A DNA stretch of 64,000 nucleotides from Minisyncoccia bacterium (GCA_038219305.1 JBBRJM010000001.1:3887-67886), one strand, 5' to 3'; counted from the first letter of the stretch, positions 1-64,000 are shown. The notes: a model not told the origin generated them from the sequence alone. A program made the numbers and translations.

Positions 1-1
1 A

Positions 2-454
2 ATTAGTATATATACAAGTTATCCTATTTATCATTTAGATAATATACTTTTGAATTCAGATTGGTCTCAAAAAGATAAGAGTTTATGGCTAGGTATTTGT
101 AAGGATGAATTTCTTTCAAAAGATACTGGAGTTGTTGATGGTAATTATGGTAGTGTGCTTGATGCAAGAATAGAATGGGCAGATTTAATAATTTTTATAA
201 ATGTTCCAACTTATCGTCATTTATTTAATATTTTTAAAAGATCATTTATGGTTAATTTAGGATTAGAGAAAAGGCATGGAATGCTAGAAGGTAGAAAAGA
301 TACTATTAATTTTGTTTTTTTTAAATGGGTGCTAAAATGGAATAAAGGACATAAAATTAAAATGTTTTCTATTCTAGAATCAATAAAAGATAAAAAAGTA
401 TTGATTTTTAAAAAACCAAGAAAATTAGATTTAGATAAATTATTAGCTATTTAA
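2..454 (+). CDS. Hypothetical protein, 5'-truncated by the window edge. The frame is open to position 2 and the listed start at 50 is TTG. Weak resemblance to the C-terminal region of a P-loop nucleoside/nucleotide kinase-like protein.
   Basis: ORF track 50-454. I read the in-frame upstream codons to the window edge and found no stop. Remote motif similarity only. Confidence 0.3.
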   Translation: MSIYTSYPIYHLDNILLNSDWSQKDKSLWLGICKDEFLSKDTGVVDGNYGSVLDARIEWADLIIFINVPTYRHLFNIFKRSFMVNLGLEKRHGMLEGRKDTINFVFFKWVLKWNKGHKIKMFSILESIKDKKVLIFKKPRKLDLDKLLAI

Positions 455-464
455 AATAAATTTT

Positions 465-1805
465 ATGCAAAATTTAGACTTACAAAAAATCAAAAACGTT
501 CACTTTATTGGTATCGGGGGGATTGGAGTCTCGGCTGTGGCTAGGATGATGGTTCACAATGGAAAGAATGTGACAGGACAAGATATGCAAGAAGGTGAGG
601 TAGTAGAAGAGCTGAGGAAAATTGGAGTGGTTATTGAGATAGGTAAAACCTCGTATGATAAGATTCCAAATGATACAGACTTGGTGGTTTATACTGTTGC
701 CATAGAAACTTATGAGAAAGAACTTTTTGATAAATTAAAGTTAGAGGAGAAATTTCCAATTCGCTCGTATCCCGAAATGCTTGGAATTATAAGTAGTGAC
801 AAATATACAATAGCTGTTTGTGGAACTCACGGTAAGACTACAACGACAGGAATGATGGCTCAAATATTGAAAGATAATGAAAGTGATCCGACGGTTATAG
901 TGGGTAGCCTTTTAAAAGATAAAGATGGGAATAGAACAAACTTCATAGGGGGTCGAAGTGAATACTTTGTCGTTGAAGCTTGCGAATATCGCCGATCATT
1001 TTTGAATATTAATCCGAAAATTTTAGTCATTACTAATATTGATAATGATCATTTAGATTACTATAAAGATATAGAAGATATTAAAAATGCTTTTCGAGAA
1101 ATGGCGATAAAAGTGCCAAGTGATGGTTTTATTATTTGTAATCCCGACGATCCTCATATTGCTGATGTAGTCAAAGGATTAAACGCTAAAATTATTAATT
1201 GGCAAGATTATTATAAGAGTGATTTAAAATTAAAAATTCCGGGGAACCATAATAAGAAAGATGCGGCGGCGGCGATAGCCGCCGCCCATATCCTTGGCAT
1301 TCCAAAAAACAAAGCCGAAGAATTAGTTGGTAATTTTCCCGGCACTTGGAAGCGATTTGAGCTTAAGGGTAAACTTCCAAGTGGAGTTTTAATATATGAT
1401 GATTATGCTCATCATCCTACGGAAATAATTGCAACTTTAGAAGGTTTTCGAGAGCTTTATCCACAAAAAGAGGGTTGGAAACTGACGATCGTCTTTCAAC
1501 CACATTTATTTTCTCGAACAAAATTACTCTTAGCTGATTTTGCCAAAAGTTTTACTGAGGCTGATCAAGTCTTAATCCTTCCAATCTATTTTGCGCGCGA
1601 AGAGGATGATGGCATAATTAATTCTATTATTTTGTCTGATGAAATTAATAAGCACTCTGATAATTCACAAGCGTTTAGTGATTTTGAATCTCTCGGTGTT
1701 TACTTACAAACCAAACTTTCCAATATGAATGAAAAGTGTGTAATAATCACAATGGGTGCCGGTGGAGCTTCAAAAATTGGAGAATCAATTTTAAATAATT
1801 ATTAG
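465..1805 (+). CDS. murC: UDP-N-acetylmuramate--L-alanine ligase (MurC)
   Basis: N-terminal HFIGIGGIGVSAVA motif and the CGTHGKTTTT P-loop of Mur ligases. Length 446 aa. Confidence 0.8.
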   Translation: MQNLDLQKIKNVHFIGIGGIGVSAVARMMVHNGKNVTGQDMQEGEVVEELRKIGVVIEIGKTSYDKIPNDTDLVVYTVAIETYEKELFDKLKLEEKFPIRSYPEMLGIISSDKYTIAVCGTHGKTTTTGMMAQILKDNESDPTVIVGSLLKDKDGNRTNFIGGRSEYFVVEACEYRRSFLNINPKILVITNIDNDHLDYYKDIEDIKNAFREMAIKVPSDGFIICNPDDPHIADVVKGLNAKIINWQDYYKSDLKLKIPGNHNKKDAAAAIAAAHILGIPKNKAEELVGNFPGTWKRFELKGKLPSGVLIYDDYAHHPTEIIATLEGFRELYPQKEGWKLTIVFQPHLFSRTKLLLADFAKSFTEADQVLILPIYFAREEDDGIINSIILSDEINKHSDNSQAFSDFESLGVYLQTKLSNMNEKCVIITMGAGGASKIGESILNNY

Positions 1806-1829
1806 ATATCTTTGTGATACAATAAGGCA

Positions 1830-2636
1830 ATGAAAAAATTCTTAATACTTTTTATATTTATATTTTATATAACAGCCTTAATTTCTTCAGCCGAAGAAAT
1901 TACTGGAATTATTCCAGGTCAGATTTGGTACTCAACGGATTCACTTAAAGAAGGTGAGACAGTTAAAATCTATACAGCTATTTGGAATGATACGAAACAG
2001 AATTTATCGACCAAGGTTGAATTCTACGATAAGAATGTTATTCTTGGAACACGCGATATCACAATTTTACCCGATCAAGTTTCTGGAGTGAATGTTTCTT
2101 GGAAAGTTACATCTGGTGACCATCTTGTTTCAGCAAAGATTATCTCTTCAGTCTTAAATAAACAAGGTATTAAAGACCCTATTGTTCTTAGTCGAGTTTC
2201 AACAAATTTGGATAAGAAATTTGTTCCTGCTATTGTGACAAATATTGATGGATCACCGGCCACAAGTGCCGATGTTGTTAAAAGTCAAATTGATAAAGCT
2301 AGTTCAAGAATTTCCGAAGCCATTCCTGATTCTGTAGGTCAACCCGTCTCCAATCTTTTTGGAAATATTGAAACTTTTAAAAATAAAATATTTAACCAAA
2401 TCATTCAAAGCAAAGCTAAAACAAAAGCTGAAATAAAAGGAATGGAAAATAAAGAAGGGACAATTGGAAACTCAGCCACATTAAATAAAACTGACAAGCC
2501 GATTGCTTATTTAAAACTTTTCTTTTTGTCAGTTATTTATTTTATATTTAGTAGTAAAATATTATTTTATGGAATAATTTTTTTATTGATATTTCTAATA
2601 ATTCGTTATCTTTATCTTAAATTAAAATATAAATAA
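1830..2636 (+). CDS. Hypothetical exported protein with an N-terminal signal/TM and a C-terminal TM anchor
   Basis: Hydrophobic N-terminus (LILFIFIFYITALISSA) and a hydrophobic C-terminal tail. No recognisable catalytic motif. Confidence 0.45.
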   Translation: MKKFLILFIFIFYITALISSAEEITGIIPGQIWYSTDSLKEGETVKIYTAIWNDTKQNLSTKVEFYDKNVILGTRDITILPDQVSGVNVSWKVTSGDHLVSAKIISSVLNKQGIKDPIVLSRVSTNLDKKFVPAIVTNIDGSPATSADVVKSQIDKASSRISEAIPDSVGQPVSNLFGNIETFKNKIFNQIIQSKAKTKAEIKGMENKEGTIGNSATLNKTDKPIAYLKLFFLSVIYFIFSSKILFYGIIFLLIFLIIRYLYLKLKYK

Positions 2637-2679
2637 CATATTTGTCAATTTGGACTTCTATCTTGTATAATGGCAACAT

Positions 2680-2955
2680 ATGCCAAGACTATTTTTTAAT
2701 TTAATTATTTTTTTCTCTATTTTCCTTTTTCCATGGTGGATTAGTGCCTTTCTTGTTTTAGTTGGTCTCTTTCTTTTTGTTGAATATTATGAGTTTTTAT
2801 TTATAATGATTGGTATTTATGGTCTATATATGACTAAGGGAGTTTGGCTTATTTCTTCGCCATTTATTTATTCAGTCGCAGTTTCTATAATTTTCTTGGG
2901 TATTCAATCATTGCGTCGCTATATCATTCTATATAAAAATGAAATTCCATATTAA
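2680..2955 (+). CDS. Small polytopic membrane protein (about 3 TM), directly upstream of and overlapping the PBP2 gene. Possibly MreD-like.
   Basis: 91 aa, three hydrophobic segments, 17-nt overlap with the next gene. Position equivalent to mreD, but there is no sequence proof. Confidence 0.35.
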   Translation: MPRLFFNLIIFFSIFLFPWWISAFLVLVGLFLFVEYYEFLFIMIGIYGLYMTKGVWLISSPFIYSVAVSIIFLGIQSLRRYIILYKNEIPY

Positions 2956-4636
2956 TCATAATAGAATAGGCCGAGATATTGATCCTGATGAGATTTTTCT
3001 AGATTCAAAAAATTTACCAAATTTCAATACTCAACAATTTGAAGGTCGCATAGAGCGACCAATTTCTAAGCGAATCATATTTTATCTTGGTTCTTTCTTT
3101 ATTTTGATTTTTTTAATTTTTACTTGGCAAGTAGGTAATCTACAAATTATTCGAGGCGAAATGTATTTTAAAAGAAGTGAGAATAATACTTTGATGAAAG
3201 TTCCGATTTTTGCTGATCGAGGTTTAATTTATGATAAAAATAATGTTTTGCTTGCTTGGAATACTTGGGATAAGGATGATACTAATCGATTTTCTTCACC
3301 TAAAAGATCATATATTTCTCAATTAGGTTTTGGATTACTGTTAGGGTATACAAGTTCGCCAGCGAAAGATTCCTCTGGAAATTATTGGCGAGAAAATTTT
3401 ATTGGTAAAGATGGTATTGAAAAATATTACAATGAGTCATTAACTGGTGGTAACGGAGTTTTGATATCTGAGACTGATGTTTTAGGGGGGATTCAATCTG
3501 AAAATATTGTTGCAAAACCAACTCCTGGTGAAAATATTATTCTCTCAATTGATTCACGAATTCAGGGAAAAATGTTTAATTCAATCAAAGAAATGGCTGA
3601 AAATTTAAACTTCCAAGGTGGTGCCGGATTGATTATGGATATAAAAACAGGTGAACTTATCACTATGGCAAGTTATCCAGAATACGATAGTAATATAATA
3701 TCGTATGGTAAAGATAATAAAACGATTAGCAACTATTTAGCTGATAAAAGAAAAGTTTTTCTTAATCGAAATGTCTCAGGGCTATATAGTCCAGGCTCAA
3801 TCGTAAAACCATTTCTCGGCTACGGGGCTTTGGTTGAGAATGTTATTTCACCATTGAAACAAATTCTCTCTAATGGTTCTATTTCGATTCCAAATCCTTA
3901 TTTTCCTGATAAAAAAACTATTTTTAAAGATCACGGGTCATTTGGCTATGTTGATATGGTGAAAGCTATTGCAATTTCTTCGGATGTTTATTTTTATGAA
4001 ATTGGCGGTGGTTTTGAAAATCAAAAAGGTTTGGGTATTTTAAATATAGATAAATATGCAAATTTCTTTGGCATTTCTAATAAAACTGGAATTGATTTTG
4101 TAGGTGAAAAAGAGGGAACAGTTCCGACTCCTGAGTGGAAAATAAAAAATTTCAAAGGTGAAAAGTGGCGGGTTGGTGATACCTATAACACAGCTATCGG
4201 TCAATATGGCTTTCAAGTCACCCCCATCCAGATGGTTAAAGCTGTCTCCGGGATTGCTAATATGGGTTTAGTCCCGACTCCACATCTAAGGAAAGGAGAT
4301 GTCAATTATGAAGCAAAAGCTGTCACAATACCAATTGATAAAGAAAAAATGAAAGTAATACATGAAGGTATGCGGATGGCTGTGACGGAAGGAACGGCCA
4401 CAGCTTTAAACTTACCAGCCGTTAAAGTGGCTGCTAAATCAGGAACTGCGCAGGTTGGAGTCGGTAATACAAATACAAACTCTTGGATTGTTGGATTTTT
4501 TCCTTATGAAAACCCAAAATATTCTTTTGCAGTGATTCTGGAACGAGGTCCGAAAGAAGCATCTGGTAATGCTACTCGTGTTATGAGTCAAGTCATTGAT
4601 TATATGTCTGTTTATGCCAGAGAATATATAAATTAA
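2939..4636 (+). CDS. Class B penicillin-binding protein (PBP2/MrdA-like transpeptidase)
   Basis: N-terminal TM. Dimerisation region plus transpeptidase motifs: SxxK (SPGSIVKP), SDN-like (SSDVYFYE) and KSGT (AKSGTAQ). Confidence 0.75.
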   Translation: MKFHINHNRIGRDIDPDEIFLDSKNLPNFNTQQFEGRIERPISKRIIFYLGSFFILIFLIFTWQVGNLQIIRGEMYFKRSENNTLMKVPIFADRGLIYDKNNVLLAWNTWDKDDTNRFSSPKRSYISQLGFGLLLGYTSSPAKDSSGNYWRENFIGKDGIEKYYNESLTGGNGVLISETDVLGGIQSENIVAKPTPGENIILSIDSRIQGKMFNSIKEMAENLNFQGGAGLIMDIKTGELITMASYPEYDSNIISYGKDNKTISNYLADKRKVFLNRNVSGLYSPGSIVKPFLGYGALVENVISPLKQILSNGSISIPNPYFPDKKTIFKDHGSFGYVDMVKAIAISSDVYFYEIGGGFENQKGLGILNIDKYANFFGISNKTGIDFVGEKEGTVPTPEWKIKNFKGEKWRVGDTYNTAIGQYGFQVTPIQMVKAVSGIANMGLVPTPHLRKGDVNYEAKAVTIPIDKEKMKVIHEGMRMAVTEGTATALNLPAVKVAAKSGTAQVGVGNTNTNSWIVGFFPYENPKYSFAVILERGPKEASGNATRVMSQVIDYMSVYAREYIN

Positions 4637-4822
4637 AAACTTGCTTTTTATTTATATTGCTTTCTCAATTTCATTTTAATTATTAATGAAAATGGAATGT
4701 ATTTTAAATCTAGATTTCAAATACATTTAATATTTAAAAGAAAAATAATAAAAATTGGGGCTCGGATTGAATACGATTGAATGTTTACTTTATTGGTTAT
4801 TTACGATATAATAATATCTATT

Positions 4823-5287
4823 ATGGATGAAAAAAAATATATAACAGAAGAAAAAAAGGTTGCTTTACAAGAGGAAATTAATCATTTAAAAACGGTTAAA
4901 CGCCAAGAGATTTCAGAATCTCTACAATCAGCCAAGGCTTTGGGTGATCTTTCAGAAAATGCTGAATACCATCAAGCTCGAGAAGATCAAGGAAAAACTG
5001 AAGATAGAATTAATCAAATTGAATATATTCTTCAATCTGCCGAAGTTATAAAGAAACACTCGTCTGTTCAAGTTGAAATTGGGACGACAGTTATTGTCAA
5101 AAAAGAAAACTCAAAAGAGAATACAACTTATAGTATTGTTGGAGCAGAAGAAGCTGATATTACTCACAATAAAATCTCAAATAAGTCACCACTTGGTGAA
5201 GCACTTTTTGGTAAATCAAAAGGAGATGTCGTTTCAATCATCACTCCAAAAGGACCCGTCACCTATACACTAGTTGATATAAAGTAA
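4823..5287 (+). CDS. greA: Transcription elongation factor GreA. ORF track start is 4781; the Met at 4823 gives a canonical 154 aa.
   Basis: Coiled-coil N-domain LKxxxR...SENAEYHQARE signature plus a C-terminal FKBP-like domain. Confidence 0.8.
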   Translation: MDEKKYITEEKKVALQEEINHLKTVKRQEISESLQSAKALGDLSENAEYHQAREDQGKTEDRINQIEYILQSAEVIKKHSSVQVEIGTTVIVKKENSKENTTYSIVGAEEADITHNKISNKSPLGEALFGKSKGDVVSIITPKGPVTYTLVDIK

Positions 5288-5293
5288 AACCAT

Positions 5294-6781
5294 ATGGCCT
5301 CAATTGAAGAACTGCGCATAGCGCGATTGCAAAAAATTGAAAAATTAAATAGTGCTGGGATTGAAGCGTATCCTAGTAGTGTTTTGCGTGATTTCTCAAT
5401 TGGCTATATTAAAGAAAAATTTGATTCACTTATTTCTGATTCAGAAGAAAGTTACATTTCAATTGCTGGGCGAGTTATGGTTGTTCGTGGACAAGGAGCA
5501 ATTTTATTTATTGTTATTCAAGATGCTGGAGAAAAACTTCAAGCAGTTTTAAAGAAAGACGAACTTCCGCAAGATGTTTTTGATCTCTTTGTTGAGACGG
5601 TAGATAATGGTGATTTTATTAGTGTTACAGGACCGCTTTTTATTACAGCACGTGGTGAAAAAAGTATTTTGATTAAGAGCTGGCGTATGGCCAGCAAAGC
5701 CCTATTACCATTACCTGATAAGTGGCACGGATTAACCGATGTTGAAGAAATTTATCGTAAACGATATCTTGATATTATCATGGAGAAAGAAGTCTATGAT
5801 CGATTTATTATTCGTTCAAAAGTTATTAAATATATAAGAAATTATTTCGACGGTAAACATCTTTTAGAAGTTGAAACCCCAATCTTGCAGAATCAAGCTG
5901 GTGGTGGAATGGCTAAAGTTTTCAATACTCACCACAATGATTATGATATGCCAATGGTTCTTCGGATTGCTCTTGAATTAGAACATAAAATAATTATGGC
6001 AGGTGGTTATGAAGGCGTTTATGAAATAGGCAAGAATTTCCGCAATGAAGGATCAGATCCATCCCATATTCAAGAATTTACTATGATTGAATGGTATGCG
6101 GCCTTTCATACTCTGGAAACAAATATTAAATGGACGGAAGAATTATTGAAATTAATTGCTGTTGATTTGATACAGAAAACTACTTTTAAAGTTTATAATA
6201 AAGAAGGTGGTGAAATAGAAGTTAATTTTGATGGTGTCTGGCCAACTGTTAGTTTTTCTTCACTTTTAAAAGAGAATGCTAGTATTGATAGTATAAATAT
6301 AACCAAAGAGGATGCTGTAGATCAGGCAATTGTATGGGGAATGAAGCCAGCTGATGCCAAGAAAATGGGCCGAGGAAATTTACTTGATTTCATTTACAAG
6401 AAATCATCTCGCAGTAAAATAATAAATCCAACTTTTGTGATCGATTGGCCAAGCGATTTGAAACCACTAGCCGCTCAAAATCCTGATGGGACAGCTAAGG
6501 TTGCTCAGCTTGTTATAGCTGGAACTGAAATTACTAACCAATATCAAGAACTAGTAAATCCAATAATTCAGCGTGAACTTCTTAGTGCTCAATCTAAAGC
6601 TAAAGAAGGAGGGGACGAAGAAGCTATGCAAATAGATGAAAGATTTTTAACAGCTATGGAACATGGTATGCCACCAATGACCGGTTTTGGTATGGGGATT
6701 GATCGCCTAATTGCTATTTTAACTGAACAGAAAAATATTCGCGATGTCATTTTCTTTCCAATAATGCATCCTAAAGAATAA
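5294..6781 (+). CDS. lysS: Lysyl-tRNA synthetase, class II
   Basis: N-terminal OB anticodon-binding domain. Class II motifs: motif 2 FRNEG and motif 3 GMGIDRL. Confidence 0.85.
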   Translation: MASIEELRIARLQKIEKLNSAGIEAYPSSVLRDFSIGYIKEKFDSLISDSEESYISIAGRVMVVRGQGAILFIVIQDAGEKLQAVLKKDELPQDVFDLFVETVDNGDFISVTGPLFITARGEKSILIKSWRMASKALLPLPDKWHGLTDVEEIYRKRYLDIIMEKEVYDRFIIRSKVIKYIRNYFDGKHLLEVETPILQNQAGGGMAKVFNTHHNDYDMPMVLRIALELEHKIIMAGGYEGVYEIGKNFRNEGSDPSHIQEFTMIEWYAAFHTLETNIKWTEELLKLIAVDLIQKTTFKVYNKEGGEIEVNFDGVWPTVSFSSLLKENASIDSINITKEDAVDQAIVWGMKPADAKKMGRGNLLDFIYKKSSRSKIINPTFVIDWPSDLKPLAAQNPDGTAKVAQLVIAGTEITNQYQELVNPIIQRELLSAQSKAKEGGDEEAMQIDERFLTAMEHGMPPMTGFGMGIDRLIAILTEQKNIRDVIFFPIMHPKE

Positions 6782-6813
6782 AAAAATCTGAATTAATATA
6801 TTAATATAAAATA

Positions 6814-6846
6814 CTAGCTCAAATGGTTGGGCTAGTATTTTTTTGA
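6814..6846 (+). terminator. Rho-independent terminator after lysS
   Basis: actagctcaaatggttgggctagt hairpin followed by a T8 run. Confidence 0.6.
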
Positions 6847-6872
6847 GAAAGATTTTATAAAAAATAATGATA

Positions 6873-6912
6873 AAAGTATCAGATTTACGTATATGCGTAA
6901 ATCTGATACTTT
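6873..6912. repeat. 40-bp near-perfect palindrome (17-bp arms, 6-nt spacer)
   Basis: aaagtatcagatttacg-tatatg-cgtaaatctgatacttt read directly from the sequence. About 75 bp from the IS30 left end. Confidence 0.8.
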
Positions 6913-6987
6913 AGAAATTTAAATTAGGAATAATTAGAGATGCCATTGATTTGCAGTTCAAATAATGGTAATGTATCGGCAATATTG

Positions 6988-8062
6988 GATCGGTAAATTC
7001 AGCCCTCAAATGCAATTATTTATCTAACTAATAATCTCCAACTCCTTCTATTATACCATGTGCTATTGCGACCTCATAAGCACTCATATATCCGAGTGAC
7101 TTCCTCCATTTATTATTCAAATGATTTTCAGCTTCCTGTATCTTTTCTTCTGATACTTGTGACCATCTAGTTCCTTTGGGAAACCACCATCTTCTCAATA
7201 ATCCATTTTGATTTTCTACATGTGGCTTCTGCCAAGGAGAATGTGGATCACAAAAGAAAGTACTTACACCAAATTGTTGGTGTTTTTTGTTTTCAATACC
7301 ACGATCAGCAATGAGTGAAAGTATTTTTGTATTCTCATTAATATTTTGTACAGCATATGCCATTCCATCTGGTTTTAAATTCTCAATTTTCTTTAAACGA
7401 ATTAGTTTTTCTTTTCTAAAAGCTACTACTACCAAAGCGGGTTTTTCTTCACTTTTCTTAGGTGATACCATTGTATCAACTTCACCATTTCCATATCTTG
7501 TTTTGTTCAAAGAGCCTTTAGGGGCTTCTCTAAATGACACAAGGTTAGGTATCATCTGTCTTTTAACCCCATCTTTCTTATGGGGTTTTCTGTTGTATCT
7601 CTTAGTACACAAGTATTTACAGTATAGTTGACCATATGGACTTCTTAACCATCCATATATTGCATTCTTGCTTGCATAAAATCCTTCTCTATCTTTCCTC
7701 ATTCTTCCTGATATCTCATCTGGAGATCTTTTCTTCTTTAAATGTTTAATTATATATTTCTTTAAATCATTATTCTTCTCTATTTGATACCCCTGATACT
7801 TACTATTTGATCTATTGATATTAGCTCTCAATATTGCAACTTCTGCATCATATATACCATCTTCTCTGCTATATCTTTTTATCTCTCTTGATATTGTTCC
7901 CTCATTTACTTTTAATACCTCGGCACATGATTTTTGATTGTGCCCCTCAAATATCAAGGCTTCTAAACTACGTCTTTTGTTGTTATTTAATTGTGAAAAT
8001 CTTCTAATTTTTGCCATAAATTCCATATTACAGAATTGCAATTCAAAAGGGAATTTTCGATC
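6988..8062 (-). mobile_element. IS30-family insertion sequence, about 1.07 kb, with imperfect terminal inverted repeats
   Basis: Single transposase ORF. Right end ...aattgcaattcaaaagggaattttcgatc matches the reverse complement of the left end gatcggtaaattcagccctcaaatgcaatt (shared GGG..GAATTT.CGATC and AATTGCA blocks). Boundaries are approximate. Confidence 0.55.
7028..8041 (-). CDS. IS30-family transposase (N-terminal HTH plus DDE integrase core)
   Basis: HTH-like N-terminus and a DDE core with the IS30-typical ...HSPWQKPHVENQNGLLRRWWFPKGT... segment. Confidence 0.75.
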   Translation of the reverse strand: MQFCNMEFMAKIRRFSQLNNNKRRSLEALIFEGHNQKSCAEVLKVNEGTISREIKRYSREDGIYDAEVAILRANINRSNSKYQGYQIEKNNDLKKYIIKHLKKKRSPDEISGRMRKDREGFYASKNAIYGWLRSPYGQLYCKYLCTKRYNRKPHKKDGVKRQMIPNLVSFREAPKGSLNKTRYGNGEVDTMVSPKKSEEKPALVVVAFRKEKLIRLKKIENLKPDGMAYAVQNINENTKILSLIADRGIENKKHQQFGVSTFFCDPHSPWQKPHVENQNGLLRRWWFPKGTRWSQVSEEKIQEAENHLNNKWRKSLGYMSAYEVAIAHGIIEGVGDY

Positions 8063-8139
8063 TTTGACATACTTAATTTTGTTTATTTATGTTGGGTTTT
8101 CTGAGCTTCCTTTGTGGTGATTCAGAAAACCCAACATGA

Positions 8140-8682
8140 ATGAAAATGAAAATAATCCAACCATTCTATTTCTATGAATCTGACGCTTTAGAAGTAGTCA
8201 GAAGAAGAAAATTATTGAAAAGAATTGAAACGAATGTTGAAAATATATTACTGATATTATTCATATATTCGTTCTTAATAATTTGGCTATTTTTTGCCAA
8301 TTATTTCGAAGCGAGTCAAATTTTTCTTTTTTTAAAGAAGATTAATCCTTTACTAGTTTTAGTTGGATTAATTGTTTCTTCTTTAGCAGTTCCACTTTTC
8401 CCATTGTGGAATATCTACGATGAGTATAGGGAATTGGATGTTGAAAAAATTATAAATTTGGAACATCGATACAAAAGAAACTATAAGAGACTTTTTTCTT
8501 TGTTTCTGATTATGACAATTTTGTCGAAATCGGTTGTTGCTTTGGATTTATATTTTATTTTTGGGTATTTTTCTTTACTAATTTATTTATTTTTTATTTT
8601 CTTCAAGAAAAAAATAAAGAAAGTATTGGTGATTAAAAAGAAAAAAACTTATCCATTTTCAAGATTTAAATTAATTGATTAA
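8140..8682 (+). CDS. Hypothetical polytopic membrane protein
   Basis: Multiple hydrophobic segments and a Lys-rich tail. No recognisable domain. Confidence 0.4.
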   Translation: MKMKIIQPFYFYESDALEVVRRRKLLKRIETNVENILLILFIYSFLIIWLFFANYFEASQIFLFLKKINPLLVLVGLIVSSLAVPLFPLWNIYDEYRELDVEKIINLEHRYKRNYKRLFSLFLIMTILSKSVVALDLYFIFGYFSLLIYLFFIFFKKKIKKVLVIKKKKTYPFSRFKLID

Positions 8683-8856
8683 AATAAATTCAACCATTGA
8701 AAGAGAAAATGAATCACCCCACCGCAAGCGGTGAGATATCAGTGAGTTGAATAATGTATATTAATCAAACAAAGTAAGATTTTCTGTGTGGATTTGAGTA
8801 TATGCTTTGTAACCTTGATTTGTATAGTTAGTAATCATATTATATACCCCGAATAA

Positions 8857-8887
8857 AAACCTAGGATTTGTTCTAGGTTTTTTTATT
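8857..8887 (+). terminator. Rho-independent terminator
   Basis: aaacctaggatttgttctaggttt hairpin plus a T run. Confidence 0.6.
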
Positions 8888-8975
8888 ATCCACTAAAAAT
8901 AATCATAATAATCAATGTTTTTGTCAGAAAATTTATTTTTTCATTCATTAAAAAGAAGAGTTATCCACTTTTCAG

Positions 8976-9045
8976 GTGGGAAGGGGTATTTGTATTGTGG
9001 GATAAAGTGGTTTATAATAGAAGCAAGTGGGATGAAGTGGGTTAA
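8976..9045 (+). promoter_or_regulatory. dcw-cluster promoter overlapped by an MraZ operator array of GTGGG direct repeats
   Basis: GTGGG/AGTGG(G) boxes at 8976, 8997, 9007, 9027 and 9037, with 10/20-bp phasing. -35 TTGTAT (8990-8995), a 17-bp spacer, then -10 TATAAT (9013-9018). mraZ starts at 9084. Confidence 0.6.
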
Positions 9046-9083
9046 ATCATTTATCATAATTAACCTTATTCCACAATATTATT

Positions 9084-9518
9084 ATGCTTATTGGAGAGTA
9101 TACACATACACTAGATGACAAAAATCGAATGTCACTACCTGTGAAGTTCCGCAAGGAAATGGGTAAGAGTGTTGTTATTGCTCCAGGACTTGATAATTGT
9201 CTTTCAATTTTTACGACAAAAGAGTGGCAAAAAGTATCCGCTAAATTATCGGATTCCTCAATGCTAGCTTCTGATAATCGAAGTTTTTCGAGATTTATGT
9301 TTGGTCAAGCTGTCATCGCTGATGTTGACACAAATGGCCGAATATTGATTCCGGAAAATTTAAAAATACGATCCAGCCTTAGTAATAAGGTGGTTGTTAT
9401 TGGTGTTCAAAATAGAGCAGAAATTTGGAATGAAGTCGCTTGGAATGATTATAAGAAGTTAGTTGAAACTCAAGCAGATGCTTTAGCTGACAAATTAGGT
9501 CAAATTGGCGTTCTTTAA
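9084..9518 (+). CDS. mraZ: Transcriptional regulator MraZ
   Basis: Two SpoVT/AbrB-like repeats with the DDKNRMSLP and DxNGRILIP signatures. First gene of the dcw block. Confidence 0.85.
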   Translation: MLIGEYTHTLDDKNRMSLPVKFRKEMGKSVVIAPGLDNCLSIFTTKEWQKVSAKLSDSSMLASDNRSFSRFMFGQAVIADVDTNGRILIPENLKIRSSLSNKVVVIGVQNRAEIWNEVAWNDYKKLVETQADALADKLGQIGVL

Positions 9519-10413
9519 TATGATTCATACTTCTGTGCTTAAAAATGAATCAATCGACGGGCTTGATATAAAAGAAGGTGAAATTATTATAGACGGGACT
9601 CTGGGAGGCGGTGGACATACATATGAGATGATAAAGCGCCACGGATCAAGTGTTAAAATTATTGGACTTGATTTAGATAAAAAATCAATTCCACGAAGTC
9701 GTGAATTAATAGGTGATACAGACGCAGACGTCGTTTACAAAACAGCTGGATTCCAAGATATAGATGCCGTCTTAGACGAATTAGATTTAGTTCATGTAGA
9801 TAAAATTTTGCTTGACCTCGGAATTAGTTCCTTTCAATTAGAAGTTTCTGGCAGGGGATTTTCTTTTCAAAAAGATGAACCGCTCTTAATGACAATGAAA
9901 GATCATCCGGGTGAGGAAGATTTAACAGCAGAAGATATCGTCAATGTATGGGAAGAAGAAACATTAGCAGATATTATTTATGGTTTTGGTGAAGAAAAAT
10001 ATTCCAGACGTGTCGCTCGTGCAATTGTTGAAGCCCGGCGTGAAAAGCGGATTGAAACGACTTTTGATTTAGTCAAAATTATAGACAAAGCAATTGGGAG
10101 ATTTTATAAAGGCATGAGGATCAATCCGTCGACTAGAACATTCCAAGCATTACGTATAGCAACTAACAGTGAATTATTAAATTTAGAAAAAGTTATTGAG
10201 AAAGGTTTTAATAGGTTAAGCTCGGGTGGACGGATATCAATAATTACATTTCATAGTTTAGAAGATCGGATTGTCAAAAGAGCATTTTTAACATTAAAGA
10301 ATCAAGGAACAGCCGTCATTATTACTAAAAAACCAATTATACCTACTGATGAGGAAATCAAAGAAAACCCTCGTTCACGTAGTGCCAAATTGAGAATAAT
10401 TGAAAAAATATGA
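9505..10413 (+). CDS. rsmH: 16S rRNA (cytosine1402-N4)-methyltransferase RsmH (MraW)
   Basis: HxSVL N-terminus and SAM-binding DGTLGGGGH. Overlaps the mraZ stop. Confidence 0.85.
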   Translation: MAFFNMIHTSVLKNESIDGLDIKEGEIIIDGTLGGGGHTYEMIKRHGSSVKIIGLDLDKKSIPRSRELIGDTDADVVYKTAGFQDIDAVLDELDLVHVDKILLDLGISSFQLEVSGRGFSFQKDEPLLMTMKDHPGEEDLTAEDIVNVWEEETLADIIYGFGEEKYSRRVARAIVEARREKRIETTFDLVKIIDKAIGRFYKGMRINPSTRTFQALRIATNSELLNLEKVIEKGFNRLSSGGRISIITFHSLEDRIVKRAFLTLKNQGTAVIITKKPIIPTDEEIKENPRSRSAKLRIIEKI

Positions 10414-10733
10414 GTAAAACTAAAATAATAGCCAACAATATATCTGAGAGCAGTTACACGCAGAAATTTCTTTTTAGTATCCTGATTTGTGGGATTATTT
10501 TGATCGGTCTTATTTATGTTTACATAATTGGTTCTATTACTTTTAATGTTTTAGCTAGAAAATCTCTTGAATCTACAGTTAAAATTGCCAATAGTAATAT
10601 TAGTCAACTAGAATTGACATATTTAAATAAAGTTAACCAAATTGATAAAGAGTATGCACTCTCTCATGGTTTTGTTGAAATTCAAAATAATATTTTTGCT
10701 ACCAGATCTATTAATCGTGTTGCTATTCGCTAA
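10410..10733 (+). CDS. ftsL: FtsL-like cell-division protein (single TM, coiled coil)
   Basis: 107 aa with one TM. Lies between rsmH and ftsI with overlapping stop/start. The assignment is positional. Confidence 0.45.
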   Translation: MSKTKIIANNISESSYTQKFLFSILICGIILIGLIYVYIIGSITFNVLARKSLESTVKIANSNISQLELTYLNKVNQIDKEYALSHGFVEIQNNIFATRSINRVAIR

Positions 10734-12442
10734 TGAATCTTTTAACCTTTCAGTCTCGCATAAGAATTATTTCTGTGCTAATTTTTGGATTAGCATTTAT
10801 TCTTATTGTTAGACTTTTTTTTGTTCAGGTAATTAATACAAAGGTCTATACAGCTCGAGCAGATAAACAATATTCAACTCCAGCCTCAAATATTTTTAGT
10901 CGTGGTGCCATTTTTTTTTCTAAAAAAGATAATACTTTAGTAGCAGCTGCTAATGTCTTGTCTGGTTTTAAGTTAGCTGTAAATCCTAAATTAACTTTTG
11001 ATCGAGAAATAACTTATCAAGCTCTTTCACCATATTTAAAAATAGATCATCAAACATTTCTTTCGAAAGCTAATAAAAAGAATGATCCTTATGAAGAAGT
11101 AGCAGTTGAATTATCAAAAGAACAAATAACGGAAATTGAGAATTTAAAATTACCGGGAATTTCAATTTATAAAGATAATTGGCGATTTTATCCTGGTGGC
11201 ACAATGGCGGCTCACGCTCTTGGTTTTTTGGCTTATAAAGGTGACGATAAAGTTGGTCAATATGGACTTGAAAGAACTTATGATAAGATACTCTCTAAAT
11301 CAAAAGATCAATCTTATGTTAATTTTTTTGCCGAAGTTTTTTCAAATATTAAAGATACAATTTCAACTGAAAATGTTCAAGGTGAAATCATTACAACTAT
11401 TGAACCAGCTGTTCAACAAACTCTTGAATCAGAACTTTTGTTCACTTTTAATAAATGGAATGCTGATCAAGCTGGTGGAATAATCATTAATCCTCAAACT
11501 GGTGAAATATACGCTATGGTTGGATTGCCTAATTTTGATTTAAATAATTTTGGTAATGTTGAAAACTCTAGTGTTTATAGAAATACAATGGTAGAAGATG
11601 TTCTCGAATTTGGTTCAGTTATCAAACCACTTGTAATGGCTGGAGCTCTGGATGCTGGTGTTTTAAATGCAGAAACAACTTATACCGATAAAGGAGTTGT
11701 CACGGTTAATACTAAAGATATTTATAATTTCGATAAAAAAGCTAGAGGGTTAGCTACTATGCAAGATGTTCTCGATCAATCACTCAACACGGGAATGGTT
11801 TTTGTTGAATCTAAATTAGGCCATGATAAATTTAGATCCTATATGAAGTCGTATGGTATTGGTGAAAAAACAGGGATTGATCTACCTAATGAGACATCCG
11901 GACTGATTAAAAATTTAGATAGCCCGAGAGATATTGAATACGCTAATGCATCTTTTGGTCAAGGTATTGCTTTAACACCTATTGAAGCAGCTAGAGCATT
12001 TTCTGTTCTAGCTAATGGAGGAAAATTAATTACTCCTTATTTAGTAAAGGAAATAAAATATGAAAATGGCCAAACAAATCAAATAATGCATCCAATCGTC
12101 AAAGAAGGTATAATAAAAAAAGAGACTTCAGATGAAATATCAAGGATGCTGGTCCATGTCTTTGAGGCTTACGATAATGGATCCCACAAAGAAGAACATT
12201 ATAGTATTGCCACAAAGACTGGAACTGCCCAGGTAGCTATGGCTAATGGTAAAGGATATTATGCTGACCGTCACACCCACTCATTCTTTGGTTACTTTCC
12301 AGCTTATGATCCAAAATTTCTTGTTTTTATTTTTCTTAAGAATCCTAAGGAAGTTAAGTATGCTTCGCAGACACTCATTCCTTCATTCGTTAATATTAGC
12401 AAATTCCTTTTAAATTATTATAACGTTCCACCAGATAGATAA
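10733..12442 (+). CDS. ftsI: Class B penicillin-binding protein (FtsI/PBP3-like septal transpeptidase)
   Basis: N-terminal TM, SxxK (GSVIKP), SxN and KTGTA motifs. dcw context. Confidence 0.75.
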   Translation: MNLLTFQSRIRIISVLIFGLAFILIVRLFFVQVINTKVYTARADKQYSTPASNIFSRGAIFFSKKDNTLVAAANVLSGFKLAVNPKLTFDREITYQALSPYLKIDHQTFLSKANKKNDPYEEVAVELSKEQITEIENLKLPGISIYKDNWRFYPGGTMAAHALGFLAYKGDDKVGQYGLERTYDKILSKSKDQSYVNFFAEVFSNIKDTISTENVQGEIITTIEPAVQQTLESELLFTFNKWNADQAGGIIINPQTGEIYAMVGLPNFDLNNFGNVENSSVYRNTMVEDVLEFGSVIKPLVMAGALDAGVLNAETTYTDKGVVTVNTKDIYNFDKKARGLATMQDVLDQSLNTGMVFVESKLGHDKFRSYMKSYGIGEKTGIDLPNETSGLIKNLDSPRDIEYANASFGQGIALTPIEAARAFSVLANGGKLITPYLVKEIKYENGQTNQIMHPIVKEGIIKKETSDEISRMLVHVFEAYDNGSHKEEHYSIATKTGTAQVAMANGKGYYADRHTHSFFGYFPAYDPKFLVFIFLKNPKEVKYASQTLIPSFVNISKFLLNYYNVPPDR

Positions 12443-12445
12443 ATT

Positions 12446-13753
12446 ATGAATATAAAAAAAATATACAAAGCAGTGGTTGTGAAAATCATCACTTGGGAAG
12501 CTCAAATGATTTTGAAGCGTTATAAGCCGAAAGTCATTGCTATCACAGGTTCTGTCGGAAAAACATCCACAAAAGATGCAATATTTGTCGTTTTATCCAA
12601 ATTTAAAACTGTTCGAAAAAGTGAGAAAAGTTTTAATAGTGAGATAGGATTACCATTGACAATTTTAGGTTGTCCAAACGGATGGAGTAATCCCTTTACT
12701 TGGTTTGAAAATATAGCTCGGGGTTTTTGGTTAATTATTTGGAAAACTTCATACCCAGAATATTTAGTTTTGGAAGTCGGTGTTGGTAAACCAGGAGATA
12801 TTAAGAAAAATATTTTACCTTGGCTTAAGACAGATATTGTTGTAGTTACAAGGTTCCCAGATAAACCAGTCCACGTTGAATTTTTTGGTTCCGTTGAAAA
12901 AATTGTCGAAGAAAAAAGTTTTTTAATTAATACATTAAAAAAAGATGGAATTTTAATTTTAAATCATGATGATGAAAAAGTTTATTCTTTACACACGAAA
13001 TCAAATCAGAAAACTGTCTCCTATGGTTTCAATGAAAATGCGACATATCGGGCTTCTTATCCAATTTATTTAAATAAACCAAAAGATGGCTGGAATATTC
13101 CTGATGGTATAAATTTTAAATTAGTTAACGAAGGTCATACTTTTCCTGTTAATTTACCAAATATTATTAGTATGCAACATATTGGTCAAGCTCTTTCGGC
13201 TTTGGCTTGTGCAAAAGAAATTGGAGGTGATTTACTTCAAGCTATTAATTCAATCTCTTTGTATCGAACTCCACCAGGCCGTTTAACCTTGATAGAAGGA
13301 ATTAATAATTCAATCATAATCGATGATACATATAATTCTTCACCAGTTGCGATGGATGCGGCTCTTGAAGTTTTAAAAGATATGACGGCAAAACGAAAAA
13401 TTGCTGTTTTAGGTGATATGCTTGAGCTTGGTAAATATACAGCCGAAGAACATCATTTAGTTGGTGAAAAGACAGCTGATATTGCTGATATTATTGTGAC
13501 TGTCGGTTTGCGTTCTAAATCTATTGTTGAAGGAGCATTGTCTAAGAAATTTTCAAAGAAAAATCTCTATAGTTTTGACACCTCTTTAACGACCGCTAAA
13601 TTTTTAGAAGGTATTGTAGAAGCAGGAGATATTATTTTATTAAAAGGATCACAAGGAGTTCGCTTAGAGAGAGCTGTGGCGGCCATTATGGCTCATCCAA
13701 AAGACAAGAAACACTTACTCTGTCGTCAAGATAGAGAATGGCAGAATCGATGA
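12446..13753 (+). CDS. murF: UDP-N-acetylmuramoyl-tripeptide--D-alanyl-D-alanine ligase (MurF)
   Basis: Mur ligase P-loop ITGSVGKTSTKD and a MurF-type C-terminal domain. murE is not present between ftsI and murF. Confidence 0.7.
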   Translation: MNIKKIYKAVVVKIITWEAQMILKRYKPKVIAITGSVGKTSTKDAIFVVLSKFKTVRKSEKSFNSEIGLPLTILGCPNGWSNPFTWFENIARGFWLIIWKTSYPEYLVLEVGVGKPGDIKKNILPWLKTDIVVVTRFPDKPVHVEFFGSVEKIVEEKSFLINTLKKDGILILNHDDEKVYSLHTKSNQKTVSYGFNENATYRASYPIYLNKPKDGWNIPDGINFKLVNEGHTFPVNLPNIISMQHIGQALSALACAKEIGGDLLQAINSISLYRTPPGRLTLIEGINNSIIIDDTYNSSPVAMDAALEVLKDMTAKRKIAVLGDMLELGKYTAEEHHLVGEKTADIADIIVTVGLRSKSIVEGALSKKFSKKNLYSFDTSLTTAKFLEGIVEAGDIILLKGSQGVRLERAVAAIMAHPKDKKHLLCRQDREWQNR

Positions 13754-13938
13754 AAAATAATTTAAGTTAGCCAAATGTTGACTATCTATTGTAAAAATGT
13801 AAATATATAAATATGTTAAAGATTGTCGAAAATCAAAATATAAATAAAAGCTTCTGGGGAAATTTTTATTTCTATACTTTCACCTTGAAAGTTGATTTTT
13901 GATAATAATTTTTCCCCTCCAAAATAATTATTTTTAAA

Positions 13939-13973
13939 AACTAGCTTTCAAAAGAAAGCTAGTTTTGTTCTTT
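13939..13973 (+). terminator. Rho-independent terminator after murF
   Basis: aactagctttc-aaaa-gaaagctagtt hairpin plus ttgttcttt. Confidence 0.65.
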
Positions 13974-14037
13974 ATAAATTGTTCATTAAAAAAAACAATA
14001 ATTGTTTAATTTTAATTTAAGTATAGGAGGAAATATT

Positions 14038-14361
14038 ATGTTTTGTCTTACCGATTTAGATCAAGATTTTGATGTGAAGGCGTTAAAATACGCCAAGAAT
14101 TATCAATCAGACAGGTATCTGTTTCGATTACTGAATGCTGATAGACCAGAAGATCACTCTGCTAATGGGATTATTCGCGGTACTGATATGTTGCCGGTGG
14201 CAGTGAAATGTAACTGCGGCCGTGCTACCTATCATCCCTTATTAAACCCCCGTCGGGTTGATTGGCGACCGGAAGTTATAATTTTCGAGAGAAATCAGAA
14301 TTTAGTTAACGCTGATTTGATCGAAAAGAGGTTAAAAAAATTATGGATTAATGAACTATAA
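14038..14361 (+). CDS. Hypothetical protein with locally elevated GC. Probable start at 14038 (SD taggagga); ORF track start is 14002.
   Basis: Good RBS. GC-rich stretch containing a CNCGRATYHP motif. Flanked by terminators on both sides. Confidence 0.45.
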   Translation: MFCLTDLDQDFDVKALKYAKNYQSDRYLFRLLNADRPEDHSANGIIRGTDMLPVAVKCNCGRATYHPLLNPRRVDWRPEVIIFERNQNLVNADLIEKRLKKLWINEL

Positions 14362-14386
14362 TTGATTTATTCTCAAATTAAAAATC

Positions 14387-14416
14387 AAACCACCTCAAAA
14401 GGGTGGTTTCTTCTTT
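14387..14416 (+). terminator. Rho-independent terminator
   Basis: aaaccacc-tcaaaag-ggtggttt hairpin plus cttcttt. Confidence 0.65.
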
Positions 14417-14700
14417 ATAGAAATCTTGTTTTAGTTTTAAAAATTATATAAATTTCCATGTAAATAAAAATTTGCATGGATTTTTTTAAAAGATTTATAA
14501 TCGTAGGATCAAGTTCTTTTATCCGAAGTTTAGTTAAATATAAAGCGATACTCAAACTAGACTTTATCTATTTAAAAATAAGTGCAATATTAGTCATTAG
14601 ATTGGTTTATGCTTCGAATATCCTATTTGAAGCAAATTAATATTTTGACTGACAGATTTGTGATATAATATAGGTATTATTATTAATAATCGAAAATCAT

Positions 14701-15135
14701 ATGAAGAAAACCTTACTTATTATAATAATTATATTATTGGTTGGAATTGGCATTTACTATCTGGTTGGGACGATCAGCAAATACAAATTAAATCAAGAAA
14801 ATTCAAAGAGCGAGTCACCACTCATTAATATGAAAACATCTTTTCCAGTAGAAAAAGATTCTATTAAAAAACCAACTGATATGATCATCAGAATTAATGA
14901 TTCGTCTTTTATTCCAAGTATTTTAACAATTAGGCCTGGAACAAAAGTTACATGGGTGAATAATGAGTCTGTTACTCATACCGTTATTTCCGATGCCCCC
15001 GGTTTATTTGAGTCAGGAAATATTTTGCCTAGGCAGTCTTATTCCACTACATTTTTAGAATCAGGTACTATTTTGTATCACTGTAGCTTACATCCAAACA
15101 TGAAAGGACGAGTAATCGTCGTTGTTGAAAAATAA
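14701..15135 (+). CDS. Membrane-anchored cupredoxin (plastocyanin/azurin-like type-1 copper protein)
   Basis: N-terminal TM. Type-1 copper ligands: upstream His (VTHTV) and C-terminal HCSLHPNM (Cys-x2-His-x2-Met). Length 144 aa. Confidence 0.65.
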   Translation: MKKTLLIIIIILLVGIGIYYLVGTISKYKLNQENSKSESPLINMKTSFPVEKDSIKKPTDMIIRINDSSFIPSILTIRPGTKVTWVNNESVTHTVISDAPGLFESGNILPRQSYSTTFLESGTILYHCSLHPNMKGRVIVVVEK

Positions 15136-15178
15136 ATGAAGTAGAATAATAAGCCTTACTCCAAAAGTAACGCTTACT

Positions 15179-16546
15179 TTGATTATGTCCAAAATTAAAA
15201 ATTTTTGGTATAATGACAACATGAACATGAATTTCAAATTTAATTTACCTCCGGGTAATAGTTCTGGTAATAATGAGGCTAAGTCACATGCCTTTTCTTC
15301 AAAAGAAGAAGCGATAACAAATAAATTTATAGAATGGTTGATTAGAAGAGGAATTTCTCCTGATACTCTAACGACAGAAGAATCTATTAAAGATGCAATC
15401 ATAAAGAGTCATACAAATATCTCAAATCTTGCTCCAGAAAAAATTATTGCTGAATTAAAAAAATCCGGTCACATTAGCGTTTTAATGCAGCCAAAAATGG
15501 AAAAACCGCCAATCGCACAGATTCAAAATATCGGAACCGAACATATTTCATTAAAAGGTTTAACTACAGTTGCAAACGAAGAAATAGCTCAACATCTTGA
15601 AGATAATAAATTATTCTTGGAGAAGGATATTTTTAAAGATGATAAAGATTTAGATGAGGTTTTAGAGATCGCTGTTAACTTAAATAGAGAAAATCCTAAT
15701 GAAAAACTTGAATCTAAAGCCTACTATATGGAATTCGCTAAAGCTGGTTTAATCAAAGGGGGAGAAGCGGAAGTTGAAAAAGATTATTATGATTTAGAGA
15801 AAGCAAAAAGATTAATTAAGGAAAAAGAGGAATTACTTGATAAAAAAAAGTTAGATACTCTGGAGAAAAATAAAAAAGTTGCGACAATTGTTGAATGTGC
15901 CATTTCATATTGTGTTTTAAAACTCAAATGGTATGGTCAAAAAATAAGTATTGACCGAGCTCCAGAATTTGATGATATCAAAAGAGGAACAGATGATGTT
16001 TTTGAAATTAAAAATAATGAGGATGAGAGTTATTTTATGGGGCTTGGAATTGATGTAACTTACACTGGTTTAATGAGTGAAAAGTTTAAGAATAAGTTTT
16101 TTAAATTACTTGGATCAATCGCTGCGGGGTATAAAACTGAAATTAAGTATTTTAAAAATCATGATGGTAAAATGATGAAAGAGTTTGCTGTACCAAAAGT
16201 TGTTTTATTTTTTAATGTTAATGAAGTTCGCGAACTAGTTAGAATGATTAAAAATATTAACGATCCGAAAGCCTTAGAGGAATTTAAAAATAGTCCACTG
16301 AAAATAGCTGTTATGAATCAATTAATTATTCAATGTGAACTTTTGGCAGATTTTGCCGAAAAACATCACAATTCAATTTCCGGAAAATATACGGAAATTG
16401 TTTTATCGATAAAACAATTATCTCGGAAAGATCCAGCTATTAAAGCAATCCTAGACGCTCGTCACGAAGATGAAGTTTCTCACCATATCAAATATCTCAT
16501 TAAAGAATTTGAATATAAAGAAGAACAAGAAAATAAAATAAAATAA
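15179..16546 (+). CDS. Hypothetical acidic protein, predicted largely alpha-helical
   Basis: 455 aa, Glu/Lys-rich, no TM, no recognisable domain. Confidence 0.4.
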   Translation: MIMSKIKNFWYNDNMNMNFKFNLPPGNSSGNNEAKSHAFSSKEEAITNKFIEWLIRRGISPDTLTTEESIKDAIIKSHTNISNLAPEKIIAELKKSGHISVLMQPKMEKPPIAQIQNIGTEHISLKGLTTVANEEIAQHLEDNKLFLEKDIFKDDKDLDEVLEIAVNLNRENPNEKLESKAYYMEFAKAGLIKGGEAEVEKDYYDLEKAKRLIKEKEELLDKKKLDTLEKNKKVATIVECAISYCVLKLKWYGQKISIDRAPEFDDIKRGTDDVFEIKNNEDESYFMGLGIDVTYTGLMSEKFKNKFFKLLGSIAAGYKTEIKYFKNHDGKMMKEFAVPKVVLFFNVNEVRELVRMIKNINDPKALEEFKNSPLKIAVMNQLIIQCELLADFAEKHHNSISGKYTEIVLSIKQLSRKDPAIKAILDARHEDEVSHHIKYLIKEFEYKEEQENKIK

Positions 16547-16755
16547 AATGAATTCAGCTATTTAAGCCTCATTTTAATCATTATAGATTGTTAATTAAAA
16601 AGAATTATAAAAAGAAGATAAAAATGATTAACATTTCGACGCTCTATGATGTTTATTATTTAATATTAAAAACCATACCAAAAAATGGTACAATTTTAAT
16701 ATTATTGATATCTGACAATTAGAAAAAAACCACTTTTTTTATTTAGATTTTTTAT

Positions 16756-17949
16756 CTAGGATTTGGGAATTATAGAAGAGTGATCACTATTATTATCTTT
16801 ATTTATTTCTGGATTTGTCATTTCTTTATTTTCTGACTTAACATCTATTTTTATCGTCGGTTTAACACTTGGTTCTTTGTCTTTTGTCTCCTCATTAGTT
16901 TTTGGAGTTATTTCTATTGGAATAAGATCGCTTGGAGCTTTACTTAAAACATCGACATCGACAAGATTTTTTTCGGATTCAAGAATTGATTTCAATTCGC
17001 CTAATTTTTGGTAAATTTCATTATAAAGAGAAAAAGCTTCTTTTTTGTATCCTGACTCAAGCTTTTGATCAGCTTCCATAATTGATTGATTAATTGTGGA
17101 AAGTTTATCTTCAATTGTGGCTTTCTTTTCGTTTACTTCAAGAACTACCTCATTACTCTCATCTTTTTTATTGATATTATCAATATCTTGTAGAGAAGTA
17201 TTAATCTCTTTTTTTTGATCACTTATTGTTTGATCCAGTTTTGTTTGGTCCACATCATTTTGAATGGTTTCTGTTAAACCTGTCACAATTTCTTTGGTAG
17301 ATTTTAAACTATCTGTCACTTGAGCTGAGATTTCACTAGGTCCTCCCAGCTCTGATTTAAGGGTTTGAATTTTAGAAAGGACTAGACTATGAGCCTGGAG
17401 GATTGATTGGAGGTCGTTTGCAATTTTTAGTGAATTAGGAGTATTTGTTTCCTTAGCCAATTGTAAAATACCTTCATTGGCCCCTTTAACATTTTCAGAA
17501 ATTGATTTAATCAAGGTTGCTTTATCGCTTGGTTTGATCTCTTTTTTTTGACTGACTTTCGAATAGTCTCTGAGAGCTCGGTCTGCAAAGGCAATTCGTA
17601 AATTTGTTTTCTTCTGTGTATTTGAAGCAAGCAATATCTTTGTTGGTTCAATTAATTTTATGCGCATACCGTAGAGATAGTCATTAGGAAGAGATTGCTC
17701 AGCATTGACGGCAATTCCCGTGCCGAGAAAGAAAAGAAGGGCTATGACCGTGGGAACCAAGTGTTTTTTAATAAAGAATTTTAATTTAGATTGATATGGA
17801 GAAACAATTTTTATTGGGATAGTTTTAATTTCAGCCACCATTTCATTTGACATATATTTCAATATTTTTGTGCGGTGAAAAGCGCGCTCATCTATTGAGA
17901 GTTTTAATTTATTTTTTAATTGTTCGAATTTAAAATTATTATTTTCCAT
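16756..17949 (-). CDS. Putative anti-sigma factor: short cytoplasmic N-terminus, one TM, large extracytoplasmic coiled-coil domain
   Basis: Start overlaps the upstream ECF sigma gene by 11 nt. TM at LVPTVIALLFFLGTGIAV. Long Q/E/K-rich helical ectodomain. Confidence 0.45.
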   Translation of the reverse strand: MENNNFKFEQLKNKLKLSIDERAFHRTKILKYMSNEMVAEIKTIPIKIVSPYQSKLKFFIKKHLVPTVIALLFFLGTGIAVNAEQSLPNDYLYGMRIKLIEPTKILLASNTQKKTNLRIAFADRALRDYSKVSQKKEIKPSDKATLIKSISENVKGANEGILQLAKETNTPNSLKIANDLQSILQAHSLVLSKIQTLKSELGGPSEISAQVTDSLKSTKEIVTGLTETIQNDVDQTKLDQTISDQKKEINTSLQDIDNINKKDESNEVVLEVNEKKATIEDKLSTINQSIMEADQKLESGYKKEAFSLYNEIYQKLGELKSILESEKNLVDVDVLSKAPSDLIPIEITPKTNEETKDKEPSVKPTIKIDVKSENKEMTNPEINKDNNSDHSSIIPKS

Positions 17950-18490
17950 TTTGTTGATATAATTTTTTAAGCGAATTTTCTGCTCGACTAATTTTAACGG
18001 AAACAGTGTTTGGTAATTTGTTTAGAAACTTAGCAATTTCAGTCACTTTTAAGTCATCAATGTATCGAAGTGTTAGTAATTCTTGCTCCTCTTTATTTAG
18101 TAACTGTAATTTATCAAAAAGAATTCGCAGTTCAGTATTATCTTCTGGACTTTTCAATTTATCTTCTTTTGGATCAAAACCATTTGTCTCCATCATTTCA
18201 TCTAGCGAGTAAGCACGACTCCTCATAATTTCATTGACACAAATATTGTGAGCCACTTTATATAAGAAAGCTCGAATATTTATGATTGGATTATTGTCCT
18301 TGATTAGATATTCCCATGTCTTGGTGAAAGTCTCCTGCATTAATTCTTTAGCTTTCTCTCGATCATAGACGCGAAAGAGGCAATAACGAAAAATAGCATC
18401 GGAGTGCTTATCATAAGCTTGAATGAAAAATTGTTCATGATTTTTTAATGGATTCATATATAAGACATTTAACTTGCTAAAATATGACAC
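17939..18490 (-). CDS. ECF-type RNA polymerase sigma-70 factor
   Basis: Region 2 (FRYCLFRV...) and region 4 HTH (LTLRYIDDLKVTEIAKFL). 183 aa. Confidence 0.75.
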   Translation of the reverse strand: MSYFSKLNVLYMNPLKNHEQFFIQAYDKHSDAIFRYCLFRVYDREKAKELMQETFTKTWEYLIKDNNPIINIRAFLYKVAHNICVNEIMRSRAYSLDEMMETNGFDPKEDKLKSPEDNTELRILFDKLQLLNKEEQELLTLRYIDDLKVTEIAKFLNKLPNTVSVKISRAENSLKKLYQQNGK

Positions 18491-18792
18491 GGCCCTTTTT
18501 GTCTACTTATCTTAAGGAAAAAGTGTCACTTTTTCCTTATTCCAAGGTCTTATTTATGTCCTACTAAAGTCGATCGAAGAGATAGGATAAATATGTGTTA
18601 TTTTATGCCATTATTAGCTTATTAATTATATCTAAAATTGTTTAAATTAACTAGTTGTTTAAGTGAGAATATCTATTTAGGGCTAATTATAAGCCTCTAC
18701 CTTCGTTCTATAACTAATTCAAAATTAAGATAAGAATGATCGCCAGCTTGATTCTATCTAGAGCAGGCATCAATGACAATATTATTAGCAAG

Positions 18793-18830
18793 AAAAATCA
18801 CCCCAAAATTGAGGGTGATTTTTCTTATTT
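18793..18830. terminator. Bidirectional Rho-independent terminator
   Basis: aaaaatcaccc-caaaattga-gggtgattttt hairpin, flanked by A and T runs. Confidence 0.55.
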
Positions 18831-18968
18831 GGATACTAACTGTGTTTAACAAAATATGTAATTATATAATAATCCCAAAGAAATAGATTATTTCGATAAA
18901 ATAAGAATAATTAAATATCATGGGTAGGCTCTTTAAGTAGATTTAATTAACTGTGTTACTATAATCAT

Positions 18969-19223
18969 ATGAAAACTTTTAGTCAAAAAGTTTATGAAGT
19001 TGTTCGCAAAATTCCAAAAGGAATAGTTTTGACATATAAAGAGGTTGCCAAGCGTGCAGGTAATGAAAAGGCATCGCGAGCTGTTGGTAACATTTTGCAT
19101 AAAAATTTTGACAAAAATATACCTTGCCATCGAGTAATTCGTTCCGATGGAAAATCAGGTGGCTATAATAGAGGTAGTGAATTAAAAAAAGAAATTTTAA
19201 GGGAAGAGGGGATTTCGGTTTAA
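18969..19223 (+). CDS. Methylated-DNA--protein-cysteine methyltransferase, DNA-binding/active-site domain only (mini-MGMT, 84 aa)
   Basis: PCHRVI active-site motif and winged-helix region. No N-terminal domain. Confidence 0.65.
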   Translation: MKTFSQKVYEVVRKIPKGIVLTYKEVAKRAGNEKASRAVGNILHKNFDKNIPCHRVIRSDGKSGGYNRGSELKKEILREEGISV

Positions 19224-19393
19224 GTATAAATAAAGAACAAAAAAGAAACACTAATATATTTTTTTTGTCTTTATTTATAAAATTAATCGATTAATAGTGA
19301 ATATATCTTTTTGGAAAAACTTGCTAAAATATAAAATATGTTGTATTGTATTAGGGAATTTTCAAATTTAAATAAATAAGTAAATAAGTAAGT

Positions 19394-19789
19394 ATGTTAA
19401 AAATTTATTTTTGGATGAACCTAGCTAGTAAACTGGGTTTGAAGATCACAATCTATTTAGATAATAAGACTGTGACTGGGTATCTTGCAACAGCAAAAGA
19501 TCATGAAGGGAATTTTTATCTTTATGATAGTAAGGAAGAAGAAAACTCCATTTTGCTATTATCTCAGAAAACTGAGAAAGTGGCCCGAGTTTCCTTGTCG
19601 CCATTCAGATTAAAAAATGGTCATTATCGGAATAAGAATAATTTTTTTTCCGATTTATCAGTTTCTTCTTGTATTCCAATAGATGGAAATATTCCATACT
19701 TGGAAATTCCATTTCATAAAATCCTGAAAAGGAAAAATCCGATAATTAACGGATATCGGAGATCAAAAAAAAATGTAAAAAGAAAATAA
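19394..19789 (+). CDS. Hypothetical protein
   Basis: 131 aa, basic C-terminus, no recognisable motif. Confidence 0.35.
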   Translation: MLKIYFWMNLASKLGLKITIYLDNKTVTGYLATAKDHEGNFYLYDSKEEENSILLLSQKTEKVARVSLSPFRLKNGHYRNKNNFFSDLSVSSCIPIDGNIPYLEIPFHKILKRKNPIINGYRRSKKNVKRK

Positions 19790-29123: not shown

Positions 29124-30275
29124 TTACTTCCCTTTCTTTAAATATTTTTTATTTTTTAATTTATCTGGTAATAAACTTTCTTTTGTATATTTTTCATAAT
29201 CTTTACCATAGCCAATATTTTTCATCAGATTGGTTGGTGCGTTTCTTATAATCATCGGGATCGATAAATTACCATATTTTTTTACATCTTCTTGTGCTGT
29301 TTTAAATGCCTCATAGGAATCTCTATTTTTGGGTGATTGTGCCAAATAGACGACTCCATGAGCTAGGTTTATGCCACATTCAGGCATTCCTATGATTTCA
29401 ACAGCTCTAAATACATCATTAGCGACGACTAGAGCTGTTGGTAGTGCAAGCCCTATATCTTCACTAGCAAAAATAACCATACGTCTAGCGATGAATTTTG
29501 GATCTTCCCCGGCTTCTAACATTCGAGCAAGATAATAAAGTGCTGCATCAGGCTGAGAGGCTCGCATGCTTTTAATAAATGCGCTGATAGTATTGTAATG
29601 CTCATCCCCTTTTTTATCATAACGTAAAATTTTTGACTGAAGTGTATTTTTAAAATTTTCAATATTTAATTCGTTATAGAGTGAAGATGTGTTTTCAATC
29701 ATAGCAATAGCTTGTCTGGCGTCACCATCTGACATTTCAATTAACCAATCACTTGCATCCTTCTTGATTTTAAAACCTGTTGATTTGATGATTTGTCTCA
29801 TCTCATCACTAGATAATTCTTCTAGTACAAAAACGCGACAGCGTGATAAAAGTGCTGAAATAACTTCAAAGCTAGGATTTTCTGTTGTGGCTCCGATTAA
29901 AATTAATTTTCCACTTTCAACATAAGGCAACAGAAAATCTTGCTGAGCTTTATTGAAACGATGTATTTCATCTAAAAATAATATTTTGGGTCCGAGAAGT
30001 TCACCAGTCCCGCGTGGGCCACTATCAACAATTTGCCTAATATCATCCTTGCCGGCAGATACCGCTGAGAGTTCATGGTAATCAGCGTTCATGGCTTGGG
30101 CATAAATTCGAGCTAGAGTCGTCTTGCCAACTCCCGGTGGACCCCAAAGAATAAAAGAAAAAATATGTTTTTTTTCAATAGCAATTCTGATTGGTTTGTT
30201 TGGGGCGACTAAATGAGCTTGGCCGACAAACTGGTCAAGGTTTCTAGGTCTTATTTTTGAAGCTAAGGGTTCCAT
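29124..30275 (-). CDS. rarA: Replication-associated recombination protein A (RarA/MgsA AAA+ ATPase)
   Basis: Walker [12 protein letters not shown], Walker B FLDEIHRF, MgsA C-terminal helical domain. Confidence 0.8.
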
Positions 30276-30291
30276 ACCCCTTATTATATCA

Positions 30292-31560
30292 TTATTGAGC
30301 GACGAAAGTCAGAGCTATACCTTTGTGGTTTGCTCGTCCTGTTCTACCGATACGGTGAATATATGTATCATAAGTTTGAGGAATTTCGTAATTGATGACG
30401 TGGGAGACTGAAGGAATATCAAGTCCACGTGCCGCGACATCTGTCGCAACTAAGATATCAAGCATTCCCTCTTTAAAACTATTTAAAGTTCTTTGGCGTT
30501 CGTTGTGACGTTTATCACCATGAATTGATCCAGCTTTGAAACCTCTTTTAATCAAATCAACAGATAATTTTTCGACAGCATGTTTAGTTTCAGAAAATAT
30601 TAGTACTTTTTTAAATTCTTCAGTTTTAGATAAAAGATCTGAAAGTATATCAATTTTATTTACACCACGAGAAATTCTTATTACATCCTGTTCAACATTC
30701 TTTGAAGTATCACGAGTTTTGATCATTATACGAACTGGATCTTTCGCAAATTGTTCAATTAATTTTTCTATTGTTTTTGGAAGAGTTGCTGAAAAGAAAA
30801 AACTTTGTTTATCTTCTGGCGTTTGTTTTAGTAGGTAAGTTATATCATCAACAAATCCCATATCCAGCATACGATCAGCTTCATCTAAGACAATTGATTT
30901 TGTTCCAGAAAGATTAATTTCACCTCTTTTAACTAGATCGAGAAGTCTACCTGGTGTCCCAATTACTAAATTACAACCGCGTCTGATATTTCTAATCTGT
31001 GGTGTAATCGGAGTTCCACCAACGCAAGCCACGGCATAGATCTTCATTCCGATAGTTAGATCACAGAGTTCCTTTTCAATTTGGACGGCAAGTTCACGGG
31101 TTGGAGCAATAACTAGAGCTGTCTCATTATGATCTTTGATTATTTTATTAATTATTGGAATCAAAAAAGAGGCTGTTTTACCAGTACCAGTATCAGCAAT
31201 ACCAAGAATATCGCGACCAAGAAGAGCATGTGGAATAGCTTTGTCTTGGATAGGACTAGGATATATATATTGCTTTTTAGCAATCGTAATTTTAAGTTTA
31301 GCGTCAATAGCAAAATCACTAAAAGTGTGAGTTGGTAGATATATTTCTTCTTTCTCTATAATTGTTGATTTACTAATAAATCGCGAAACATCAATTCGTT
31401 CATAAGAGCCTTTTCTGTTTCGGCTACCGCCAGAATGTCCACCAGAACTTCTGCCACCAGAAAATCCCCCACGACTTCCGCCGGCTGCTGGTCTGCGACT
31501 TGCGCCACTCGAATAATTAGGGGCTCTACCTGAGCCTCTTTGTTTTATATTTGTATACAT
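30292..31560 (-). CDS. DEAD-box ATP-dependent RNA helicase with an N-terminal Arg/Gly-rich extension
   Basis: Q-motif region, Walker A ADTGTGKT, DEAD (VLDEAD), SAT and HRIGRTGR motifs. The first about 55 aa are an RGG/GGS-rich low-complexity tail. Confidence 0.8.
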   Translation of the reverse strand: MYTNIKQRGSGRAPNYSSGASRRPAAGGSRGGFSGGRSSGGHSGGSRNRKGSYERIDVSRFISKSTIIEKEEIYLPTHTFSDFAIDAKLKITIAKKQYIYPSPIQDKAIPHALLGRDILGIADTGTGKTASFLIPIINKIIKDHNETALVIAPTRELAVQIEKELCDLTIGMKIYAVACVGGTPITPQIRNIRRGCNLVIGTPGRLLDLVKRGEINLSGTKSIVLDEADRMLDMGFVDDITYLLKQTPEDKQSFFFSATLPKTIEKLIEQFAKDPVRIMIKTRDTSKNVEQDVIRISRGVNKIDILSDLLSKTEEFKKVLIFSETKHAVEKLSVDLIKRGFKAGSIHGDKRHNERQRTLNSFKEGMLDILVATDVAARGLDIPSVSHVINYEIPQTYDTYIHRIGRTGRANHKGIALTFVAQ

Positions 31561-31723
31561 ATTTTTATTTTATTGCGTGTCTCAAAATTAATATTGAAAC
31601 ACTCATACACACAAGGAGTTTTTCAATCTAATTAGATAATATCACCTATCCCCTCTTTTGTCAAGGAAGTTCGTGATGAGATCCAAAAAAACCGCTCAAA
31701 TGAACGGTTTTTTGTCTATTTTT

Positions 31724-31975
31724 CTACAAATTTTTTAATTCTGTATCAATTTGGATTAGATCCTTGTCGCTTGTATCATCAACTTTTATATTATTTAAAG
31801 CTTGATTAATTGAGACAGTCGAGTCGGATTCTATAGCTTGATTGATTTGGATATCTGAAGCAGATGGTTGTTCTGTTATTATTTCTTTTGTTTGATTTTT
31901 CTTAATCATAATTGTGGCAATAATTGCCGCAATAATGATTATTATAAGAATAACTGTCGTTCTATTTTTATTCAT
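31724..31975 (-). CDS. Small TM-anchored hypothetical protein
   Basis: 83 aa, one N-terminal TM (ILIIIIIAAIIATIMI). Confidence 0.35.
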   Translation of the reverse strand: MNKNRTTVILIIIIIAAIIATIMIKKNQTKEIITEQPSASDIQINQAIESDSTVSINQALNNIKVDDTSDKDLIQIDTELKNL

Positions 31976-31995
31976 AAGATGTAAAATATTATTTA

Positions 31996-32892
31996 TTAGT
32001 TATTTTCTGAAGTTTTAGTATTTTTTTCGACCTCAGAAGTGGCATTTTTATCACCTATTTTATTTTCCTTAACATCTTTATCTTGATCAATTTTTGGAAT
32101 TTTGGCTAAAGTTGTTGCAGTATTACGGACAGCTTGGTGAGATAATTTAACAGTTTCAATTACCGCTTTTATATCTGTTTTAAATGTATCGCGTAGTTTT
32201 TTCATATCAACCTTAAGTGTTGTTTCGTCAATTTTTGGTTCATAAGATTTTTTTGATTGCTCGATTATCGCCTTTCGAGCTGTGTCTATGGTCTCTTTGG
32301 CTTTAGTCAATTGGGCTGTAGCAAGAGTAATATTTACCCTATTTTCTTCGGCTTTATCAATACGAGATTGAACACTAACCAAGACAGCTTCAATCTGGTC
32401 AACCTTGCTTGAAATTTGATTAGTAATTCTCTCATTTAATGAATTAATTCCTGTAACAATTTTCTCGGTTGAATCTTTCTTTTTTAAATCTTTAATTGTA
32501 TCTAATTTTGCTTTAAAGGAAATCTTAGTTGATTCTATTTTTTGTTTAACTAAATTTTTATTTAATTCAAGTTCTTTTTTAAATTCTTCTCTTTTGACTT
32601 TTATGTCCCCTACCATTGATTCTAATTTTGATTTAAATTCATCTTTGTTTTCTTTCAAACCTTCTTTTAGTCCACTTTTAAGATCTTCATTATCTGTTCT
32701 CTGTATCGTTTTCTGCTCCTTATATCCCTCTCTGATTGTTTTAACTTCCTCCCTTTGTCCTTCTCTAATTTCTCTGATAGATTCTGTTCCTTTGAAACTT
32801 TTTGTTTCAGAATCTTGCGCATAAACAACAAACCCTAAAAATAATGATAAGCTGATAATAATTGGCGCACCATACTTGATGTATTTATTCAT
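31996..32892 (-). CDS. Exported coiled-coil protein (signal peptide, Lys/Glu-rich helical repeats)
   Basis: Signal-like N-terminus followed by long K/E-rich predicted coiled coil. Confidence 0.4.
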   Translation of the reverse strand: MNKYIKYGAPIIISLSLFLGFVVYAQDSETKSFKGTESIREIREGQREEVKTIREGYKEQKTIQRTDNEDLKSGLKEGLKENKDEFKSKLESMVGDIKVKREEFKKELELNKNLVKQKIESTKISFKAKLDTIKDLKKKDSTEKIVTGINSLNERITNQISSKVDQIEAVLVSVQSRIDKAEENRVNITLATAQLTKAKETIDTARKAIIEQSKKSYEPKIDETTLKVDMKKLRDTFKTDIKAVIETVKLSHQAVRNTATTLAKIPKIDQDKDVKENKIGDKNATSEVEKNTKTSENN

Positions 32893-32984
32893 ATATGTTT
32901 ATTATAATACTTCTAATTTTATTAAACAATCAAGAATCATAACATAAAAATCCTTATTAAATAATACTAATAAGGATTTTTATG

Positions 32985-33956
32985 TTATTTTATTACGCTG
33001 TTTATAACTTTACCTGTTTCAAAGGCTGAGATTATATTTTTAGCAGCAATTTCTGCCATTTGGTTACGGGCAGTTTCTCTAGATGAAGCAATGTGAGGAG
33101 TAAGAATAACATTTTCTAATTTTGCCAAACCACTACTTAATTTAGGTTCAAATTCAAAAACATCAAGTGCTGCACCACGAATTTGATTCTTTTTTAATGC
33201 TTCTACCAAAGCTTCTTCATCAATGACTGGTCCGCGGGCTGTATTAATTAAAAATGCAGTCGGCTTCATTTGACTCAAAGTGTTTTTGTTGATCAGGTGA
33301 GTAGTTGATGGCAAGAGTGGACAGTGAAGCGATATAATATCGGCTTCTTTTAGCACATCACTCAATTCTTTTTTAACGGCGCCTGTTTCTTGTTCGATTT
33401 GTTGATTGGCCACTACATCAGAGTAAATTATTTTTGCCCCAAATCCATTAAAAAGTATTTTAGCAACGACTGAGCCAATAGCTCCGACTCCGATTAAACC
33501 AATTACTTTATCTTTCATATCAGTCCCAACGAGTAATTCTGGATCCCAGCCTTTGTATTTTCCTTTTCGCATAAAACGGTCACCTTCGGTAATTCTAGTT
33601 GTTAGAGCCATCATCATAGAAACAGTAGATTCAGCGACAGCTGTATTTGATGTACCAGGAGTATTAGAAACTTCAATTCCATTTTTCTTTGCATCTTCAA
33701 TATTTATATTGTTGAAACCAACAGAAAAATTAGCAAAAACTTTAGCAGTTGGACAAGCTACAAATACACTTTGATCAATTTCATCAGTCAAGAATGATAT
33801 AACACCGTCATAAGGTTTTAATTTCAATTTCTTAATTAAATCTTTTTTAGAAAGAGGATTGCGATCTTTGCCCATATCAAACGTGATTCCACTCTCATTT
33901 AGTAATTTTAATCCAGCCAAAGGAATCCTTCTTGTAATATAAATATGTTTAGTCAT
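32985..33956 (-). CDS. D-isomer-specific 2-hydroxyacid dehydrogenase (glycerate/hydroxypyruvate or phosphoglycerate dehydrogenase-like)
   Basis: NAD-binding GLIGVGAIGSVVAK, and a catalytic R...E...H arrangement (HIASSRE). Confidence 0.7.
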   Translation of the reverse strand: MTKHIYITRRIPLAGLKLLNESGITFDMGKDRNPLSKKDLIKKLKLKPYDGVISFLTDEIDQSVFVACPTAKVFANFSVGFNNINIEDAKKNGIEVSNTPGTSNTAVAESTVSMMMALTTRITEGDRFMRKGKYKGWDPELLVGTDMKDKVIGLIGVGAIGSVVAKILFNGFGAKIIYSDVVANQQIEQETGAVKKELSDVLKEADIISLHCPLLPSTTHLINKNTLSQMKPTAFLINTARGPVIDEEALVEALKKNQIRGAALDVFEFEPKLSSGLAKLENVILTPHIASSRETARNQMAEIAAKNIISAFETGKVINSVIK

Positions 33957-33967
33957 TCTAAAATTTT

Positions 33968-34771
33968 TTAAATAATAATAATATCTTTTTTAATCATGTG
34001 TTTCTCAGCTGAAAGTGCAATCTTCTCCATCATGGCGACAGTTTCGATTGGATGCTTCCCTTTAGCGGATTCTTCTGACAACATAACAGCATCAGCTCCT
34101 TCAATAATAGCATACGCTACATCGGAAACTTCTGCTCTTGTTGGTGTTATATTTTCAGTCATTGAGAGCATCATTTGAGTAGCCACAATAACAAGCTTAC
34201 CCTGCCGGTTTGCTTCCTTTATAATATTGTGTTGAATGAATGGTATTTCTTCGAGTGGAAATTCATTTCCAAGGTCACCGCGCGCTACCATAATAGCATC
34301 AGATGCTTCAACTATTTCAACGAGGTTTTCATATCCAAGGCGCCTTTCAATCTTGGCAATAACTTTTTGATGTCCACCTTTCTCTTTAATTATATTTTTT
34401 ATAAACTTAACATCTTCGGCAGTTCCAACGAATGATTGAGCTACATAATCAACTCCTTGTTCTATTCCGAAAGTTAAATCAGCAATGTCTTTGTCGGTCG
34501 TGATTTGTTCATTTTGTTCTCCTCCAAAATGGTGACTTCCCTCTTCTTGAACTCTAGGACCAGACAAATCTTGAACAATATATATTTTTTTTGACAATTC
34601 CAAGGCTGCCTGACGAATATTCTTAATAATTATTTCGTATTCTGGATATGTTCCCCAAGAAAAATTAAGTCTAGCCATATTCATATGGTGGCTAATTAAT
34701 TCTCTAATTTTTTCTTTTGAATCTGATGCTGGTCCTATTGTTGCTATTATTTTTGTGATTGATTCTTCCAT
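33968..34771 (-). CDS. pyk: Minimal pyruvate kinase: A-domain TIM barrel only, lacking the B (lid) and C-terminal domains
   Basis: [16 protein letters not shown] (equivalent to the K/GPEIR region), and MVARGDLG... motifs. 267 aa versus about 470 aa for a typical PK. Confidence 0.6.
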
Positions 34772-34910
34772 CTAATTTTTTGGATACTCTTGTCTTTTTA
34801 TGATAGAGTATTATTTAGTCAAAGTTAATAATAAAACAAGGATATCTTTTAAACTTAATAAAGTATAAATTATAAAAAATAAATAAATATACTCAAAAGT
34901 ACTATATTAT

Positions 34911-36134
34911 TTATTTTGCAATCTTGATGATTCTTTCATATTTAACATTCCTCTCTTTTGGGCCGAGAGCTCCTGATTTAATTCCAAATGTTCCAAAAGC
35001 ATAAGCTAAATCTCCAATGAAATCATCCATTGTTTCCCCGCTACGATGACTAATAATACAAGCCATATCGTTATCACAGGCCATTTTCATTGTTTTAAGA
35101 GTTTCAGTTAATGTGCCTATTTGGTTTGGCTTAATGATTATTCCTTTTGCACTTTTTTCTTTAATAGCACGATCGAGTCTAATAATATTTGTGACAGTTA
35201 AATCATCTGCTATGAGTCGAACTAGGGGTATTTTTGTTTGAAGATTAGTAAAACTTTCGAAATCTTCTTCATCAAATGGATCTTCAATCGATATCATTGG
35301 ATATTCACTACAGATTTTTTCATATAGTTCAATCATATCGTTTTTTGACCATTTTTTATCAAGAAAATCATAAGTATCAGATTCTCCGTTATAGAAAGAA
35401 CTAGCAGCAACATCAAGTGCATATTTAATTTTATCAGTGTAGCCCAGTTCAGTTGTCGCTTTCTTCATTAAATTAAGTGGTATAAAAATATCTTCAACAT
35501 CAAGTGCAATTCCTCCTTCATCTCCTTTGATAAGTGGGCCACCAAATTCTTTTTCAATTAATTCATCTAATTTTGCTTGGATCTCACGAGAAATTTTGAC
35601 ACTTTCTTCTGCAGTATCAACTTGAGGAACTATATGGAATTCTTGAAAAGCTAATTTGGTCGATGCATGTTTACCACCATTTATAAGATTGAAGAATAAA
35701 TAAGGTTCTTTTCTAAAATGTTTAATTTCTGAAAGCGTCCTCAAATATTCAAAAGTTTCCATTTTAAGGACTTTAGAGGCTGCTTTAGCACAAGCAATAC
35801 TAACACCAATCATACTATTTCCTCCTAGATTAGTTTTTTGTTGAGTGCCATCTAGATTGATCATAGTTTCATCTATTAAAGTTTGTTCATCAACGTTTGT
35901 GCCAACTAAAGCAGGTTTTATAAGGTCGGCAATTTGTTTTATAGCTGTTTGAACGGTTCCTTTACCACTCTTGTCGTCACGAAGCTCACAGGCCTCATAT
36001 TTACCAGTACTAGCTCCTGATGGAACTTCAAATGTGCCAACAATGTCGCCAACAAATACAGAAACTTTAAGTGTTGGATTCTTGCGTGAATCTAGAATTT
36101 GTGTTGCTTCAATATTTGTGATTTTTTTATCCAT
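34911..36134 (-). CDS. eno: Enolase (phosphopyruvate hydratase)
   Basis: Enolase N- and C-domains, including the SHRSGETED-type motif (SHRSGETMD). 407 aa. Confidence 0.85.
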   Translation of the reverse strand: MDKKITNIEATQILDSRKNPTLKVSVFVGDIVGTFEVPSGASTGKYEACELRDDKSGKGTVQTAIKQIADLIKPALVGTNVDEQTLIDETMINLDGTQQKTNLGGNSMIGVSIACAKAASKVLKMETFEYLRTLSEIKHFRKEPYLFFNLINGGKHASTKLAFQEFHIVPQVDTAEESVKISREIQAKLDELIEKEFGGPLIKGDEGGIALDVEDIFIPLNLMKKATTELGYTDKIKYALDVAASSFYNGESDTYDFLDKKWSKNDMIELYEKICSEYPMISIEDPFDEEDFESFTNLQTKIPLVRLIADDLTVTNIIRLDRAIKEKSAKGIIIKPNQIGTLTETLKTMKMACDNDMACIISHRSGETMDDFIGDLAYAFGTFGIKSGALGPKERNVKYERIIKIAK

Positions 36135-36274
36135 ATTTTTATATTTTAATGATAATTAATTTATCTCTATTTTTTTCTCGTGACTACGACTGACTTACGA
36201 GATTAATAACAATAATTCCTCTATTATATAATAAAAGCTAAATTTTCCCAAACAAATTAGTTGGCGCATTTGCA

Positions 36275-36315
36275 AACATAAAACACCCCAACTCGGAGTG
36301 TTTTATGTTTTGACT
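36275..36315. terminator. Strong hairpin terminator (12-bp stem) in the eno upstream region
   Basis: aacataaaacac-cccaactcgga-gtgttttatgtt followed by TTG. Confidence 0.55.
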
Positions 36316-36498
36316 ATTTCTTTGGTGTAACTTTCTTGGGTTTCTTTACTTCTTTCTTGTGACTTACTCCTTTTGCCATATAATTTGTGTAATCTCGTCA
36401 CAATGATTGCGACGGAATAAAATAATTATTTAATAATAGATTTATTATATCACTCTTATACTATTTTCAAAAATATTAAAATCAATTATAATGTGGAT

Positions 36499-36666
36499 AT
36501 GAGTGATGAAGATGACACAAAAAATGAAATAACACCCAAAGACCCCATTTGTCCTAGATGTGGTTTGCGGTCTTATGACGAAGTATGCCAAAATTGTGGA
36601 ACTCCAATAGTTACGAAGACTGATGATGAAGATGAAGACTATAATTGGCGTGAAAAATATCGCTAA
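36499..36666 (+). CDS. Unlisted 55-aa zinc-ribbon micro-protein (CPRCG...CQNCG) with acidic termini
   Basis: Found by manual translation: MSDEDDTKNEITPKDPICPRCGLRSYDEVCQNCGTPIVTKTDDEDEDYNWREKYR. Two CxxC pairs. Below the ORF track's size cut-off. Confidence 0.4.
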   Translation: MSDEDDTKNEITPKDPICPRCGLRSYDEVCQNCGTPIVTKTDDEDEDYNWREKYR

Positions 36667-36835
36667 TTTGATATTTAGCGTGCTTCATTTATAAAAAATA
36701 CGTTTTGAACAAAAACTTGATATTTAGCTTTGATAAATAAATCATCAGTAGAGTATTTATTTTCATTACTATCATTAAAAAATAAACATCGGATTTTAAT
36801 TTTTTATGAGATGGTAAACTTTTTAAACCTAAAAA

Positions 36836-37612
36836 TTATTTAACTAATTCAAATTTAGTGATTGAGATGTTGTCTGGATTATTTTTATAAACATAGCTAA
36901 CTTTGGCATAACTCACGATGTGACCATCTTCGTAAGAAATTTCGGCGATATTTGACTCTTCATTTATTGTAATTGTTGTAACATGCCACGATCCACCCAA
37001 GACCGCAGAATTTGTGGCGATGATCTTTATGTTATCTTTAATATATTTTTCAACTGATAATTTTTCATCAAGTTTTGTACAGTCTATCTGTGGTATGGCT
37101 TTGATAAAAGTCAAATTATTTTTATCTTTATAAACATAAACACTATCGCCACGATCAACCATTTCACCATATCCAACCGTTGCATCATTAGCTTGCCACT
37201 TGATAATAAGTTCTTCTTTAGTTTCCATTCCTTCGGCACGAGAGTTCCACCAAACAAAATTGGTTTTTGTAGCGTCTTCTTTTTCATTTGCAATAGGTGT
37301 TATTTTAGCTGAAAAATCGCCTACTTTGGAATCTGATTCAGCTGGTAAATCATGAAATTCTCCGGTTAAATTGACACCATTTTGTTGTATTTTAAGCCAA
37401 ACTTTATCATAATAGCCAGTTGAGGCAACCTTATTCTCACGAAAGTAGCAATAATTAATCGGTTCTTTGTTTGAAACGATTGGTTCTACAATCTGTGGAT
37501 CAATAGATGCTTTTGGAACACTTTTAAAATTAATGGTTAATAATACAGCTCCAATAATAAGAATAATAAGAATAATAATTAGAATTTTTTTAGCTTTATA
37601 TGTGTTAATCAT
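36836..37612 (-). CDS. Hypothetical TM-anchored extracytoplasmic protein
   Basis: N-terminal TM (KILIIILIILIIGAVLLTI). 258 aa, no known domain. Confidence 0.4.
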   Translation of the reverse strand: MINTYKAKKILIIILIILIIGAVLLTINFKSVPKASIDPQIVEPIVSNKEPINYCYFRENKVASTGYYDKVWLKIQQNGVNLTGEFHDLPAESDSKVGDFSAKITPIANEKEDATKTNFVWWNSRAEGMETKEELIIKWQANDATVGYGEMVDRGDSVYVYKDKNNLTFIKAIPQIDCTKLDEKLSVEKYIKDNIKIIATNSAVLGGSWHVTTITINEESNIAEISYEDGHIVSYAKVSYVYKNNPDNISITKFELVK

Positions 37613-37645
37613 AGTCTAATTATATCATTTTCTTTGAAAAGATTA

Positions 37646-39337
37646 TCAAATAAATAATTTGGCAATTCGAATCTCTTCAAATGATAAATCATAACCCTCG
37701 CTCTCTAAAATTTGCTTAATGGGATTTAACTTTCCTAGTTCATCGTCTTTTAATTTTATATTTGCTTTTTTAACAAGGTCAATATTTTTTTGGCTCGGTT
37801 TGATGTGTTTGATATCTGTCTTTGGAAATTCTTCCATTATTTTTTCAATGTGGTGCGTAATTGTACCTAGTGTTAAATCACGCTCTTTGGCTATTTGTTT
37901 AATATTTTTACCACTCTCCAATAATTCTTTTGTAATTATGATTGTCGGAATCTTCGTATCAATGATCATTTTTTTTATTTTTTTATTGGTTCCGATTGCT
38001 CCATAGACAACTCCACCCATCTTATGAATGAAATCCACTTCTAATTTTTGCTGTTCATTATTTTTAAGTTTACGGAATAATAGTTCATTCTGGAAACTTT
38101 GATTTTTCAAATCTTGATCAAATTCTAAAATAATAGGGTCAACACGGAGTGATTCTGCATTAAAACCAACTAAACTTATACCCTCGAGTGTGCGAACTCG
38201 CGAAAGTGCAACATAACCCATTCCATAAGTAAAACTATTTCTTAAATCTATTTCAGCATTGTCGAGCGACATACCTTGGCTTTTATGAATAGTAATCGCC
38301 CATGCTAGACGAAGTGGAATCTGAGAAACGGAGGCTTTGACTTTACCATTCTCTTCGATGGCCCAAAGTTCTGGCTTTAAAATAATCTTCTTACCATTGT
38401 AGAGTTGAACAATAGGATTACCATGTCCATCTACAAATCCCACTACTTTACCGCGAGATCCATTAACATAACCTTCTTCAAAATTATTTTTGATACACAT
38501 TACTTCAGCTCCAATTTTGAGTTTCAGCCCCTCATGAGCTAAACAACTTTTTTTGAGAATTTCAACCAGTGGCTCGGGTCCGGTTGAAGTCATATGGAAA
38601 AATTTCTCATTACTTACTACATTAGAGAGTTCAATACTGTTTATATTGTCGACATTCACATTGTGAGTGTAAAGTCGAGTAGCTTTGATACCACTTTTAA
38701 GTGTGGCTCCAACTCGGCTTTGCAATTGTTCAATATGTTTTTGTTCCATACAATTCCCTCGGATGGTATTTAAAATTTCTGTTAAGTTATCATCTTCTTG
38801 ACGGTGTTGCTCTTCTATATAACAAACAGCTGGGTTAAGGCTCTGCCAAGCTGTACTTTCAAAAACCATACCACTTTGACCTTCCTGATTAATTGATTTA
38901 TTAATTGGAGGTAATTGAAAAAAATCACCAGAGAGAATAACTTGGAGTCCACCAAAAGGTGTATCGCTACGTTTGAATTTCCGGCACACACGTTCAACCA
39001 TATCAAGCTGTGATCCATGGAGCATTGAGACTTCATCAATGATTAAGATTCGGGCTTTCTCAAATCGCTTCCAAAGATACTTTTTTTCTTCGAGTTGATC
39101 GAGATCTCGCTCATCCATTTTATTTCGAATACCAATTCCTGACCAACTATGAATAGTCATTCCATTCATATGAGTTGCAGCAATACCAGTTGAAGCTGTG
39201 ACAGCAACAGGAATATCATGATCCTCAAGATAATGTATATATTTATTTAGTAAATAAGTTTTACCCGAACCAGCACTACCAGTTAAGTAGATATTAACGC
39301 CGGTTTTCATGATTAAAAATGCCTGATCTTGAGTCAT
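37646..39337 (-). CDS. PIF1/RecD-like superfamily 1 DNA helicase with a C-terminal helix-turn-helix extension. Co-transcribed with lexA.
   Basis: Walker A GSAGSGKTYL, Walker B LIIDEVSM, RecD/PIF1 motif TIHKSQGMSLD. The C-terminal about 130 aa are HTH-like. Confidence 0.7.
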   Translation of the reverse strand: MTQDQAFLIMKTGVNIYLTGSAGSGKTYLLNKYIHYLEDHDIPVAVTASTGIAATHMNGMTIHSWSGIGIRNKMDERDLDQLEEKKYLWKRFEKARILIIDEVSMLHGSQLDMVERVCRKFKRSDTPFGGLQVILSGDFFQLPPINKSINQEGQSGMVFESTAWQSLNPAVCYIEEQHRQEDDNLTEILNTIRGNCMEQKHIEQLQSRVGATLKSGIKATRLYTHNVNVDNINSIELSNVVSNEKFFHMTSTGPEPLVEILKKSCLAHEGLKLKIGAEVMCIKNNFEEGYVNGSRGKVVGFVDGHGNPIVQLYNGKKIILKPELWAIEENGKVKASVSQIPLRLAWAITIHKSQGMSLDNAEIDLRNSFTYGMGYVALSRVRTLEGISLVGFNAESLRVDPIILEFDQDLKNQSFQNELLFRKLKNNEQQKLEVDFIHKMGGVVYGAIGTNKKIKKMIIDTKIPTIIITKELLESGKNIKQIAKERDLTLGTITHHIEKIMEEFPKTDIKHIKPSQKNIDLVKKANIKLKDDELGKLNPIKQILESEGYDLSFEEIRIAKLFI

Positions 39338-39354
39338 ATTGAGCTATTATAGCA

Positions 39355-39921
39355 TTAGTATTTTCGAATAACAGCTTTGACAATACCAATAATTGTCAGA
39401 TTAAATTTTGGATAGATTGATTTGAAATTAGAGTTGGCAGGTTCAAGCCAAATTTTATCTCCAACTTTTTTAAAATATTTCATTGTAAATTCCCCATCAA
39501 CACTTGCAATAACAATCTGACCATCATTAGCTTTATTTGATTTCTCTACCAAGACCATATCGCCATCAGTAATGTGAGCATCAATCATCGAGTCACCATC
39601 AACTGTTAACATGTAGGAGTTTTCTTTTTTGGTAATGAGATATTCGTCAATGTTGATAGTTTCTTTTAATTCCTCTGAGACATCAGATGGGAAACCAGCT
39701 TTAACGGAACCAAGCATTGGGATAGAATCAAACGAAACATCAGCAATCAATCGTCCTAAATAATCTTTTGTGATAATTCCCTCTTCGATGAATTTATCAA
39801 CTAGTCGAGCGACAGAATTTTTTGATTTAAAACCGAATAATTTCATCATTTCAGAATATGTCGGCATTCGCCTGTCTCGGTTATAAAATGCTATTAATTT
39901 TTCTTTGTAATTATTATACAT
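39355..39921 (-). CDS. lexA: LexA repressor (S24 peptidase)
   Basis: N-terminal winged HTH. Cleavage-site region ...GSVKAG..., and the catalytic Ser (DGDSM) / Lys (KKVGDK) dyad. Confidence 0.8.
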   Translation of the reverse strand: MYNNYKEKLIAFYNRDRRMPTYSEMMKLFGFKSKNSVARLVDKFIEEGIITKDYLGRLIADVSFDSIPMLGSVKAGFPSDVSEELKETINIDEYLITKKENSYMLTVDGDSMIDAHITDGDMVLVEKSNKANDGQIVIASVDGEFTMKYFKKVGDKIWLEPANSNFKSIYPKFNLTIIGIVKAVIRKY

Positions 39922-39933
39922 AAAACTATTATA

Positions 39934-40164
39934 TTAGAGATTAGAAAATTGAGGAAGATTATTTAATAAATTAAGTATATTTCCCAAAAATCCTCGACGT
40001 TGGTGTTGACGAATTTTGTGAAGAAGTTCCTTGTGTTCACGAGCCTCTTTTGAATAATCTACTCCTTGCAAAATTTTCATATCAATTTTTTTATTGATAT
40101 TTTGAATCTCTCGGGCAATGATTTTTAAATATTGTTCTTTACTCATACGATTTAGCGAAATCAT
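39934..40164 (-). CDS. Small hypothetical protein (76 aa), the first gene of the LexA-box-controlled operon
   Basis: ORF immediately downstream of the SOS box. 12 bp upstream of lexA. Confidence 0.4.
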   Translation of the reverse strand: MISLNRMSKEQYLKIIAREIQNINKKIDMKILQGVDYSKEAREHKELLHKIRQHQRRGFLGNILNLLNNLPQFSNL

Positions 40165-40235
40165 GTCGCATTAACATCTTCTGAAATACGACGAATCTCG
40201 AAATTACTATTAATTAGTTGTATATATAGTATATG

Positions 40236-40253
40236 TGAACGAACGTTCACAGT
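40236..40253 (-). promoter_or_regulatory. LexA (Cheo/DinR-type) SOS box: GTGAACGAACGTTCAC
   Basis: Perfect palindrome containing GAAC-N4-GTTC, about 75 bp upstream of the small ORF/lexA operon. Confidence 0.7.
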
Positions 40254-40270
40254 CAAGAAATAAACTGTGG

Positions 40271-40494
40271 ATAACCCCCACACCTATATTTTTATCTCAG
40301 GTTAACACCTGCATAAAGGAATATAAAAATATAGGGGTGGAGGTAAACCCCCTACTACTTAATATCTCAGGTTAATACCTGCATAAAGGAATATAAAAAT
40401 ATAGGTGTGGAGGTAAACCCCCTACTACTTAATATCTCAGGTTAATACCTGCATAAAGGAATATAAAAATATAGGTGTGGAGGTAAACCCCCTT
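40271..40494. repeat. 3 x 70-bp near-identical tandem direct repeats, preceded by an inverted partial copy
   Basis: Unit tatctcaggttaa(c/t)acctgcataaaggaatataaaaatatagg(g/t)gtggaggtaaaccccctactacttaa. Each unit has an ACACCT...AGGTGT hairpin. 40271-40292 is the reverse complement of the unit's core. Confidence 0.85.
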
Positions 40495-40497
40495 AGA

Positions 40498-40530
40498 AAA
40501 GCCACGCACCATGCGTGGCTTTCTTTATTT
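40498..40530 (-). terminator. Rho-independent terminator for the 40529-41059 gene
   Basis: aaagccacgca-cca-tgcgtggcttt hairpin. T run on the minus strand. Confidence 0.6.
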
Positions 40531-41059
40531 AAAATAATGAATCAACTATATTCCAGGGAAGATTTGAAAATAAAATTACGACATAAAGTATAAAGAAAAT
40601 TATTGGAATATTTTTTTCAATAGAAGAAAGTTTGCGATATTTCTTGTTGTCTTGTCCTCGACCTAATAATTCCCATTCTGTTTTGTAAAGTGATAAAGGT
40701 AACTGTTCTTCGATTTCATGAATGACTTTGAATTTAGCTCGATTGGAATTTCGATATGTAATAATCATCTGGTACCAGCAATAACAAATTGCAATTCCTA
40801 CAAAAGGAGCGAAGAGAAAAATTATTGAATGATCCTCATTTACGTTTTTTGTTTCGAGATAACCAATGACTCCGATGATGGCTGTATTGAGCCCGAGAAA
40901 AAATTCGTTTGATTTATTTCGTCTATCATTACTGCTATTGAAAATAGATAAATAGGCTTTGTATTGTTCGAGATAGTGGTTTTCGTAGTTCTTGTCTTCG
41001 CCATCATTATAATGACCAGTCTTAGAATACAAAAGTTCATTTAATTTATTTTTTTCCAT
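40529..41059 (-). CDS. Hypothetical polytopic membrane protein
   Basis: 176 aa, 3-4 hydrophobic helices. Confidence 0.4.
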   Translation of the reverse strand: MEKNKLNELLYSKTGHYNDGEDKNYENHYLEQYKAYLSIFNSSNDRRNKSNEFFLGLNTAIIGVIGYLETKNVNEDHSIIFLFAPFVGIAICYCWYQMIITYRNSNRAKFKVIHEIEEQLPLSLYKTEWELLGRGQDNKKYRKLSSIEKNIPIIFFILYVVILFSNLPWNIVDSLF

Positions 41060-41116
41060 AAGAAATTTAAATTAATATTATATTCTGATAATAGCACAAT
41101 TTAACTAATTTGTCAA

Positions 41117-41833
41117 TTATTCCCTTTTATTCAAATAGTATTTTCTTTTTGCACTCGGTAAACGCTCAATAGCATAACGAAGCATATTCCTTGGCATATT
41201 TTTCCAGTGTTGATCTAAGAATTTCATCAATATACTCTCGTCTACCCTTTTCCCAACTTCGCGGAGCATCCATCCACAAGCCTTGTGAATAAGGTTTTGA
41301 GGGTCATTTAAGAGCATATAAGCTATATGAATTGTCCATTTAGACTGACCTTTATAGATAAATGCGAATGTTGAGATGATAGCAATACGCCTTTCCCAAA
41401 GATTCTTCGATTTAGCTAACTTAATAAGAATTATCGGTTCTTTATCAATCAAGTAATCCCCGAGGATATAATGAGCAGATAAATCGACTAAATCCCAGTT
41501 GTTTATATACTTAGTATTTTTTAAATAAAAATTGACTATTTTTTTCTGCTCACGCTTGTCACCATTTTTTTTGACTAAACGATATTGGTGAACTAATAAT
41601 AAGAGAGCTGTTAGTCTGACTTCATGGTACTTGCTACTAAGGAGCATTTGTATATCAGAGAGTAGTAAATCAGAATATTTTAGAGCAATAGATCTAGAAA
41701 CGGGTACTGTAATTCCTAAAAATATGTCCCCTTCTCCATATTGACCAATTCCCGTTTTAAAAAACCGCTGGAGAATTTTAGATTTCTCAGTATTTTTTTG
41801 GGAATATATTTCTTTTATAATTTTATTTATCAT
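41117..41833 (-). CDS. DNA alkylation repair protein (AlkD/AlkC-like HEAT-repeat glycosylase family)
   Basis: HEAT-like repeats with conserved W/R residues (WDLVD, WERR, ACGWMLRE) typical of the DNA_alkylation family. Confidence 0.6.
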   Translation of the reverse strand: MINKIIKEIYSQKNTEKSKILQRFFKTGIGQYGEGDIFLGITVPVSRSIALKYSDLLLSDIQMLLSSKYHEVRLTALLLLVHQYRLVKKNGDKREQKKIVNFYLKNTKYINNWDLVDLSAHYILGDYLIDKEPIILIKLAKSKNLWERRIAIISTFAFIYKGQSKWTIHIAYMLLNDPQNLIHKACGWMLREVGKRVDESILMKFLDQHWKNMPRNMLRYAIERLPSAKRKYYLNKRE

Positions 41834-41875
41834 ACAATTTTAAAATCATGTTGAAAAATATCTTAGAATAATACG

Positions 41876-42766
41876 CTAAACAAAAAATTCTTCAATCTTT
41901 CTAGTAGTGATATTTGGGAATAATTCTTTGGCACGATTATTCGTTATAATCATCTCATTTTTAAAACTATCTATCATGCACCTCCCCACTCTAGTTTCTT
42001 TCTTGGAATTATAAATTCCCAAAAATAATCCTGCAACTTTACCTGGTAGAATTGATAAGCGAAAAATTAACATTTTTTTATTTTTAAAGTTAGCATATCG
42101 TTTTATAAATTGCTCATAAGACATTTCTTCTTTACCTCCGATCTCTACTATTTCATTTTGAAATATTTTTTTACTAAGAGCTCCTACTAAATACGAGAGA
42201 ATGTCCGCCAATCCAATTGGTTGAGTTTTTGTAATAGCCCATTTTGGCAAGATTATAATTTTTGATTTGTTAACAATATTTTTTACAATTTCAAATGAAA
42301 TACTTCCTTCTCCAATAATCATCGAGGCTCTGAATTCAATAACAATCTTATTATATTTACGAAGGATTTCTCCAGTTTTGTGTCTACTTGAGAGATGTTT
42401 AGATAATTTCTCATTATCTCTCCCTAGTCCACCAAGATATATGACGCGACTAACTTGATTTTGTTTTAAAGCCTGACCTGTGACTTCTGCGGCAAAAGTT
42501 TCATTCTCGCTAAAATCATTTTTATTTGAAACCATCATATGGACAAGATAATACGCTACATCAACTCCAGAAAGAGCATTATCCATCTCTTCTTTATTCA
42601 AAACATCAGCTTTTATAATTTTAACTCTATTTACAAATTTATCTTCAATTTTAATATTCTCTATGTTGTGTGAAATAGCCGTAATATTGTGTTCCGTATT
42701 TTTTAGTAGATATTTTGTTAAATTTTTACCGATAAAACCGGATGCTCCAATAATTGCTATATTCAT
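41876..42766 (-). CDS. NAD(P)-binding Rossmann-fold protein (NmrA-like / NAD-dependent epimerase-dehydratase family)
   Basis: N-terminal IAIIGASGFIGKNL glycine-rich NAD(P) motif. Confidence 0.6.
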   Translation of the reverse strand: MNIAIIGASGFIGKNLTKYLLKNTEHNITAISHNIENIKIEDKFVNRVKIIKADVLNKEEMDNALSGVDVAYYLVHMMVSNKNDFSENETFAAEVTGQALKQNQVSRVIYLGGLGRDNEKLSKHLSSRHKTGEILRKYNKIVIEFRASMIIGEGSISFEIVKNIVNKSKIIILPKWAITKTQPIGLADILSYLVGALSKKIFQNEIVEIGGKEEMSYEQFIKRYANFKNKKMLIFRLSILPGKVAGLFLGIYNSKKETRVGRCMIDSFKNEMIITNNRAKELFPNITTRKIEEFFV

Positions 42767-42846
42767 GTAAATATTATATCACAATTGACTGTTTGTGAAA
42801 ATAATATTATAATAATAAAAAATGTAAACTACTAAAACTTTATATT

Positions 42847-43266
42847 ATGGAAAAATTTATTTATTTTTTTCTAATTTGTTTATTTTTCTTTTTTGCTCTA
42901 GCAAGCTTATTGTCAAATAAGTTTTGGAATAATACTAAAAAATTATTTTCGTATTTAACTTTTTTCAAAACATTTGAATTACGCGGTGAATTAACCGAAC
43001 CACCTTATGAAGAACTAGATGCAGAGTTCGATGAAATTGAATTTGTTCGGGGAATCGAAGACCCCGATGAGCCTGTTTTGGTCAAAAAAAGAAAAATAAG
43101 GCATTTTATATCATTTAAAATTAATGAGAAAGAACAAAAAAAGGAAATTCCATACAGTCTATTTGATAAGTTGGAAAATTCAAAAAAGACAAGTGGAAGT
43201 CCTTGCACCTTTACCTGCAGAAAATTCTTCTTTCAAAAAAAAATTTATGTACTTGATGTCTCTTGA
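42847..43266 (+). CDS. Hypothetical protein (N-terminal TM)
   Basis: 139 aa, hydrophobic N-terminus. Confidence 0.3.
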   Translation: MEKFIYFFLICLFFFFALASLLSNKFWNNTKKLFSYLTFFKTFELRGELTEPPYEELDAEFDEIEFVRGIEDPDEPVLVKKRKIRHFISFKINEKEQKKEIPYSLFDKLENSKKTSGSPCTFTCRKFFFQKKIYVLDVS

Positions 43267-43365
43267 TAAACTAAAATCCCCCAGAGAAATTCTGGGGATT
43301 TAATTTGACAAAATAATTATAAAGTATTATAAATACTAAAACGTTAAACCTTTAAAATTAAAAGT

Positions 43366-43887
43366 ATGAAAGAATTAATTGGAACCCTGATTTTAGTTCT
43401 TCTCATTGTTTTTTCTTTTGGGAAGTACTTCGTAAATGTATTTTTGTGGGCTTTTGTTCCACAAAAAATAAAGATTAGCGGCAAAATAGTCGCGCTTAAA
43501 GAGAAAGTATTTGAATACTACACTCCTCAAGACCGTGAACCAAATTTGTCTTTTATTGGGACTGGCTATGGTGATTCAAGTAATAATCTCGATCCCATAG
43601 CTTCGGCTTTTATTTTAGATAAATTTTTTCCGCAGTTATTTGAAACACCCCTTCCTGTAAAAGAATCTGATTTGTCTTCAGGAATTAGTAATCAAACTAG
43701 TTTACTAAAAATAAGGATATCGGAATACTATATCAGGGTAATGTATTTAGGGAAAAAATACACAATCAATGTTACAGCTTCTCTTTTTTCAAAAATAAAA
43801 AAACGCAAAGAAGAAGGAATATTTGATATTTCTTTAATCATCGAAAAAAGTTGTATGGATTGTTTCTACGATGTCGTGTCTGAATAA
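43366..43887 (+). CDS. Hypothetical protein (N-terminal TM/signal)
   Basis: 173 aa, hydrophobic N-terminus. Confidence 0.35.
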   Translation: MKELIGTLILVLLIVFSFGKYFVNVFLWAFVPQKIKISGKIVALKEKVFEYYTPQDREPNLSFIGTGYGDSSNNLDPIASAFILDKFFPQLFETPLPVKESDLSSGISNQTSLLKIRISEYYIRVMYLGKKYTINVTASLFSKIKKRKEEGIFDISLIIEKSCMDCFYDVVSE

Positions 43888-43940
43888 AATAAAAAAAAGC
43901 CTGTCAGAATCTTTGTATTCTGACAGGCTTTTTATTTGAT

Positions 43941-44387
43941 TTATTTTCTATATTTTCTATTTCTCCATTTATCAGCAATTTTAACCCGGTTAAGCGATCG
44001 CTCAAGTTCTGTTTCAAAGTGTTCAAAGTCAACCACTTCTTTATTGAGGGCTAATTTACGTAATTCTTCAGCTTTAGCCTTGGCTTTTTCAATCAATTCA
44101 TCAGTAAGTTCCGCCACATGCATAGCATAATCAGCCAAGATGGCCACTTCTGTCATACCCTCATCATTATTTTTGACTTCAACAAATCCTCCAACGACAG
44201 CAATCGGCACATATTCGCCATTTACTTGCGAAACAATATCGCCTGTTGCAATTTGAGCAATGAGTGGAATATGATTTGCTAAGATCGTAATCTCTCCCTC
44301 TTTTGTCGGTAGCGTAACAGCCTCGACTAATTCCTCTAGAATTAATTTCTCGGGTGTGACTATTTTAAGTTTTAATAGTTTTGACAT
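43941..44387 (-). CDS. atpC: F0F1 ATP synthase subunit epsilon
   Basis: Beta-sandwich N-domain plus C-terminal helices. Last gene of the atp operon. Confidence 0.8.
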   Translation of the reverse strand: MSKLLKLKIVTPEKLILEELVEAVTLPTKEGEITILANHIPLIAQIATGDIVSQVNGEYVPIAVVGGFVEVKNNDEGMTEVAILADYAMHVAELTDELIEKAKAKAEELRKLALNKEVVDFEHFETELERSLNRVKIADKWRNRKYRK

Positions 44388-44399
44388 AAATTAGTTTAA

Positions 44400-44464
44400 A
44401 AGTTATCAGGTTTATAAAGTTATCAGGTTTATAAAGTTATAAAAAAATTTTCTTTATAACTTTA
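44400..44464. repeat. 2 x 17-bp tandem repeat (aagttatcaggtttata) followed by a 13-bp-arm palindrome, between atpD and atpC
   Basis: Read directly from the sequence. Palindrome ataaagttataaa...tttataactttat. Confidence 0.7.
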
Positions 44465-44481
44465 TGACTTTCAACTTTTAA

Positions 44482-45855
<1,374 letters not shown>

Positions 45856-45967
45856 TTATTTTATGAAAAAATGTCTGGCTCCTCATCCTTCCTCATCCGA
45901 GGACTTTTTTCAGAATATAATTTGTGAAGCTTTTTACTAATAATTTTTTAATAATGTTAATAATAAT

Positions 45968-46927
45968 TTAATTAATACTGGCCATTCCCGCACTAATTTC
46001 TGATATCTCTTGTGTAATGCTTGCCTGACGCTCTTTGTTAAAGACTAAGGTTAAGTCATTGATCATTTCTCCAGCGGCTTCGGAAGCATTTTTCATAGCC
46101 ATCATGCGTGATGATTGTTCAGAGGCATTCGATTCGAGTATCATATGATATATTTGCATCCGAACTAATTTCTCAGCTAATGATTCAACAATTGTGTTAA
46201 TGTTTCCTTCAAAGATGTATGGGACTTTATTTTTATTATCTACTTTTATTTCACCATGACTTTCTTCTCCTAGATTTTCAATTAAATCTTTCAGGTCTTC
46301 CTTTGCGATAGGAAGAATTTGTTTAACGTGAGCTTTCTGATTTAGAGCGGAAATAAAATCTGTATAAGCAATATAAACTTTCTCATATTTACCAACTTTG
46401 AATTCGTCTATAATTATTTTTGAAAGTGGCAGAATGTCAGATAGGTTGCTATTGTCAGGTAATTCTAGAAATGAAGCAATGACATTTTGCCCAATCCTTC
46501 TCATTGCGTGATCCCCTTTTTTCCCGACAGTTATAATATCAACCATGTCTAGGTCCGATCCGGACAACTGTCCAGGTTGGACATGGACAGCCTCTTTTAA
46601 AGAAGAAATAGCTTTTTTAATAATTTGAGAATTATAAGAACCACAGAGTCCTCCATTTGAGGTAATTAAAACAAAGAGAGTTTTCTGATTATCTTTATTT
46701 TTTGAAGTTTTAGAATGACCACTAAAGTATGGTTGTTCAATTCCTTCAAGTCTTTCAGATAATGAAGTCAAAAGTTCCCAAGAATAATTTGCATAAAGTC
46801 TGGATGAGACCGCTTTAGAGATTGCCCTCTTCATCTTCGAAGCCGCCACGAGCTCCATAGCTTTCGTGATTTTTTTTGTGTTCTTCACACTTTTTATTCT
46901 TTGTTTAATCTCCTTAGTGCCCGCCAT
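45968..46927 (-). CDS. atpG: F0F1 ATP synthase subunit gamma
   Basis: Gamma N/C-terminal helices (MAGTKEIKQRIKSV...). 319 aa. Confidence 0.8.
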   Translation of the reverse strand: MAGTKEIKQRIKSVKNTKKITKAMELVAASKMKRAISKAVSSRLYANYSWELLTSLSERLEGIEQPYFSGHSKTSKNKDNQKTLFVLITSNGGLCGSYNSQIIKKAISSLKEAVHVQPGQLSGSDLDMVDIITVGKKGDHAMRRIGQNVIASFLELPDNSNLSDILPLSKIIIDEFKVGKYEKVYIAYTDFISALNQKAHVKQILPIAKEDLKDLIENLGEESHGEIKVDNKNKVPYIFEGNINTIVESLAEKLVRMQIYHMILESNASEQSSRMMAMKNASEAAGEMINDLTLVFNKERQASITQEISEISAGMASIN

Positions 46928-47108
46928 ATATTTATTTAATGATATTAATCTCTATTTATTGATAAACTCTATTTTTTCAACTTCTCGCCCCGTAGTAAAT
47001 TTTAAATGCATTCGATTTAAAATTTTACTTCTGGGGTTTCTTTAGTGCCCGCCATATGGGTTAGTTTCTAGTAGCTAGGTTTCTAGTCACTAGAAAATAT
47101 TAATTATT

Positions 47109-48614
47109 TTATTTATTAAAACTTATTACAAATTCTTCGATTGCTTTCTTTAATTCAGCTTCGCCAATATCTGTCCACATTCTTGACTCTGAAACTTCTT
47201 TGTAGAAATTTTTAGCATTCCTTGTTGCATATTCAGACAGGCCTGTTTCGAATTCTTTAACCTTATCAATTTTTACTTCATCAATATATCCATTTATTAA
47301 AGCATAGAGAACAACAATTTGATCAATTGTATTAACGGGAGAATATTGTGGTTGTTTGAGAACTTCAACTGCTCTTCTACCTCTCTCTAGTTGGCGCTTT
47401 GTTCCTTCATCAAGATCAGAACCAAATTGTGAGAAAGCTTCGAGTTCACGGAATTGGGCAAGGTCTAGTTTGATTTTCCCTGCCACTTTCTTCATCGCCT
47501 TAATCTGAGCATTTCCTCCAACTCGAGAAACGGAAAGTCCGACGTTCACAGCGGGACGAATTCCCTTATAGAACAAATCAGTTTCTAAAAATATTTGACC
47601 ATCAGTAATTGAAATAACGTTTGTAGGAATATAAGCAGAGACGTCACCCGCTTGAGTCTCGATAATAGGAAGCGCAGTAATTGATCCTCCTCCATATTCT
47701 TTATTTCTTCGGCAGGCACGTTCTAATAATCGAGAGTGAAGATAGAAAACATCTCCAGGATAAGCTTCACGGCCTGGTGGACGACGAAGTAAAAGTGAGA
47801 TTTCTCGATAAGCCACAGCGTGTTTAGAAAGATCATCATAAATAATTAAAACATCTTTTCCTTGATCCATGAAAAATTCAGCAATTGAAACTCCAGTATA
47901 AGGTGCGATATAAGCAAGGGCGGCAGGTTCTGAGGCTCCAGCAGAAACTATTATGGTATAATCCATAGCTCCGCCATCTCTTAATCTAGTTTCTATTTTT
48001 CGAAGTTTCGAATCTTTTTGACCAATCGAAACGTAAACACAAATCATATCTTGACCTTTTTGGTTTAAGATAGCATCAATCGCAATAGCAGTTTTCCCTG
48101 TTTGGCGGTCTCCAATAATAAGCTCACGTTGACCACGACCAATTGGAATAAGTGCATCAATTGCTTTAATCCCAGTTTGGACTGGTTGATCAACTGATAA
48201 TCGTGTAATAACTCCAGGTGCAACTTTTTCAATTGGATTTCTTTTGTCTGTTTTAATTTCACCTTTACCATCGATTGGTTCACCGAGCGCATTTAAGACA
48301 CGACCTATTTGTTTATCAGAAACTGGAACAGAGAGAATTTGACCGGTTGACTTAACTTCCTCTCCTTCATGAATTTTCGTAAAATCACCCAGTATAATAA
48401 TACCGACAGTATCTTCTTCAAGGTTTAAGGCAACTCCCATAGAACCACTTGCAAATGAGACCATTTCTGAAGCTTTCAAATCAACCAATCCTGAGACCTT
48501 GGCAATACCATCAAATATCTCAACAACATGCCCAACTTTTTCTACTTTAGTTTCAGCTTGAAATTTTTCGATTTGTTTTCTTAAATTTTCTACGATGTGG
48601 TTTTTTGTAGTCAT
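47109..48614 (-). CDS. atpA: F0F1 ATP synthase subunit alpha
   Basis: Walker A GDRQTGKT, 501 aa. Confidence 0.9.
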
Positions 48615-48657
48615 ATGATTTTGCGAATCATGTCGCGTAGGTCGCTTTAGAGCGACG

Positions 48658-49065
48658 TTAGTTTGTTATTAAATAATTTTGTAATTGATGGATCTTGTTT
48701 GAAAGTGTGGTATCTATTATTTCATCTCCAATTTCTATTTTTACTCCACCGAGCAATTTTGGATCTTCTTTTAATTCAACAATAACTTCTTTGGCCTGAT
48801 ATTTTTTTTTAATAAATGCTTCAATCTCATTTTGTAAATCTTTTTTTATTTTAGAACTTGTACTAACTTGAGCTTTAATTACACCTTCTTCTTTATTTAT
48901 GATTTTCTCTAATATTTTTAACAGCTCATCACTTTTGCCCAATAAATTTTTATCTCTTAAATATATAACCGTATTTTCGATTATAGTATCTAAAGATTTT
49001 CCATCCTTATCACAGGAGGATTCATATATTGCTTCAGCTAAATTTTTAATTGAAATACTTGCCAT
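48658..49065 (-). CDS. atpH: F0F1 ATP synthase subunit delta (OSCP)
   Basis: Position and size (135 aa; short for delta). Confidence 0.55.
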
Positions 49066-49069
49066 ATAA

Positions 49070-49561
49070 TTATATTTTCTTAATTTGTTCTATTGTTTTT
49101 TGATCATAACTCACATCTTTGTGTGATTCGAGTAATTTCTCTGTTGCTAAAACAACAAGTGATACAATTTCATTCTTGGCTTCTCCAACCATTTTAATTT
49201 TTTCTGATTCAAGAACTTTCTTGCCGTTTAAAACAATTTTATCAACTTCATTCTTTGCATCTTCGAGCATTTCTTTCTTTTTATTTTCAGCTTCTTTTTT
49301 ACCTTCCTGGAATATTAAATGAGCTTCTGTACGAGCTCTCATTATAACATCATCATATTCTTTCTTTGTATTTTTAAGTAATTGTGCATTAACTATAGCG
49401 TCGTTTAATCCCCCTGCTATGTGTTCAGATCTTTCCGCCATCATTTTTTTAAGAGGTTTGACAATTAAGAAGTATAGCACCGCCAAGACAACAACAAAGT
49501 TTATACTTTGAGCAATAATGATTTTCCAATCTATGTGAAATGTTGTGATAAATGATTCCAT
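49070..49561 (-). CDS. atpF: F0F1 ATP synthase subunit b
   Basis: N-terminal TM plus a long charged helix. Confidence 0.7.
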   Translation of the reverse strand: MESFITTFHIDWKIIIAQSINFVVVLAVLYFLIVKPLKKMMAERSEHIAGGLNDAIVNAQLLKNTKKEYDDVIMRARTEAHLIFQEGKKEAENKKKEMLEDAKNEVDKIVLNGKKVLESEKIKMVGEAKNEIVSLVVLATEKLLESHKDVSYDQKTIEQIKKI

Positions 49562-49673
49562 AAAATTAGTTTCTAGTAAATTAATGATTAGTTTTTAGTA
49601 ATATTTTTGTAATTTAATTTGGTGCCTGCCCCTAGGCACTAGCTTCTGCTAGAACCTAGAAACTGGAACCTAA

Positions 49674-49925
<252 letters not shown>

Positions 49926-49947
49926 TTAATAATGATTGACCTTTATA

Positions 49948-50895
49948 TTAATGTGCCCCACTCAACTCCACTTCTTTATTATGCTCTTTCTCGTCATGTT
50001 CCTCATGGTCCATGCTTGAAATCGTATAATAAACAAGGGTTAAAATGGCAAAAATAAAAGCTTGAATGACTCCCACTAATACTTCTAATAGTAAAAATGG
50101 TGTTGGAAGGATAAAAGCGATGATTGCTCCCATAGAAGCAAGGAGCACTTCCCCAGCGAAAACGTTTCCAAAGAGACGGAATGAGAGCGAAGCTACTTTA
50201 GCAAACTCTCCAACTAATTCCAAGAAACCAACAGCAAACATTACTGGAGCTGTCATTAGGATTAGTGGATCCTTCCGAACTTTTGTAAAAATACTGCCAA
50301 GCGCTTTTAGATTAACATATTTATTTATTGTTTTCCAGAGACCGATTGAAATAATACCAAAAATATTTGCCCCAATAACAGACATAATCGCAAGTGGCAG
50401 AGTTCCATTGATATCGGCTGTACCTGATCTAAATAGAGGGATGAACATTTTTCCATGTTCTCCGACTTCAATAAGTCCAAAACCTCCGAGTGGAAGAATT
50501 CCCATCCAGTTGTTAAGTAGGACAAACATAAAAATTGCAAATACTATAGGGAATGCTTTATTGGTGATTATGCGGCTACTTGTTACTTGATCACAAAGTG
50601 AATGGGCCTCTTCAATAATTATCTCAAATAAATTTTGAATACCTTTTGGAATTTTTCTAATACTAATACGAACAATAATAGAAACAACAATAAGAATAAA
50701 AACTACTATCCAGCTGGTAAAAAGAGAATTTGTAACAGTAAAAGAGCCGAAATGAGCGATTGGTTCAGCAAATAATGTTGATTCAGTTTTGATCTCTTCG
50801 TTTACAGGTATTAATTCAACTTCTTTCATGTCAGTGATTAAAGAATGTTGTTCACTTGTTATATTTAGTTCATCTTGAGTAATTACGGTAGTCAT
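49948..50895 (-). CDS. atpB: F0F1 ATP synthase subunit a, with an extended N-terminus
   Basis: C-terminal helix with the conserved Arg (LSFRLFGN). Confidence 0.8.
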   Translation of the reverse strand: MTTVITQDELNITSEQHSLITDMKEVELIPVNEEIKTESTLFAEPIAHFGSFTVTNSLFTSWIVVFILIVVSIIVRISIRKIPKGIQNLFEIIIEEAHSLCDQVTSSRIITNKAFPIVFAIFMFVLLNNWMGILPLGGFGLIEVGEHGKMFIPLFRSGTADINGTLPLAIMSVIGANIFGIISIGLWKTINKYVNLKALGSIFTKVRKDPLILMTAPVMFAVGFLELVGEFAKVASLSFRLFGNVFAGEVLLASMGAIIAFILPTPFLLLEVLVGVIQAFIFAILTLVYYTISSMDHEEHDEKEHNKEVELSGAH

Positions 50896-50902
50896 AAATT
50901 AT

Positions 50903-51166
50903 TTAAATTCTTTTATTATCTTCTTTCTCAATTTTCTTTTTGTATATTTTCATTTCTTTCCAGATAAGATATATTGTCGAGGCAAAGGCAATTACAATTG
51001 ATATATAAAAAAATAAATTATTTTTATTGTATTTTTCGTCTAAAAATTTTCCTATATATGAGGCTACTATTATAGGTACAGCAATATATGCTGAAACTTT
51101 TGTAAAGATAATTACACCATCTCTCCACCATGGAGCAACTGTATTTGTTTTTTCTTTATTATCCAT
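50903..51166 (-). CDS. Small 2-TM protein upstream of atpB (AtpI/AtpZ-like position)
   Basis: 87 aa, two hydrophobic helices. Positional inference. Confidence 0.35.
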   Translation of the reverse strand: MDNKEKTNTVAPWWRDGVIIFTKVSAYIAVPIIVASYIGKFLDEKYNKNNLFFYISIVIAFASTIYLIWKEMKIYKKKIEKEDNKRI

Positions 51167-51188
51167 ATATAAAAGGCTAAAAAAGCCT

Positions 51189-51354
51189 TTGTGCGTGTGC
51201 TTGGATCGCGAGTACGCTTATCTCGCCTTACGGTCGCGGGTGCTTTTCAATCTTCGATAATGAAAAGCCTTCCGATTCCAAGGCGTAAGCAAAGAAGTTT
51301 GCTTACTCAACCCGCTGTGCGTGTGCTTGGAATCGGACCAAGGACCTCTGTCTT
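51189..51354 (-). repeat. Partial direct copies of the tRNA-Ile 3' region plus the conserved tRNA-associated module
   Basis: 51317-51354 is a copy of the anticodon-stem-to-3'-end part of tRNA-Ile. 51189-51226 (minus strand) reads GGCGAGATAAGCGTACTCGCGATCCAAGCACACGCACA. 51263-51286 holds a 12-nt inverted T-arm copy. Confidence 0.7.
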
Positions 51355-51398
51355 TTAAACAGTAACGAGTTGCAAAATGAAAAAATTACTGCGCTGGG

Positions 51399-51470
51399 TG
51401 CGTGTGCTTGGAATCGGACCAAGGACCTCTGTCTTATCAGGACAGCGTTCTACCACTGAACTACACACGC
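51399..51470 (-). tRNA. tRNA-Ile (anticodon GAU)
   Basis: Hand-folded cloverleaf: acceptor GCGTGTG/CACACGC, D-arm GTTC-AGTGGTA-GAAC, anticodon stem CTGTC/GACAG with loop CTGATAA, T-arm CTTGG-TCCGATT-CCAAG, discriminator A. Confidence 0.75.
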
Positions 51471-60849: not shown

Positions 60850-61719
60850 TTATCTTTCTGTCATTATTTTATTAATTCGTTCGTCTAATTCAAATATAGC
60901 TTTTTCTGATTCATCTTTATTGGGCGCTTTGCCATGCCATAGATAATTATTCTCGAACATTTTAACTCCAAAGCCTGGTATCGTATTCGCAATAATAACA
61001 TTTGGACGATCGAGGTTAACAAATTTAGCTTGATAAATTGCTTTTTCAATTTCTTTAATATCATTACCATTTATTTCAGTTACATGCCAATTAAAAGCTG
61101 TCCATTTAAGAACTAAATCATTAAGTGGCATAATATCTTCCGTCTGACCATCGATTTGAATGTTATTTCTATCAACAATCACAATTAAATTATGTAATTT
61201 TTCCTTGGCGGCTAAAAGAATAGCTTCCCAGTTTTGTCCTTCATTTAATTCTCCATCACCTAAAATACAATAAATATTTTTATCATTATCTTGATCTAAT
61301 CGTGAAGCCAATGCCATACCCACAGCTTGAGAAAGTCCTTCACCTAGAGGTCCTGATGAAGTCTCTAATATTGGTAGATATTCCCGATGAGGATGGCCTT
61401 GGAGGCGTGAGCCAAATTTACGAAGTGTCATAAGTTCCGAAACTGGAAAATATCCAACATGGGCTAAGGTCGCATATAATACTGGACAAATATGACCATT
61501 AGAAAGTATCAAATGATCTCGTGAAGGCCATTTAGGGTTATGAGGGTCGTGTTTTAATCCTTCAAAATATAAATAAGTAAAAATATCAGCCATCCCAAGA
61601 GCTCCGGCAGTATGACCCGAGCCAGCAGATTGAAGCATAGAGACAATGCTCTTTCTAATTTCCATAGCAATAAGACGCAGTTCTTTTAATCTATTTCCAG
61701 ATATTTTTTCCATTATCAA
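60850..61719 (-). CDS. Transketolase, N-terminal subunit (TPP-binding)
   Basis: TPP motif GDGELNEGQNWEA and a His cluster. 4-nt gap to the C-subunit gene. Confidence 0.8.
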   Translation of the reverse strand: MIMEKISGNRLKELRLIAMEIRKSIVSMLQSAGSGHTAGALGMADIFTYLYFEGLKHDPHNPKWPSRDHLILSNGHICPVLYATLAHVGYFPVSELMTLRKFGSRLQGHPHREYLPILETSSGPLGEGLSQAVGMALASRLDQDNDKNIYCILGDGELNEGQNWEAILLAAKEKLHNLIVIVDRNNIQIDGQTEDIMPLNDLVLKWTAFNWHVTEINGNDIKEIEKAIYQAKFVNLDRPNVIIANTIPGFGVKMFENNYLWHGKAPNKDESEKAIFELDERINKIMTER

Positions 61720-61789
61720 TATTCTAACAAATAATTTTCAAAAATACCATCATTATTATTTTTTAGATTTCTATTATATAATAGAAATT

Positions 61790-62728
61790 ATGATTGAAAA
61801 TATATTTATTTTTGCCGTTTCATTTTTTTTAATTTTTAAGGGCGCTACCCTCTCAACTAAATATGCTTTTAATATTGCTAGGAGTTACAAATTATCAAAA
61901 TATGTTGTCGGTTTTATTATTGTCTCTGTTATCTCAATAATTCCTGAAGTTTTCATTTCAGTGAATTCAGCAATAGAAAAAGTTCCATCTCTTGGACTTG
62001 GAGCATTATTTGGAGGAAATATAGCTGATATGACACTTGTTTTTGCTATTATAATTTTTGTCTCTGGACGTGGAATAAAAGTTGACAGTAAAATATTAAA
62101 AGAAAATGTTCTCTATCCTTTATTTTTGATAATTCCAATATTCCTAGGACTTGATGGTTTTTATTCGCGCCTCGAAGGACTGACTCTCATAGTTGCCGGT
62201 ATTATTTTTTATTATTTAGCTCTAAGAAATAATAAAGAGGATACTTATACGACAGAAGTGCCAATTGATAATAATACTCGTCGAAGAGATATGTTATTAT
62301 TTTTATTAACAATATCATTATTAATAATTGGGTCACATTTCATTGTTACCTCTGCTGTTATTTTATCTAATTATTTAGGAGTAAATCAATCAATGATTGG
62401 AATCATAATAATCGGAGTTGGTACAACAATGCCAGAATTGTTCTTCTGTCTCTCGGCCGTTAAGAAAAATCATGATTCACTTGCAGTTGGAGATATACTA
62501 GGTACGGTTCTAGCCGATGCAACAATTGTAGTTGGTCTTCTTGCTTTAATAAGCCCATTTGCATTTCCACAAAAAATTATTTACTCAACGGGAATTTTCA
62601 TGATTCTTTCTTCTTTTTTGCTTTTTTATTTTATGCGCTCAGGAAAATTTGTATCAAAAAAAGAAAGTTATTTTCTCTTTTTATTTTGGTTACTTTTCGT
62701 TTTTGTCGAAATTGTAGTCTCGAGATAA
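61790..62728 (+). CDS. CaCA-family (Na+/Ca2+ exchanger-like, YrbG-type) membrane protein. The listed ORF start at 61646 overlaps the tkt gene; the Met at 61790 is more likely.
   Basis: Two internal repeats of multi-TM helices with G(D/N)..G-type alpha-repeat motifs (GGNIADMT; GDILGTVLADATIV). Confidence 0.45.
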   Translation: MIENIFIFAVSFFLIFKGATLSTKYAFNIARSYKLSKYVVGFIIVSVISIIPEVFISVNSAIEKVPSLGLGALFGGNIADMTLVFAIIIFVSGRGIKVDSKILKENVLYPLFLIIPIFLGLDGFYSRLEGLTLIVAGIIFYYLALRNNKEDTYTTEVPIDNNTRRRDMLLFLLTISLLIIGSHFIVTSAVILSNYLGVNQSMIGIIIIGVGTTMPELFFCLSAVKKNHDSLAVGDILGTVLADATIVVGLLALISPFAFPQKIIYSTGIFMILSSFLLFYFMRSGKFVSKKESYFLFLFWLLFVFVEIVVSR

Positions 62729-62729
62729 A

Positions 62730-63416
62730 TTAAAGATTAGAAAGTTCTTTCATTGTTTGATGAATATCAATACTTCTCTCAAGGACGGAGCCAACAATCA
62801 AGCGACTGGCACCAGCATTTACTAATCGCGGTGCAGTTTCTTCATTAACTGAACCATCAACGCTTATCGTCAGTTCAGGATAAATGATTTTTAAATTTTT
62901 TATTTGATCGATAACTCGTGCATCAAATTGCTGACCTTGGTGACCAATATTTTCAATTCCCATACATTGAACAAAGTTAATATAGTTTATATAAGGGGCA
63001 ATTTCTTTTATATCTGTTGTCGTATTTAAAGCAAGACCAATTTCGATATTTTCTCGAAAATATGGGTCAAGTGCTTCCAGAAATTCTTTAAAGTCAGCTG
63101 GATCTTCAGCTTCAACATGAAAGACCAAACGTTTTGCACCAAGTCGTGTAAAAAAATCAAAATTTTTGTGAGCATTTCTGACCATCAAATCAAATTCAAA
63201 ATCTAGTGTATCCCAATACGGTAGTCCCTCTTCTTCGTCAATAATCTTTGAAACACTCAATTCATCATGCGATGACATCGGCCATGTTCGCGAATCAACA
63301 AATTGACCATCACAAATATCGATTTGAATCATTCGCGAAAGACTTGCTACCTTTGAAATGTCTCGATATAATTCTTCATAATTTTCAGCCAAGACGGCTG
63401 GTATAATTTCAGTCAT
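62730..63416 (-). CDS. rpe: Ribulose-phosphate 3-epimerase family protein (divergent)
   Basis: IQIDICDGQFV (cf. H.D.MDG.FV) and C-terminal ISVDGSVN...AGASRLIVGS motifs. Confidence 0.55.
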   Translation of the reverse strand: MTEIIPAVLAENYEELYRDISKVASLSRMIQIDICDGQFVDSRTWPMSSHDELSVSKIIDEEEGLPYWDTLDFEFDLMVRNAHKNFDFFTRLGAKRLVFHVEAEDPADFKEFLEALDPYFRENIEIGLALNTTTDIKEIAPYINYINFVQCMGIENIGHQGQQFDARVIDQIKNLKIIYPELTISVDGSVNEETAPRLVNAGASRLIVGSVLERSIDIHQTMKELSNL

Positions 63417-63468
63417 AATTTGTTTATTTTACTATTATTATAGAAAAATACAAAACATCAATATTTAT

Positions 63469-64000
63469 CTATCTTTTTTCTTCGACTTTATAAAAATAGC
63501 CATCGCGAGAACCGACAAATATTTGCCCTTGCCAAATTGCAGGAGTAGATTCAATACATGAACCGTTTCCTAATTTATATGACCATAAAAGAGACGGTTT
63601 TGTTGGGTCAGTCAAAGAATAATTTTTTAAATAACCATCACAACTGCCAATCAATAATTCATCATCAATAACTACTGGCGATGACCATGAATGAGGATTA
63701 ATGGCTTCTTCCCAAACAATTTCACCAGTTGATTTATTAACAGCCATTAATCGCCCTGTATGAGTTGGCACATATAGATAATTTTTATAAAGAGCTGGTG
63801 TCGCCCAAATACCACCAACTTCGAATTCTTCTTTCGGAACACTAACACCCCAAACAAAAGGATCATCTTTATTTGGATCAAGTTTAATCAATTGGCCTAG
63901 CTCCTCTGACCTGAGATTAAATCGTTCAAGCTCAACACTCAGATACAACATCCCCTCACTATCAATCACGATAGTTGCATCAACATCATCTCCTACCCAG
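63469..64000 (-). CDS. PQQ-like beta-propeller repeat protein, N-terminal part beyond the window edge
   Basis: The reading frame stays open past 63969 to the window end. Repeated W/G-rich blade motifs. Confidence 0.5.
   Translation of the reverse strand, partial: WVGDDVDATIVIDSEGMLYLSVELERFNLRSEELGQLIKLDPNKDDPFVWGVSVPKEEFEVGGIWATPALYKNYLYVPTHTGRLMAVNKSTGEIVWEEAINPHSWSSPVVIDDELLIGSCDGYLKNYSLTDPTKPSLLWSYKLGNGSCIESTPAIWQGQIFVGSRDGYFYKVEEKR

Follow-up and report, generated by a model that had tools for sequence, protein, structure and literature searches.

The three tandem 70-bp repeats upstream of lexA in this Minisyncoccia genome probably arose by a recent amplification, confined to one lineage, of the distal arm and centre of an older inverted repeat, and their effect would be neutral or only quantitatively modulatory. 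The array is an ordinary, lineage-specific minisatellite, and the SOS operon that it precedes is of a known kind. The more interesting feature is the invariant DnaA box at the promoter of the operon.

Organization of the lexA operon

The DNA under study was a stretch of 64,000 nt (the window), AT-rich with a GC content of ∼32%, whose genes have homologues named Candidatus Nomurabacteria or Paceibacterota (CPR). Genes for an ATP synthase subunit, a release factor, enolase, a DNA-alkylation repair protein and an NmrA-like protein lie nearby. The three-gene minus-strand unit proposed in the first-pass annotation (small ORF, lexA and helicase) was present, and the TIGR00498 and Pfam domains confirmed the identity of lexA and the helicase (Table 1). 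Both parts by which a LexA orthologue is recognized, the winged-helix N-terminal domain and the S24 self-cleaving domain, were found through TIGR00498 and Peptidase_S24. Gaps of 12 nt (small ORF to lexA) and 17 nt (lexA stop to helicase start) separate the genes.

Table 1. Features of the lexA operon and the region upstream of it. Positions are counted from the first nucleotide of the window.
Feature	Position	Strand	Remarks
PIF1-family SF1B helicase with C-terminal HTH_40	37646..39337	-	third gene; Pfam PIF1 9.4e-38, Pif1_2B 2.7e-10, HTH_40 6.9e-12
lexA, 188 aa	39355..39921	-	second gene; TIGR00498 138 bits (cutoff 110.95), Peptidase_S24 6.6e-31
Small protein, 70 aa (MSKEQYLKII...)	39934..40146	-	first operon gene; start shared among 44 homologues
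5' UTR	40147..40227	-	conserved TTAATTAATAGTAATT block, then ∼45-nt hairpin insert ("type A")
Sigma-70-type promoter	40228..40256	-	TTGACT (40256-40251), 17 nt, TATACT (40233-40228); 10/12 consensus positions
LexA (SOS) box GTGAACGAACGTTCAC	40235..40250	.	GTGAACG-AA-CGTTCAC, GAAC-N4-GTTC type; read from sequence
Perfect DnaA box TTATCCACA in block R-G-TTATCCACA-G	40265..40276 (9-mer 40266-40274)	-	9 nt upstream of -35
Proximal (right) arm of inverted repeat, CCCCCACACCTATATTTTTAT	40275..40295	+	the "inverted partial copy"; abuts the DnaA box
3 x 70-bp tandem array	40293..40493	.	TRF: period 70, 2.9 copies, 98% matches, score 388
Array units	40293-40362, 40363-40432, 40433-40493		head to tail
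Mini-hairpin CAGGT-TAAY-ACCTG	40298-40311, 40368-40381, 40438-40451	.	robust local hairpin
Distal-arm 21-mers in the units	40323, 40393, 40463	-	
Terminator-like hairpin, bidirectional	40498..40522	.	ends the 8xMP gene; distal bound of array; 11-bp stem, 6 GC pairs
8xMP-family membrane protein	40529..41059	-	upstream neighbour outside the SOS unit; Pfam 8xMP 5.1e-40

The first gene had been read as 76 codons from a start at 40164, which is wrong: like all 44 of its homologues, the protein starts at MSKEQ (40146) and comprises 70 aa. The longer reading is an artefact, since its six extra codons fall inside a 5'-UTR insert that most relatives lack. The third gene had been described as an SF1 helicase with a C-terminal HTH, and the profile check agreed, with matches to PIF1, Pif1_2B and HTH_40. 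Bacterial helicases of the Pif1 family that carry HTH_40 at the C terminus (PF05970 plus PF14493) share this domain order (PIF1, 2B, HTH_40). Because this combination is the standard form of the family, the "fusion" is not novel, and only the linkage of such a helicase to lexA is noteworthy.

Approximately 60 related loci from Paceibacteria/Nomurabacteria-like metagenomes were compared. Some were retrieved by exact look-up of contigs whose genes include a homologue of the small protein (L002-L007, L012-L015 and L062-L063); independently of these, 45 others (L016-L060) came from a search of metagenome contigs for the promoter pattern TTGACNGTGAACGNNCGTTCACATATACT. Nearly every related locus kept the small ORF and lexA in this order, and the helicase followed lexA in most loci with sufficient downstream sequence; it was absent in L012, L013 and L026, which represent the two closest relatives (L012/L013 and L026). 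The genes upstream of the unit varied among the relatives and included 8xMP, NmrA-like, CAP, DUF2238 and zinc-ribbon genes as well as a gene for a tiny basic peptide. The 8xMP neighbour of the window recurred in L012 and L059, and other genes occupied this place in the remaining relatives. The cassette is thus located in variable but housekeeping contexts, in which neither integrase nor transposase genes were seen.

Promoter and LexA box

The perfect Cheo-type LexA box reported upstream of the operon was found within the promoter itself, where its 7-bp arms and 2-nt centre occupy the 17-nt spacer between the -35 and -10 elements. All seven of the distinct loci retrieved by protein identity alone had the same promoter architecture, and the LexA box (GTGAACG-N2-CGTTCAC) was present in each of them. 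Just one other GAAC-N4-GTTC was detected in the window, at 11432, and was dismissed as a chance occurrence in view of its intragenic position. The position of the box inside the promoter spacer, together with the gene order conserved among the relatives, agrees with the earlier reading of the unit as an SOS-controlled operon, in which LexA would repress a transcript that comprises the small ORF, lexA and the helicase.

Autoregulated Cheo-type lexA promoters resemble the present one in that the promoter of the LexA orthologue itself contains the palindromic box (GAAC-N4-GTTC), and in the small SOS unit and reduced genome. The present operon differs from them in that lexA is second, after the gene for the 70-aa protein, and is usually followed by the PIF1/HTH_40 helicase, and in the invariant DnaA box. 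The SOS network of the Patescibacteria is the subject of Sanchez-Osuna, Barbe and Erill (2017; Environ Microbiol 19:3465), a study considered here as it is cited in PMC8565304.

An invariant DnaA box upstream of the -35 element

In 45 of 47 distinct promoters the block RGTTATCCACAG preceded the -35 element at a distance of 8-10 nt, most often 9. These promoters had been gathered by a pattern that lacks anything upstream of -35, so that the DnaA box was not required for their inclusion. The exceptions were L047, whose DnaA box has one mismatch, and L028, which lacks the box. The block persisted at LexA identities down to 61%, at which the flanking intergenic sequence was unalignable. Its occurrence in 45 of 47 promoters at a fixed spacing, with the synonymous sites of lexA saturated, exceeds neutral expectation. 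Elsewhere in the window TTATCCACA was found once, within a gene, and this rarity indicates that it is not a general promoter feature. The first-pass annotation did not remark on this perfect DnaA box between the inverted repeat and the -35 element.

Two copies of the 11-mer GTTATCCACAG, flanks included, are present in the oriC region of E. coli (positions 151-161 and 331-341 of L064); we take these two copies to be the high-affinity boxes R1 and R4. In the lexA operon promoter the predicted DnaA box lies at about -45 to -53. Its conservation predicts joint control of lexA by DnaA and LexA, in which DnaA would act as a second input on the LexA-repressed transcript.

Joint control by DnaA and LexA has been demonstrated for E. 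coli uvrB, recN and dinJ (PMC6015884). These promoters are similar to the one analyzed here in that a DnaA box and a LexA box occur in one promoter region, with DnaA as the second input. They differ in that the E. coli boxes overlap or cluster, with the DARS1 site located in uvrBp3, whereas here a single consensus box was recognized from the sequence, on the lexA operon itself. In the literature consulted, outside Sanchez-Osuna et al. (2017), we found no fixed consensus DnaA box on a CPR lexA operon promoter. If the prediction is true, the status of the replication initiator and DNA damage would be integrated directly at the master SOS regulator of a CPR lineage.

The tandem array

The claim of three near-identical 70-bp units upstream of the operon was confirmed by TRF (Table 1). 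There is no difference between units 2 and 3, from which unit 1 is distinguished by two substitutions (97% identity). Each unit consists of a distal (left) arm, the mini-hairpin and a 10-nt linker. The ACACCT...AGGTGT hairpin that had been assigned to every unit is perfect in none of them, and CAGGT-TAAY-ACCTG is the robust hairpin instead. The inverted partial copy is real and longer than first described, since positions 40269-40295 match the reverse complement of a 27-nt stretch in every unit at 85-89%. The terminator-like hairpin that bounds the array has a T-run on the plus strand and TTTTC after the stem on the minus strand, and an analogous hairpin was observed in L012.

No further copies of the 70-mer were detected in the window: a 55-nt unit core had just three matches (none expected). 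Likewise, low-stringency BLAST and a mismatch search over the window and all loci revealed no copy of the unit or the arm away from this site, and a repeat search of the whole window revealed no dispersed small-repeat family. Among the GTDB representative genomes, a G-rich 19-mer of the unit had only four single matches, approximately the chance number, in unrelated taxa (Deltaproteobacteria, Angelakisella, Euryarchaeota and Desulfobulbales), the genome of the window evidently not being itself a species representative, and a scan of IMG/VR with the arm gave no matches. As had been stated, the array is not CRISPR, its units abutting at a spacing of 70/70 with no cas domains among the neighbours. 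A CRISPR array was also rejected for lack of unique spacers; the only CRISPR-DR match, at 40079-40102, lies outside the array and scores 17 bits, against a gathering score of 37.

A tandem, head-to-tail unit of 10-100 bp with high identity characterizes a minisatellite, and the period of 70 and the 98% matches given by TRF place the array in this class. Bacterial intergenic minisatellites, such as the MIRU-VNTR loci of Mycobacterium tuberculosis, consist of head-to-tail, near-identical units of 40-100 bp. The present array resembles these loci in its intergenic, head-to-tail, near-identical units and in a copy number that differs between relatives (one in L012, three here). It differs from them in that it occupies one locus and forms no dispersed family, and in the source of its unit, which is one arm of an inverted repeat under selection.

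The copy number of three rests on one short-read MAG assembly. Since unit 2 is the same as unit 3 and the array, at 210 bp, is longer than common k-mer sizes, this number as such is untrustworthy, which would suit a spurious duplication by the assembler. We nevertheless regard such an artefact as extremely improbable. In the independent Logan assembly of run SRR19962012, a contig coming from the 8xMP gene reaches 37 nt into the distal unit before it breaks off, which is what a true repeat branch would produce, and unit 1 differs from units 2 and 3 by its two substitutions. In all, two Logan contigs end at or near the array, and the break at the repeat indicates that the repeat is real in the reads.

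Probable origin of the array from an inverted repeat

Application of TRF to the 500 bp upstream of every related promoter detected the 70-bp array in the genome of the window only. The closest syntenic relative, L012 (DNA_alkylation - 8xMP - small ORF - lexA; LexA 85% identical), carries one homologous copy, which comprises the distal arm and centre of an inverted repeat. After the 8xMP terminator, the order in L012 is GGGGACTTATCCTCCACGCCTATATTTTTAT, a 27-nt centre that contains the mini-hairpin GCAGAT-TTTA-ATCTGC, and ATAAAAATATGGATGTGGGGG, followed directly by TTATCCACAG and then the -35 element. Unit 1 plus the right arm of the window matched L012 at 82.5% over 80 bp, and alignment of the unit with the single-copy homologues in L012 and L048 demonstrated orthology. 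By this comparison, the 70-bp unit of the window corresponds to the distal arm and centre of a pre-existing inverted repeat, which were copied to three units. That the units represent half of such a repeat went unremarked in the first-pass annotation.

The inverted repeat, with a centre of 27-130 bp, was also observed in L048, L037/L038 and L059. The consensus of the proximal arm is ATAAAAATATrGrTGTGGGGG, and that of the distal arm, situated 27-130 bp farther upstream, is GGGGnnTTATCCyCCACrCCTATATTTTTAT. In L060 the proximal arm occurs alone, the upstream region being fully sequenced and devoid of a distal arm; in L022 the contig ends 50 nt upstream of -35, so that a proximal arm is seen and the distal side falls outside the contig. 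Decayed relics of the proximal arm were recognized in L002, L026, L045, L053 and L062, and a well-preserved right arm was missing in ∼80% of the related promoters. The loci with the inverted repeat were scattered on a neighbour-joining tree of LexA, and this distribution and the relics suggest that the repeat was present ancestrally and was then lost repeatedly.

In a subset of Paceibacteria-type genomes, an inverted repeat is found in front of the autoregulated SOS promoter, with the order on the operon strand of proximal arm abutting the DnaA box, 9 nt, -35, LexA box and -10. In the genome of the window, a 70-bp block of distal arm plus centre became three head-to-tail units, the likely mechanism being replication slippage or unequal recombination. 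The identity of units 2 and 3 and the two differences of unit 1 would fit two recent duplications, one after the other. Because the sequence at which units join, TTAAGTAGTA, does not simply repeat today's distal flank (CTAA), this account also requires a minor secondary deletion. The array lies between the -35 element and the terminator of the preceding gene, in a spacer that is probably not transcribed; there it adds copies of the arm motif, and any effect on the promoter would be quantitative at most. The same architecture without the array is seen in more than 40 of the related promoters, so that, by this comparison, LexA control does not require the array.

Of the roles that had been put forward for the repeats, a VNTR or neutral duplication fits best, as the array occurs in this genome only and a single copy in L012. 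The copy number would be expected to vary, as in a minisatellite. Between species the copy number was one in L012 and three in the window; at the strain level no polymorphism was seen, independent contigs of the same strain breaking in the array. The array itself is of little weight, and might at most be used as a strain marker (VNTR) for a lineage of Paceibacteria that is uncultured.

The end of a mobile or integrative element had also been among the proposed roles. In this case, the element would be a MITE-like remnant with 21-bp terminal inverted repeats, TTATCC would be a target-site duplication in the DnaA box, and the array would be a rearranged end. Terminal inverted repeats are indeed present, the 21-nt cores forming 16-20 Watson-Crick pairs; TTATCC, which can be read as such a duplication or equally as a duplicated half of the DnaA box, directly flanks both cores in L012, L037 and L059 and is degenerate in the window and L048; the centre is AT-rich and variable, and the distribution on the LexA tree is patchy. 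The Correia elements of Neisseria, which are MITEs with functional ends and hundreds of dispersed copies, are similar in their terminal inverted repeats of ∼20-26 bp, short, variable, AT-rich centre, short flanking direct repeat and location near promoters. In contrast to these, the element described here is found at one locus type only. With up to 4 mismatches allowed, the 21-nt arm core was restricted to this promoter-upstream site in 438,285 bases (the window and the fetched loci, nearly all related), which leaves a dispersed MITE family unsupported. Against a mobile origin are also the chance matches in GTDB and the lack of any match in IMG/VR, the housekeeping neighbours with no transposase or integrase nearby, the selection on the arms (see below), and the relics and lone right arm of L060, which point to an old, locus-bound element. 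We consider a MITE-like origin very improbable, and retain the amplification of a resident inverted repeat as the probable explanation of the array.

Selection on the arms and their possible role

The arms of the inverted repeat differed between genomes at 0-4 of 21 positions, with L048 the most diverged, and the proximal arm was identical (21/21) in L022, L037, L059 and L060. Among the genomes that carry the inverted repeat, the 4-fold degenerate sites of lexA were 31-47% identical, versus 30% for random sequence, and are thus saturated. Since the arms are nearly identical despite this saturation, the arm motif is under purifying selection. Three observations favour a motif recognized at the level of DNA over one that acts by pairing: the right arm of L060 is intact (21/21) without a left arm, the distance between the arms varies five-fold (27-130 bp), and the element is located between the upstream terminator and the -35 element. 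The arm is most likely a DNA-level binding site for a factor. This selected 21-nt upstream motif offers an entry point for the study of regulation in an unculturable lineage.

Such a site raises the question of whether the three copies were themselves selected. The 21-31-nt arm would then be operator- or enhancer-like, and its triplication would increase occupancy at the SOS promoter; candidate binders include a DnaA oligomer extension, the HTH_40 domain of the helicase, the 70-aa protein or another regulator. Consistent with iterated sites are the purifying selection on the arms at saturating divergence, the conservation of the L060 proximal arm without its partner, the constant position of the proximal arm next to the invariant DnaA box, and the variable spacing of the arms, which fits independent sites. 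However, the array is found in one genome, ∼80% of the related promoters lack a well-preserved right arm, the units bear neither a LexA nor a DnaA consensus, and their near-identity indicates a very recent origin rather than a maintained function. We hold iterated protein-binding sites to be rather unlikely as an account of the array. A similar doubt attaches to the broader proposal that the arm and the invariant DnaA box form a cis-regulatory module, which would couple the status of the initiator or of an arm-binding factor to the lexA operon, and that the triplication is adaptive.

The units contain no GAAC or GTTC and hence no LexA half-site. Between 40200 and 40540, the promoter-proximal DnaA box was the only one with up to 2 mismatches, and a cluster of DnaA boxes in the units was ruled out on this ground. 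The earlier suggestion of iterated operators or UP-like elements is conceivable in that each unit carries the selected 21-nt motif, although the units have neither LexA half-sites nor DnaA boxes (up to 2 mismatches). If the arms are functional, the tripled arms may be non-neutral.

The element also folds well, and an RNA-level role was considered in two versions, namely a long sense-strand hairpin that would shield the LexA-controlled promoter against read-through, or an antisense sRNA transcribed divergently under LexA control, from a start close to the LexA box, across the units and as far as the bidirectional terminator at 40498-40522. The folding z-scores of the 296 nt were -6.3 and -7.0 on the two strands (range -4 to -7 versus shuffled sequences), the consensus hairpin includes 2 compensatory pairs among 3 sequences, the operon strand has fewer mismatches when G-U pairs are allowed (6 versus 11), and a plus-strand T-run follows the terminator hairpin. 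On the other hand, no Rfam family reached its gathering threshold here, the best local scores being 27 for mir-1277 (threshold 81) and 23 for TPP (threshold 54); over the whole window, 2 tRNAs alone reached the gathering score, and a permissive scan of 39900-40600 remained below threshold. For the window, L012 and L037 alike, the element is bracketed by the -35 element and the terminator of the upstream gene. Its sequence is conserved rather than its structure, as illustrated by the right arm that survives alone in L060. For the antisense version, no conserved divergent promoter was seen, the distal terminator is absent in L048 and L059, and in most relatives the available space is too short for such an RNA. 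An RNA element is thus quite improbable, and a cruciform role of the well-folding element is conceivable. The duplication of a DNA-level motif, with little or no regulatory consequence, remains our preferred reading of the array.

The 70-aa protein and the mRNA leader

The first gene of the operon encodes a member of a conserved family. Its 44 homologues are nearly all 64-70 aa in length and start with MSKEQ or MSREQ, and a library-wide HMM search with the family collected 322 clusters at 50% identity, nearly all of them stand-alone proteins of 42-133 aa; this search yielded no informative fusions. Pfam scans of 27 members and a comparison of the profile with the PDB gave no match, and exact look-up of the 70-aa and 76-aa forms found no record of either. 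The AlphaFold2 model is a two-helix hairpin (pLDDT 84), for which Foldseek returned generic helical hairpins only and no relative. The locus thus defines a conserved, unannotated 70-aa protein, modelled as a helical hairpin and predicted to be co-transcribed with lexA. That it acts as an effector or modulator of the SOS response is no more than a guess.

In most relatives the 5' UTR of the operon has a basic length of ∼40 nt. The type A insert is common to the window, L017, L051, L021 and L030, and its consensus hairpin comprises 14 pairs with 1 compensatory change. Such optional hairpin modules in the mRNA leader may provide another point of entry for studies of regulation in unculturable organisms.

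A DnaA box at the promoter of the lexA operon

Immediately upstream of the promoter that serves the three genes of the lexA operon (the small first gene, lexA and the PIF1/HTH_40 helicase) lies a conserved block, R-G-TTATCCACA-G, which contains a perfect DnaA box. The block is separated from the -35 element by 8-10 nt, and a perfect box was found in 45 of the 47 distinct lexA-operon promoters of the window and its related loci (L002-L063, from Paceibacteria/Nomurabacteria-like metagenome contigs). The bases that flank the box are those present at two sites of the E. coli oriC region. This arrangement predicts that, in Paceibacteria, the master operon of the SOS response receives an input from DnaA.

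Features of the lexA locus in the window and in related loci
Feature	Locus	Position	Strand	Remark
DnaA-box block	window	40265-40276	minus	perfect box; same position in L002-L063
Leader region with hairpin insert	window	40147-40205	minus	
Type A leader insert	window, L017, L021, L030, L051			
Type B leader insert	L018, L020, L022, L035, L060			
First gene of lexA operon	window	39934-40146	minus	predicted small basic two-helix-hairpin protein
Zinc-ribbon ORF	window	36493-36666	+	
Zinc-ribbon ORF	L003	3648-3812		
Zinc-ribbon ORF	L002	7386-7550		
Zinc-ribbon ORF	L006	6513-6680		
Zinc-ribbon ORF	L048, L028, L053, L055	upstream regions		
Tiny ORF (~19-25 aa)	L037	~10360-10430	minus	
Tiny ORF (~19-25 aa)	L015, L028, L048, L053, L055	upstream regions		

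Leader inserts and the first gene

The leader of the operon is ∼40 nt in length and may carry an optional hairpin insert of ∼30-45 nt, always at a single point, following AGTAATTA. The two types of insert, A and B, are unrelated to each other. Each is conserved among loci that are only distantly related, and the hairpins show 1-2 compensatory pairs; neither type matched an Rfam family. The 76-aa start assigned to the first gene in the first-pass annotation is spurious and arises from the type A insert. No Shine-Dalgarno sequence is visible for this gene. Its product is a member of a family of small, basic proteins with a predicted two-helix hairpin, for which there is no annotation. At 50% identity the family comprises 322 clusters, and almost all of its members are stand-alone proteins with lengths of 42-133 aa.

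Helicase linkage and accompanying small ORFs

The association of lexA with the helicase is frequent rather than obligatory, since L012 (2909-3525), L013 and L026, the loci most closely related to the window, have no helicase after lexA. In L012 and L013, genes in the opposite orientation occupy its place.

In many relatives the cassette is accompanied by a zinc-ribbon ORF of 54-57 aa, which ends in an acidic/aromatic tail. This ORF runs in the direction opposite to the cassette and is found either immediately upstream of the promoter or on the downstream side of the helicase. In several relatives, a tiny conserved ORF (MAKGDGHRKEVKKPKK... or MAKGVTHKKEVKKAKK...), followed by a terminator, is located upstream of the lexA promoter.

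Other repeats and strand asymmetry

The spacer that separates the ATP-synthase epsilon gene (43941-44387) from a 450-aa ORF (44482-45834) contains a 17-bp tandem repeat, GTTTATAAAGTTATCAG (44394-44440), with 2.8 copies at 96% identity. The tRNA-Ile(GAT) gene (51395-51471) has partial copies of itself on both sides (region 51191-51566): positions 51317-51354 are identical (100%) to 51398-51435, and 51529-51566 match 51434-51471 at 92%. These copies could represent an integration/excision scar or a local duplication.

The cumulative GC skew of the window reaches its maximum near 28 kb, where gene orientation also appears to switch, which suggests a replication-terminus-like or strand-switch region at ∼26000-30000, ∼12 kb from the lexA locus.
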